From Paramecium tetraurelia (taxonomy: Eukaryota), in NCBI GenBank assembly GCA_000165425.1, contig CT868185.1, positions 124,001-188,000 of the forward strand: DNA of 64,000 nucleotides. Direction: 5' to 3'. The position numbers and the translations under genes were made by a program. The notes beneath the pieces were generated by a model. That model did no database searches. It was not told the origin of the DNA and saw only the letters and a program-made list of their open reading frames with translations. The number at the start of each line of letters is the position of its first letter. Position 1 is the first letter of the stretch. Shown piece by piece: positions 1 through 64,000 of the stretch.

Positions 1-1415
1 TTATAAATAGAAGATTGAGTAATTGGATTAGATAATACAAGAATTAAGAGAGTAGAATTAGTAAATAAGTTAAGAGATTGAGGATTAGAAACAATAGAAT
101 GAAAGTGATAGAGCTTAATTTGTAAAGAAAGAACTTGGCTTGGAAAATAAGGTATAATAATTAAAATAACAAATGATGTAAAGAGAACAAGAATTGTAAT
201 AGTATATAAACGAGTTGGACTCTACAAATAATAAAGTTCGATAATAGGAGTTAATTACACAATAAAGTTAAGATGAATTTAGAAGAAGGGAAAATTAATA
301 TGTTCAGGAAATTACCAATTTAAAACAACTTATGGATACTACTCAACAAAGGTAAAGTGAATATTAAAGTATGAGAGAGACATTGTAAGAACAAGTGTAA
401 AGTTTATAAGAGAAAAGCTAAAATAAAGAAAAGGAAGTGGAAGAGCAAGCATAAAAGTATGAAGAGCTAAGAGATTTATATAATCAATTTATTGAAGAAA
501 CCAACTTAAAATTAGAGTATTATCAAAGAATAGAATACGGAGAGGAAGGAATCTGATTTGAAATATCAAGCAGAATTGGTATTTAATTAAGTTATAATTT
601 TAGAACGCTGCTTAAGACAGGATAAGGGTTTTAGAAATTGAATCAGAAACTCTTTAATTAAGATAAAATCAACTTCTTAAGGAAAGAAGGGAATTAGAAA
701 ATTTATTGGATGAAAAATCAAAAGAAATTGAATAACTTAAAAATTAACTTAATTAGGATTATATCTCTAATGAAGAATATACTTCTTTATAAAGAAAGTT
801 CAATGAACAAACAGAAGAATTACATTTATTAGAATAAAAACAAATTAAATTTGGAACAGAAAAAAAACAATTAGAAAGATAAATAGACAAATTGAATCAA
901 GATATAGAACTTAAAGATTAAGAACTTTAATAGACTGATAATTTAATGAAAAAAAGAAGAAGTGAATAGGATGAATTAAATAGGAAGATTGATTCATTAA
1001 CTAGAGATAACGCTAAAGTATCTCACGATTTATCAGATACACAAGCTTCATTAGGTTCTAAATTTGACTAAATAAATGCTTTGAAGAGAGAGAACGAAGA
1101 TTTATAGATTTAATTAGCATCAGCAAAGAAATAATATGAGAAGGCATCAGAATAATTGAATAAAAAGAACTAAGAATTACTAGAAAAGTTTAATGATGCT
1201 GAGATTAAAAAGTCATATTCTTCTGGTGAAAACACAGCTGCCAAGGTTGTGACAGCAACTACAATAATAAAGACATCCCAAGTATAACTTAATACTCCAT
1301 TAATACCAGAAGAAGAGGACGAGAGTTAAAAAGGAACTGAAAGATCTGGTTAGCAATTTAAGGTAAATTATTTTTATAATTTAATTAGACTTCTCAAAGA
1401 TCTGAAGAGAAGTGA
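1..1415 (+). CDS. Coiled-coil protein, 5'-partial (runs off window start)
   Basis: Long E/K/Q/L-rich frame in code 6 with tiny GT..AG introns (about 352, 579, 1363); ends ...SEEK-TGA at 1413-1415. Confidence 0.75.
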
Positions 1416-1489
1416 TATGATTTATTTTATATATGTAACATTTTATATCTTTTAAGCAATTTATATGATATTATTTAAAATATAAACAT

Positions 1490-4433
1490 TCAAATGTTTG
1501 AAGTACTATGATTGTTTTTCTTTATTAAACTGGAGTTTTTTTTCTCACAAGGTTAAAATTTGATTTATGAAAGTAACATCTAGCTGCTTTAGATTAATAA
1601 TATTTCTCTTGAATTGATATCTTGTAAAATTCGTTTTGGATCACTATCCGTATAATCTTCCTGTTGAGTTTCTAATAATAATTTTATAGAAATTACTTGA
1701 TCTTAGATTTTTATGAACTATCTTATGCTTTCGATCTGAGGCTGATCGATCGCATTCTTAAACATTCTTGGAATTAATTTTTGGCAATGATTCATTAAGT
1801 TCATTCAAAGTCTCTAGTTTGAATTTAATATCTAATCTAAAAATGATTACTTAATATAATAACTTTTATTGTTTTTAGTCTAAACTATTTGCATTCATGG
1901 CAACCAACTTGGCAGATTTCATTTTTGATCCTTTTTATAATTGAAAATTCATAGCATAAACATCTTTTAAAATATTAGACGGTTATTTCTTTTGTTTTGC
2001 TTTATTCATTTTTTATTTTATTTTATCCTGTACTTCAGTAGGAAGAAACCCCATTCCATTAAACAAAAAGTTATTAGAAGAGTGTTCATTTTTGGATCTG
2101 AAAATATTATTTATTTTTTTATAGTTCTCGATCTCTAAAGAAAGATACTTGACAATTTCATTAGTTTTTAACAATTCTCTTCGATAATTATCCAAAAGAA
2201 ACTCCTTTGATTTGGCTTATTCTAAGAGATCATTTGTTGATCTGATATAATGTTCATGTTCTACCTATTATTCTTGCAATCTTGTTTTCTCTTATATCAA
2301 TTATTCTTAATCTAATTGATGCTAATTATTCAAATTTTCAATCTCTTGCTTATGTGTTTATTTTAATTTCTCATTCACATCTAATAGTCTTTTTTATTCG
2401 ATCTAATGTTCAACCTCCATTTATTTGATATCATCTTAAAACTTAAGAATAAGATCATTCTGACCATAGCCTACTTATTTTAATTTATTATTTAATTAGT
2501 CAATCATTGCTTAATAGATATTCTCTGAATCAAGCTACATTTAAATTTTAGCATCTTTTTCAATCAATATCTATTCTAATTTCTTAATTGCATTATCTTT
2601 TTAAATTAGATCCTCTTACTATTACCTTTGGATATCTTTCAATTTTTTTTCTTAATTAGATTCAAATACAATCTTTTGTAATTTTACTTATTCTTAGATT
2701 CCAATTATTTCATCATCCTTGCACTTTAAATGAAATTCATATTCATCCTTTTATCTAAGGAAATCATCATTTAGCTTAGCAATTTATATTTCATAATTGG
2801 ATATGACTGTAGAATCTATGATTTAATTTAAATCACATTGGATTCCAACTTCATTATATAGACACCAAGCTCCTTGTGTTACTGATAAGGACTGGTTGTT
2901 TCCAGTTAAGTGCTATTAAAATTAATCAGTATTATTGGTTCTTTGCATTTGATTATTTACTATTTTGATAAAAGGAATTGGAGAATTTTAAGTTTCATCA
3001 ACAGAAGAAGATCTTGACTATTCCTTCGATTATTACATCGATTACATCATCTCTTATTTATTATTTTCAACATATTATTCAATGGTTGTGTCTTCAAATG
3101 TAAAATCTTATTTTGATTAATATTTCCTTTATGCAGAAGAATGAATCTATGAATCTGGATTGCTAGGTTGTTTGATTGGTTCTCTTTATTTAGTTCCTTG
3201 TCTTTGAATTTAGGATTGCTTAGTTTGTTAATGGATCTTATCTGGAGATTGAGTTTTATTCTAATGTAGGTTTTATCCCTACTTTTTTGATTATTCCCTT
3301 ATTCCATATAGCCCCTTGTCTTATTTGAGTTTTTTAATCTAGTCACTAAATAACATTCATTTATACTTTAATTAATCAATTAGAATTTGTTTCTATTATA
3401 AAATGGCCTCCTTTGTTTTAAGGTTTTCATCACAAAGGAAGACTTTGTATTTCTGATCTTAGATTTCCTTCTCCAAAGCTTCAAATTAAGGTACTTATCT
3501 CTCGACTTAGTATTGTAATATTTTGTTTTTTTCAATGATGTTGAGAAATTTGGTTCTGTAGTCTGAACAATCATCTGTCAATTTTTGAATCTGATTTTCC
3601 AATTTCATCTTTTAAGATTAGATCTTATATTCATATTCGTTAATCAATATTGCTTTGTTCTCATTCAATTTGTTACTAAACATCTCCAATTATTATAAAT
3701 AAGATCTTCTTTCATCTTCAAACTTCTCCAACTATTCTTATTTTTCCAAATTCAATTACATGAGCAATTAATTCTAAATGAGAGATCTCTCCTCTAATTA
3801 ATATTTGTAATGCTTATGGATATTGCTGATTTTCTAATCTAATTGCAAATTCCTTGAGCATATATCCTCAATTTTCATTTTCTAACCATTAGTTATTATG
3901 TATTACCATTCTATTTACATTCTGTTCCCAGTGTATTGACTGTTATTTATGATATTCATTTAAACGCCGATTTTAATCTATTAATGATTGTTTCTCTTAA
4001 AAAAATCGATCTGTCTCACATTACAATTTCTCTTTCAACTATTTTATAACTATTTATAGTTTGGAATTATCATTAGTGTTCACAACAATGGTGTTATTCA
4101 GTCTAAGTATCTCCTCTACATAATTAGAATGTCATACCCTCTAAAAGATCACAAATTTATTTGAAATCAGCCACAGCCTTAACCAAAACCCTATCTTCCC
4201 CATTAGGTCCAGTATCGTTGATTAAATTGCTGAGTTACAATTTCCGCTCCTCAATAAAGAAGTTAAGGCCGATAACATGCTATTTTAATTTAGTGTTTTC
4301 GTTAAATAGAGGCTTAATAGTCTTCTAATCATACTTTAAATTATGCTTAAAATTAATTAGCATTGAGTTCCAGGGCTTTCATTTTATGATTTGCAATTTC
4401 ATCATTTTCAGGAAATTTAATTGAAGAGTTCAT
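1490..4433 (-). CDS. Large coiled-coil hypothetical protein
   Basis: ATG at 4433 (MNSSIKFPENDEIANHK); Q/E/K-rich frame in code 6; TGA at 1490-1492. Internal intron structure not fully traced. Confidence 0.7.
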
Positions 4434-5103
4434 AAATGATTTATATATATATTTTTCAAATTTATTCAGATAAATCATATTATACTTTAGGAAAGCATTC
4501 AGTTTTTAATTGTTTTTAATAAAATGTTTGTACTTCAACATTTCAAAAGCAATCAGAATAATCAAATATACTTAGATGGCTTGAAGAATATTAATTTGGT
4601 TATCAGCTAAGTCATAATATTTATGTCTGATTTATTGAAATTATATTCATTATTATTCCTTTGACTAGTTGCATATCAAGCAAACAATTTTCTCTATTTT
4701 CCTTTACTTGATAAATATGAGGAGTATATACATTTAAGTGATCTAATGTAAGCTTAAACCACATAATTTCTTCTGACAAATTACATTTTATCATCACATA
4801 CACCATTCTGCGAAGATTATCTATTTTAATCAAATAGAATTCTTAAATATTCACTCCTAATTATTTCCGTATAGAGAGAAATAATGGACAGTTTGAGACC
4901 ATGATGAATGATTAAGAGAAATCAATAAATTCTCAGTTAGTTAAGCAAATACATTCCCTTCTTACAAATGAACTTCTCAAAATACACTCTTTTTATTGAA
5001 AAATTCCCCTTTAACTGCTACATCTACATTGATACTCACCTCGAGAATTCTTTATTTTTGATTTTTAATTATTAATTTAATATAAATTGAGACATTTCTT
5101 ATT

Positions 5104-5700
5104 ATGATTCCATTTAAGAAATTAGCAGCACTTTTTATACGTACTTTCTCAAAGCCAGTTGCCAATATCATCAAAAGATATGCTTTGAACAATAACAATA
5201 ACAGATCATTTGGAAGAAGGATTGTCAGAAATAGTTTTATTTTTTTAGGAAATAAATATCATGCATTTGATACTTATTTGGAAAGAGCCTCTATTGGTTA
5301 GACAAATCAATAATTTTTTATTAAACCATTAACGGATGAAGCCGCATTTATGAAAGGTATATAACTGATTAAATTAAAATAGGCACTGATCTATTTTCAG
5401 ATTTATTTATATATGCATGTGTTTTGGGATTGCCTTTGTATGAGATCATGAGACAATCAAATGAGTCTGCAAAAAAGGAAGCCATTCAGGATGAAAAATT
5501 GCACAAACTATCAAAAGTACGGCAACAATTTTGAGTTTTAGGAAGTTGAAGAATTGGAGTTAATTGAATCTAAAATAAAAGAGAAATAAATTTAGATAGC
5601 ATAATTAGACACAACACTAATTGAACAAATATCATAAACAAGCTATCAATTTGAATAGCAAATATAAAACATCTTTAATGATTTAAATAAGAATTAATGA
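5104..5700 (+). CDS. OPA3: OPA3-like mitochondrial protein
   Basis: N-terminus MIPFKKLAALFIRTFSKPVANIIKRYA and IKPLTDEAAFMKG..LFSDLFIY match the OPA3 family pattern; two tiny introns; coiled-coil tail. Confidence 0.8.
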
Positions 5701-5728
5701 ATGCATTAAATAAATTATTTCTATGCTA

Positions 5729-6602
5729 TCAATTTTTATTTTGATCCTTTCTCATAATAGCCTTGATGAAAGCTACAACGCCATCGAATTCCTATTCCAA
5801 CATTCTATAGTCCAAGTCTAATTACTGGATCACGGAACTCCTTTCTCTTCCCTTCAAAGCATGAGTCAACTGATCTAAAGCCTACTTAAATTAGGGACTA
5901 AGCAGATTCTCTTTAAATTGTTCGAAGCTTTATTGATCAGGAGGTAAATATCTCACATAAACTAAATTCCTTACTCCTTCAGTGCCTAGAAGTATTCCTC
6001 ATCCTTGGCAATTTAAGTCAAAAATTCCCCACTCAGAATATCAGTTAGAGAGAGTCCTGGGCCCATTCTTGATGTCAATTACTATTAGAGCAATTGTAAA
6101 AGTTATTGTTATTAAGTTCCCAATTATTATTAAGGAGGTTGTGTATGTGATTATGGTTGACCTTGGAATTGCACTTGAGGTTGCTATTGAATTTGGATGG
6201 GATCATCCAAGACCTGAGAATTGATCACGTCGTTAAATTACTTGCAGTAATTCTCATCTTAGGTTTGATCATCAGACTAAAATAAAAGTGTGAGAATTAC
6301 TTGCATCCAAAAGAAATACTTTTGGTCATCATCATTAAATCTAAGGAGATAGACTCTATTTTGACCTTTAACTTTCTCAAAAAATGTAGAACCTTTAATT
6401 AAGACTCTTTCCTAATTTAAATAGTATAAATCATTACAATTTCTAATTTACTATCCAGATCAACATTATACCATTTCAACCACAATTCATTTTCGTCATT
6501 TAAATACAAATTGAGTAATCCTTTCGCTTTTACAATGACTACTTTTTTTGTTTCTAGATTGAAATCGTACCTTCCACAAGGAATAGTTACTTCCTGAAGC
6601 AT
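5729..6602 (-). CDS. RPN13: Proteasome ubiquitin receptor Rpn13/ADRM1
   Basis: Pru-domain-like N-terminus (GRYDFNLETKKVVIVKAKGLLNLYLNDENELWLKW...KYFFWMQ); C-terminal SPQFKQALDQL..DGVVAFIKAI resembles the DEUBAD region. Confidence 0.8.
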
Positions 6603-6623
6603 TAATTAATTAAAATAATCAAT

Positions 6624-7314
6624 TCAAAAATTACTTTAAATACTCTCAATAATATGGATTTGTCTTAAGCATAAGGCAACATTCTTTCTGAACTCTTAGA
6701 ATTGATTGTAATCCAAGTACATTGTTTTCTTGACTCCTTTTTTTGTATGGAATATTAAAAGAATTAATGGTCGAATAACCTATTCATGACTCAAAATTAA
6801 AGAATACTTTTCTCATCTTGATACTAGACAACGTAATTTCCAATTTCCACTCCAACTTAGAGAAATCAGCCTCAAAAGATTCCAAATTCGTATTTTCCTT
6901 GTATTGTGTCTCAATTATGGTCTCTTGTGGATTGATCGAATTTTCTATAATAAATTCAAATACAATACCTGGATCTGTGTAGTACTTTATAAAAGTGTAA
7001 TTGTTTAGCTTTCTGTCAAAGTGGATGATAGGTAATACTTAATCCTTTAGATAAAGCATAATCTGTTGGTCGATTTTACTTATTTTTTCCAATGCTTTCG
7101 CTTGATCTTACTATGATCGCATAGCCAACTCTTTCAAAGCTTTGGTGCATTTGGTTACCAAAATTTTATCATCTCTTCTCAATTAATCTCTATATTTGAC
7201 TAATTGACTTTTGTAATTCTTCTCTTGAAGCATCACATCCAAGGACACTTAGAGTATCATCTAATGATTCTCATGTTTCTTCAATAATTCTACGAATTTC
7301 ATATTGTAATCCAT
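6624..7314 (-). CDS. COMMD5: COMM-domain protein, COMMD5-like
   Basis: After splicing a 28-nt intron: LEWKLEITLSSIKMRKVIRPLILLIFHTKKGVKKTMYLDYNQFQEFRKNVALCL, matching the COMM domain and the COMMD5 FQELRYSVALVL pattern. Confidence 0.7.
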
Positions 7315-7456
7315 TTGATATTATTAAATATGCCAATAAATATAACAAGAATTATTTCATAATAAAATCGCCCATATTTCTCAATTCAGAGATTCAGAGT
7401 CATTTCTCAATTGAATTTACTAAAACTCTCTAAATATATATGATATTAATTATAAA

Positions 7457-8349
7457 ATGTATAAATTTTGTAAATAGATAGTTAAAATAAATCAAGTACC
7501 AGCCATTCTCAATAAAAACATCAATAATGATTTAGCCTTTAAAAAAGACTTTGAACTTAACTCTGAAATTATAATCCTAAATTAAAGAATCTAAAACAGA
7601 GATAAACATACTGATCTCTACTCATCAATATTCGGAGGAATTATTATTACAATTGGAGTCTATGCTATCTATGAAGTTTATTTCAGCAAATCTGAATAGC
7701 AATTGAAGAAACTTAAGTTCAGTGCTAAATGCTACTGCTCATGTAAGTATCATCATTTCAAGCCATAGCCTTTTACTAAAGAGATTTGACATACATTCTG
7801 AATTACATAAATGAAATGAAAACAATAGAAATCAAAAATACAGGCTTCATGATTTACTTACTTAGTACATTGAAACATTAAATTAATAAAAGCAACTATG
7901 ATAATCTCTGTGTAATTTATGAAGAAGTGGCTAAGTTATTATTCACTCATGAAATATACATAAAGATGTACGCATAAAAATACTCTCAACACTTTGCAAA
8001 TTTATTAGATTATGCTATTGCAAACAATTTACAACTCAAGGAACAATTACTCCTTCCATCCCTAATTGCATATACAAACTCTTCAAACATATTAATTGAA
8101 ATTTAATCATTGTATATCTTAACTCAGCACAAACTGTAGGATTCCAAACACAAGGACTTATTTTAAATTCACTATTAAAAAGACATTTCAACAGAGTATG
8201 TGAATACAACTGAATTATTTGATATGCTGAAATCAAATCGAAGTTTATAGGATTATGACACTTTTAAATCACTTTATGAAAATTCATTGTAAACTGAGAA
8301 ACATAAACTACTGAAACAAGCAGCATAGAAATAAAATTTAAGATTGTGA
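7457..8349 (+). CDS. Hypothetical protein with one N-proximal TM segment (possibly mitochondrial)
   Basis: Open frame in code 6 with hydrophobic stretch SIFGGIIITIGVYAIYEVYF; intron near 7743; TGA 8347-8349. Confidence 0.6.
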
Positions 8350-9229
8350 TTAATATTAAATAAAGAGTGTTTAACATATTAAATTATTAAGAGACAACAA
8401 TATATCTATTTTAAATATCAATTTATATAATCAATGAGGTATGAAATATACATATAATTGCTATAATCTTCGATTATTATAAATTTGGTTATCATATCTG
8501 TTGTTCATTTTGATTTATTTTGTCAAATTCTCCTCTAAAAATCCTCTGAGTTATTCCATTCTTTACTAAATTCTCAGATCTGTAAATTATTTAAGTATGT
8601 AATATAGTTCTTTTATTAAAATGTAATAAAAAGATTGACAAATACTTTTTAATAGTTATTTATTGAAGGTCTATTCAATACCACTGATCAAAATATATAT
8701 ATAAGAAAAATTCAACAATATCCTTTTTAGACCTATTTTTTGGACCGTTTCTCATATGCATTATTTATGATTTATCAAATTATCGATTCGAAGAAAATTT
8801 AGATTTACATATAAATAACATTTATTTATTCTTAATAACTATCCCTTAAGTATTCAAACTACTATTATTATGTAATCAATTTCATTTCTCTTCTTTGGTA
8901 GCTTCTACATGGTCATATAATCCTTTTTCAATAATTTCATCTGATCCAAACTTAAAGTGGTTAATGAATTTTAATTTTCCATCTAATTTTGCGTTGATGA
9001 TAATAATAATTATAAATTTGCAATTCTAAAATAAATATCACTTATTTGCTAGACTTAATTACATTTAACTATGAATATTCTATTCCCTTCTATATAGTAC
9101 GTATAATGATTTCACAGTGCAATTTTATGATATATGAATAACCATTTGCGACATCTCTAAATGGAAGGAAAGTTAACGTAATAAATATAATATCATGTTT
9201 AATATATCATTTGTTAATTTTAATTAATA

Positions 9230-10463
9230 ATGCTCAACACTTCTTCGATTCAATCAACAAGTGAAATCCCTAATTTTGTTGTAATTGACAATGAATACAT
9301 TATAATGAAAAACCTTTATAAAGGAAACACCTACAATTTATATATAGGTAGAGATTGAAAGCCTAGCTAGCTGTAAAAAGAGATTGTTCTGACGATTAAA
9401 AGAAATTCGTATTGATCAAAATGCGCAGGTACCCAATGCCCTTTTATTAAGAACTAATGCCTCAGAACAGAATTTTGAGTAGTACTTCTTAAATAAACTA
9501 AAAGACAGTAAAGTAAATTAATATATAGGTAAATGTACTACAAGAATTCTGTCTATCGGAGAATAAACAATTAAGGAACAACTTTATCATTATTAAATCA
9601 TGGAACGTCATGGTCCCTCTTTAAAACTAGTCTATAACTACTTATCCAAAAATATTCCTGTAACAATACTGTGTTTGATGGCAATTCAGACTGTAAATAA
9701 TAGGAATTTAAGTAGCTTACTTGTCTGGAGTAGGTCCACAAGCATTTGATAATACATCGTAACTTAAGACCCAAGAAATTGGTAATATCTCAAAGCGGAA
9801 CTGAAATATTATTAACTGATTTCAAGTATGCTTGTCGATATAGGAAACAATAAAATAATATCTTGGTCAATGATAATTTACGCACTACTTCGAATAAACG
9901 ATTTCTAAACAAATTCTCAAGTTTGAATCAACATTTAGAATAAGGTATATCTAAAATAATAGAATCAAGTCTCTTCTCCAAAGGATGACCTAGAATCTCT
10001 CGCCTTGATCATTGTATATTATGGCGGATTTGCTCCTGTCCTTGATATCAAAGAGGAGAACAGAGGGCTAAAAATTAAAAAAATCGAACAAATTAAACTA
10101 ACTCTATTGTCAGAGCTTTCATTCAAAGGGGCTCCGTTAGAGTTCATTTAATTTTATAATGGAGTTAAATAATCCAGTGTTAGTGATTATCCCTAAGATT
10201 ACGAAAAATACAAATAATTGTTTAGAAAATTATTGAACAGTTGTGGTTTGAATGAGAAAGATGTAGTCTACCCTCATCTATAAATGATGAAACAGCATAA
10301 TTATGATATGAAGGTAATAATGGAGGAACAAGAAACTTAAGCGTAAATGGATTCTATAGATGAAGATCATAGAGTGTTCAGAAAGATAAAGGAATTAGAT
10401 GATTAGAAATATCACAGATTAATTTCTTTGGAAAATTAAAATCAGAGTTCTCAAAAACAATGA
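9230..10463 (+). CDS. Casein kinase 1-like pseudokinase
   Basis: Spliced frame gives IMERHGPSLK, IHRNLRPKKL, LTDFKYACRY, SPKDDLESLAL (CK1 signature SRRDDLESLGY); five tiny introns. Confidence 0.8.
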
Positions 10464-10746
10464 TTTGAATAATTAATTTATTTATTAATTATACCATATT
10501 GATTTTGTAAAAAATCTACCATATATTGGATAATCAAAACGGCTGGGTAATTGAAAATTAAAAGCTTTTTTACTTAGAAATAAAGATAAACAATATAAGA
10601 AAAACCTTTTGATTGGTTAACCTTATTTTTATTGAAAATTAAGAAGATTAGAGATGTTCTTTGAAAATACTCTTGTTATTTACTTGGTTTATACAAAAGA
10701 TGGAACACAATTAATGATTCTAAAATTCTCATATGTCATTTGAGAT

Positions 10747-11882
10747 TCAGGAATCCCTTTCTATTAAATATTTAGCAAAGTCCTTTAATCTGGATTTAGC
10801 CTCAGGACACTAAAATTCTAAATTCTCTATTTCCTTCCATGCATCTTCAATTATCTCAAGAGATCTTTTATGGGCGTATTCTAGACTTCCTGTTTATTTA
10901 ATTATTGAAATAGCCTACAACCTTATTAATTATTCTCACTTCATTGATTGTTTCTTAATCTTAAGTGCGAGATTTTAAGATTTCAAGTAATCTCCCTTTT
11001 TATTGTTTCAAACTATGTATTACAATAAGAGAGAATTTTCCTTCATGGATATCTTCACCTAGATAACCCTTTGTTTACTTATATTTATCACCTCCATTCA
11101 AATTGAGAATGTCCTAAAATAATACTAAAAAGTACATCCTAAATTTGAAAAGCAATCCCGATTTAAACAGCAAATTCAGCCAACGCTTTTCCAATTTTTT
11201 CATCTTTCTCCAACACAATACATGATAATTGAGCTGCCATGCGAGCAAGAGCACCAGTCTTGTATGATGCCATTTTCAAATACTACTCCTCTGTAGGTAT
11301 GATATCACAAACCTACTTATGCCAAAATATATCCCAAGCCTGACCGAAATGCACAATTTTCATATTACTTAAACTAACTTCCAACATTTTCATTTTTTAA
11401 TCATTAGAGTAGTTTGCAGAATTTAAGAAATAATGTAAGGGAGCAAAATAAAGATAATTAGCTGCATTTACTGCAACGTCTAAGCCATACTTAATATGAA
11501 CACATTTATCATTTCTTCTTACAGAACTATCATCCTCAATATCATCAACCACTAAAGTAGCATTATGTATCAACTCAACCAATGCAGCTACTTCATATAA
11601 TTCTTCATGGGCTCGTTTAAATAAGTCTGCAATCAAAAAGCAAAATGCTGGTCTCCATCTCTTTCCTCCTCGGTCAATTAAGTCATAAATTGGATCGCTA
11701 ATGCTCTATGATAGCGTTTTGACATCATCAGATTAAGAAAATTATGGATCACTCAGTTCAAATTTTTTTGGTAATATTTTATCAAAACTCTTGCTGTTTT
11801 CAAATTTTTTCACATCTCTCTTCAACTAAGCCATGAATTCAAGTTTTGAGAAAAAAGACCTACGGAGATTCCTGATGAACAT
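10747..11882 (-). CDS. Polyprenyl (geranylgeranyl) diphosphate synthase
   Basis: RGGKRWRP, ELIHNATLVVDDIEDDS (FARM), KTGA, FQIQD|DILNL (SARM, split by an intron), GEDIHEGK. Confidence 0.9.
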
Positions 11883-12266
11883 TTTTAATCAAAAATAAAT
11901 TTATTCAAAGTATATTTATGTTTTAGAATTTAACAGTGCGTAAAATATTAAAATTCTATAAAAAACAAGTGTTTCAATCTATGCAAATTTTTTGAACTCA
12001 AACAATAATTTATAAGAATAATCATTTTGCAAACTATCTATTTCCAATATATATTAAATCAGGACCTGCTCAATTAAGTGTCATCATCCAAATCAAATAT
12101 CATATCCTTACAATCATTGTATATTTATTCAAGATGTAATCAGATTGTGATAGATGAACAATGAAATTAAGTGTGATCATTAATATATTGATTACAGACA
12201 TCATAAATGACTAGTTTATGATCTTAAGTTCGAAATTACAATTAAAATGATTCAGCATTAAAATTA

Positions 12267-12578
12267 ATGAAATCGAGATAATTAACTCCCTAAAGAGTAG
12301 TGTCTACTAATAAATTGAGAAAGGCCCTTTATTTTTATAAGAAAGACAAAGAATTATTAGACCTAAAAATCAAATTAAATGAGATGTGTGAATCTACTTT
12401 TCTCACTAACTCAGAACTCCATCACATAGTCCGTTCTGTTTCTAGAGGGAACTCCCCAACATAATAGAAATTTCGAATTCGTACAGAAACTACTAACATC
12501 AGTAGTGGACCTAAAACACCCTAACATAAGTTCAAAAAATTCGATTTCACCACAACAACTCATCTCTATTTCGCTTGA
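12267..12578 (+). CDS. Small hypothetical protein (103 aa)
   Basis: Intronless code-6 ORF MKSRQLTPQRVVSTNKLRKALYFYKKDKELLDLK...HLYFA-TGA. Confidence 0.55.
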
Positions 12579-13687
12579 TTATTATTTTAATGAATAACTT
12601 CAAAATTAGTTTCAATGCTCCCCATATACATATCTTCACATTTATGCCTCCCTTTAGAATACAAAACATTAGTTACACTTAAAGAATGTATCTCGAAATT
12701 ACCAAATTTTCTCCATAACCTAAAACTACTAATTACTAATTCAAGAAATAAAATTAGTTTTTTAATTTATAAGCCATGTTTGAATTACCAAATCTTGTTG
12801 TTTAACTTTATAGCATAATCACTATTCTCTTAAGTTTTCTATTAAAGATTTTGGTTATCTTGCTATAAAAACTTACAAGAATTCATTAGGATCTTAGTAT
12901 AATTCCAGAAAATGATAATTGTATCCATTTGTGTATTAGTTCTGTAATAAATTGTGTAGATACTTCTTTTATGCAATAAGAATATTTCAAAAAAATAAAC
13001 TTCTTCGAATAAAATATTTTAATATTATAAGATAAAAATGTCCAATCATTTTTTCATAATGGATTAATCAGATTCAGATGTTATAAGGAACAATTTCTGA
13101 ACATTTCTCCATAATGAAAAATAAACCAAATATCCTTAAATAATTTAATCTGAGTTTACTCGATTATTAAATATGTTCCATTAATAAATACTATTCATTT
13201 TTATGTATAGCACTTCTACAGAACCACAAACATCTAATCATAATCCAAAAATCCTTTTCTTCCTATAATATCTTGAAAGATCAAAAATTCACATAATTGT
13301 AGATTAATTTTCAGAAATTTAATTTGTTGAATCTAGGGTGAAAACATTTTGATAATATGGAATTCTATGTATAGACAATTTTGTTTTATAATTTTCAAAA
13401 ATGAACCTTATAATGAAAAATATAAAATTTGTAACAGCATAAATTTTATATACGATATTTGTTTTAATTGACATAACAATGTCTTTAAAATAGGGTATAG
13501 ATTTTTGTAATAGTATTTTAAATTTAAATTCTTTCGAAAAACTTGATATTTTTCTACATTACTTTTATATTCCAATTGTGAATAGTATTATTGTTAGAGC
13601 AAATAACGAAATAATTTATAAATATAATTCCCACGTGTGTGAGAGCAATTAAAAGGGAAAAAATGAAGTATAAAATCAATAATAAAA

Positions 13688-15214
13688 ATGCCAAACAAAA
13701 CCAAGATTCTGAATTATATGAGACCAGCAATGGCCATCATTCCAGATGTAGCTGAGCCAGAACGAAGAGTATAATATTAAATACGAAATTTAGATTTTAT
13801 TTAAATATAGAGCTCTTTGGACAGCCATAGCAACATTGCTGTATTTGATTTGTTCATAGATCCCACTTTATGGAATTTACAAATCATCTGCAGGTGATCC
13901 ATTTTATTGGATGAGAGTCATCTTGGCATCAAACAGAGGTACTTTAATGGAATTGGGTATTTCCCCAATGGTCACAGCATCTATGATAATGTAACTATTG
14001 GCTGGTGCCAAATTGATTGACGTTGATTAGAATGTAAAGGAAGACAAATAACTGTATTCAGGAGCATAAAAATGTATAAATACTAATTGATTTTCTAGTG
14101 TTGGGAATTCTTATTGCTTTTGGAGAAGCCTTCGCTTATGTCTGGTCAGGAATGTATGGAGATTTGGATAAATTGGGTGCAGGAAATGCAATTCTTATTA
14201 TAATATAGTTGGTATTTTCAGCAATTGTCATGATAATGATTGATGAATTACTATCAAAGGGATATGGAATTGGAAACTCAGGAACTTCTTTGTTTATAGC
14301 TATAAATATCTGTGAGAACATTATGTGGAAAGCATTTTCACCAATTACTCACAAAACTGAATTGGGATTAGAATATGAAGGAGCCATTATTGCATTATTA
14401 CATGGATTGTTTGTATAGAGTGACAAAATCAGTGCTCTTCAATCAGCCATATTGAGAGATTCATTACCAAACCTAACTAACTTGTTGGCAACAGTATTGG
14501 TCTTTTTGATTGTCATCTACTTCTAAGGATTCAAAGTCGATATCCCAATCAAAAACAATAAAGTCAGAGGAGGATTAACATCATATCCTATCAAATTGTT
14601 TTATACCTCCAACATCCCAATCATCCTATAGACTGCATTAGTTTCAAACCTCTATTTCCTTTCATAAATTCTTTACAGAAACTTCAAGGGCAACTTCTTA
14701 ATCAGATTATTGGGATATTATCAAGAATTAGAGAATGGATAGACTGTTCCTATTGGAGGATTAGTGTATTATGTGTCACCTCCAAGATCAATTTCAGAAG
14801 CTATCTTCGATCCAATCCACACCATCCTCTATACTGCATTCATTCTTGGAACCTGTGCTGTGTTCTCAAAAACTTGGATTGATGTTTCAGGATCATCACC
14901 AAAAGATGTATTGCTTTTTAAATATATTCATAGGTTGCCAAATAATTGAAGGAACAAGACATGTAAATTGTTGGATACAGAGATTCATCCATGAAGGACG
15001 TATTAAAGAGATACATCCCAATTGCTGCTTCCTTTGGAGGTATGTGCATTGGTGCTTTGACCATTCTTGCTGATTTCTTGGGTGCCATCGGTTCAGGTAT
15101 GAATTTATGTTAATTTCCAAAGGAACTGGTATTTTGTTGAGTGTTACAATCATATATGGCTATTTTGAAACCTTAAAGAAGGAAAAAGAATAGGGTACAT
15201 TAGAGTTGTTTTGA
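13688..15214 (+). CDS. SEC61A: Protein translocon subunit Sec61 alpha
   Basis: [70 protein letters not shown]; four tiny introns. Confidence 0.97.
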
Positions 15215-15293
15215 TATAATTAAATATTTTTTTAAGTACATAACATCTATGACGCAGAATGTGTTAAAAGAAGAAATAACAAATTAAATATCA

Positions 15294-15692
15294 TCATATA
15301 TTTGAGTTGAGTATCGGATTTTAAACTATTACATTGTACAATTTACGAACAGACGTAATAGTATTCTCAACTACACTCTAGACAATGAAATGATGAGGAG
15401 GCACCCTCAACAAACTCACGCCAGCAGTTCGGATGTCAGGAATTGTAGATTCGGTCTCACTTTGGCTACTGAGAGCCTTACGACGATACTCATTATAAGC
15501 GATTTTAGCTTCATGGTAGGTGACCTTCAATTCTCGAGCCGCATCTTTTAATTAAACACCTTTATTAATTAGAATGATGAGGTCTTTTTTTTATTAAGAA
15601 GTAAGAGGTTGATGAATGCGAGTAGGCTATACTTTCTTTATTTTTTACATTTCCATTTCGACTTGTTTCTTGATTTCGTCTAAAATTTTCAT
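15294..15692 (-). CDS. Small helix-turn-helix protein (ciliate-expanded family)
   Basis: KKDLIILINKGVQLKDAARELKVTYHEAKIAY tri-helical HTH pattern; 132-aa intronless ORF. Confidence 0.65.
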
Positions 15693-16884
15693 TTTGTAAT
15701 TTTTACAATTCCATCTCCGTATGTTGTTTCCTTATATTATCCATATAACGATAAATCATAGTGCGATCGGTTAATTTTATGATGTAAAGCATATTTCCTA
15801 TAAGAATCATTAACTACGTCATATATATAACCATGACATTCAAATCTAATCAGTATTAAATGATTATTCAAATATGTTGCGTATTATCAAAATTTAAATT
15901 TCCAATGATCTCTTAATTATAAAGGAAATCTTTCTTTTATAATTTATTTCGTTTAAATTCTCTATTAATCCTCCCCATCACTTATACTTCTATTAGATTA
16001 GCCATGAGTAGCTTTCAGGCTAATTTACTAATAAGATCATAAAATTATAAAATACTGAAAAACATCGATACAAAAAAGATCATTTCTTTAGTTAATATTC
16101 GTCAATTGCCCTTGAAAAGTGAATATCCAATTCTAAACCTAGGAAATCACTTCACTCTTTCATGAATTTTAAGGATCAAATAAAAATGCATATTGAGTAC
16201 AATTTAACATCAAACTATGTTTCATAGTACGTCTTAACATCAGAAAAAATAAAATAAGAGAAGGAGCAGCAGATTCGAAATTAACTGTTTCAAAAATAAT
16301 AGAACTTCCAGAAGTATTATAAAATTTATTCTTGGAGAGAAGAATAATTTAGTTGTCCAAATATATATTTTTAATAAAGGTATTTTTAGAATAGCCCTCC
16401 TAATATTATTCTCTTACTAAAAATATGACTCACCTTCTAAAGTTTACATTTAAAATAATAAATCGCATGATAAGTTTCAGCATTAAGCATTATCAAAAAT
16501 CATAAATATCAAAGGCTTTTAAGGTTCTTCTAAACTATTCTAAATATTATATTGTATGTTCTATATAGACAAAACGTGTATCTTTTCATTTTTTAGCTCT
16601 AAACATAAACGATTTCATTGTAATAATACGTATCCAAATTTAAATAAGATAAAATTGGAATTTAAACTGTGTTTTATCCTAACGATCTTTTATTCTTTAA
16701 TAAGTGTCAATCAAATTCTCAAAGCTTAAAGTTATACATGGTAATTTTGTTTAAGAACTTTCGAATATAAGTTGAATTAGTAAACATGTATTCCGACCAA
16801 TGAATTTCCAATTTTAAGCTTATTAAATTGTTATTGTTTTTAATTAAATATTTTCAACCCAAATGAATATATAAAAATACAAAA

Positions 16885-19353
16885 TCAAAGTCCAGCTTCA
16901 TCATCATCATCGTTTCCACTAAATAATTTAAGCTATTCATAATTTCCTTTTTCCATATAAGATGAGAACTTCTTTGGTGGTTTACTACTAAACAGTCTAT
17001 AATTAATTATAAAAATAACTACTTCAAAATCTTATCCTTTAAGAAATGACTGACTAAAAGGACACCTAAAAAGGCTAAAAGATACCATAAATACGAATTT
17101 TGTTTTGTAGTATTTGGTTATTAAGTTTGAGGGTCTTTAATTGATATTTTACTAATTTTGGGTTATTTGATATCAATATCTTGGATTTCAGTATTATTGA
17201 ATTAAGTAGTATTTGCTTAGGTATTGGGACAAGGAGTTTCGACTGGTGAAAGATCAATTCCACCTTAGCAATAATCTCCAGAAACCTTTCTGTAGCCTTG
17301 TGTTTTCATGTAAGTCTATTTGCAATTAGCAGGGGGTTTTAATAAATCTGGAGTGTCATCCTCTTCAAATTTATCTGCGATTGGCACACAAGGTCCTCCT
17401 TCGATTTTTCTATAGAATCCAAAATCACATTCCCAATCATCCTCAATGCAAGGACAAGTTTCGATAAAGAACTTTTTATCAATTTCCTCTTGATTGAAAC
17501 ACTTGACTTCTCTCTTTCTTCTGATATATTTGATTTTTCTACCAAATAAACATTTACCAGATTCAAAGTTTTTAGGAATCCAAAATTCATAATCTGATTC
17601 AGGCATTGTTGGATCCCAAGCACCAGAACAAACTCTTTAATGAAGTGTTTAGAAATTCAAAGCTACGACATATCCTTTCAATTGATTCTCTTATGATCTG
17701 CTCTATCCATATACAATGAACTTCTATTCCATGTTTGAAGGTTCTGTGACTATGTTTTGAATTTCTAATTCCCTTTCTCCAATTTTCACCTCTTCCCATG
17801 AAAACCCTTGATCCCAAGAATAAATAATTTTATTAATGGGCTTATCGTCTTGTCCCATAACAATGAGACCCCCTCTATCTCCAATTTCATACATATGTGA
17901 ACCCTTTCTGATTTCAAACCATTCATGACCTCCATCTCTGGTCAGATAGGTATTGACTTCGTGATCTTTCTAGGTCAAATATAAACCGGTATTTCCAACA
18001 CCAATACTAAGTCCAGGGGCATTTTAACTAGAATAAAGAGGATTTTAATTGGCCTCTGTTCTTCCTTTCAGATGCAAAGAGCAGTCTCCAGAACATTAAA
18101 TTTCATCTCCTTTTGAATCGATTTCTGGAGCTTTTAATGGATGCCATTAACCTCCTCTATCATAAGAGATGAACTAAAAAATATGAATTTAGTAATCGTA
18201 CAGTTTTTTTGTATAATTCTAAGGTGGCAGGAGTGATAGAACTTCTAGATTTTGATTTCTCTACTTCTTGATGATCAAACACGTTGGCAACATAAACTCC
18301 TTCCATGCCTAGCATTCTCTCGAAGTCACAATTTCCAGTATCAAGCGATCTCACATTATGTAACAAAGATAGAGTGAATTTAAATCCTCTAAAATCACTT
18401 ACGTATACATTAGTTAATCTTTGATTTTCTTCTTTATGAGAAACAGACAAAAATATCTATCCTTCTGAAGTGTCAAGGATTGTAAACGTATGTTAATTCA
18501 AAGGGATTGGTAATTATACAGGTTAGGGTTAGAATTTGTCTAAATAAGCCGGAGCAATTAGCAATTCATATCCAGTTTCTCCATCTTCGCCTGTAGTAAG
18601 AACAAAAATATAATGAGATGTTTGGAAGAACCCCAAAGCATTTTCTTGCATAGTTTAGACAGTAGCAAAATAGTCATCAGAGTAGGAAATAACAGATTTG
18701 CCTTCCTTCATATGACACACTATTATCCTTTAATCAGGAATTAGTTGATATTGTAAGAGCTTATCCCAAGCTGCATCTCTAACATAATTTAATGCTGACT
18801 TCCAAGTTTCACCTCCATCCTCAGTCACATAAATTGACTTCTTGTAAAAGTCCTTACAATTAATATCGTTTTTGCCACAGGGTTTATCTTTAAAAGACAT
18901 AATCCATTATGGATCCATCTTATTCAATTTGAAATCATAAAGATCTTCTGAATGTGTGAACCTTGTATAAGTTCTTCCGCAATTCTTAGATTTATAACTA
19001 ATACCATTTGAACCAAAAAAGAATATAACCCTTGAATCAGCTGGTGAAATATGAATACTTTCGAATTGTAATTATTTATTTTCTGGTTCCATCTTTTCCC
19101 AACTCTTTGTTTCATCCAACCAAGTTGTACCGTAATCTGCTGATCTCCATATTCTCCCCTTATCTGTAAGAATGAACAACACTTTTCTGCTCTCCTAATG
19201 AGTTTATTCAATTGTTTCATCATCCTTTGTAAATACAACAGATGATCCACACCAATATATATTAGATATTGGAGATTCAAGCTCATTAAATGAAACCTTC
19301 ACTTCATTCTACCCTTACACACATAAAATCAACAGACCTAGAATTATTATCAT
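16885..19353 (-). CDS. VPS10-domain / sortilin-like sorting receptor
   Basis: Signal peptide MIIILGLLILCVQG; Asp-box repeats (RSADYGTTW, TEDGGETW, TRDGGHEW); 10CC module CLFGRKIKYIRRK..CPCIEDDWECDFGF; TM YLWYLLAFLGVLLV; tail YEQL..DDDDEAGL. Confidence 0.93.
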
Positions 19354-19426
19354 TTCTTAAATAATAACACGTAAATTAATTAATATATGTATCAAAGCAC
19401 TACTCATTCATATATATTTTCTGTTA

Positions 19427-19970
19427 ATGAATAAAAATTATTCCTTAAGCTATACTATTTTAAGAAAAAAATCAGCCTTACAAACCCCAGAGCCTACAAA
19501 AATTGCATAACAATAAAGTTTAAATAAGTCGAGAGCCAAATCAATCACTTCCACTGCAATCAAGTTATTTCTATATTCTAACTTATTTTAGTAAACCAAT
19601 AACAATAATAAGGCCTCCTTCAATAAATTTAAATAAGATTGATACCAGTCCTTTTACTTTTGCCAATAGACTCTCTAATGACGGTTCTACTGATTAAACC
19701 AACTCTGCCAGTCTTAATAGCGATCAAGAACATTAAGGAACTACCATACTATAAAAGAATAATTAAGACCAGCTTTAAATTCTGAAACGCTAAAAGCAAA
19801 TTCTTGAGTATAGACTTAGATAGGAGACAGAATCATGTTAGCAATATTAATAAAACTATCATAACTTATAGGAACTTTTACAAAAATTAGAACATGCTAA
19901 AACAAATTATATTAATGAAATGAACTCCTTTACTTAATGCTTAAGGTTGGTTTTGAATAATACTGATTGA
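19427..19970 (+). CDS. Small hypothetical coiled-coil protein
   Basis: Code-6 frame with one intron (about 19564-19591); C-terminal heptad-like LQELLQKLEHAK; TGA 19968-19970. Confidence 0.55.
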
Positions 19971-20007
19971 TTTTAGTTTAATTATAATTTATAAAAATGA
20001 ATATATA

Positions 20008-21697
20008 TCAATATATTGCCTAGGTGAGTTCACATAATTGATCATAAATATCCTATAACTAATTATGTGTAGTTTTGAATGAAAAGTTTTCTAATTAATT
20101 ATGTTCAACTAAGATTTCGCTCTCATTGTAAGATATATTACATTCATTAATGTTATATATCATTTGAGCCTTAAGACAATTTTAATTTTTAAAAATTTAA
20201 ATCTATCTATTGTTATACTGCAAATATCTAAGATATTAAAATGTTTTACTTCTCTTGGATTGCTTCATCTTCAAATTTGACTAAGCAATTTCCAATATTT
20301 TTGATATAAAGGTCAGTCGAATCACTATTAAATTCATTACTACTTTTCTTTGAAGAAGACAATGAATTTATCGAATCCAACACTGCAATTTCATTAACAT
20401 TAGGTCTCTATTTCGGATCATTTTTCATACATTCTAAAATAATTTCTGATATTTTAGAATGTTTATCTTTTAAAATCTGTGGAAGTATGCCCTTTTTGGC
20501 TTCATTCATCACTTTAATTGCCTCCATCGAAGTAGATGTAGGATGAAATAATAGTAAAATTATCAAACCTAACGCATAGATATCACTTTTTTAATCAGAA
20601 AAGCTTTTGTTTATTTTTTAATTAATCTATTCAGGGGCTGCATACATTCTTGTACAGATATCGTCATCATCATCTTGATCCTCAAAGTCATAAAATTATT
20701 TAAGTTTTGCAACTAAACCAAAATCTCCTATTTTCACATCATCTGGATTATTCATGAAAATGTTTCCAGGTTTCAAATCTCTGTGTACCAGCTTACATTC
20801 ATTATGCAAATAATCCAATCCTTTAATAATTTGATCCAATATCATTTTGGCTTCTGTTACGTACTTCTACTGAATATTTTGATAGTCATCATCCTTACTT
20901 TTCCTGAGTTTCAACAACTGTGCATTTCTTTATTATAAATAATTCTCTAGTGTTTGTTGACAAAACTCAGTCTAAATGTAAAAGATGATTCTATCAAATT
21001 CAATCTTTTTTTCATCTTAGCTAATTGACTTTTTATTTTGATTAATAGGAATATGCTTTTTTCTGGTTCCTCGGCATTTTTGTTGAATTTCATCTTCTTA
21101 TTCAGAATAACTAATCTGGTCATTTTAAGAATCTTTAAAAAAAATTATATTCTCCAGATCATTCCTTGAATTTTATTATGAGTCACTAAAATTAATATTA
21201 TTCCTATCGAATTAAAAGTCGTTCGTCTCTGGCTCTTGTTTCCACGTCTTGATAGAATCCACCTTATTTGGCATCACTTCAACCCAAGAATTGAAGTATC
21301 TTATAATTTTGGGATGTGATAGTCGGGCTAAGTATTTAACTTCTGAAAAGGAACTTATTCATTAAAACTTTATACCTCTTTAAGCTCTTTCGATATTCTT
21401 CTCTTGACTCTCCTTCAAGTCTTTTCCTTTGAGTTCAATCTGTAAAATATATATTTTTCTATACTTCTTTCAAAGCATAAGTATTTTTATCAAGAAGGTT
21501 GCTTACTTTGTACACCTTAGAGAATCCGCCCTTTCCTATCCTCCCTAGCACCTTGAAATCCGATTCTAATCTCTAAAATAAAATATATAATATTTAAGTG
21601 TTTTTTATATAGTAGGAGCTGTTTTAATGAAAACAATGATTGAGTGATATACCTTAGATTGCAAGGCGGCTAGTTTGGCAAGATCGATTGGAAGCAT
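20008..21697 (-). CDS. eIF2-alpha-family (GCN2/PERK/HRI-like) protein kinase with C-terminal PH-like extension
   Basis: [42 protein letters not shown], kinase insert, [40 protein letters not shown]. The start codon depends on an inferred 80-nt first intron. Confidence 0.85.
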
Positions 21698-22618
21698 TAC
21701 GAATCAATTTATTAGAAAAATATTATAATATTTTAGAAATATTAATCTTTAGCTAAGTATCACATATTTTGTTCTATTTTCAAATCCATTATTCAACAAT
21801 AATAATTCATAAATTTCAAAGTCAGTTATTAGTTCTCCTCAGAAATATGAATAATTAATATAAGAAAATAAGTGTGTTTTATTAAAATTAAAAATTTATT
21901 CTAACAAAATAAATCTTTTATAAAATATCAAAAAGAATTAATAATTTCTATGAATTTATAGTTCTCTTGATATTTTCTCATAGACTAAGAAATTTAAATA
22001 AATATGGTGATAGAGTAATTACTATTCTTAAATAATATTTTTTAAAATTATTTTATTTTAGAAAATAATACTATTTCAATTAAATTCTTCCATATATGAT
22101 CCTTTATCTAAGATATATCGACGAATAAAAGTAATTTTCTTAGTCTTATATCACTTAATGCAAATAATAATGATCTTTTCTATTTAGTATTGTGTACCTA
22201 AAGGATATAAATAAAGACTCTACTTTGAAACATTTTCCAAATTTATAGGGTTTGTTAAAAATCATTAAATGGACAATTCATTCTGCATCTAATCACTTCT
22301 ATACACAAAGATTAATATCTTAAATTCATAAAATCATTATCTTAAATTTGGTTATTTCATTTAAAAAAGAACTCAATAAAATAGTAGGTATTTCATATTT
22401 TTTGAATATATCTTTCTAATGATAATGATGTTTAACTATTTTTGATAATTACGAAAAGGGTAGTTTCAAAATCTAACAAAATTTTTACTATTTTGATATT
22501 CCCATAGTTCTTCAGCTTTATATCAATGCTTAGTAAATTATGTAGCAAAACTACTCAATCTATCTAATTCTTCTTCACTTGAATTTAAGGATAACATTAA
22601 TTATTTTAGTAATTAATA

Positions 22619-23637
22619 ATGTCCTAAAGGAAGAAAAAAATTGAATCAACACCAACAAGAGTTGCTTTGGTTTGCTTGAAGACTACACAGAATAATATCT
22701 AAATCAATAATCAGTCTTTATTAAAAGTATTCTCCAAACATGGCTCTATATCAAAAGTATTACAAACTTGTGATATATAATATAATAGATTTTAATATTT
22801 GAAAGAGGATAGCTTTAAACGAAAGTATTCATAGAATATGATGAAGTTGATTCCGCTATAGATGCAATCAAGTATGGATTCAATCCTTTATAGTAGATCT
22901 CTGAACAACACTAAAATCTTAAATTAAATTTCATGCAATGTTTATCACTCTAGGTTGAAATAACTTAAACTTGATACTGTTCCTTATACGAAAGGTCTGG
23001 ACTTTACTAACCCTCCTTCTAATACTGGCGAGTAAATGGAGTGGAATGAGGAATAACAAGAAATAGCCAGAATCAATTAATGGGAGGACTTCTAATTTGA
23101 TAATGATTCAACTGATGAGGTGTCTGATGAAGAGGAACCCTAGTTTTCAGAAGAGAAAATGATTGATATAATTACTAAACTCAATTAAATAGACGATGAA
23201 ATTAATAAAACAATTGAAACTAAAATTGTGACAGCTTTGGATAAATTACACTAAAATACTATGTGCATTCAGGTATTAATCACATATGATATATTGAATG
23301 ATATGAATTTCGTAATGAAAATATTTTGTCTCTTTGGATAAATTGTAAAATTTCATTTGCTATTTAGAAATATCTAAAATAAAGCTAAGTTTATATTTAT
23401 ATCAAATACGGATCCAATCAGTAATGCTAAAAAGCATTTACATTTTTAAAAGATTATTTAGAAATAAAACTTTAATATAATTTTGAAAATGCCAATGGTA
23501 AATTAATTCAACCCAATAATATTATTGATTAAAATTTATAGGAGACATTAGATGATTAATTGGCTATCTAAGAACTTTTCTAGTCATATAAAATTATTAA
23601 ATAGCAGAACAATAGCTTAATCTAGATAAAACAATGA
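22619..23637 (+). CDS. PTB/hnRNP-L-like RRM protein
   Basis: Spliced: LLKVFSKHGSISKILIFERGQLQTKVFIEYDEVDSAIDAIKSLNN..CNVYHSRLKQL..KGLDFTNP, resembling PTB RRM2; a second degenerate RRM follows; 3' end uncertain. Confidence 0.7.
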
Positions 23638-24397
23638 AGCAAATGAGATATTCAAAAATTAGTATTTCTCTCTTTTATTATCATCATTAATACAAATTGA
23701 TATATTATATTGCTAATTATACAGAAATTGATCTGAATAGATTTTATTTATTGGTTCTAATGAAATCAATGAATCTATTTTATAATGAAAATAAATTAAT
23801 TCAAAAAATTTAATTTTTTGAATTTAATATCTCTTTGGATTTTCATATATATATTAACATTTCATAGAATTCTAAATTTGATTATTTTAATATTTTAAAA
23901 TAAAAAAAAGTATTAGAATACAGGTTTAGTCTTAGAAAGTATATTTTTTTATACTTTCTTATTAATAGAATATATATTTGGTTTTAAAATATAAAAAGAA
24001 AGTTCGAAAGCATCATCCTATGATTCATGATCAAAAAATTTTCAAACTTTACTTTAAAAAAAATAATATTCTATGTGAATTTCATAATTAAAACTTCTTG
24101 ATCTCTTGAATTTATATCAGTAAGTACCATGCATTATTTATTAAATAAGTTTTAAATAATTGTATTACTTAAATTCATAATATTCTCTATCTACTAAATG
24201 AAGAATTCCTTCTAATCATTTTACAAACATTATTATCAAAAATAATTATTTACTTGTTTAATTATTTCTGGAACTGTAAATTACTTGAAAAATTTTTAAC
24301 CGTGAGAACACAGAAATAAAGACTGAGAATTAAAGAAGAATTTATCAAATTAGTAAACTTTTTATTTTAATATAAAATTATATGCAAATAGCTATAA

Positions 24398-24772
24398 TCA
24401 ATTTAAATACTGTAGTAACTTCTCTTCATCAAGTGTAGTCTAACTAAAGTTATCTTATTTTTTTTGATTTTTAGTATTTGATAATTAAACAAAATGCTTC
24501 TATCGAATAGTTTAGTGCATCTATTCGATCAAAGCAATTTACATCTTTGTAGCTGTTATAGTGGGGTAGTTAACGTTGGGTGATTTAACTTTCATTGGGG
24601 AATTAGGTTATGAATGTGTTTGAATTGGTTGAATTTTGGGTAACAATTTGGTTGAGGGGTTGATAGATGAAAATCTTTAAGAGGAGAGTGTTTAATTGAT
24701 ATCAGTGTCTATTTTGTACTTACGAAATAAGAAAGTGACTTACTTGAATTATTAATTATTATTGTTTTTCAT
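24398..24772 (-). CDS. Small hypothetical protein (124 aa)
   Basis: Intronless code-6 ORF MKNNNNQQFKQVTFLFRKYKID...EEKLLQYLN-TGA. Confidence 0.5.
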
Positions 24773-25112
24773 TAATAATATAAATATGATTCATTGGATG
24801 TATTTACTTCCCAACCAGAAATAGATGCTTTTTACCTAGAAATTGGAGGGATCATTTATTTCTTGGGTAATTCTAATATTCTTGGTGAACGAATAGAAAG
24901 AGATCGCTCACTTACGATTAAATCGTTTTTGAGGAAACAGATATGGGCAGTTTATTTTTTTTAGGTTGTGGTACTGGCCTTTTGAATTTGACCTTTTTCA
25001 TTATCTCATAAAAGAATTGTATTTGCTATTGTATTCTGATTTTTTTGTATAAATTGGAGATTTCATTAATTGGTGGTGATAAGGGATACTAGTCAATAAA
25101 TCTTCTGCTCAT
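24769..25112 (-). pseudogene. Small ORF interrupted by a frameshift in an A8 run (pseudogene or sequencing error)
   Basis: MSRRFIDQYPLSPP..PQPKK joins QTAHICFLKN..KASISGWEVNTSNESYLYYQ-TGA only if one A is added to the run at 24955-24962. Confidence 0.35.
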
Positions 25113-25917
25113 TTTTTTAATATATTTTATAACAAAATAAAAATATCAAAATGATCAAATTCCAAATTATGACATAAATATATTAAAGATTTTTAAATTA
25201 TTCTTCATTTTATTTTATGATTCTTACTTCTAAACCTTATCTTAAACCCTAGAGTTATCAATGCTCTTTTCATTAATCAAATTTCAGCAAAGCTCAGTCT
25301 AAAATTACTTTAAACCTTATCAAGAAGTGTATATAATAGCAAAATCTTATCTGGTTCTTCTTAGATTAGTTTGTTTAGAGACCTTAAACATTTATCAAAC
25401 TAATAATAATTCATTCAAAATAATTTGACTATATAATTCTTTAATGCCTATCTAACTTGAATAAAATTCCTTTAATACAAATTCTAGGAATGATATATTA
25501 TTCTCACTGCTTTATAAAAACTATGCTATTTTTAAATAAGTTTTATTCTACATCTTAATTTTATTTTTATGTAATTGTAAGTATTTAATTTCAGATTTCA
25601 ATATATTTTCGAATTCTAAAGTGAGTCAGTCTATTTTATAATATAGATCTTGTAACTCCCCAAATATCTCCCTAATTTATTTCAAATGGCATCTATTAAA
25701 TGTTGAATACACAAAATATATTAATGTTTCTTATAACTTCAATAAATTGATATATTATCTATTTAGCCAATTACTAGATTCTATGAATCAAAAGTTTAAA
25801 CAACTTAGTCTTTAATAAAGTTTTCTTTATAAATAATTGAATTAACAGTGTTACCTATAAAGGGATTTAGTTTTTGATATTTTATATAAATTTTATAATT
25901 AATCATTCCCATAGAAA

Positions 25918-26499
25918 ATGTCAAACCATTTCCCATAAGACAATTTTGAAATTTTTGATGTACAAACAGCCTTTGAATACTTACCAGATGAAACAATGGT
26001 AAAGGGAGCGATCATGTTATTTCTAACATATTTTGAAGATGGAGAGGGATTTGATGAATTAGTAAATTTATATGAAAAAGGAGGTTGGTAACAAGTTGGA
26101 ACACCAGCTTATTTGAAATTTGAATAATTGGCTCATTCAATGAAAGGAAGTTGTAGATATTTGGCACTTCATAGACTTGGGAAAAAATTAGAATTACTAC
26201 AATTTTTTATTAGAGATGGTAAAGAGATATAAGTGGCATCAATTCTGAATGAAGTTCTCGAGTAATGTCCTTACGCATAAAGAGCAGTTTTAAAGTATAT
26301 GGAAATGCCAGAGGACAAAGTAAGACACTATAAATTCGTATAACCATTTTATGATTACTATGGAAATGTTCAAATATGTCATAAACTCAATTACACTTTT
26401 CACAAATAGAAAAACAAGATGTCAGCTGTGCACAATAAACAGCCTTATTAACAATAAATGGTAAATTACACTGATTAAGATTAATGCAAAATATTTTGA
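25918..26499 (+). CDS. Histidine-phosphotransfer (HPt) domain protein with C-terminal CaaX box
   Basis: Intronless 193-aa ORF; FEQLAHSMKGSCRYLALHRLGKKLELLQ fits the HPt motif (AHxLKGSS), His codon 26134-26136; ends QCKIF-TGA. Confidence 0.82.
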
Positions 26500-26799
26500 T
26501 TTGCATAAATTTTAATATTTATAGTATATAAATATATTTGAATCAATTTGATATAAAACATATGTTTTTTCCTATTATCATATATCTTAAAGAAAATTTT
26601 TGGTTTTTTGATAAAAATCTCCCTTAGATTATTTAAAATATGGCTAGATTATTATAATTTGAATGAAAATCACTCTTATTAATTTCATATAACTTTAGAG
26701 TTTAGTTGTTCTAAATAGAAATATATATTTAAAGGCAGATTATTATTAATTGGAATTAATTATAAAACAAAATTAAGTTATTTGTTAAACATAAATATT

Positions 26800-27715
26800 T
26801 CATATATACTCTAAGATTTTATCGCAACTAACTATTAAATACTCATCTTTGTAAGAATTTGTATTCTCATTTTTCATATTATCAATTAGATTTTCTAAAA
26901 TAATTGAAATAATTACTATAATCTATATTTTCGCAAACGAAATATGGTTTATCATTTCGAATGACTAACGGAGTCATTAAATTCACTTTTAAATTTTATT
27001 TCTTTATGAATGGTTCCAATACTTAATCATTTTTCATTTTTTCGAATTGATCATTTAATTTAGAGAAACACTCCTTAGATTTTGTTTTTTCACATTTGGG
27101 CAAAGGCCTTTATGGTTATTGCAAAATTAAGGGAAATCTCAAAGTTTATTCATAGTTTTAATTTTTTAAGTTAGTTTTAAGTAATTTACTTTAGAAATTC
27201 TTATTCGGAGAGTGTTATGAATAATCATTATGTTTTAATTTAATTTTAGGTTAATTGCGTTTTACACAAGAAAGAGGTTTTAATTAATGACTAGTATCGC
27301 TTAAAATAGAATCGTCATTTTGTGTTAAATGGATCTTGCTTATGCTTGTCCTTTTTTTAAACTGAGACTAATTTTCTTGTGTTGATTTTTCTAATTTTTC
27401 TGAAGTTTATACAATGGGTAAAATTTTACTGCTATTCAAAGAGGAAGTTTAGTCAAATTCTTTTCTTTTTAATTAATAGGTTTCCTCAATTATTTAATTA
27501 ATCGTTTTGTTGTCATCATAAATTTCTTCTTTAACAAATGATTCTTATGATGAAAAAGTCTTTGAGATGTCTGTTGGATTAAGAAATTTTGGATTCGAAT
27601 TCTTTTTCTTTCTTGAAATTCTTTTTAAATCTTTATTAACAAATTATTAAACTCTCCTGTTAGTTTGACTAATATTAACTGATACGTGAGTCTTAGAATT
27701 ATTTTAATTAATCAT
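26800..27715 (-). CDS. Hypothetical low-complexity protein
   Basis: Long code-6 open frame from about 27600 to TGA at 26800-26802 with an intron near 26900; 5' end uncertain. Confidence 0.5.
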
Positions 27716-27720
27716 ATTAA

Positions 27721-28257
27721 TCATAATGTTTCGTAATCATCGTCGTAATCATCCTCTTCCATTTCAATTTCTTTATCATAGACATTAGTTATATCCTTTA
27801 TTGGTTCTACGATGGATGAAGTTTATGGTTCTATGAATTCTTCTTTTTTATCAACTTCTTTTTTCAAAAATCTATCATCTTTAAATTATTTGAATATGTA
27901 CTCAATATATCCACAATGGCTCTTTCTGTCTTTTTTTTTAATTTGTCTAATTTGGGTTAGATTGCTCTCTTCAAATCTATGTTTGCTTTTTTTGGAATGA
28001 TATTCAAAGTGCCTTATTCATCTGTTAGTAATTATGATACCATTTCTATAACTTTTTGCTATTTACACAGAAATGAATACTTTATAATGCATTTCAATAT
28101 TTTTAATATTTCTGGTAATTTCTTGTTCCTCTTTCCCAAAACATTTATTTTTGGGGAAGTAATGTAGAAACTTCAAATCTGAATGCCAATCTTTTGTTTA
28201 TTTTTCAGGCATTATAGATTGACTAGAATTTAGATTATCGGGAAAATCTAAAATCAT
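27721..28257 (-). CDS. CCDC12: Splicing factor Cwf18/CCDC12
   Basis: LKFLHYFP and LNIIPKKANIDLKRAIQPKLDKLKKKTERAIVDIL match the cwf18 signature; two introns; alternative start at 28212. Confidence 0.8.
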
Positions 28258-28270
28258 TTTAATATAATTA

Positions 28271-29355
28271 ATGAGCCTGATATTAAAGCATCATCTAATA
28301 TTACCGAATTTCAAACTTAATGAAACTATACCTTTCAAAAATTAAAAATCTAACTCTATCACAACGTTGAGATCATTTCAAAAAACTTAAACCACCCAAA
28401 AAATGCTAGACAAACCTTTACCAACTGTAGAAATGTAAGCCAATAAAACCGATATAACTTTTCCAGCTATAAGCAAACCTTATGCAAAAGAAAAAACTTG
28501 TAAAAGGAACTTAACAATTAGAACAGCATACACTGATGATAAAACAATCAAGGATTACTTGGATCATTTGAATACATTGAGATCTCAGAAAAATACTTAA
28601 AAACAAAACAAATTTAAGAAGGTCAGAACTGAAACTGAAATCGTACAGTATGGAGATATCAAGTTTAAAAAAGTAAAAGAAAACTCTACCAAAAAACCTC
28701 CTACATTAGCATCAAATGTCAGAAATCCTTAATCTCAATCATATATCAAATTTAGTTAGCAGATCTTTGCCCTTGTTTTTAGTTTGGATAATCTCAAAGT
28801 ATGATCTGATATTTTATTTAAGAAATACATTAACAATGAAAGAAAACTATTTTAAGTGATTAAGCAACTTATTGGATTAAAAAAAAGTTTGCGCAAAATA
28901 ATACTAAAACAAAATGGAGAAGAATTGGTAGAATTTTCAGAAATTAGTAAATTGTGTTGTGTCAGAGAGATATAGTACATTAATGGAGAACAGAAAATTG
29001 TTGATAAATTTGATTTATCTCTTTATGATGATTTAGTTTATTTGACAGAAACTATTGAGAATCTGCTATTAACAAATGAAATTCACTCTATAAATCGAAT
29101 AAGTGATAATGTAATTATTTTCATCATTCATAGATTTAAAAAGAAACGGAATAAATCGTTAAAATATAGCATTCCATGAACATGCCCAATGAAGAATAAA
29201 AATTATCTGTGTAAACAATGTCCATGCAAAGATTTAAAATTCACGACGAAATTGATGTCATTGAATAAAAATTAGGACCTTTATAATTGATTTCAAGGTA
29301 AGTTAGATAAACATCCATGGTGTTGGGTAGAGTGATAAGCAGTTTAAATGAATGA
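28271..29355 (+). CDS. Hypothetical protein
   Basis: Continuous code-6 frame after removing introns at 28799-28822 and about 29111-29133; TGA 29353-29355. Confidence 0.6.
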
Positions 29356-29368
29356 GTAATAATTTTTT

Positions 29369-31890
29369 TCAATTCGCAAATAAATGATCTTTTAAAAACT
29401 TTAGAAATCTTTCCGCATAATCTCGTGGAGGTATGGCTGATATTGTAGGGCCATAAATGACTCTCTTCGATAAAAACTCTAATTTCTTCTTTGTGCTGAA
29501 GTTTGTTAAAATATCAATTATTCCTATATGCAAAGTAAATTGATTGTCAACGGTTACCATCTTACTAAAATTATCATATTAAGGATTTTCTGAATACACA
29601 GAGGATTCATTATCAATTTATTTGTTCCCCTTAACATGCAAACCTAATAAGAGACTGTAATCTATAATATCATTCTCTTCAAAGAATTTGCAGTCCTTTT
29701 CCAACTAATTGAAAAACAACATTGATTTATTCTTATTGATATTCAATTTCATATTCTTTTCTATATCTGCTAAGAAATTCAAGTCCTTTCTGGCAACAGT
29801 AGGATCACTTATTTTAAACAAATAATCTTTACTTATCAAAAGTATATCTTCCGTAAGTTGAACCCTTCAAGTCATATCTAACATTGATTTCTTGGTTCGT
29901 TGAAAAGACATTGCTCATTATAACAAAATATATAACTTTCTCTCTTAGCATAGTCTAATATTTTATTCCAATCTTATGCATTCCAAATAATCTTTATTTA
30001 AATTTTAATATTACTTTATAATCAGAGTTTCTGGGTAGTTTTTGAGATGGTAATAATAATTCCTCATAATTTATTTAAGAAATCTGAATTCCTAGTGATG
30101 AATTGTTTTTAAAGTGAATTGTCCATCTGCTGTATAATAGAAAAAACTTCCACTCTTTCCTGTTGATGTCAATTCCTATAAACAAGACAGATCTCCCTTT
30201 ATCAATGATTGTAATATGGATTCTGGTCCAATACTTTTTAGATACTAATGATTATCAATTCCGTATATAGTTCTAATACTATTGAAAACTCGTGGAGCAT
30301 AATCGAAGAATTAACATACTTTAAAAGAACTCTTATCACCTTATGCTCTTCTTGGTAGAAGTTCAAAGTAATATTTTAATTTGAAATCTTTTGGTCCAAC
30401 TTCATAATCATCAGCTATATTAATACTACTTACTGCCATTTATATTCCAATCATCATATTTAAAACTAAATTAAAATTTTCATGTCCAAATGAAACACTG
30501 ATTTTAGGTTTTTTCATTTGTTTTTAATTCTTAATAGAAGATTACTTCCTAGGTATATTTATTATAGTGTGAAGTCTTTATTCATTAATTTAATCTATGA
30601 TGTCCATCTTTTATTGTTTCACTTGGTTTTGATCAATTAATTCTCTCAATCTTTACACTTCCTTACTGATTTCTTACACACATGAAATCATTGACTTATA
30701 TTTGTCTTTTAGTTAATCAGTGCTCATTTAATCAACATATTAGTTAAATTGATTTTTCTCTGGATCTATTTCAAAGCTTTGATCTGTCTGATTAAATTGA
30801 TCTTCTTCTCGAGGTTCTAAATTGTCTCCTTCAATTTCTTTCTATGGGACTTATTGAAATAAAGCTTTCTGTTTTTATTTAGGTTTTTATTATCCATAAA
30901 ATGAAAAATCCTAATTTTAATCATTCTTTAAATGTTCTATTGATAACTCGTTAGAATGATTGTAATTAAAAGATGCAAATTACTCTGAAGTAAAGAATTT
31001 ATTATTCGATTAATCATTATTATTGTTATTATGATTATGATTATTTTCTTCACTCTCATATTTAAATAGACTAATAATTGGAGAATGAAGATTTTCAACT
31101 TAACTATTTCTTACTTTTTATTCTTATTCGGTAGTTCCTTAAACAAAATGAGGAAGTTCCTTATCCTGCTTCTTATTGTCCTACTTCATAAATTCTAGTA
31201 AATGATCTAACTTTTTTTCGATGTTCTATACATATCTGGATTATTGCTAAATACTAAAATCTATAGTTTCTAGAGTAACACCTCTTCTAGCAAAGTCAAA
31301 TATTTCTAAAAGTGCTGGATCTGCAACTACAGAATCCTGATATTATTGTAATGTAACTTTATCAGCTTTGTCAACATCCATGGTTTAGAAAATTAATTTA
31401 ATTCTTTAATCAATCTGCTTCTTAGTTTCGCTGGTTAAGTTTTACCCAGTCATGGCTATCCAACTATTAATCACTCCTTACATTGTATCATTAAATTCGG
31501 CTGATGTAAAGCTTCCAACCTTGTTCTTATCAATCAACTTAAAACTTATCTCCGCCTTTTCTCTAGCATCTCCATGACTTACTTTATCAAAATATAAAGC
31601 AAAATCCTCAAACCGAATCTAATAGATTTCATTTAAAAACATACCTTACCATCCTTATCATCATCCATTATGTGGAAGATTCTGTCTGATAAATGCAACA
31701 TTGTGCCCATACCAAGCAAACCCAAATTATCTCGAAATTAAAACTTAGTAACAAAATTAGAACCTTGTGACATTCTGGCAAATCGAGTTTTTAATTCTAT
31801 CAATTCAGTTTCTGTAAGCCTTGTGAGTTTTCCTAATTTATTTATTTCTTCTCTTTAAGTGTTAGTTTTTTATTTTCTCGAACAACACAT
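29369..31890 (-). CDS. EF-hand (NCS/recoverin-like) - phosphatidylinositol-4-phosphate 5-kinase fusion
   Basis: N-terminal MCCSRK, EF-hands (DDDKDGKIRFEDF, DKNKVGSFTSAEF); PIP5K core FFDYAPRVF, STGKSGSFFY, YDLKGST, KDLNF, IIDYSLLG, IGIIDIL, ISAIPPRDYAERF. Confidence 0.92.
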
Positions 31891-32781
31891 TTAATTAATT
31901 TAATTATTATAAATAATGTAGAGTGATATTGATAATTTTCCTTTACTGTCTAATATCAAACCTGATATTTAGTATGATAATTAATTTAAATTAAATATTA
32001 ACAAATGCTTTTAATGAAAAAAATAAGTGTAACCAATAAGAAAGAACTATTTTGAAGAAAAAGTCATGATCTTTGATTAAGGTCAAGATTAAAAAACATA
32101 AGAATTATTTTAATGTAAAATAGTGATTATTTACACAAATAATTAATTAAGGAAAGCTTTAAATAAAGAAAATTAAAATGGAATAAAACGGATGATATTC
32201 GAATCTTAGTTTTGAAGTAAAAATACCTAATTAAAATAATATTAGATAAAAAATCCATTTTCATTTTTTACCAAGAGCTTATAATTCTTGATGAAAAAAT
32301 ATACATACAATATTATAGAAATGTAATTTATTGATTATTATTAGATTTTTAACTATTTAGCATAAAGAAGGCAACCTTGTTGTGAAAACTTAGTTGTTTT
32401 ATAGCAGATAGTCATGCATTTTATAATGGGGTTACAAAATCTTGATTAGTCAAAATAATAATAATTTTGATGAGTATGGAAATACAATAGCTTTAGACAC
32501 AGAAAATCACAAAAAAAGTTTACCTACCCTTTTGGAATTCAATTAAAAAGCTAAAAGTAAAGTCAAGTTTTCCTAATTTTGAACATTCATGATCTTAAAT
32601 TATAAACTAAACAAGCGATGAAAAGATTGATTATATATTATTATCAATACTTAATCTAATTACTTGTTTTAGTGTAATTCTTTTACATATAAATTAACTG
32701 AAAAATATTTGCATTCTTAAAGTTAATTATTAATTCTTACTTGGCTTTATAAAATTTAATAAAATTTATTTAGTCCCAAAA

Positions 32782-34133
32782 ATGGAAGAATAATTAAAAA
32801 AAATCGACATACTCATCAAGAAGCAGAACTTTTAGAAAAGTATTAAAAAACTTGAAGAACTCCAAAATCAACTCAACCAAAGGATCATAAATCCAGAGGA
32901 AATATTAGAAGAAGACCAAGTAAGTCATAATTAAGAATTAGATTTTATAAAGCAATATTTATGAGAGGTTTGCAACAATTTTCATAGATATTAACTAAGT
33001 TTATAGAGCAATGTAATACTTGATAAAGATGATAAAAATAGAGAAAGACATTTGTAAAACCTCAAATAATAAGGATAGCATTTTGAGACTCTGTAATTCA
33101 TACGCAAAAATAGGTAATAAAGTATTTAATAAATTATAGGAAGATGTTGTTTCTATTGTTGCTATTATGAATAGACATTCAAATATTTGGATTATGCTCA
33201 ATAATTACTCTAAGAAAATAATCTAACTAATACAGGAGTTTACGCATTAACTTTAACATAGTTGGGAAATTATTATAGATTCATGTTTCAAGACGATTTG
33301 GCAGAATAAATGTTAAGTGAGAGTATCAAAATTAGGGAAGAGCTATATTCAAAGGATTCTATAGTAAAAATTTATAATTATGTTAGGAAGTGGCTGATTC
33401 AGTACATGGACTGGCATAATTATTCTCAGATGAAGGAAAAATTCAAGATGCCATGCTCTAAATTAACTAAGCCATATCTATTTTGACTAATGTGTTAGGT
33501 TATGAACATATCAAAACTGCTAAATCAATTTACCTTAAAGGAAATTTATATCTTAGAATGAAATCCACTTAAGAAAGTAATAAAATTATTTGAAAATGTA
33601 GATTTAGAAAAAGCAGAATAATTGATAAATCAAAGTCTTCAAATTAACATAAAAATTATGGGAAATTCATCATAAGATATTGCTGATTGCTATCATTCAT
33701 TGGGTAAAATTAAGGCTTATAACAAATGTTCAAATGAATTTGAAGTGTATTTTTAAAAGTCATTGGAAATTTTGCAGGAATTGTATGGCTAGAGTCATGC
33801 AAGCATAGCAATAATATTAAACAATTTTGGAAGATCATATTATGAGAGAAAATAGTATGAAGAAGCTGTAAATTGTTTTTAAGAATCTATAAAAATTTAT
33901 ACTTAATTATGTGGGGATATGCATGGAAATTTAGCAATTACTTTAAAAAATTGTGCTGATTGTCATAAGGAATTGGGACGTTTTAAGCAAGCTTACAATG
34001 ATTATTCAAAGTCATTGGAGATTTACAAAGTATATTTGAATATTAACTTTAGAAAATGCAAATTAATCAACAACAGGTGAATTCAATTCAAAATTAAATG
34101 ATCTAAATCTCTGAGAAGTTTTTAGAAGATTGA
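32782..34133 (+). CDS. TPR-repeat protein (kinesin-light-chain-like TPR array)
   Basis: Repeated units of about 42 aa such as HASIAIILNNFGRSYYERKQYEEAVNCFQESIKI and HGNLAITLKNCADCHKELGRFKQA; several tiny introns. Confidence 0.85.
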
Positions 34134-34285
34134 TATCATTCTCTTTGTATAAAGACAACTAAACAATTTAGTCATAAAAATATTAACTAAAATTATATAA
34201 TATTATACTTATACCCCCTTTTTGGATATTCAATTATAGCCATTATATTATAAACAAAATTAAATTATGAAGATATATAATAAAT

Positions 34286-34755
34286 TCATTATTGATGAAG
34301 GCTTTATTATTATTATATAAGTGACTTTCTCTTTGAATTTTATTTTACTATTTACTAAACTTAACTGCTCTTTCTTAATTGATCTCTCTTAACAAACTCA
34401 TCAACTTTTCTGAACTATACCCAAGCTTTGCCTTCCATTAAATTATCCAGCTATTCTTATTGATTAAACAAAATACTTCTTCAGAGATTTCTTTATCAGT
34501 ATAACCACTTTTTTTAACTATCTCCCAAAAAGCCATCCATTCATCTTCTGATATTTGTCCGCTCTTATCAAAATCAACAGCATTGAATAAAGCCTATGTA
34601 TTAACTTTAGCGAAGTTTGTTTTCCAAAATTTTTAAGTTTCATCTTTATCTATAGAACCTGAATTATTGATATCAATTCTTCGAAATATTTCTAAAGCCC
34701 TAGCTCTAAGTTTCTCATTCAGGCCTGTTGAATTTTTTTATGCTCCACACCCCAT
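34286..34755 (-). CDS. Small two-EF-hand Ca2+-binding protein with MGC acylation motif
   Basis: MGCGAQKNS; EF loops DINNSGSIDKDE and DFDKSGQISEDE; one intron. Confidence 0.85.
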
Positions 34756-36929
34756 TTATGTAATAATTAAATAAATTAAATCCCCTTTACAATGAATATA
34801 TGAGTAATAATAATATTAGATAATAAGTCATAGGATTCAATATCTAAATTATAATTACCCAAGTGGTTAACAAATTTATATTAATGAAAATAATTGAATA
34901 CAAATATTTATAAGAAACAATCAAATTTATGGTTTCACTTCCTGTTGTAGTTCAACTTACACATATTCATTTCGCTTTCTGAACAATATAAGTTACTCCA
35001 TTTTTTTGTATTTTACTAATTAGAAAATCAAATTTGTAATTCTTTTTAATTATTTTTGAAATATATATCATTATTAATCCAACATAATCTAATCTCTCTT
35101 TTCTAGCCAGACAGTTTTTGTAATTCTAGGTATCTATTCTGTATTTAATTAAAAATTCATTTTGGGTTAGTTATATTTAAAGAATAATCTAGCAATATTT
35201 TCTTGCTAGTATTCAAATGAGTTTATGATCAATCAATATTTATATGAAGAGTGTAATGAATTCAGTATCAAATTTATCATTGCATTATTGACTCTTAAAC
35301 TTTTCATAAAGTCTCTTGATTTTATTGACTATATTTAAATCTAGCTGATCATTCTAATGCAATTGTGTTTTAAGACATAATCATCTAATCTTAGTTCCAA
35401 CATAATAACTTGTTACTTTTTGGTTCAAGATAATTTATAAAGATTTCAATAATCTAATTTATAATACTTATTCTCTTTAAATTACACCAAAAGAATTTAT
35501 GATTTCTTAAATTGTTATTATGTTTCATATTTTAGCCATAACAATTCTATTTTTTAATGGCACTTTCTTTTTTTTCAGTAATTAAATAATCTTTAATTAA
35601 GGGCAAAAAAAAAAAACAGCACTAATAATGATATCAACTTCTAATCTAATTTTTTAATCTAACTTAAAACATAAAGAACAAAAAGCATTGTCACCAAATA
35701 TCATTTATTTATTCTAAAATTAAAAAGAACTCCGAAAATTACAACTTCAAAAGGTGTTAACAGGATTTAGTACATTATCTTTACCTAGATAATCAGTATA
35801 ATTCAACGTATGAATAAAGGCAAAATATAATACTTTAAAGATTTCAACTACTACCAATATTATAAATGTATCATTAAATTTGGGTACACCAAAAATATAT
35901 TTGATATTATAATAATTGGTTACTCTTTTATCAAAAAAAGCAAATGAAATATGTAGTTATTTCAGTGCATACTGTAAGTATCTTAATTATGCAATTATCT
36001 AAGTTTTTGAATTGTCAAGAATACACTAAAAGCTCTGAACTATAACTCTTCAATTTCACCTTCAACTTAAAAATCTCCTTACACTTTTCAGCCATTTTAT
36101 AAGTGGATTCTTTATAAAAGGAATGATCTCGACTCTACAGCATCACTTCTATTAGCTTCAAAACACTGGCTATGAAGTTTTTAAGGCAAGTGGAAAAATA
36201 TTCTGAGACTTTATGATAACAAAGAGGAAGTAATTTTTTATCTAATACCAATATGTTGATATAATTATTAAATTATAATATATGGAAAAAGTCCAAATTT
36301 TTTTCTTATTATAGCAATTATCTGGTTCTTGCAATTTTCAGAATTAAAGAATTTCTTCAATAGTTATATAATAATTTCAATAATCTTGAATTTATTCCTT
36401 AATGATGAAAGTCTGGAAAAAGGTCTTTTTTTTGCAGTGGACTTCGTGTATTTAGAGAAGGATTGAATTGATTAGAAGAAATTCTTAGAATTCGTTAACG
36501 TTGATACACAATAACAGAAGATTAAACAAAATCAATAGTTTATTAAAAATAAAAAACACCATAAAAAAATGGGGTTGCTACAGAAAATACAGGGCAATGG
36601 TGTGAATAATTAGGGCGAAGATCAGAATTTTTAAAGAATTTGAATAAAGTTGTTTATATGTAATTTTCTGTTAATCAAAATATTTTGAGGGGTCTGCATA
36701 ATAATTTTCAAAACGAATTTTATAATATAAGCTGATAGACGTTAAAGTTTAGTATTTTTTCAAATAAGGTTGCATAGTGTTCATGTAAAATGTACAATGC
36801 GTTGGATTATAGTCTCAAAAGATATTTAAAGATTTTAGGATTAATAATAATTCGTCAATCTTCATATATAAAAGGAATGAATTATGCATGATTTTTTCAT
36901 TATATTTAAAAAAAAATTCTGTGTGCAGA

Positions 36930-38298
36930 ATGAGTGTTGCATCTAATTCTCAGCATGATGGCGAATTGAAGGAGACTCCTATTGAAGTTGTATTTATATC
37001 CAAAGTAAATTAGACGAAGTTCACATGGACAATGAAGAGTATAGAAAAACTGAAAGAGCTTCATGTGTTGCAACAAGGGAACTGGAAATCAATCAGTTCG
37101 TTGCTAAATGGACCAACCCCTTTGGAGTGTATGATTAAGTGGTAATAACTCCATCCAGATTAAGTAATGAATTTTAATAATGTAGTCAACTTCCAGACAA
37201 CTGTGGTCACCAGAAGAGGATGAATAATTGTAAGAATTGGTCTAAAAATTTGGAAAAAAATGGAGCAAGATTTGTACAGTAATGAATTGGAGAACTGGAA
37301 AATAAGTTAGAGAGCGTTATTTGAATTAACTCTAAGGAACGATTAACTAAGAAAAGTGGACAGAAGAGGAAGATAAATTGATATTAAAATTATATAAGAA
37401 GTTTGGAACAAAATGGAGCTATATTTCAAGTTTCTTGAATGGAAGACCTGTATATTTCTGTAACTAATTATTTAGGAAAACATGGTCAAAAATCGATTCT
37501 ATTCCAACCTAAAAAGAAGATACTAATGTGATTTAGGTGATTCGGATGATGAAGATTTATAAGAGGAATCCCTCAATTCCTTCGAAGAAGACTAGAGCAG
37601 GCTTTAGAAAAGGAGAAGACCTTAGAAAAACACGAAAGAGCCTCAAAAAATCAAAAAAGTTTAGGTGGCTGAAGATAATATAGAAAATTTCTAAAGAATG
37701 ACAAGATCAAAAAATCAAAAATAAAATGAAGATAGTTCTAAATAATATGGTCTCAATGAGGACTAAAACAATGAGAATAACTCAGGTATTCATTATATTT
37801 ATCATAGGTTTATAAAATATTGCAAGTACTCCAAGTTATTGCACTCCTCAAGCCAATTAAATTAATATAAAGGAAGAAAATTAATTAAAATGTGATCATT
37901 TTAATTATAATTCATCCAATGTTTAATAATCAATTCCAGCAATCAATATGTTCCCCTAAACAGTGTCTCCATTCATGTTTAACAATTAATTCATTCCATC
38001 TTATCAGAATTCGTTTCTATATCCATAAAATACGATGCCAATCTTACAAGATAAATTGGAAACATAGTAAGTCAAATAGATATAGTTTGACAAAATGTAA
38101 ATGATAAATGAACTAAATTAATTGCCAAGAACAAACATTGTTAACCCTTTTCTAAATATTATGTAATAACAGTAATTGATGAATTTTTAAATTCCTATCT
38201 AGTCGTAATATATAGGTCAGGTTGATCCAATTACATAATGGGCTGAATTATGCAAAGTTTATAATAACCTAATATTGTAAAAACATTTGTAACCATGA
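36930..38298 (+). CDS. Three-repeat Myb transcription factor
   Basis: WTMKSIEKL..W..CMIKW; WSPEEDEQL..GKKWSKI..RTGKQVRERY; WTEEEDKLIL..GTKWSYI..GRPENMVKNRFY; Q/P/N-rich tail. Confidence 0.93.
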
Positions 38299-38882
38299 GG
38301 TTAAATAAGAGAATGTAAACAATATATATATGTAATCAATAAACATATTATTCATACATTATTTTAAAATTCAATTTTTATTTATAGCTAAATTAATGTT
38401 ACTATTTTTAAATTCAATATTAAATTCTATACAAAAAGAATTTAAGTCTATTCTTTGTTAACTCTCCTCAGATTCTATTTATTCTGATTATATTCACTAA
38501 GTTTTAGACAATCCTATAAATATAAATTACATTAGGAACATAAGTCTAATCATCCTTTTAGGAAAAGCGAATTTAATGTGTTAACTTTGGAATGTAATAA
38601 TCAATCTAGATATTAATTGATATTATATAAATTAAGAGGAAAACAGATAATTTATGTGATTAAATAAAATATGTAATTAGCTCCTTTTTTTGAAGTTGCC
38701 ATTTTATACCATTTCTTCTTTAAGCATAACTTAATTAAGAATACCAATAATTATGATTTGATTATATCAACAATGATGAAGAAATGGATTTTATAACTAG
38801 ATTTAAGGAGGATATTGTTGGTAAATTTAAACTATGAAATACATCAAATAGATGTTTTAAATAATAATTATAAAATTAATAT

Positions 38883-40545
38883 ATGGGGAAAAAGAGAATT
38901 GTAGAAGAAATTTAGAATGAAGAGCCAGAGGAAGTCTAAGAGGTGAAAGCAAAAGTAGAAAATAAAAAATAAAAGAAAATTGCTAAAAATGAGAATAAAA
39001 TAACCAAAGATGTTGATTTCATTTCATTCCTAAAAGAGGATATTCGATTTTTAATTCAACATAGAAATCAAGAGAATGAATAAAAGTAGTCGAAGGCTGA
39101 AGAAGTGTTTAAAAAAATAGAAGGTATATTGTACTAAATTGCCTAAACCAAAATTGGAGGCAGGACAATTCAATTAGTAATTAAATGTGCAGATCCAAAT
39201 ATAAGATAATAAATATTTTCAAAACTATTGAATGACAAACAATTTGGAGAATTATTATAATCTAAATATGGTCACTATATTGGAATTACTATGGTTAGAA
39301 ATATGGTTCCTGAATTCAGGAATTAATTTTTCGAGATTCTATTCAAAAATGCTAATCACTACGTAGCCTAAGGAGATGCAAGCATTGTTTTAGATAGATT
39401 CCTAACAAGGGAAGCAACTACTTAATAGGTCAATAAGGTAAAAGCATTGTTTCAGAATCACAGTGAAAAAATTGATAATCTAGCAATGAAGATCATAGAA
39501 AAAGGAATTCATAATCATTTGCTTAGTTTACAAATTCTAAAAGTGGCATTACCAAATCTAGTTCCAGAAGAGCGAGAGAAGGTTATTGAATACTTTTAGC
39601 AATTGGAGAATCTCGATTATCTTAGACATAGAGATGGCATTTCAGTATAATATTAAAACTATATTTAGCTATTTTGTGCAATATTAAATGTGACTGACAA
39701 AAAAGAAAGAAAGAACTTTCTAAAAAACATATAAACCTACATGTAATAATCTTAGGAACACTTACACAGAAATTCTTAATTTTATCTAGCTTTATAAAAG
39801 GTGATATTTACATATGATGACACTAAATAAGTTAATAAATCAATTTTACAAGACATCTTACCTGAATGGTTAAATTCTATACATGTCTATAAAATAATCT
39901 AATCGATCTATTAACCTAAACTTAGAGATGACATTAAATTTGACACAATTGGTTTAAAAAACACAGTGAGTTTGAAAGATGATGAGATTAGAATTAAAGA
40001 ACTTTAAGATTATTGTTTTGAATCAATCTTGAATTCTTTGTAATAAAGTGAAACCAACATCTTATTGGAAAGCAATATCAATTAATTCATTTGCTACTTT
40101 ATTTAATATATCATTAAGTACTCACAAGTTTAAGCATTGGATTTCATCAAAACTTAGATTGAATCATTACTCTACTTCAGAGGTGACGCTATCTTTACCA
40201 GAGAAGTTGAATAAAATGGAAATTATTGGATATTGACATAGCCAGAAGCATAGAGAATTGCTAAATGTTTGATTTAACAATAATAAATTGCTGTAATTAT
40301 ATAAGCTAATAATATAGTAAGGCGAATTCAGTGAAATCATTGACAATTACTGCTAAAAAATACGGGGTCTTTTGATATCAAATTTGAAAGTGACTCTCAT
40401 TAGTAAAGCAATCTATTTGTTATTGGCACTGATAGAGAATACTAATTTGAAAGAATAAGTTCTCGTGGAGATCAAGAAAAACAAAAAATGGATAGATAAG
40501 TTGGAGAAAACATAATCTCTCCAAATATTGTATAAATATGTATGA
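38883..40545 (+). CDS. Puf6/PUM3-like Pumilio-repeat nucleolar RNA-binding protein
   Basis: Charged N-terminus MGKKRIVEE; KIGGRTIQLVIKCADPNIRQQIFSKL..ELLQSKYGHYI resembles Puf6/PUM3 repeats. Confidence 0.7.
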
Positions 40546-40617
40546 TTTTGTATATTAATAAATATCATTATAATCATTTTGGTACTAGTCTTTGATATTG
40601 AATTTAAGAAGTTAATT

Positions 40618-42946
40618 ATGTTTAAAAAATAAATGTTTTAATATAAGGTAGTAGCATTTTTTTGTCATATTAAATAAGCAGTCAAATCATTTGAATCTGA
40701 AGTGATCTCTACAGCATATTTAAGGAAAAAGGAGTTGGCAACATTAAATACAATGCTCTTTACTTTAAAGGATTAAGATAATTATTAGGAAATACGTAAA
40801 ATGATCAAGGACGTTCTGCCTCCTGTCTAAAGCATTTCAAAAATTATAGATTTGAAAGAATATTCCAGAATAGCTTATAAATTGGATATGAAGAAAGATT
40901 CTTAGATATTGGAATAGCTTTTAACTTTGATATTGCAGGATCAATTTGGTAATTTTGTATTGAAGGACAAATTGATAAAACACATAATTCAGAGCATTAA
41001 AATAAGTATGCTGGAGCCAAAAGTAAAATAGTTATTGGAATAATTGAAATTGAAGGAATCTGAAGTTCAACAGAAATATATAAATATTTATATAGACCTC
41101 ATTTAATAGAAGGTAAATTAGGGAAGGGAGAGTTCTGAATCATAGATGACTGATTAAAATGTTGTAGATTTAAACAACTAAGAATTGAAATCTGAAAAAA
41201 GAATTTAAATTCTAAATTAAATAATTTTTTCAAAATAAGTAAAGCAGAATCAATAAATTCTATTTGAACACTTTTAATAACCCAGTATTGAGGAGATTAT
41301 GATCATTTTGCCACAAATTCATTTGTTTCCAGGAAAATTAAGGTCGAATTATACAGAAATTTTGAATAAGTACCTAAATTAATTAATGGTCTCTCCAAGA
41401 GAGGAGGGTAAAGTTTTGACATAGCTGAATTAAAGTAATTAGATCTGTAAACTTAGTGATTTTAAAGAATTCTGAATTTTTTAAAAAAAGCAATATCTCT
41501 TTTATTCACATATTGAATTAGATCTAAATGTAGGGGTTGTTGGAATCTTAAATAAATTAATTATTATACTTAATCACATATTCAAATAGTTTAGATTACT
41601 TCAGATAAAATGAATAATAGTTTATAGATTATATTATCAAGAACAAAGCAGTAAATATGAGTTAGATGGTGGCTTACTTCTTCCATCTTGCATAGATTTA
41701 TAGATAGATAGGCGATTTCAAGGAAGAATTGTTAAAGTTTCAATGTACGTATTTTATGAATAACCTATCCAAATGTGATTCAAACTAATTGTTTTTGATA
41801 ATTAAATCATTAAGAGTTTGTTAGAACATTGAAGAGGTCGTTGTTTTGAATAAATAGATAGAATAGAAAATATAGGAAGGAGCATTAAATTAGAATCACG
41901 ATGCTCTTATAAATTTTGTAGCCAATAAAATCAAGTAGTCTTAGGTATTATTTATGCCTGAGACAGCAAATATGGTAACTGTGACATAGAAGAATTTTGG
42001 AGAGTGGTGTCACTTAATCTAATAAATAGGTGCACTAAAAACCCTAGAGACAGACCTAATCGATAAGTTCAAAAGATTACACATAAACTTCAGAGAGAGA
42101 TTATCATAGAATTAATTATACTATTATTTCGCCGCATAATTAATCTGTGGAGTTCATGATGAAAGATACTTTTTGGATAGAATAAATTAGACAAGACCAT
42201 TTCTATTAGTTAGGATTCTTTATGATATTGCTTAATTCCCTACACATCACTATGAAAAACTAAAGCAAAGAATCATTGAGAAGATAAAAGATACTCCAGA
42301 TTACCTGACATAAGAGTTTAGTAAATTGGACAAAGGATTATTGAGTTTCAGTATTTTGGCAGCATCACTTTTTGAAGATCAATCATTTTATAATTATTTA
42401 CTTGATAAATACAAGAGAGAAATAGAATAATTCACTGATGAATTAATATCAAACAATAAGAAGTTCCAGAGAAACAAAATAATAGGTAAGTCATCAGTTA
42501 ATTTTGTGACAAACCAATCATTGGTGCAATTTTATCAGGCTCTAAGATATCATCATTGTTTAGCCAATGAGGAATCAGGGTATCTGATAAAGTTATAGGA
42601 TCTCATTAAGGATTACAGTTTGACTCAATAGGAGATGCCTTCTTACATTGAGAGTGTGGTTGAGTCTGTTTTGAAGGAGGAGAAGGTGGAGTTTATAAGA
42701 GATTATTGTGAAGTGTTGCCGTTCAGGATAGACTTTTACATTCCGAGCAAGTAGATTGGGATTGAATGCAATGGGGTGTCTCATTATTGCTTGGATCAAT
42801 TGAGGAGAGGGGATGTTTTGAAAATGAAGGTAATAATTTGATTGTGATTGATTTAGTATTTTGAGGAGAAGCTGAATATAAAAATCAGTGTGATTCGTTC
42901 TGGTTGTGTTAATATTTAGGAAATGGTGAAAAGCATAATAAAGTGA
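40618..42946 (+). CDS. Helical-repeat protein with C-terminal RAP domain (FASTK-like, probably mitochondrial)
   Basis: Long helical frame ending in PFRIDFYIPSKQIGIECNGVSHY..DVLKMKYF, a RAP/PD-(D/E)xK-like motif; basic presequence-like start. Confidence 0.7.
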
Positions 42947-43055
42947 TTGATATTTTCATACATATATATAAGTGAGTGTTTGATTGATGACAGAAATATA
43001 TTATAAAATATATAAAGAGTATTAAGTTCATTAATTAGTCTTATTGAGTGGGGTT

Positions 43056-43220
43056 TCAAAAGGCATCGTGTTCTTGAGCAATTTAATAGCCTCTATCAAT
43101 AGAACGATAAAAGGATGCTTGAGAGAGTTGCCTGTCTGCTTGAGTGTTTGTGATGGTTTGGATTCGAACTTCGAGTTTCTATTATTATCTTGGTTTTGGT
43201 TTGCTAGTACAAATGCCCAT
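43056..43220 (-). CDS. 54-aa microprotein with N-myristoylation/palmitoylation motif
   Basis: MGICTSKPKPRQQQKLEVR...AQEHDAF-TGA; GC higher than the flanks; MGxCxS consensus. Confidence 0.55.
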
Positions 43221-43250
43221 GTTTTTAATCGTTAGTAATATTAATAATAA

Positions 43251-46200
43251 ATGAATTGCGCTGTTTGCGGATTAAATTTTGAGAGGAAAGATAAAGGATG
43301 TTAGTAAATGGAATGTTAAACAATGTAAATTGAAATATCATCGATTCTGTTATGGCTACAATAATTTGGATGGGAGTATGTGATCCTTGCTAAGACATAG
43401 CAAAGAAACCATTATGCTGTATCTGTGGATAGAAAGGTTTACTAAAACGACTCTCCGATTAAAGTGGAGTATACGTGCATGTGTCCTGTGCAATTTTCGC
43501 ACCGCATATCCAGGTGATCAATTATCATACAATGACCTTTGCTACCAAAAGTTAAATAGACAAAAAAACTAAGGAGAAATGCTCCAATTGTGGAAAAAGT
43601 GGAGCAAATATCCAATGCCTAGATTGTCAAGCTTATGCCCATCCTCATTGCATTTTTGTAGAATAAGTGGAGAAGGCCTAAGAAGACATAGAAACAGAAT
43701 AGTGGATCTTCCATTTAAAGTTTTAAGCAAACAATTAAGATCCAAATCAATTGGATGTGGAGTCAGGTGAAATTAAATGTGAGTTAAAAGAGATTCAGGA
43801 TGCCTTTTGCAATGCCCTTGACAAGTTTTAGGACAAATCCAAGAAAAGAGGAAACCAGACACAATAATACAAGGAACATGTAAAAAACATTTTGGAATCT
43901 ATTTTTGATAATTACACACTACAACAATGCAATCAACAATGGTCAGCATAGAATAAGATAGAGAGTTATTGTTAAGTGCATATGGAAAGTCATCGATTAT
44001 TTTGTATATGTCGTAAATCTTTGAATAATAAGCAAATGGTGTAATGTGATCATTGTTATGAATGGTATCATTTCGGATGTATTAAACGTAAGAATGTAAA
44101 AGATGACAGCTACATCTGTGAAGCATGTAAAGGATGGAGTGCTAAGAGAACTAAGATAGATTTGGAAGATCCCAAATTACTAAACTTTGAAGATTTGGTT
44201 GTTCCTAAGAGTGTCTACATATTACACTTGATCGACTTGCTCCCCTTGTTATTATACATTGAGTCAATCATGAAGAGATTGCCGTCCATTCCTTTAGATG
44301 AGAATGACTATAGAAATATCAAATTTTACAAACTCTTCTTGGCCTCATTACCCATCAAACCTTCCACTGTTATCCAATTAGACAAGATTTTATTGAAGGA
44401 AAAACTACAGGAAGAATTAAAATAGAAAATGCACTCTATCATACCCACCTAACTTGAATAGAGTGAGCAATTTGCAGAAGAATTAGTTAAATCTTTTAAA
44501 ATTCAAAGGCTACTACTTTGAATTGGGAGAGAACAAACTCATTAAATCATTTGTGTTGTCAAGAAAGGATATCAAAGCACAGATATAGAAAGGAATTTCT
44601 GAAGGATATTTGATGGAAGACACCTTTTAAGATTCTCAATGAAAATGTCACAGACAATCAAAAAATATTCAAATCTCCTAATGATAATCTAGGCTAACTC
44701 ATTAATAGGTACAAAGTGGCATAGCAAATCAAGACTACTTTGAGATCTTTATTTGAAGCAGAGAGAATGCAAATTGAATATCCAGTTATTGACAATCAAC
44801 TTGATTTGACCGTTTATAAATAATAGATTTTGATGAAGAATTAAAAAAATAAACCCAATAAATTGAAGTTGATGGATTTAAAGAGGATGGCCAATCATAA
44901 TAATGTGACTTTGGGATGTCTCAAGATTATTGATAAACTATTAGAGGAACTCAACGCGTTGGAATAGGAGAACGTTCAGAGTTCCTATAAGAAGATTATA
45001 GAATTCCCAGTCAATAGTGACTCTCTCATAAATTAGTTATAATCTTATTTTGATTAAGAATTTATTGATGAATTCAAAGTGGAATTGGAATTGAAGATTG
45101 AGAGTTTCTGTAGATTGACTGAAAAGGAGTACACAGGAGTGTATACATATGATAACATCCAAAAGGCTGCTAAAGACTCGATTGTAATAAGGAGTGTGTA
45201 TAATCAATTGTAAGAAATTCATTAGAAGTGTCAAACTTAAAAAAAAGTAACTATTTAATTTTGTCATGAAATATTAGATATGATGTCAAAGTGCTTATTA
45301 ACATCAACCTATATGGAAACTCAAAAGGCTAAATTCCTGAAATTCAGAGAACTCTACAAAAGGTTGAATGAATCAATCACACTGGAACAGTTGGAGGAGA
45401 TTGAACATGAATGCTTTTAACTTGGATTTGATATGGATGTAGAACAAAGGAGATCACAATTGGTCTAAGCACAGGAAATCATCCAAAATATCCAACCTAG
45501 TTTGGGTGATTCCTTGGAAGAATTCAAAAAGCTCAAGTCTCTTTAATTGGACACTTACATTAAGTAAACTGAATAGCAAATAGACTTTGTGAAATAATTA
45601 TATTATTTGGTATACAATTCATATGATACATTGCCTAAGATGATTTAGAAAGTAAAAGATATCTCAGATTTAGATTTCAATAATGAATTAATTTACAAAG
45701 TTGCAATTCCAGAAGTCGTCTATGATGAAATGAAATCAGTAGTATTAAATTTTAGATAAATCAAATGGAGATGCGAGTGCTAATTTAATCCTAGATCAAC
45801 CAAATCAAACCATGATCCAAGGGGGTAACAAAAAATATAATATCAGCCACAATAATTCAATTGTTAAATGCTGATCCCCAAAATCTAAGATCCATTCTAC
45901 ACTTAACAACTCTAGAAGATCAAGAAGGAATACGAGAGTTGGATCATCAATTTGTAGGAGTTCGAGAATCAATTGGCAGGTCAAGTTGCACCTCATTTCA
46001 ATCAGCTGATCAAATTGATCAATAAGAACCAGTATCAAGAGAACAATTTGCAAACCAAATTGTGGCAATACTACATTTAGATGCTTTGGATGCAAAAGGC
46101 AGAAGAGTTTATTGAGGCTAAGGCCAATCCCTAGGCTTACAAGACATTGATCTCCTGTGCGAACATATGCAAACATAGATTCCAACAACGTCTTATTATT

Positions 46201-48282
46201 GAAACTTAAGGACCATATCTTCATCATGGATGACTTGGGTAGAAAACTGAAGGAATATTAAGAACAACGATTTCTGTGGGTTAAGAGTAGGGAGTAGATC
46301 AACAATTTGCAATCGTATAAATCTTACTATAAGTATTTGGAAAACAAGCCAGATGCAGAGTAGATCAATCAAATATACATTCAAGCCAAAGAGTATCCAA
46401 TATTCAAAGTAAAAGACTTAGCTGAAGATCTGTAAGAAGTACGTTAGGTGTTGCAATAATATAATGACTTAGTACAAAAACAGCCAGACAATAATTTGTA
46501 CATTCAGCAATTGTAAAAGATAAGGACCTATTACTGTTGTTGTTTTTTGAAGGTTAAGAATTTCTGTGTCTAATTGATGTACAACATGATAAAGTAGTAA
46601 TCATTGAAATGTTTGAAATAATTGAATCCTACAGAGTAGATTTTACAGAGACTGGAAGAAATCAACCTTTTGGTTGCGATAGGAGGTGAAGAGTGGTTTT
46701 AAAAGTTAAGTCTGACTTACAAGGTGAAATAGGATAACATTAGCAATGCTGATTTCAAATTTATTGATTGTGTAAGAATTCATTATTATATATTTATAGA
46801 GTTTGTAAGATGATTTTGAATGGATCAGATGGATGGAAGAAAGTAGTTAGAATATAGGCGAGACTTTTGGAATTGAAACAAAAAAGCAATAGAAGGAACA
46901 AAAGATAAAGAAGAAAAAGTAATAGAACTAGAAAGTAATGGAAGGTATAACTGAAGACATGAGATAAACCTAAAGACTTGATCTCTAAGTGTGCTTTAAA
47001 AAGTGCTCAAATTGGAAACAAGTAAATGAACAATAGATACGCAATTTGGAAGCTCAGGTATTTATGGAATAGAGTTTCGATAAGGACAAGTACCTGAAAG
47101 AAATTGAAAAGATAAAAGCAGTCATTAAGCAAAATAAATAGATAGAGTAAATATTAATATTATCTTATATAGACTCAATTACGAAGAAATGAAGAAAGCA
47201 TATAAACAATATCTCAATCAGAAGAAATCAAATGGTTAATAAAGCAATAATAAATAAGCCTTGTAATTGGAGAGTATCAAAGTGATTAAGAAACAATAGT
47301 AACCTCAAGTTCCCCAAATTGTAAGTGCTTAAAAGTTAATCTCTCAACATTCAATTAAAAGCGAGCCAGAATTAGAGAAGAAGGTGAAACCTGAGGCTCC
47401 TAAACAACCCACTATTATTGCTCAACCAATTCAAATAACAAATGAGGCCCTTCTATATAATCCAGATGGATAAATAGATACACCTTGTAAAAAGTTAAAA
47501 AACTAATTGATGAGCATAGGAGAAATTAATTTGTAAATCAAGAAAAAAGTTAATGACACACGAGAATCATTTCTCATTAAACCTTCACTATTAACTTATG
47601 AACATCATATGGCCTAACACTTTCCAAAAACTGAGAATATCACAGTCACTTGTGAAACATTCTCTCCTGTTAAAGAAGTCATGGAGTATTTCACATAGAG
47701 AAAACCTGGTCAATTTAGGATGATGATTGGGTGGTTGTATTCTAAAGATCTCAATGTTGCTGGGGACTTATTTAAATTGGCAGATAAGTTGAAACACTCT
47801 AAACAATGTGTTCGAACCAAATTAGGAGATGTTGGATTGACCTTGATTTACTACGATTACTTGAATAAACTCAAACCTACCACTAAATGGATTATAATTA
47901 AGGAAGAGTTAGAGTAAATTATTGTAATATATTCTTTAGGAATCAATTAGTCATGGACAATCTAACCAAATATCATAATTTAGAGAAATTCAAACCTCAC
48001 TTATGTTTTGTGTATTACGTCAAGGACCTAAAGGATTGCACAAACACCATATTACCTCAACCTGTTCAATATATTAATGTGTTGAAACACATTCAATTCA
48101 AGAGAGTTATTGAAAATCATAAACTGCAATAGAAAAAATAATCAGGATAGTTGATTCCTTCTAAGAAAAAAGAATTAGAACCTATTTCCGATGAGGAAAA
48201 CAACAATGGATTTTAGTAGAAATAAGACGTCCATTCGATGCTCATGGAAATTCCTGGTATCCTCAGCCTGTTAAATTAATGA
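43251..48282 (+). CDS. Large chromatin reader: PHD-Zn-knuckle-ePHD, PHD, helical repeats, TFIIS-M-like and SPOC-like domains; frameshifted in this sequence
   Basis: CAVC..C..CKLKYHRFCYG..CDPC; CCICGQKGLLK..VHVSCAIF..CSNCGKSGANIQCLDC..AHPHC; FCICRK..MVQCDHCYEWYHFGC; NLEAQVFMEQSFDKDKY; needs at least four +1 corrections. Confidence 0.75.
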
Positions 48283-48377
48283 TTGATAATTTATATATAT
48301 ATTGGCAAAGGGCAATTTTTTGGTACTCTGTCTTTTATTTATTTATTATATGATAATTAATAATATATTTATTGTAA

Positions 48378-49890
48378 ATGAACCCAAAAGATTTCTTTGA
48401 GATCACTCATTACTCACTATAAGAAATTTAGTAAATTCCACCTTTCAAAAACAATCTAGGAACATTCAATAAATAAACCTATACTGTCTCATCGGCTTAG
48501 ACAGGCAAACCTCATTCTTTAAGCAAGCTCATCAATGAACCTATTTATTTTATTAATGATGGCCATTTGTATTTGGTAGGCCGAAAAGAAATATAACAAG
48601 GCAAAACATATGTAGGGTATTCTGTCCAATATTTGACACTGATTAAATACAAGGGTTTATATGAAATGGATTCCATTACAATTGAAGTATACTAAATCGT
48701 ATAATTATTTAGACAAACCTAGAGTCTCTAAAAAAGAACAAAACATATCGCTAATTATCATCCTCATATTTTGAGAGAGTCAAAGACGGATAGGAACTAT
48801 TAATCTTCAATGAAAGTAAATTAGAAGAATAGGATGAGTATTCTTTAAGTTACCTTCTGAGTTATAAGATTCAGAATTCAGCATAGCTAGTGTAAGTTAT
48901 CTTTGCTATTAAATACATAGTTAAGAATAGGTACGTCTGGAGAAAAAGTAATAACATACATTCAAGGCATTTCAACCTTTTGAGTCTCATTATTCTATGG
49001 TCAGTGAGAATGTAAGTGAATTCCTTGAATTAATTAGTTTCCGGAAGTATTTTTAGAGTATCAGTGCCTAAATGTGTCATCTTAGCCTTTGGAGATGAAG
49101 AATATTGAATTTAAAGTTGAAAATATAATGACTATTCAGAGATTGGTATCTCTTATTATTCATAAAATCTAGAAAGACTACCAATTGCCAATTGTTTTGG
49201 GTTAGGATGAATGTTTGAAAATCATTTATCGAATTCAGATAGAGACATCAGATCTGAAGGCCATCTACACTGTATTGACTTAAAAGAGTATGTTAAATTT
49301 TATTAATCTTATAGAGGATTTGACAGAGTATGATTTGAGGTTGGGATAGATTCATTTAGAATGGGGTACTTGTGGTAATTACTTTGGCACATAAAAAACT
49401 TGTTTGGTCAGGATTTATTCTATTAATCTAAGACCTGCGAAATCAATTTAAATAGAAAAAGAAGTCATCACAACAATAGAAATAGATATTGAATTGGGTA
49501 TCTTATTTGATGTCCCTTAAATTGATTTGGCTATTAAATTAGAAGAATTAGAGATGAAAGCAATTAAAATTGTTGGAATGAATTAAATGGTAATACTATT
49601 AGGTTTATATAAAATAGAAATTAAATTTTCCTCCTGGAGTAAGAACAAGAAGAATTAAATTAGATGTAGTTGCTTATAACTGTGGTGTTCATTAAATTAA
49701 AGGAATTAAGTTATATGATCCAAAAACTATGAAAAACATTTCATTTAAAAATTTTCTTTCAGTTTTTGTTGTAAACAAACAACAAAATTAAAGAACATAA
49801 TAAATTAATGCCTAGGAAGTAAATTTATTGGATTTAGAAATAAATTAACCCAAAGTAATTTAAGAAACAAATTTGCTAGATTTAATTTGA
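48378..49890 (+). CDS. TRAPPC13: TRAPP complex subunit 13 (Trs65)-like
   Basis: VFLEYQCLNVSSQPLEMKNIEF, LGQIHLEWGTCGNYFGTQKT and CGVHQIKGIKLYD..FLSVFV parallel TRAPPC13 motifs. Confidence 0.7.
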
Positions 49891-50126
49891 TAATTAAAAT
49901 ATAATTTATAATTATTTTCATTAAAAAATCAACTTACATCAATAATGAAGTATTCATATTATTTATCTTTTTTCTGAGTGCATTTTTGTTATTTTTAAGA
50001 TGTAATTACTCTGATGATCCGATTGATTGATGATAAGTCTCAATAATCTTTATACTATTTAATACTTTTAGGCAATAACATTGAATTATAAGAATATATA
50101 TTTATTTTAAGTGTTATGTGTGATAT

Positions 50127-51922
50127 TCATTTGGCTTTCAATCTCTCTGCTCTACATAAAGAACAACCTAAGGACATTTCTTATCCATTGGGCTTATGAG
50201 GAATTCCAAGTGGACATTTGCCTGGTCCTGGACATGGTTTGGTCATGTTAGTTTTGATGTTTCTATGACAAGGATCACAATAATGGGTTGTACCACTTAA
50301 CAAATAAAATTTAAATCATACTGACACCACCATAATGCTATTGAACAACAATGTCTACATTTGAAATCAATAAAATCAACTCCATGTTTTTTACATTTAT
50401 CTTCAAGAGTTAATAACGGACAGCATTTGGTGCATACCAAGTCTTCTTACTTGAATTCTACTTTAGGATCTTAATCTGCTGCTTATTAACAATTCTTTAA
50501 TCCTCCAAAATATGGCTTTTTGCATTTGAAGCATAAATAATAACAATAGATGTGCATAGCATAGTCTAAAGGTTTTTGATAAAACTAATGTGTAGGATCC
50601 AATAATTCTTTATCCTTCTCTTTTTCCTCTAATTTCAATCTCTGTAAACACAATTCCTAGACTTCCTTCAACAAAGCCTTTCCTTATTCAATAGACTTTT
50701 TGAAGTGAGGCACCTAGACATCCAAAAATTTGTTGCATAAAGGGCATTTCATAAAATTGAATACAATTCTAGGACCATTCCACTTGGCATCTAATTTTTA
50801 TCTTAAACAATCTTCATGGAATATCTAATTATGATAGTATTCATATATACATGTCCACAAGTAGTCTGAACACAAGGCTGTGATTTCAATCCTTCTGTAA
50901 AGCATATATTACAATAGTCATCTTCATTTTAATCCTTGGCACACTTCTCATTAAGACATGGCAAACAAGGAGTGTTCTTTAATCCTTAACAAAAATGTCC
51001 GCAGTTAAATTTAATAGTGCATAAATTTTTAGCTCTATTTTGACATTCTTATTATTAACAAATTGTTTATAATGCTTCAGGCTGATTCTTCTTTACTTCT
51101 GTGGGTTAATCACACAATCTGCATTTAACTGCTGCCTTATTGATTTTATATTCTTCACAAGTCATGTTTGTATGATAGGGTACACTCATGCAATTCCGAC
51201 ATTATTCTGTGTGACACTTTGAGCATTTAAATCGATTTTCAATATAATGTTTCAGTTGTTCTCCCTGTACTAATTTACCATTCTGATCCTAAATCTTCTC
51301 CTCTATATTTCCCTTCTAGAAACAGAATCGTTCTTTGCAATGACAGCACTCAATGATATTCTAAAGGGATAAATTGAGTTTCTCAGTTAATTGTTCATAA
51401 AGCTCCTTTCCTAAAATCTATTTAATCTCTTGATCCTTGAATCTCTCGCCACACACACAAGTAACATTGCTTTTCCTAGGTAGGAAGTCATCCTTACAAA
51501 TCTTTAACATGCAATCTTTGCAGAGGATGTGTGAACAATTTTCCAGATACCAGACTTTATCAAAATCTGAATTGGCTCCAAATTGTTTCTTGCACTTTTC
51601 ACATTAGACGGTTTAAGAAGGAGTCTTCTGCAAAATTGGCAATTATTATTGTGAATCTTTTGTTTTTAAATCGATACTTACAAATCATTAGCATCATATC
51701 CAATCTAGACAGATACACCTTTGCTTCTGCTCTCAATACTCTGAGTTAATCCAGACTAGCATTTTAAATGTCCTTTCTTTCAATATATTTCATAAATTCG
51801 CTGTAAGCACTGTAAACAGGACATGCATCTATGTGAATCTCCAGCTCTTTCTCACATTTGTAATTGCAAGAAAAACCGCAAGCACAAACAAAAGGTTCTT
51901 GGATTTATTAGAATTATTGCAT
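50127..51922 (-). CDS. Compact MYCBP2/Highwire-type RING-Cys-relay E3 ligase
   Basis: [107 protein letters not shown]. Confidence 0.9.
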
Positions 51923-52006
51923 AACAATTAAATATCTACCCTTTTTATGGGAAGAGACTTTTATAAATAAAAAAATAAACCAGAATATTTCAGAAAATTA
52001 TACATA

Positions 52007-53939
52007 TCATTATGCTTAATTAACAAATTTGTTCGGAACGATATCATCTTTGTCTTTTTCGTATACGATTTTCAATACTCCATTTTCAATTCCAAAGTGT
52101 TTCCACTTCCTTTCAAAGTTTTCAGGAATCCTGAAACTCAGAGTGAATTCTCCATATTTCCTCTCTTATTTCTTGATATGATCACTTTGCTCCTCTTAAT
52201 AGGGTTTCTTTCTATTGCCCTTGACGATTGTAACTACATTCTATCTATACATTTCAATATCTTCTTCATTGATTCCTGGGACATCCATATAAATAATGTA
52301 TTTATCATTAGCAATAATATCAGTAGCAGGTGCAAATGAATCAGGTCTGGCTAATATGAGTCCTGATTGATCAATATTTGTTTGAGGAATCTTCAGTTCT
52401 CCATCTTGTAAATCAGCCTCCATTTAAACAATTTTCTTAACAAATTAATTATCAGTATCAATTAATTTAACATTGACTTCCCTTTTGAAATACTGTGTAA
52501 GTTTACTAGTGGCATATTGGAGGATATTTTCACAAACAGAGAATTGTCTATTAACTGGGACAAAGACTGCCTTTAGCCAATACTTCAACAAAGAGAAGAC
52601 CCAAGGATTCACATCCAATCCCAATTGACTATCGTCACTGACTAAACAAACATGTCGTGTGTATTGTGTTTTGAACCAAAGAACATGTTTTTCTTGCAAT
52701 TCATTTATTCTTGGGTTGGTTGCTGCAATCTTAGTCCTTTAGATAGAGCCTCCAGTTGAGTAGATCTAAGTCACTTGGGTTGTCCAAACATGCTGCAATA
52801 TCTCAGCAGTTTCAATTTCCTTCAGATTGTGAACCACGATTATTTCTCTGAATGTTTTCGAACTATTTTAGATATACCTTGATAATCTGTCTAGATATCT
52901 CTGATCAAGGGATGTGAAATCATTTACAACGCAAATGAAATAATCGCTTAATTCGAACACTAGATCGATAATGAAGTGTTCAGTTGCTTCCTTTTCGACA
53001 ATGCTCATAGCTGATTGAATTTTAACTGGTGAGTAACTTCCAGCAGTATCAACTAAAATCAATTAGGTACCTGAATCGACATCGACGTGTTTAAATGAAA
53101 TTCCTTTGGTCGTAACCTTTTTCCCGGATGGCAAATTGGACTGGGTGAGGTTGTTCAAAACAAAGGTCTTACCCTTGTCGTACAATCCTACAACGGCAAC
53201 CGTAGCACCTTCCCATTTGATTTGGGCTTTAGTATCGTTATTGGCTAATCCAACCAATTCTTAATTGGCCTCGAACTGTTTGCTTATATAGACTGTCCAG
53301 CCTTATTGAACATTGTTTATGAGATCAATATCGAGGATCCAATCGTAAACTTGTGTTTCATCGATTCCTTCTTGAGTATTGTATTTGATTGGGTCGTTGA
53401 ATATGTTTTCTTGGATTTTGTCATTCAATTTGGATTACTCTTCGAAGTCGTAACTTGTGATGATGTTCGATTGAAGACTTTTGGATTCAACATTCATATT
53501 GTGATTGCTGTGATTGAATTGTAAGAATCTCCCAGTTTGACGTAAAGATCGAGTTTGCTAAAACTTCTCTGATGTCTCTAGATCTTTGGATAAGGTACTC
53601 ATTTGTTTCTGTAGACTCTCTTACTCTGTCAGTCTGTAATATATTCATGCACTTACAGAAGCTCTTCCTGATGAGTGATTTCATCTAAGATCATCATTTT
53701 GTCATCATTTCTCACACTCATCTCATAGTTAATCATTTCCATGATCTCATAAAGTTCTTTGATCGTCCGAGCATCTTTAGTCATTTTGTTAAATTATTTC
53801 AAAATCTCCTCCTCCTCTCTTTATATGTCCTTTAGCATCATCACTAGAATGGCTATTTTCTATTTAAGATAATTACTGTTACTTATGTCTTGTCTGCAAT
53901 CACTTTCCGCAATGGCACTTCCTGAAACAAAGAAGACAT
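52007..53939 (-). CDS. P-loop GTPase (TRAFAC, MMR_HSR1-like) fused to C-terminal HSP20/alpha-crystallin domain
   Basis: VAVVGLYDKGKT (G1), TTKGI (G2), ILVDTAG (G3), IIVVHNLKE; C-terminal PATDII..YIIYMDVPG..VKGNR..ERKYGEFTLSFRIP..ENGVLKI; two introns near the 5' end. Confidence 0.85.
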
Positions 53940-53989
53940 TAAGAATAAACAATTATTTTTTTAATCAAATGACAATAATAATTTATCAT

Positions 53990-54964
53990 TCATTCCAACC
54001 AATCCAACAACTCAGGAGTGAAATAAGTGATGATGATGTCAATCCCACTTCTAACAAATCCCTCCATGTATTCCAACACCACTCTCTTCAAATCGAACAA
54101 TTTCTTCTCCGCACCAGCATGTATCATTGAGTATTCCCCACTAACATGATAACAAGCAAGTAATGTATCTGGATGTCTTCTCTTTATTTCTGCAGCTATG
54201 TCTAAATAGGCAGTTATTGGTTTGACCATCACATAACCTGCCCCTTCCTTCAAATCTCTCTCAGCTGCCTACAATGCCAATTGTCGAGCCCCTGGTGGTA
54301 ATTAATATGAAGATCTATCGAACTTCTAAGGGGCTGAACAACACACATCTCTAAAAGGACCATACAATGCTGAACAAAATTTAGATGAATAAGACATAAT
54401 TGGAACTCTCAAATTTGGATGCTAGTCTAACAATTCTTTGATTGCTCTCACTCTATTGTCCATCATATCAGATGGAGCTACTATGTCAGCTCCAGCCTGT
54501 GCATAAGAAAGAGCGCACTCACTCAACCTTTTGATACTGGCTTGATTATCCAAGTATCCATCTTTTGTTAATATTCCGCAATGTCCATGAGATGTGTATG
54601 CACACAAGCAAACGTCTGTTATCAACAACAATTAGGGAAATGCTTGTTTCAATACTCTTAAAGCCTTGTGAACACAAGAATCCTTTCCCAAACCTCCTGC
54701 CATTGATCCAACATCATCCTTGTCTTCATTTCCTATCACTCCAAAAATCAGCACTGCCTTTAAGCCCTTTATCACCAAAGGTTCCAGAAACTCTTTTAAT
54801 AAATCTACAGAGTATCTATTAATATTGGGCATTGAATTTATTGGTTGCTTCTGATTCTCTCCATCAACTACAAATATTGGGTAAACTAATTAGCTCTTTC
54901 GAGGTAAACAGCTATTCCATAATTTTTAAGTTGGATGAGCGAATAGAGGATGTAATTTGTCCAT
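53990..54964 (-). CDS. ALAD: Delta-aminolevulinic acid dehydratase (porphobilinogen synthase), Zn-type
   Basis: [50 protein letters not shown]; intronless. Confidence 0.97.
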
Positions 54965-55194
54965 AAATTATTTTTATTTTTAGGTATATCAATATTTTAT
55001 ACAAGTTAATTTTAGATTTATTCAATTATGATGTGCTATTTTATGTCAACACTGTATGATATTATTTCAATTATTTCAGTATTGTCATGTTAAATAGATC
55101 AAAGGAAATGTTAAATTATATAGTAATTTTCTAATAACTTTACAAATTTATATTATCAAATAAGTTTAATATATTATAATATATGTTTGTATAT

Positions 55195-56316
55195 TCATTA
55201 CAATGATAATTTCTTACTTAGTATTGGTTTAAAAGGGATAGATTAATAATATTAGATTTAATTCGATTTCTTTTTTTTCTCTTGTCGTTGATGTTCTTAA
55301 TACAATCGATCGAATGGATTGGATTCTAATTAAAATTAAGTCACATATGAATTGTTATCCGATTATGGTTTCTTAATTAACGATTCGGATTTCTTATTCA
55401 TATGTGATATTGAATTATCTTTTACTTCTGAAACAGATTTCACACTGCTGTGATTATAGAGTCTTTCAAACACTTTCTCATTTTGTCTGCAATTACTTTA
55501 TTGGTTTATAGCAGGTGCAAATGTGCATTAATCTAATTCAATTTATTAAAGTTCTTCTTATTTCAAAACCATATTATTCATTTTCTCGAAGTGATGATTA
55601 TAAAGTCTCTCCTCTACTGAGATACCTTCCTATTATTGCAATCTCATCGGAGTGCTGATTAATTAAGGACGATAAGTAAAGGATGAATCCTCAAAGTTCC
55701 TGGGTGTCTTATTTCTTTAACTCAATGCATTTTAATAGAGTCTATCAAAGGGATTTTCAACCGATTGGTTGTTACCAATTGACTTGGTATTAATAGATGG
55801 TTTAAAAGTGCAATCCTTTAATTCCTATTTCTAATTAAGTTCTTAAACTATTTGTAATTTAATTTTAGAGTCCATGGCATAATTGTTCAATCTAATATGA
55901 GCAGGCGAACTCAACTCTAATTTTTAACTCTTCTTTGTTATTTAAGGTTTAAACGTGCACTCCTTCATAAGATGATTGATTTACTAATCTCGTTTGACTA
56001 TTTGATTCTCCTCATTCAGTATATGCTATTCATACAGATGATTTAATTAAGAACTAGACTTTGTATGTATTTCACTAACTGACATCTTCCTTTATTAACT
56101 TTCCAATGGAGATTCTTACTTTTGATCTCCATTATTATTGTTCCATATCCTCACAATACGTGCAGACAATTCAATCATTTATTCTCTGTTTAGAGTAATC
56201 AAATGCATCAGAAGAGTTTCTTCCAAAGTGCTTTTTTACATCTTGAATTATTCTTTCTGAGCCAAGAGCCCAACATTTCTGCAAAAGTTAGAAAACTCGT
56301 TCAGATATTAAACCAT
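55195..56316 (-). CDS. Hypothetical protein with CTFxP / F(D/E)RLY repeats (probable microtubule/cortical cytoskeletal protein)
   Basis: Repeats ECTFKPQI, DCTFKPSI, CTFAPAI alternating with FDRLY/FERLY; TGA 55195-55197. Confidence 0.7.
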
Positions 56317-56534
56317 AATATTTATATCAGATAATTAAGGTAAATTTATTTTATTAGCACCCTTGATACAATTGATAATTGTAGATCAATGTTCTGATGT
56401 TACATATTTGACTTAATTAATGAAATTACTAAGCACAAGAGTACTATGTATAATCATGGTTTAATTATAATTTAAATTAGCTTTATTATATATTACATAA
56501 TCATATTTAAATGTTTAGATATAATATTTACAAA

Positions 56535-57962
56535 TCAACGTAGGCTCTATCTTTTAGCTGTCATTTGTTTTAGTAGGATATAGCCTACTATCAGGTATAT
56601 TATCTCAACTATCAACCATAATATTGCATAATTGTAAATGCTATCTGTGCAACTGGTGACGGCGTTCTGAACAACAGAAATGGCTTTAAGGATTCCTTAA
56701 TTTTGAAAGCAAGTCTTATTCAATAATTATTGTGTGTATTATGCAGTTTTCTTTAGTCCTTCTTTATTGTTTAATCCATACTAGAATACAAATTATGACA
56801 AGATGACAACTATTGCCATTACAACTCCTAAGATGACTATACTTTTTTCAAGTATTTCATTCAACTTAACTTTGTAGGTCACTTTCAATAGGTTGATGTT
56901 CTTAGATTTTAATTTTGATTTGAATTGAATTCCTAGTTTGATAACAGCAAAAAATATAAATCCAATAGTGAATAGAATGAATGAGAAATAGCACACCACA
57001 AGTTCAAAAACCTAGATGAAAAGACAAGAAATATAGCATTATGAAAATTTATATCTTATAGCTTATTGGCATTCTTCGCCTTGATTAACATAGAGTTTTC
57101 TTAAGACATAGATTTTCATAGGGTCATCATCGTTATGATATTTCTCATAATAAGGTAAATTGGAAGTGAAGATATTGTTTTCGTTGATCAGCTAACCATG
57201 GGTTGTTTCAGCCAACATGATTGCATCATCCTTCCAAGTGGAATAGCGATCACAGCCAATGTATTGAATAGTAGAAAATGGATATGACAATTTAGATTAT
57301 TTGTTTGGGCCTAGGGCTGTGTTGAAACATGGTTTATCTGGAGCAATAATTAGTTTGTAAAAGTCTCCTGCTAGAATATCTTCTTTTCTGGAGAAGGCAT
57401 ATTTAGAATCCATAAATTTAACACCATCTTCATGGAGATCGACTTCTTGGGCATTGTTTAATCCATTCTTACCGTTGGAATCCTCATATTGAATGCAATA
57501 TTATCTGCCATCCAAGGTATACAGTTTCTGTTAGGCTGTTGTGTCCACATATTTGCAAGGTTTCAAACATTGTTGATTGGAGGTTTGCATGTTAGGACAA
57601 ATGCAGCCTCGGTTTGTTCCAGGAAAATAACCGAGAGATGACATGCATGTGTCACTCTCAGACTTTTCAGCAATATTGGTTATTACTTACTAAGTTACTT
57701 ATTTTTATAAGACTTTAATAACTGTGTAAGCAGAATTCAAATCTTCATAAAACTTATCAACTGGCAATTCTTGCATTATGAGGTAGCCAAAAATAAATGA
57801 AATGATCAAATTAATTAGTGTTAAATGTACAATATGATTATTGTTTTTAAGTTTTTGTTATTAATTCATAGCTCCGATGATGGCTATTCTTTGATTCTTT
57901 AGAGTTTGAAATAAGGTTTAATCTTCAAAAGGGTTATCCTGATAATTGATTGTTTGAATCAT
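56535..57962 (-). CDS. Multi-pass membrane protein with Cys-rich extracellular loop
   Basis: N-terminal TM, Cys-rich segment (FPGTNRGCICP..CLKPC), then several hydrophobic C-terminal helices. Confidence 0.7.
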
Positions 57963-58015
57963 AAGATAATAATAATTATATTTTATTTTATATGTTTTGA
58001 TACTCAATTGATTCA

Positions 58016-59026
58016 TCATTTAAACAGAACCAAAATGCAAGTCATATTATCACAACCAGTACCCACTAGAAAATAGTGTTTAATATTTACATGAGGTATC
58101 TTTAGCCAACAATTAATCAAGCAATTTTTCAGTAGCCTTCTACAGATTTTGACTAGATTTCAATTCCTAATTAACAAAATTAAGTATTTATTGATGATCC
58201 CATGTTTCAAACACTCCATCACATCCCATTAATAAGAACCTGATGAATAATGAATGGATATTAATTACTTATCGGAAGCAGTCAATTGTGTTACTTTAAC
58301 ATCAGGTAATGCACTGATAATCTATTCTTCAGGCTTAAATCTGCTATCTTTTTTGTACTCCAAATCTCCCAAAGCTCTTGATAACGAAAGGTTTCCTAAA
58401 ATATTGTTATATGTCAAACCGTTAGCACGACCATCAGAAACGAAACCTCCAGCTCTTTCAATTCTCTTTTTCTCTTAATCGTCATCTGGCTTGTGATCTT
58501 TACTCATGTCAAATGGTTTTCCATCTCTATTTAAAAATGACCTTGAATCTCCTGCATTGGCAACATACAAAGTTTTGCCAACAATCAATGCAACATTAGC
58601 AGTGCATCCAGCCAAAGATGCTAAAGATTTGGAAATAAATTACTTTCATCATTTACTCCTCTTATTTTATTCAACTCATCCTAACCAGAAGGCTCTTATA
58701 ACATTTTATCAATTTTGAAAAATGTCTCTGTCAATGCCTTCTCATAATTTTTTTATTGATAGTTTTTATTCTTCATCAATTCTTCTCTGAAATGTCTTTC
58801 TGCAAATATTGCTACTTCACTTCCTCCGTGACCATCGAAAACAGCGAACAAATGGACATCTGGCTCGATGTTCATGTCTGAAATGTGGGCATCCTCCATT
58901 GTATTTCTCCATCCTAAGTTAATCACACTTCATACCTTGCATGTGAGTGGCAGCATATTGGAAAACCTAATTTTAGCCTGTAACTGTAGACTTCTCTGTT
59001 TTTGGTTGGCTTAGATACGGTCCCAT
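58016..59026 (-). CDS. Protein phosphatase 2C (PPM family), N-myristoylated type
   Basis: [64 protein letters not shown]. Confidence 0.96.
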
Positions 59027-59062
59027 TTAGACTTTATTATTTAAAATAGATATTTATTAATA

Positions 59063-60421
59063 ATGTTCATTATTGCATATGCTCTTTAACTCAATATCTA
59101 TTTAGGCAAAATTTAAGATCCACTCATCCTCCCCAATCACACTGGCATGCTCGTTGACATATTTTAAGATGTCATCGACTCCTTTAAAACTCGCAGAAAT
59201 GAACAAGTAGATTTGCTCTATGTGGATCAACCTGATTAAGCCAATATAACTTTTAACTTTATAAGAAATTATAATTAAGAAAAGAGCATTGTTCTCACTT
59301 AAGACGCAATTCAATTGGACTACTCCCAATATGATGTATTTCCTATGAGTTATGCAAGCAGTTGTCAAAACCAATACTTACAGAAAATTATATTTTTATT
59401 TATCCCAGTCTTGTCGTTACACTTTTCTCTAGGATTGTATGGGAACTCTTTTTCAATTACATCATCATTATTTTCCCTTGGATTATGATCTATGCAAATT
59501 TTATGATTTTCTTCCTTTCCAAACAAAAGTACAAAACCTACTCCAAAAAAATACGAGTATCACTTCAAATTCTTGTTGGCAATCAAGAAACCAATCAGTA
59601 TCATTATACTTAATCAAATAGATCTACCCTAATACTGAAAATCATGTTTATCATAATCACCTTCTTGATAAGCGCCATCATATTCATCGACTTTATTTAC
59701 GTTGTTGGAAATGCAATCCAGAGACAAAATTTTAATTCACTTAATGATCTGGCCATGAATCAATTTCAATTATGCTCTGTCAAAAATGATAGATTCGTCT
59801 CTGACATGATTTAACGTTATCGTGACATCAGCTACCAAGAAAAAGACAACATCCAATAATGCATTGACGTACTTCATTCCATCAAATATACAAGACGCTC
59901 TTTAAAAATGAAGATGCTGTCATCTTTATAAGCGAGTTCTAATATGGACTCTTTCTCAAGAACTACCCAGAATACACCTACTTAAAGTACTAGTTAAAGT
60001 ACAACTCTTATAGAAGCTATCAATTGCTATTTAATTCAACTATTGATTTCAATATACGGAAAGTACCATTACAATTTCACAATAGGACATCAATGCATCC
60101 ATCGATTAATTGTGGCCTTAGAAATATGATCTGGATGTCCGGAATAAATATTTGGTCTAGTTAGTCTATGTTAAATCTGCAGTCGTTTCCTTAATCTTTA
60201 CGAATAAGACCTTTCTAACTACGAGCATCATGATTTCGATCACTTCCATCCTCTTAATTTAAATATCAATTGTTCGAAAACAATGCCGATTATGTCGCAA
60301 AAAATTACCCTTCCCATTCATATCCCATAAAGCCAAAGTAATACGCTCCAAAGAAAATAAAACCAATATGAATGATTCACAAGTATTTATAACAGGGATT
60401 CTAGAAGAATTAAATAATTGA
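59063..60421 (+). CDS. Divergent ionotropic glutamate receptor-like membrane protein lacking an amino-terminal domain
   Basis: With three introns (59336-59361, about 59869-59894, about 60063-60085) the order is S1-like, YDLSKPIL, M1, pore-like segment, M3, NSLNDL, S2-like, M4. Confidence 0.6.
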
Positions 60422-60747
60422 TTATTAATTTGCTTAATTTAATATTTTTAAAATTATTATAAATATATTACCACTCTGGTCTAATTAAACTTTTATTTAA
60501 TTTTTAAAGGAAAATATAGGCTTGATCTATACACACTATTATTAAACTAAATTATTATCTGTCCTTCATCCGCAATTATTAGAATATCAATTATTTTTAT
60601 TCAAATTTTTTCAACTTATAATGCACTTTTAGTAAATTCCTTTGCTTAATTTAATTCCTTTGCAATTTATCATCATATATCATAAAATTTAGAAATGATT
60701 ATCAATACATAAACTAAAAAATAGAAGCAATTGTTATTTATATTTAT

Positions 60748-61079
60748 TCAATTGTATCTGTAGGTTTTAGAGTTGATTTCTTTGCCCCCAACTTATGTTA
60801 TGATTTTTAGGGTAGCCTTGTCTTTTGTTTTCTGCCCAATCTAACAAGGTTTGCTAGAAGCATACTGAAACTCTTTTTTAATTAATTTTTTTTTAAATTA
60901 CAGCACCATTGTTTTGGAAGCTGCATACTTGATGTTTAATTTTAAGGATGCCTAATCATTATTATAATTATTACTTCTCTAATTTTCATTCCAATTTAGA
61001 AGACTAATTACAATAAGGCTTACTTCTGAATTTGAGAAATCTTCACATATTATCTTTTATTAGCAGATCTCTTAACCAT
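60748..61079 (-). CDS. Small HTH protein (paralog of 61585-61922)
   Basis: MVKRSANKRQYVKISQIQKQALLQLVFQIGMKIRE|ASLKLNIKYAASKTMVLQFKKK; one intron. Confidence 0.72.
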
Positions 61080-61584
61080 GGGTTGATGCGATGATAAATA
61101 TTTTTATAAATTTTATGCATCTCTGTGTAATTTAATGATAAAACAGGGTAATAAATCTTTAATTGCTTTATATTAATAAAGGAATCATTTCTTAATAAAA
61201 ATTATTTAATCATTCATTAATAAATTATAATGGAAGTATTTGATTATTGAATAAATATCATTATATATGTTATTTTAATATTTAAACTGCATCTAAATTT
61301 TTGTATATGTATTACATTAATTTGGTCAAAATCTGTCTTACACATGCAATTATTCCTTTTTAAAATGGATAAATTTGCAAAATCATTTCTCAACTAATGT
61401 TTTTTGATGATGCTTCTCTAAGGTTTTTGATCATTTGATTAAATTCATACAAAGGATATTTTTTATTATCTTTCTCTTAATTATACCAAACTTTAAAAAA
61501 TAGTGCATGTCATTTTTAAGAAAAATTATGGAGAATTATTAGGATAAAATTTTTATATATATCTCATTTATGATATTATCTCAA

Positions 61585-61922
61585 TCAATTTAGATCATAT
61601 ACTTTTTCGTTTACCTTCTCCCCACCAGTTTAAGAAACTATTTTAAACTAGCATTTTATTTATGAAACCTATTTAACAAGACAAGGCTTCATTGATAAAT
61701 ATTTAAAACACTTTCTCATTTATTTCTACCTAAATTGGAGGATGATGGTTTTAGCACTTGCATAATTTATCGATAATTTTTGGGCTGCCTTAAAAAGGTA
61801 ATATAATAGAATACCTATTTTATTTTTAACCCTTCTTGAAATACCAGAGATCTCAGGGCTTCCTTATTTGAATACGACACCTTAGCATAAGCCCTTTTTT
61901 TTTTCTGCTGCTATTTTGGCAT
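61585..61922 (-). CDS. Small HTH protein (paralog of 60748-61079)
   Basis: MPKQQQKKKRAYAKVSYSNKEALRSLVFQEGLKIKQ|AAQKLSINYASAKTIILQFRQK; intron at the same position as in the neighbour. Confidence 0.75.
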
Positions 61923-62666
61923 CTATTTTCGTTTTATTCTTTTAATTTCATAAATTCATCAAGAATAATTTTCCTATTTAAATATACAGTTCAAACATAT
62001 CTTTTTATGTAATAATTAATATATATATAGGAATGATCAAATATAAGTTAATACATAATTACTGATTCTTCCTAAATTAATATTCAGTTCAATACAGTGA
62101 ACTTTATTTAAAATATTCTTTGCTCTGTAATTTAAACTAACAAGTATTTAATAAAATTTAATTCATATCATGAACTTTAGACTTTGTTATTTTTGAATTT
62201 CAAATGATGCAACATCTAACATATAAAAAATAATTGTAATCTAATTATCTAAATTATTTTATATTACAATTTACAATGTTAAACATTTTTATAAATTTTT
62301 TATAATGCAACCATGAGATTATTTGCAATAAACTTCTTTAACTAATTTAAGAATTTAATAAATTTCTTTGCATACTTGCTTTTCAAGTAAAAATAATACA
62401 TAAAGGATTTTATGATTTTAAATATAAATATTATATATTTATGGAAATAAATTGAAAAACAGTTTGAAATACTTTATATTCTATCCGAAGTTAGTTAATT
62501 TACCTTTAAGAAGTAGATGAATAAATATCAAATACATAATTAGAACAAAATATTATTATTATATTTAATTATAAAATTCATTTATAATTAAATAACAATT
62601 AAATGGTTATTGGTTTATGTTGAATAACAATAATAATAAAATTATTAATTATTTTGTGTTCGTTAA

Positions 62667-63248
62667 ATGTTTAAGCACAAAAAATCTCCTTCACTTTTAG
62701 ATACAACAAGATAATCTATTGAGAAATACAGTTTATTAACGAGTGATGTTTCAACAATTAAAAAACCATAAATCAGTCCGATTAATTTCAAAAAGATTCG
62801 TACCCCTTCAACTCTTGTGGAACCGCTACAAAAAACTTCAAGGTAACTATCCTAACAAATTTCTTCTGGTGCTTTAAATGAAATTTTGACTATTAATTAA
62901 AAGATAGCCGCTTTGTAATAAAGGAAGTCAGTTTTGCTTTAATAATTTTAGAGAATTGAGTATTCTGATGCTCGAAAGAGTATTCGTTATAACAAGGATT
63001 TTAATAATAAGTATTTCGATAAATAAAGCATTACTTAGATGGAAAAGAATTGGACACACTATTAAGGGTAGATGGATTAATAATATAAGTTTAATGGTAA
63101 AGGGGTTTTGTACTTTAAGAATGCAAAGGTTTTTGGAGTGTTTAAAGATGGTAATTTAGAAGGAAGAGCAACAATATTCGATTCAGAGTTTAAGATTAGT
63201 GTGGGATAATATAAATAAGGAATATTATAATAAATAGAATATCATTGA
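62667..63248 (+). CDS. MORN-repeat protein
   Basis: After one intron: YQGQMDQQYKFNGKGVLYF..VFGVFKDGNLEGRA..VGQYKQG; TGA 63246-63248. Confidence 0.7.
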
Positions 63249-64000
63249 TTTTATTTTTCAGGCTCCTCTAACTCGACATATTGTAATTAATAATCGTTAT
63301 CAAATTCTTAATTATTTCCATTTAATTTTTATGAAAATTCTTGATTGTTCCTAAGGATATATTTTAATGCATCCTATGCAGCAGTTTGCTTTCTATTTCT
63401 AATTTTTTCTTCCTTAGAATATTATATATATAAATTACAATTTGCACTAATTATTGGTCCTTCTATTCTTTTTTTAAATATCGTATCATCGCATGTTTTT
63501 TGATTAAATTAATGACAATGATTTTCTAGCCGATTTGTTTAAATAGCAACTTGGCTCTTAACCTTTCATTCAAGGCCAATTTCCTAAGACATCGGATATT
63601 AGCAACTTTCTAAATATGATAATCTAAAATACTCTTTGAATTTATTCAATATTGACAAATAAGACAGGCAGAAGTACAATAAACAATTTCCAAGCCATCC
63701 ACAAAGCATATATGACATTGATGATAGCAAGCAAGATTTCAAAAAAAATGATAATTGGGGCATTTGGATCCGTATTTTGATTTTTTAGAGTTGCAATGAC
63801 TAATGCAATGTAAATAGTGCCAAAGGCAGTGAAACTCGATATTACATTAACAAAGTTTTGTCTTTTATAACCATAAGGCTAGGTGGCAAAGGAAGCTATT
63901 CCATACATCAAAACAATAATTAGACATGATTCAGCCATGTAGGTGGTGTCATAAAAGAATATTTCGATGGCAGTTTGAATTAATATCTTTTCTAAAAGTC
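63242..64000 (-). CDS. C-terminal part of a multi-pass membrane protein (5'-partial)
   Basis: Several hydrophobic helices with a TQPY motif, then a charged tail; two introns; TGA at 63242-63244. Confidence 0.7.

Follow-up and report, generated by a model that had tools for sequence, protein, structure and literature searches.

We show that a gene on the minus strand of a 64,000-nucleotide stretch of Paramecium tetraurelia DNA (contig CT868185.1; the whole stretch is called the window here) encodes a 572-residue protein whose C-terminal part of about 245 residues (326-566) is a complete MYCBP2-type RING-Cys-relay (RCR) module. From the conservation of its catalytic residues we predict, with a probability of roughly 0.7, that this protein is catalytically active as a RING-Cys-relay ubiquitin E3 ligase. 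Profile and fold comparisons support the assignment of residues 94-255 as an RBR-type RING1 and IBR, the front two-thirds of an RBR ligase, and a conserved Cys/His domain, which we call zn3, lies between these two parts. The features of the gene are given below in window positions.

50127..51922, minus strand: whole gene from ATG to TGA, four exons and three introns, 572 aa in table 6
51922-51682, 51656-50851, 50824-50322 and 50295-50127, minus strand: the four exons
51657..51681, minus strand: intron 1, 25 nt, GTAAG...AAAG
50825..50850, minus strand: intron 2, 26 nt, interrupting the RCR RING between CGH and IFH
50296..50321, minus strand: intron 3, 26 nt, splitting the codon of H517 right after the C516 codon
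51821..51886, minus strand: N-terminal C2HC knuckle (C13, C15, H30, C34), followed by helices to residue 84
51451..51603, minus strand: RING1, C3HC4 (C99, C102, C121, H123, C126, C129, C147, C149)
51157..51348, minus strand: IBR, C6HC (C184, C187, C225, C228, C233, C236, H242, C247)
50941..51123, minus strand: zn3, conserved Cys/His domain of about 65 residues between the IBR and the RCR RING (C259, C262, C280, C285, C293, C299, H301, C303, C311, C314, C319)
50735..50913, minus strand: RCR RING, RING-H2 (C329, C332, C347, H349, H352, C355, C376, C379), containing intron 2
50148..50548, minus strand: tandem-cysteine (TC) domain, residues 442-566, matched in sequence and fold and containing intron 3
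50489..50491, minus strand: codon of C461, the predicted upstream relay cysteine, in the loop YFGGLKNC, aligned with MYCBP2 C4520
50324..50326, minus strand: codon of C516, the predicted downstream, substrate-facing cysteine, aligned with MYCBP2 C4572
50265..50267, minus strand: codon of H527, which the alignment pairs with the His of the MYCBP2 CxxCH

Read in the ciliate code (table 6, with TAA and TAG as Gln), the gene runs from a start ATG at 51922-51920 to a stop TGA at 50129-50127, and its introns, of 25, 26 and 26 nt, all have the form GTA...AG. The joined exons comprise 1719 nt, or 572 codons and a stop, in place of the approximately 580 residues proposed in an earlier, sequence-only reading of this DNA. 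The gene is transcribed, and all three introns are spliced out as modelled. In two oligo-dT RNA-seq runs, coverage extends over 50116-51897, with none outside it, and the first mates all lie on the plus strand, as expected for minus-strand RNA. The 25 nt of intron 1 at 51657 are missing from the RNA-library contigs of runs X10 and X5; at intron 2, loose read ends at 50824 run on into exon 2, from which they differ by two letters, and at intron 3, loose read ends at 50295 and 50322 each run on into the opposite exon. At 14 places the reads have variant letters; another strain, or a near-identical duplicate gene, may therefore account for some of the coverage. The exons were joined by eye, and two of the three introns are backed only by loose read ends with variant letters, which would leave room for a gene-model artefact or a pseudogene whose four exons do not make one protein; however, we regard this as extremely improbable, given that the frame is open under table 6, that RNA covers all exons, with intron 1 missing from the RNA contigs, that homologues from other genera are colinear over every exon junction, and that the spliced product agrees letter for letter with an independent annotation, the unnamed P. 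tetraurelia product GSPATT00010577001 (P0004 in our collection).

The assignment of the RCR module draws on both sequence and structure. Exon 3 alone (167 aa) matches the MYCBP2 chains 5o6c_A (E 4.4e-37) and 6t7f_A (E 4.3e-37) over its whole length in phmmer, and the family profile matches the module at E 1.6e-104. In structural searches with the AF2 model, which has a mean pLDDT of 89.9 and a pTM of 0.69, the module is recovered by Foldseek at E 1.2e-21 with a TM score of 0.80 on the target, and residues 326-566 superpose on residues 4387-4636 of 6t7f with a VIA Z of 19.9 (a second VIA score is Z 19.4) and an rmsd of 3.0 Å over 236 aligned residues. Identity to MYCBP2 (5O6C/6T7F) is 38-41% across the RING-H2, the linker helices and the TC domain; from residue 461 on, the TC domain is modelled at a pLDDT of 69-86 per ten-residue block, below the rest of the model. 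The RCR RING immediately precedes the TC domain; its alignment with the RING of MYCBP2 is continuous over the intron 2 junction, and residues 328-381 score above the cut-offs of Pfam zf-RING_5 (36.7 bits, cut-off 27.9) and zf-RING_2 (28.8 bits, cut-off 27.3).

Within this module, we found both cysteines of the relay. In the printed phmmer alignment, C461 faces chain residue 143 and C516 faces chain residue 195; these two correspond to 4520 and 4572 when chain and entry numbering are related through the fold alignment (model 318..568 to 4379..4638). C4572 is the downstream cysteine of MYCBP2, and the CxxCH His, the counterpart of H527, is the proposed general base. Neither cysteine stands at a zinc-ligand position in the MYCBP2 alignment. 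The sequence-only reading had placed the two relay codons at 50489-50491 and 50324-50326, the latter beside a 26-nt intron, and these placements are borne out by alignment to 5o6c/6t7f and by the fold match, the C516 codon ending two bases before intron 3. Across 167 full-length RCR domains, C516 is invariant (167/167), C461 is kept in 164 and H527 in 166, and position 477 is acidic in 150 (E in 99, D in 51); here it is D, with E476 alongside. The C4520S form of MYCBP2 serves as its catalytically dead version (PMC12664034), and a review describes the two-cysteine relay, its His/Glu helpers and its Thr/Ser selectivity (PMC9527308).

The surroundings of the downstream cysteine differ from those in MYCBP2. 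Residue 517, next to C516, is His in the Paramecium protein, while among the 167 domains of the family W stands there 97 times, F 43 times and H 15 times; residue 522 is Tyr, as opposed to Phe in MYCBP2; and about nine residues that follow CH527RN in most relatives are missing. These changes touch positions of the threonine-selecting hydrophobic pocket of MYCBP2, and with the pocket altered in this way a threonine preference cannot be assumed for the Paramecium protein.

Upstream of the module, the protein resembles the RBR ligases (HOIL-1/RBCK1, HOIP/RNF31, RNF216, RNF144A, Parkin and ARIH1/2), sharing with them both the order and the fold of three elements: a C3HC4 RING1, a linking helix and a C6HC IBR. 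The family profile matches HOIL-1, RNF144A and HOIP at E values from 8.4e-10 to 1e-4, HOIL-1 being best at 8.4e-10, and model residues 94-255 superpose on the RING1-IBR of HOIL-1, HOIP, RNF216, Parkin and ARIH2 with Z of about 7-10, in an alignment that extends to residue 255. All eight ligands of RING1 are present, and its fold matches the RING1 domains of RNF144A and HOIP at Z 8.3-9.8 (9.8 to RNF144A in 1wim; 8.4 to HOIP in 7v8g, rmsd 2.9 over 77 residues). The IBR likewise has its eight ligands, which are kept in 50-51 of 51 family members. Pfam IBR scores above its gathering threshold at the matching place in all eight homologues tested and matches 19 of the 51 family members at E<=1e-3; the Paramecium protein's own IBR has no Pfam IBR match at E<=1 and is recognised by profile and fold. 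The RING-like and IBR-like clusters that had been pointed out upstream, CEKC..CSHILCKDC..CVC and CCHC..CSKCHTEQCRNC..PYHTNMTCEEY, both located in exon 2, are thereby identified as RING1 and IBR. At the N-terminus, no Pfam family matches the first 40 residues, where the ligands of the C2HC knuckle (pLDDT about 90) are kept in 35-38 of the 51 family members; a local HMM finds this knuckle in 40 of 222 collected proteins.

In contrast to RBR ligases, we found no RING2/Rcat after the IBR with the family profile, Pfam, fold search or hhalign, and the predicted catalytic cysteines lie in the TC domain instead. The proposal of an RBR-like front half joined to an RCR module is supported, with the front half amounting to two-thirds of an RBR. 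Chains that do bear a RING2 (HOIP 5edv_A and 6sc5_A, HOIL-1 8eaz_A) match the family profile in a single stretch, RING1-IBR, and no second IBR-type stretch appears in any of eight homologues, Pfam IBR matching once per protein. The place after the IBR is occupied by zn3, a domain absent from the parts listed in the sequence-only reading. A separate AF2 model of residues 252-326 (pLDDT 83.1) gave a best Foldseek E of 3.9 and, among 48,161 chains searched by VIA, none at Z>=2; hhalign assigned zn3 a probability of 1.4% against the IBR, compared with 80% for RING1 against the RCR RING as positive control; and in the ESM Atlas zn3 reached IBR-family and zf-NF-X1 clusters with weak scores of 0.76-0.80, below the 0.9 cut-off. 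A degenerate RING2 was considered for zn3 and is not supported by these comparisons, but it keeps some probability, since small zinc domains are hard to match. The domain stands directly upstream of RCR in 13 of 14 proteins longer than 1200 aa, including a PHR/RCC1-bearing MYCBP2-type protein, and in the MYCBP2 giants it stands immediately before the fragment that was crystallised. As MYCBP2 has also retained it, we propose that zn3 is a structural zinc domain of an ancestral catalytic unit, zn3-RING-TC.

In the path that we propose, the RING-H2 at residues 329-379 would dock a ubiquitin-charged E2, C461, on the mobile loop YFGGLKNC, would take over the ubiquitin by transthiolation, and C516, within the zinc-rich TC domain of the same polypeptide, would receive it next. 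C516 would then discharge ubiquitin to a nucleophile of the substrate, with a Thr/Ser hydroxyl as the most likely acceptor, assisted by H527 and the acidic pair E476/D477. RING1-IBR would serve as an RBR-derived accessory lacking a catalytic cysteine domain of its own, and might bind free ubiquitin, a further E2~Ub or a regulatory factor, or else position the substrate. Each of these chemical steps is a proposal, as are the E2 that is used, the nucleophile and what RING1-IBR does; non-lysine ubiquitination by the Paramecium protein is inferred from its conserved catalytic residues. With two RINGs in one chain, either may recruit the E2.

This last point opens a different route, in which RING1-IBR would be the main dock for E2~Ub, held in an open conformation as in RBR ligases, C461 would act as the RING2 cysteine does in an RBR, and the RCR RING would either have a structural role or provide another point of entry. 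The conservation of RING1-IBR in about two-thirds of the family speaks for such a route, as does its superposition on the RING1-IBR of RBR structures that show an E2~Ub transthiolation complex (8eaz, 8eb0, 5edv), and with no RING2 bearing its own cysteine found, the front half would have no acceptor unless it used the TC domain. However, the MYCBP2 giants work without RING1-IBR, the ligands of the RCR RING are kept in 166-167 of 167 domains, 48 of the 222 collected proteins have zn3 and RCR only (though many of these are fragments starting at the domain), and the RING-TC fragment crystallised from MYCBP2 is described as the catalytic module by itself (PMC9527308). We therefore consider this route unlikely, while giving it more weight than the other rival readings.

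A less probable reading still is that the relay is unused, the protein being an ordinary RING E3 that transfers ubiquitin directly from E2 to lysine, or a non-catalytic scaffold, with cysteines that are structural. In its favour, the position of C461 is Ser in a Paramecium paralogue cluster (P0012) and Leu or Trp in two other proteins, so the upstream cysteine would be dispensable in some lineages. Against it stand the near-invariance of C516, C461 and H527 and the acidic character of position 477 over very distant eukaryotes, along with the location of both cysteines away from zinc-ligand positions. A relay through C461 and C516 is thus the reading that we favour.

Compared with MYCBP2 (PAM/Highwire/RPM-1; PDB 5O6C, 6T7F), the Paramecium protein shares the RCR module, both relay cysteines, the CxxCH His and the acidic residue, and in both zn3 is directly upstream of RCR. 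The two differ in size (572 aa as opposed to about 4,600) and in the presence of RING1-IBR, which is without a match in 13 of the 14 proteins longer than 1200 aa. In a Pfam scan at E<=1, RING families are the only matches in the Paramecium protein, with no RCC1-like, PHR, filamin or DOC/APC10 domain, whereas the same type of scan finds PHR, RCC1 and APC10 in a 4673-aa protein of our collection (P0089). By its domain content, the Paramecium protein shares a predicted catalytic unit with the PHR proteins and is not an orthologue of the whole of MYCBP2/Highwire/RPM-1. The best RBR match of the front half, HOIL-1, is reported (PMC6613137) to be a transthiolating ligase that forms oxyester bonds to Ser/Thr; the likeness is confined to RING1-IBR and is silent on chemistry, and HOIL-1 has a single RING2 cysteine.

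The compact architecture was found in ciliates, Amoebozoa, a diplonemid, Diphylleia, a stramenopile and Chara, that is, in six eukaryotic lineages. On this distribution it is pan-eukaryotic, and the earlier framing of the protein as a ciliate one, correct for its presence in ciliates, is too narrow as to its range. The RCR core is found in 680 protein-collection representatives at E<=1e-10; 98 of the best 150 also match residues 1-322, and RING1-IBR, zn3 and RCR occur together in 149 of 222 collected proteins, as counted with local HMMs that were built from 51 of the same 222. These two counts argue for selection on the whole architecture.

The upstream clusters of the Paramecium protein are not B-boxes shared with MYCBP2: at the place of RING1-IBR, the 13 giants without a RING1-IBR match have a different Cys/His cluster, with the motif CxNHDDGxT...CxxC...CxxC...LHLxxxxxxH. 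We read this motif as B-box-like; in a Pfam scan of four giants at E<=0.001, no B-box was called. A single fragment of 336 aa carries a precomputed PF00643. When the 600 residues preceding zn3 were searched with relaxed settings in 13 giants, there were short hits that covered the latter half of the IBR model, with a best i-E of 0.0011. We considered an IBR remnant in the giants and rejected it as a coincidence of Cys pattern, the alignment showing a different motif. In a FastTree tree of the 167 RCR domains, with 50 of 163 inner branches unresolved, the giants need six label changes, two of them forced by supported branches; the tree is unrooted and does not give the direction of evolution. 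It is tempting to hypothesize that the compact RING1-IBR-zn3-RING-TC protein is early-eukaryotic, so that the relay ligase would not be an animal invention, and that MYCBP2 is a derived giant in which RING1-IBR was lost while zn3-RING-TC stayed, a scenario that we offer tentatively and hold to be rather doubtful.

In excerpts of the sources consulted, the RCR class is presented through one protein, the giant animal MYCBP2. The literature searched, which did not cover Pao et al. 2018 and Mabbitt et al. 2020, describes no non-animal RCR protein and no compact RBR-RCR design. Here, a natural RCR protein of 65 kDa, with both cysteines intact, offers a small, tractable candidate enzyme in which to ask why two cysteines are used and what sets selectivity for hydroxyls over amines, and its family provides natural variation in the pocket, with W, F or H at position 517. 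The conserved zinc domain zn3 may have been overlooked as a component of the MYCBP2 catalytic unit, and the common RING1-IBR front may tie the RCR and RBR classes together. If the early-eukaryotic scenario were true, RCR ligases would have branched off from RBR ligases, with the TC domain taking the part of RING2, a single cysteine relay would be fed from two E2 entry points in the compact enzymes, and hydroxyl (ester) ubiquitination would be ancient and widespread, rather than a neuronal speciality. Our findings also predict ester-linked ubiquitination in protists and a charophyte alga.

The protein under study, P0004, is encoded in an AT-rich region (GC about 0.32) by one minus-strand gene, which is readable only with TAA and TAG as glutamine (table 6) and is interrupted by three tiny introns of 25, 26 and 26 nt, all GTA...AG. 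Introns were placed from the reading frame together with the course of the protein alignment, and joining the four exons by script from their coordinates gave 1719 nt, or 572 codons plus TGA. The spliced product is identical to an annotated Paramecium tetraurelia protein, which its sources name either as an unnamed product or as a 'RING-type domain-containing protein'. We distinguish the following features:

50127-51922, minus strand: gene of P0004
51821-51886, minus strand (residues 13-34): N-terminal CxC...H...C knuckle
Residues 94-255: RING1-IBR, of RBR type
Residues 259-319: zn3, a zinc domain
Residues 326-566: RING-Cys-relay (RCR) module of MYCBP2 type
52007-53644, minus strand: adjoining gene, extending further upstream

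In two oligo-dT RNA-seq runs, coverage extends over 50116-51897, with depth between 1 and 19, and is zero in the flanks, and all first mates lie on the plus strand, which fits a minus-strand transcript. Exactly 25 nt at 51657 are absent from RNA-library contigs, and read ends at 50295/50322 and 50824 continue into the adjacent exon. Mismatches between reads and window occur at 14 places within 50247-51015, in roughly 10-90% of the covering reads, suggesting either another strain or partial cross-mapping from a near-identical duplicate gene; P0004 shares its 90%-identity cluster with a second P. tetraurelia member, P0008. The adjoining gene codes for a P-loop GTPase (Pfam MMR_HSR1 3e-9, GBP 8.6e-6) with a fused C-terminal Hsp20/alpha-crystallin domain (Pfam 1.8e-13), to our knowledge an unusual pairing.

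The sequence-only reading had assigned two cysteines of this protein to the relay positions C4520 and C4572 of MYCBP2, and sequence and structural alignments agree in upholding that assignment. Exon 3 alone (167 aa) aligns end-to-end with two MYCBP2 RCR crystal chains (E 4.4e-37 and 4.3e-37), and the end of exon 2 aligns with the opening part of that RING (E 0.019). The exon 3 alignment sets the Cys of YFGGLKNC (C461) against that of YFGGEARC (chain residue 143) and the final Cys of IALWWC (C516) against that of VAVFFC (chain residue 195). An AF2 model built from 51 family sequences (mean pLDDT 89.9, pTM 0.69) matches the MYCBP2 RCR in Foldseek at E 1.2e-21, and its segment 326-566 fits 6t7f at an rmsd of 3.0 A over 236 residues (Z 19.9). 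MYCBP2 numbers were taken from the structural alignment, where model 318..568 corresponds to 4379..4638 as numbered in the entries; combined with the indels of the exon 3 alignment, they place C461 and C516 at 4520 and 4572, the latter of which we take to be the number of the downstream relay cysteine. The front half of the protein also bears out the earlier proposal in part. A 51-sequence family alignment shows a C3HC4 RING followed by exact IBR C6HC spacing, with the ligands of both kept in 43-51 of 51 rows. The family profile finds MYCBP2 best (E 1.6e-104), followed by HOIL-1 (E 8.4e-10 and 1.4e-9), and also matches RNF144A RING1 (E 4e-6 and 1.4e-4) and HOIP (E 6.4e-5). In P0004 alone, the RCR RING is all that Pfam recognizes, with no IBR hit at E ≤ 1, although an HMM scan calls IBR in 19 of 51 family members (E ≤ 1e-3) and above the gathering score in all eight homologues scanned separately, once per protein and at the matching place. 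Among 18 fold-search matches at E ≤ 1e-3, the first two ranks go to the MYCBP2 RCR and all others are RBR ligases; model residues 94-255 superpose on the RING1-IBR of HOIL-1, HOIP, RNF216, ARIH2 and Parkin (Z 7-9.8), never extending beyond residue 256. Profile, Pfam and fold searches found no RING2 in the Paramecium protein or its family. As far as these searches show, the front half is a RING1-IBR without RING2. The N-terminal knuckle, which matched no Pfam family in P0004, and a long helix at 57-84 are not conserved throughout the family, being kept in 40 of 222 proteins.

Conservation of relay-module positions among the 167 full-length RCR domains gathered for the analysis
C461: Cys in 164
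C516: Cys in 167
H527: His in 166
Position 477: Glu or Asp in 150
RCR RING ligands: Cys/His in 166-167

By analogy with MYCBP2, the Paramecium protein most likely works by the same type of relay: ubiquitin-charged E2 (E2~Ub) would dock on the RING-H2, and ubiquitin would be handed to C461, next to C516 and finally to the substrate, with H527 and E476/D477 as candidate assisting residues. PMC12664034 gives C4520S as a catalytically dead MYCBP2 mutant, and the review PMC9527308 describes the second relay cysteine as acting with a histidine and a glutamate. The main rival to this relay holds that RING1-IBR is the real E2~Ub dock, with C461 substituting for the missing RING2 cysteine. Conservation of the relay residues makes it unlikely that the protein is instead a non-relay RING E3 or a scaffold, despite the Ser found at the C461 position in one Paramecium paralogue cluster. 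The upstream cysteine is replaced by Ser, Leu or Trp in three of the 167 domains (P0012, P0103, P0199), all of which keep the downstream one; P0012 has 644 aa and belongs to a Paramecium octaurelia cluster. These domains amount to natural experiments on whether the relay is obligatory.

The pocket beside C516 differs from that of MYCBP2, the Paramecium protein having His517 and Tyr522 and lacking about nine residues after CH527RN. For MYCBP2, PMC9527308 reports a preference for threonine and no activity on lysine. Because of the altered pocket, we commit to the cysteine relay and propose threonine as the substrate nucleophile only tentatively.

Searching with the RCR core (exon 3) retrieved 1302 library representatives at E ≤ 1e-3, of which 680 reach E ≤ 1e-10 and 67 reach E ≤ 1e-30. 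Among the best 150, most have a length of 400-1000 aa and a C-terminal RCR module, and 98 of these 150 also match residues 1-322. A survey of the architecture across protists, as the earlier reading had envisaged, yielded relatives in several groups, plus a charophyte:

Taxa of the named relatives
Ciliates: several Paramecium paralogue clusters, Tetrahymena, Pseudocohnilembus, Stentor, Pseudomicrothorax, Protocruzia, Nyctotherus
Amoebozoa: Planoprotostelium, Protostelium, Pyxidicula
Diplonemid: Namystynia
CRuMs: Diphylleia
Stramenopile: Platysulcus
Charophyte: Chara braunii

Of the shorter proteins, 57 gave no match to RING1-IBR; 39 of them start no more than 35 residues from zn3 or RCR and are probably fragments. 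Some relatives carry extra domains, either ubiquitin plus C2 or SUN plus F5/8 type C. In P0062 (1736 aa) the RING1-IBR-zn3-RCR core is followed by Sad1/UNC and F5/8 type C domains, ubiquitin-like and C2 domains are additions in other members, and P0197 and P0200 (about 1000 aa) are listed among those with substrate-type modules added to the core.

A few relatives are already auto-annotated as 'E3 ubiquitin-protein ligase MYCBP2', so the sequence likeness is implicit in databases. In the literature searched, which did not include the two founding papers, none of the 40 papers listed out of 66 with the term RING-Cys-relay dealt with a non-animal protein, and combining RING-Cys-relay with protist names or RBR/IBR terms returned nothing relevant. 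That literature yielded no account of the architecture, of how widely it occurs or of zn3.

The zn3 domain has eleven conserved Cys/His (CRxC...VCxxxEC...CxKxLxCGHxCxG...CLPCLxxxC) and gave no fold match in Foldseek and VIA searches. Its pLDDT is 95-98 within the full-length model versus 83 when folded alone, which suggests that zn3 packs on its neighbours. A local HMM is positive in 198 of 222 collected proteins, including 13 of 14 longer than 1200 aa, where zn3 always lies directly before the RCR. One of these giants, P0089 (4673 aa; zn3 at 4349-4410, RCR at 4420-4671), is marked as a true MYCBP2-type protein by its PHR, RCC1-like, filamin and APC10/DOC domains in Pfam, and the zn3 alignment between the compact family and the giants is convincing by eye. 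Giants (P0030 to P0149) also have a conserved CxNHDDGxT..C..C...C..C..LHL......H cluster about 75-135 residues upstream of zn3, in the place of the IBR of the compact family; at E ≤ 0.001 it drew no Pfam call in the four giants scanned, and we take it to be B-box-like. Since zn3 directly precedes the RCR in the giants as well, the conserved catalytic unit appears to be zn3-RING-TC, with an N-terminus about 70 residues longer than that of the PDB fragments. In MYCBP2-type giants zn3 adjoins the crystallised fragment just outside its N-terminus, and it may belong to the human catalytic unit as a part that has gone unstudied.

What the first reader, a model, noticed from the sequence alone, without database searches (positions are those of the whole stretch)
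59063..60421. Minimal, highly divergent iGluR-like channel or chemoreceptor without ATD, ligand Arg or SYTANLAAF
Seen after splicing, in order: DPLILPNHTGMLVDIFQDVI (S1-like); IVLTQDAIQLDYSQYDLSKPILTENYIFIYP (compare GluA2 IDFSKPFMSLGISIMIKKP); FSRIVW plus TM; RVSLQILVGNQE; TM; NFNSLNDLAMNQFQLCSVK; IQQCIDTL..AVIFISEF; IRKDINASIDQL..VRNKYL; final TM. Established: this is the S1-M1-P-M3-S2-M4 order of iGluRs and insect IRs, and Paramecium shows chemoattraction to glutamate. Inference: the alpha-carboxyl-binding Arg appears replaced (LTQDA vs ITxxR) and the M3 gate motif is absent, suggesting an independently diversified, IR-like chemosensory family in ciliates.
Basis: partly seen in the sequence, partly recalled or inferred. 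Interest (0 to 1): 0.75.

Follow-up and report, generated by a model that had tools for sequence, protein, structure and literature searches.

The report
Divergent glutamate-receptor-like channel gene in Paramecium
This Paramecium gene encodes a small membrane protein whose predicted fold matches animal glutamate-receptor ion channels although standard domain searches miss it, making it a candidate sensory channel of unknown ligand.

Summary
Window 59063-60421 (+), read in the ciliate code, is a real, conserved gene. A fourth, 24-nt intron (59598-59621) gives a 419-aa protein that aligns without gaps to annotated Paramecium orthologues (395/419 and 375/419 identical).

Pfam and PDB sequence searches find nothing significant. 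Family profiles touch periplasmic amino-acid-binding proteins only weakly (E 0.004-0.04).

Fold evidence is clear. AlphaFold models of the orthologue and of a distant relative match iGluR chains over about 400-470 alignment columns (Foldseek E 4.7e-8 and 2.4e-12). This holds for 43/43 and 38/39 listed hits; the one exception is a soluble glutamine-binding domain. A protein-language-model search points to the same families.

The topology is signal peptide, S1, M1, pore helix, M3, S2, M4, with no N-terminal domain. SYTANLAAF is absent; an invariant DFIY motif sits in its place. The canonical ligand-binding arginine is not conserved.

The protein is therefore a fold-level, Pfam-invisible member of the iGluR superfamily. 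The "diversified IR-like chemosensory family" reading is not supported: the family is small and its Paramecium orthologues are highly conserved. Channel activity, ligand and role are inferred, not shown.

The parts
59063..59335 (+). Exon 1 (aa 1-91). It encodes a hydrophobic N-terminal signal-like peptide (aa 1-15, 59063-59107) and most of S1, including the family-conserved G28, D32 and I33.
   Evidence: model; hydropathy; conserved columns.
59336..59361 (+). Intron 1: 26 nt, GT..AG, phase 0. Retention would shift the frame.
   Evidence: The orthologues are colinear across it. The database ORF P0003 is the unspliced read-through of this intron.
59362..59597 (+). Exon 2 (aa 92-169 plus two bases of codon 170). 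It encodes the end of S1 (DLSKP strand), pre-M1/M1 (aa 106-143, 59404-59517, invariant P130-W131) and the short amphipathic pore helix M2 (aa 151-163, 59539-59577).
59598..59621 (+). Newly proposed intron 2: 24 nt, GTA..TAG, a multiple of three, no in-frame TGA. If retained it would insert 8 residues between the pore loop and M3.
   Evidence: both 419-aa orthologues lack exactly these residues. Paralogue P0004 keeps extra residues at the same place.
59622..59868 (+). Exon 3 (aa 170-252). It encodes M3 (aa 170-205, to 59727) with the invariant DFIY motif (aa 193-196, 59689-59700) where iGluRs carry SYTANLAAF. It also holds the start of S2, with invariant C221 (59773-59775), near-invariant D226 and invariant C250 (59860-59862).
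59869..59894 (+). Intron 3: 26 nt, GT..AG, phase 0.
59895..60062 (+). Exon 4 (aa 253-308): the middle of S2 (lobe 2), including the conserved S265 followed by E266.
60063..60085 (+). Intron 4: 23 nt, GT..AG, phase 0.
60086..60421 (+). Exon 5 (aa 309-419 plus the TGA stop). It encodes the end of S2 (to aa 343, 60190), M4 (aa 344-381, 60191-60304) ending in a basic cluster, and a cytoplasmic tail (60305-60418).

Best explanation
This is a genuine, conserved Paramecium gene of five exons encoding a 419-aa protein. The protein is a stripped-down, highly divergent subunit of the ionotropic-glutamate-receptor superfamily. A signal peptide puts S1 outside the cell. M1, a re-entrant pore helix and M3 form the channel module, which is inserted into a periplasmic-binding-protein-type clamshell. 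S2 returns outside and carries two invariant cysteines that may form a disulfide. M4 and a basic tail end in the cytoplasm. By analogy with solved iGluRs, four subunits would form a pore. Closure of the S1/S2 clamshell on an extracellular small molecule would pull on the outer end of M3, here the invariant DFIY motif, to gate it. The ligand is probably not a standard alpha-amino acid bound in the canonical way. The S1 arginine is not conserved, and the S2 helix-cap position that carries Ser/Thr in amino-acid binders carries a conserved Asp. Shown here: the gene model, its conservation, the topology, and the fold-level match to iGluRs. Inferred: tetramer formation, conduction, gating, ligand class and cell-surface location.
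For: Gene reality. The protein aligns without gaps to annotated orthologues at 395/419 and 375/419 identity.

Topology. There are three strong hydrophobic segments plus a weak one at aa 150-165 and an N-terminal hydrophobic peptide. The M1-M3 linker has net charge +5. NxS/T sequons occur in S1 and S2 (two each, with two more in the C-terminal tail), and the two invariant Cys lie in S2.

Fold, orthologue P0001. The AlphaFold2 model has pLDDT 72.6, with the TMD and S2 at 78-96. Foldseek against the PDB gave at least 500 hits at E<=1e-3. All 43 listed rows are NMDA, AMPA or kainate receptor chains. The best is E 4.7e-8 over about 400 alignment columns.

Fold, distant relative P0021. Residues 1-440 are mostly pLDDT 75-90. 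38 of 39 listed rows are iGluRs: GluD2 at E 2.4e-12, ATD-deleted GluD2 at TMt 0.49, and GluA4 LBD-TMD at TMt 0.52. The remaining row is the soluble GlnPQ substrate-binding domain at TMt 0.69.

Specificity control. In the viral structure library only 1 hit passed E<=1e-3.

Independent sequence-feature search. The top ESM Atlas clusters carry Lig_chan, SBP_bac_3 and Lig_chan-Glu_bd, with score 0.95 and 196-201 of 256 features shared. The TMD alone gave Lig_chan clusters at 0.91, which is a lead only.

Weak but coherent profile hits. The A1 profile's best PDB hits are periplasmic amino-acid-binding proteins: 6a80 at E 0.0043, and 2ia4, 2y7i and 4zv1 at 0.04-0.25.

Conservation pattern. M1 (0.39) and M3 (0.41) are the most conserved regions, as expected if the membrane module is functional.
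Against: No Pfam family reaches threshold on the exons, the orthologues or 12 relatives. Lig_chan never appears. The only related hit is SBP_bac_3 at E 0.012 (15.8 bits against a cutoff of 26.4) in one relative.

phmmer of P0001 against PDB sequences finds no iGluR, and no profile search lists an iGluR chain.

Global TM-scores for the P0001 model are only 0.20-0.30, with rmsd about 17 A. The match is therefore by local fold and order, not a rigid superposition. The S1 lobe of that model has low confidence (pLDDT 52-57 for aa 51-100).

The pore helix and loop are the least conserved parts of the family (0.20 and 0.16). The loop ranges from polar/acidic to strongly basic among relatives. That is unexpected for a conserved selectivity filter.

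The canonical gate motif and the ligand arginine are missing. There are no expression, localisation or electrophysiology data.
Confidence: 0.6

Rival explanations
1. The protein has the iGluR fold but no longer works as a ligand-gated pore. It would act as a non-conducting receptor, adhesion or scaffold subunit, or as an obligate partner of another subunit. Delta receptors and some IR subunits behave this way (recalled).
For: The pore helix and loop are the least conserved regions and vary in charge among relatives. The gate motif is replaced. The best structural match for the distant relative is GluD2.
Against: M1 and M3 are the most conserved parts, with invariant PW and DFIY. That is hard to explain if the membrane module were only an anchor.
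Confidence: 0.2
2. It is the Paramecium L-glutamate chemoreceptor. It would be a ciliary iGluR-like channel mediating attraction to glutamate.
For: Paramecium is attracted to L-glutamate, which binds cilia and hyperpolarises the cell. A candidate 'NMDA-like' receptor is cited only from an unpublished MS thesis (passages of review PMC8964087; reference list of PMC4588038). The iGluR-like fold is shown.
Against: The S1 arginine is not conserved, and a conserved Asp sits where amino-acid binders place Ser/Thr. The glutamate response is described as a K+ conductance with a rapid cAMP rise, which is not obviously an iGluR-type cation current. I could not establish identity with the thesis candidate.
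Confidence: 0.1
3. It is an iGluR-like channel of an internal membrane, such as the contractile vacuole complex, alveolar sacs or trichocyst membranes, rather than a surface chemoreceptor.
For: High conservation and low copy number fit a housekeeping role better than environmental sensing.
Against: The signal peptide, the sequons and the paired cysteines in S1/S2 fit either a luminal or an extracellular face. Nothing here discriminates between them.
Confidence: 0.12
4. It is not related to iGluRs at all. It would be a lineage-specific 3-4-TM protein whose AlphaFold models and Foldseek hits are artefacts of shallow alignments.
For: No significant sequence or profile hit to any iGluR. The alignments are shallow (20-28 rows), TM-scores are low for the P0001 model, and its pLDDT is moderate.
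Against: Two models built from different first sequences converge on iGluRs across the full length. The viral library gave a single significant hit. An embedding search that does not use structure agrees. The weak profile hits are all to the expected binding-protein class.
Confidence: 0.05

Closest known systems
Animal iGluRs (AMPA GluA1-4, kainate GluK2, NMDA GluN1/2, delta GluD1/2), especially ATD-deleted LBD-TMD constructs
   Same: The domain order is the same: S1, M1, re-entrant helix, M3, S2, M4. The fold matches over about 400-470 Foldseek alignment columns. The clamshell is split by the pore module.
   Different: There is no N-terminal domain. Sequence identity in the structural alignments is about 10-15%. 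Pfam Lig_chan gives no match. The SYTANLAAF gate is replaced by an invariant DFIY. The ligand arginine is not conserved. The pore loop is unconserved. The protein is only 419 aa.
Protostome Ionotropic Receptors (IRs), the variant chemosensory iGluRs
   Same: Divergent ligand-binding domains that lack some or all glutamate-contacting residues (passage of PMC2924276). Most IRs lack the N-terminal domain (recalled).
   Different: IRs are a protostome-specific, large and rapidly diversifying repertoire that HMMs recognise as iGluR relatives. This family is tiny (27 representatives), its Paramecium orthologues are highly conserved, and Pfam does not detect it. The resemblance is one of trend, not of clade.
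Prokaryotic GluR0-type channels
   Same: A minimal architecture without an N-terminal domain, with a binding-protein clamshell flanking the pore (abstract of PMC2950845).
   Different: GluR0 has a K+-channel-like selectivity filter and lacks M4 (recalled; figure legend of PMC12455266). No GYG-type filter is present here, and M4 is present. A scan of bacterial and archaeal genomes gave no relative.
Bacterial family-3 solute-binding proteins (for example 6a80, DEBP 2ia4/2vha, STM4351 2y7i, GlnPQ SBD1 4la9)
   Same: These are the only class reached by sequence profiles. SBD1 superposes on the relative's clamshell at TMt 0.69.
   Different: They are soluble or lipid-anchored and have no inserted channel module. 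The E-values are weak (0.004-0.25).
Cafeteria roenbergensis virus protein E3T502, annotated 'putative ABC-type amino acid transporter'
   Same: It is the only significant viral structural match. The alignment spans the full length of the query: 468 alignment columns (gaps included) against the 419-aa model, E 1.1e-8. Like this protein, it is a protist-associated, ATD-less look-alike with a misleading or absent annotation.
   Different: It is a giant-virus protein of 514 aa. The relationship was not examined beyond this one hit.

Membership tests
iGluR superfamily (fold and architecture level) | Order S1, M1, re-entrant pore helix, M3, S2, M4, with an extracellular N-terminus | tested here: met
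   Hydropathy. Secondary-structure order in two AlphaFold models. Charge and sequon distribution. Full-length Foldseek alignments to iGluR chains.
iGluR superfamily (fold and architecture level) | A bilobed type-II periplasmic-binding-protein clamshell interrupted by the channel module | tested here: met
   The model of distant relative P0021 matches ATD-deleted GluD2 (TMt 0.49), GluA4 LBD-TMD (TMt 0.52) and soluble GlnPQ SBD1 (TMt 0.69). For the Paramecium orthologue, S2 is confident but the S1 lobe is weak (pLDDT 52-57).
iGluR family as defined by Pfam (PF00060 Lig_chan, PF10613 Lig_chan-Glu_bd) | An HMM match at or above the gathering score | tested here: not met
   No Lig_chan or Lig_chan-Glu_bd hit, even at E<=10, on the four exons or on P0001/P0002, nor at E<=1 on 12 relatives.
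Canonical glutamate- or glycine-gated iGluRs | A SYTANLAAF-type gate motif at the outer end of M3 | tested here: not met
   The family alignment shows an invariant D193, I195 and near-invariant F194, Y196 at that place, and no SYTANLAAF. The positional equivalence to the iGluR motif is by my own register, recalled, and not by a computed alignment.
Canonical glutamate- or glycine-gated iGluRs | The ligand-contacting Arg in S1, Ser/Thr at the S2 helix cap, and an acidic residue in S2 for the alpha-amino group | tested here: inconclusive
   No conserved Arg in S1 upstream of the DLSKP-like strand. D226 is conserved where HMMER aligns the SGT(T) of a Glu/Asp-binding protein. S265-E266 align with its acidic pair. 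These alignments are below significance, and no structural residue mapping was available.
iGluR superfamily (function) | Tetrameric assembly and ligand-gated ion conduction | not testable with these tools
   This needs biochemistry and electrophysiology.
Protostome IR clade | Phylogenetic placement inside the IR clade of protostome animals | not tested
   No iGluR or IR sequences could be brought in for a tree. A ciliate origin makes clade membership implausible, so the similarity is of kind only.
GluR0-type prokaryotic K+-selective glutamate receptors | A K+-channel signature in the pore loop and absence of M4 | tested here: not met
   There is no GYG/GFG-type motif between M1 and M3 in any of 11 aligned members. 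M4 is present.

The most novel reading that the evidence does not exclude
This gene founds a ciliate-restricted, Pfam-invisible clade of the iGluR superfamily. The clade would have rebuilt both the gate (a ring of invariant Asp in DFIY instead of SYTANLAAF) and the ligand pocket (Asp replacing the carboxylate-binding positions). It would therefore sense a cationic or amine cue rather than an amino acid. It would serve as a ciliary or surface chemoreceptor channel feeding directly into Paramecium's membrane-potential-driven swimming behaviour. That would be an independent, unicellular parallel to insect IRs.
Probability: 0.12. Interest if true: 0.8.

Novelty: new variant of a known kind. Interest (0 to 1): 0.55.

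Why it matters
Receptors for most Paramecium chemical attractants have never been identified at the molecular level. The glutamate receptor candidate is cited only from unpublished theses.

An older survey reported iGluRs absent from the unicellular eukaryotes it examined. A 2025 eukaryote-wide iGluR phylogeny mentions no ciliate in its main text or in its 6 searched supplementary files; a further file, a PDF without text, could not be read.

A ciliate protein with the complete iGluR LBD-TMD architecture that escapes Pfam has two consequences. First, domain-based censuses undercount this superfamily in protists. Second, it provides a small, RNAi-tractable candidate for ligand-gated signalling in a classic excitable cell. 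Its altered gate and pocket would also be a natural experiment in how much of the iGluR consensus can be dispensed with.

Tried and rejected
- **Pfam on the exons and orthologues.** Each exon and the full-length orthologues gave only noise hits.
- **Pfam on 12 relatives.** No Lig_chan. One sub-threshold SBP_bac_3 hit.
- **phmmer against PDB sequences.** Nothing relevant.
- **Profiles A1, A3 and A4 against PDB sequences.** Only weak binding-protein hits and never an iGluR.
- **Word-indexed homologue searches.** These added few members: 2 of 157, 5 of 7,888 and 5 of 8,000 candidates.
- **Paralogues in the window.** None by tblastn or by a family HMM over 1,284 six-frame ORFs.
- **Bacterial and archaeal genome scan.** 38 pattern matches, 0 relatives.
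- **K+-channel filter in the pore loop.** Absent.
- **Complex prediction.** I submitted four copies of M1-M3 (aa 100-212). The verdict was 'no answer' with score 0.00. The alignment was not used, the partner's own fold was under pLDDT 50, and the controls were not run. This is not evidence either way.
- **Source names of unnamed relatives.** The listing of cluster members could not be run because the database was switched off. The organisms behind P0005-P0031 (other than the Paramecium entries) therefore remain unknown, and 'ciliate-restricted' is an assumption.
- **Literature.** Ten full-text searches found no description of this protein, or of an iGluR-type gene, in Paramecium. They found only the thesis citations.
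- **Rejected reading: chance ORF or pseudogene.** Rejected because of the gap-free orthologues.

Full report
**Gene model**

Window 58700-60800 is AT-rich (GC about 0.29-0.35). It reads as coding only in the ciliate nuclear code. An ATG at 59063 opens a frame. Removing three short GT..AG introns keeps that frame open to a TGA ending at 60421. The introns are 59336-59361, 59869-59894 and 60063-60085, of 26, 26 and 23 nt, all phase 0.

A search with exon 2 found two annotated Paramecium proteins of 419 aa: P0001 from P. primaurelia and P0002 from P. sonneborni. Both are named only 'transmembrane protein' and carry no precomputed Pfam domain. Both lack eight residues of my first model. Those residues correspond exactly to a 24-nt GTA..TAG element at 59598-59621.

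With that fourth intron removed, the window protein is 419 aa. It aligns to P0001 and P0002 without a single gap, at 395/419 and 375/419 identities. That conservation, not the ORF length, is what shows the gene is real. Long chance ORFs abound here because TGA is the only stop. No transcript data were available to me.

The size and form of the introns match what I recall of Paramecium introns. The new intron is a multiple of three without an in-frame stop. I recall that class being under-represented in Paramecium (no paper seen for this).

**What sequence searches say**

Pfam finds nothing meaningful in the four exons, the two orthologues or twelve more distant relatives. The single related hit is SBP_bac_3 at E 0.012 (15.8 bits, below the 26.4 cutoff) at the N-terminus of one relative. 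phmmer against all PDB sequences finds nothing relevant.

An exhaustive phmmer of P0001 against 1.84 billion representative proteins returned only 27 proteins at E<=1e-3 (12 at <=1e-10). Many are short fragments. A few are full-length at 395-610 aa and 21-29% identity. The word-indexed searches added three more.

Profiles built from these reach only periplasmic amino-acid-binding proteins in the PDB. The hits are 6a80 at E 0.0043, the Glu/Asp-binding protein 2ia4/2vha at 0.043, 2y7i at 0.071 and 4zv1 at 0.25. They align to the region after the second strong hydrophobic segment (weaker with A3). These hits are individually weak, but all belong to the class expected for an iGluR ligand-binding domain.

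No paralogue lies in the window. No relative was found in one-per-species bacterial and archaeal genomes.

**Topology**

Family-averaged hydropathy gives the following:
- an N-terminal hydrophobic peptide;
- three strong membrane segments at aa 107-145, 168-207 and 344-378;
- a weakly hydrophobic stretch at about aa 150-165.

The linker between the first two segments has net charge +5. M4 is followed by a basic cluster. The two long hydrophilic regions each carry two NxS/T sequons (two more sequons lie in the C-terminal tail). The second hydrophilic region holds two cysteines that are invariant across the family. This arrangement fits S1-out, M1, a cytoplasmic re-entrant helix, M3, S2-out, M4, tail-in.

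**Fold**

AlphaFold2 on P0001 with a 28-row family alignment gave mean pLDDT 72.6 and pTM 0.59. The membrane helices and S2 scored 78-96, but S1 residues 51-100 scored only 52-57.

Foldseek against the PDB returned at least 500 hits at E<=1e-3. All 43 listed rows are iGluR chains (GluN1/2, GluA1-4, GluK2). The best is E 4.7e-8, and the alignments span about 390-470 columns, which is essentially the whole protein. Global TM-scores are low (0.20-0.30, rmsd about 17 A). I attribute this to a different relative placement of the domains in the monomer model, but I could not verify that.

As a check on the family, I folded the distant relative P0021. Residues 1-440 are mostly pLDDT 75-90, and the tail is disordered. 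Its hits are stronger. GluD2 scores E 2.4e-12, ATD-deleted GluD2 has TMt 0.49 (rmsd 8.6 A), and GluA4 LBD-TMD has TMt 0.52. 38 of 39 listed rows are iGluRs. The other row is the soluble glutamine-binding domain SBD1 of GlnPQ at TMt 0.69. That hit directly shows a binding-protein clamshell with an insertion.

In the viral structure library only one protein passed E<=1e-3, which speaks for specificity.

The ESM Atlas feature search does not use structure. It put P0001 next to clusters carrying Lig_chan, SBP_bac_3 and Lig_chan-Glu_bd, with score 0.95 and 196-201 of 256 features shared. All ten best named hits belonged to one clan. The tool states that scores of 0.95 arise about once in 100 for shuffled proteins. 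The membrane module alone gave Lig_chan clusters at 0.91, which is only a lead and is uncalibrated for parts of proteins.

**How it differs from known iGluRs**

- **No N-terminal domain.** Only about 105 residues precede M1.
- **Gate.** At the outer end of M3, where iGluRs carry SYTANLAAF by my register (recalled, not computed), the family has an invariant D193 and I195 and near-invariant F194 and Y196.
- **M1.** It carries an invariant Pro-Trp pair.
- **Conservation.** M1 and M3 are the best conserved regions (mean pairwise identity 0.39 and 0.41). The pore helix and following loop are the worst (0.20 and 0.16). The loop is polar/acidic in Paramecium and strongly basic in other members. No K+-channel signature is present.
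- **S1.** No arginine is conserved upstream of the DLSKP-like strand.
- **S2.** HMMER aligns a conserved Asp (D226) with the Ser-Gly-Thr cap of a Glu/Asp-binding protein. It aligns the conserved Ser-Glu (265-266) with that protein's acidic pair. These residue equivalences rest on sub-significant alignments and are hints only.

**Most likely mechanism**

I read this as an ATD-less subunit of the iGluR superfamily. It most likely forms a tetrameric pore. The pore would be gated by closure of the extracellular S1/S2 clamshell on a small molecule, with the pull transmitted to the DFIY end of M3.

The fold and topology are shown. Oligomerisation, conduction, ligand class and location are inferred by analogy. 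The pocket changes argue against canonical glutamate or glycine binding. The conserved Asp residues make a cationic or amine ligand worth testing.

A tetramer prediction of the M1-M3 module gave no verdict and is recorded only under the things tried.

**Rivals**

- The protein is a non-conducting iGluR-fold receptor or an obligate partner subunit. The unconserved pore loop favours this.
- It is the long-sought glutamate chemoreceptor. Its pocket residues, and the K+/cAMP nature of the glutamate response described in a review (PMC8964087, passages), argue against this.
- It is an internal-membrane channel.
- The fold match is an artefact. This is unlikely given two independent models, a specificity control and an independent embedding search.

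**Relation to the literature**

- Passages of PMC8964087 and the reference list of PMC4588038 show that a Paramecium glutamate receptor candidate ('NMDA-like', 'NMDA receptor associated protein') exists only in MS theses. I could not see them, so I cannot tell whether it is this gene.
- A passage of PMC2924276 states that iGluRs were absent from the unicellular eukaryotes examined, and that IRs lack some or all glutamate-contacting residues. The main text names neither Paramecium nor Tetrahymena.
- PMC12226733 (sections and passages; supplements) reports iGluRs in Chloroplastida, Cryptista, Amoebozoa and Discoba. It contains no mention of Paramecium, Tetrahymena, Ciliophora or Stentor in the 6 supplementary files searched; a further file was unreadable.
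- Ten full-text searches found no description of this protein.

**Verdict**

The architectural interpretation is supported at fold level. The 'diversified IR-like chemosensory family' and the glutamate link are not supported by the census or the pocket, and they remain untested.

I rate the protein a new variant of a known kind: a Pfam-invisible, minimal iGluR-superfamily protein with a replaced gate motif. It is of moderate interest.

**Open points**

- Transcript support is missing.
- There is no residue-level structural mapping.
- All functional claims are untested.

Noticed in passing
window 58160-~59027, minus strand: A protein phosphatase 2C gene lies head-to-head with the iGluR-like gene. 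Pfam PF00481 scores E 1.1e-35 and 1e-10 on two exon ORFs. Its apparent start codon lies only about 35 bp from the ATG at 59063, so the two genes would share a tiny divergent promoter region.
   Followed up: partly
window 59598-59621: The newly proposed 24-nt intron is a multiple of three and has no in-frame TGA. Retention would not trigger a premature stop; it would insert 8 residues between the pore loop and M3. This is a possible source of two protein isoforms.
   Followed up: partly
protein P0004 (P. sonneborni, 276 aa): This is a second Paramecium copy whose annotation keeps extra residues at the position of the 24-nt intron. It then runs into a frame that mirrors an alternative frame of the window gene. 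It is either a mis-annotated ohnologue or a decaying one.
   Followed up: partly
protein P0003 (141 aa, no source): The protein database holds the window's own exon 1 read straight through intron 1. This is an unspliced ORF call, not a real protein.
   Followed up: yes
BFVD entry E3T502, Cafeteria roenbergensis virus: A giant-virus protein annotated 'putative ABC-type amino acid transporter' is the only significant viral structural match. The alignment covers the full length of the iGluR-like model: 468 alignment columns (gaps included) against the 419-aa query, E 1.1e-8. It may be a viral iGluR-like channel with a misleading name.
   Followed up: no
window 55195-56385, minus strand: A 396-aa open frame with no Pfam hit carries three copies of a C-T-F-x-P-x-I motif. 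Each copy is followed some 20-30 residues later by a F-[DE]-R-L-Y motif. It looks like an unannotated repeat protein.
   Followed up: no
window 56535-58049, minus strand: A 504-aa open frame without a Pfam hit. It has a cysteine-rich middle part and hydrophobic segments at both ends. It is probably another lineage-specific membrane protein.
   Followed up: no
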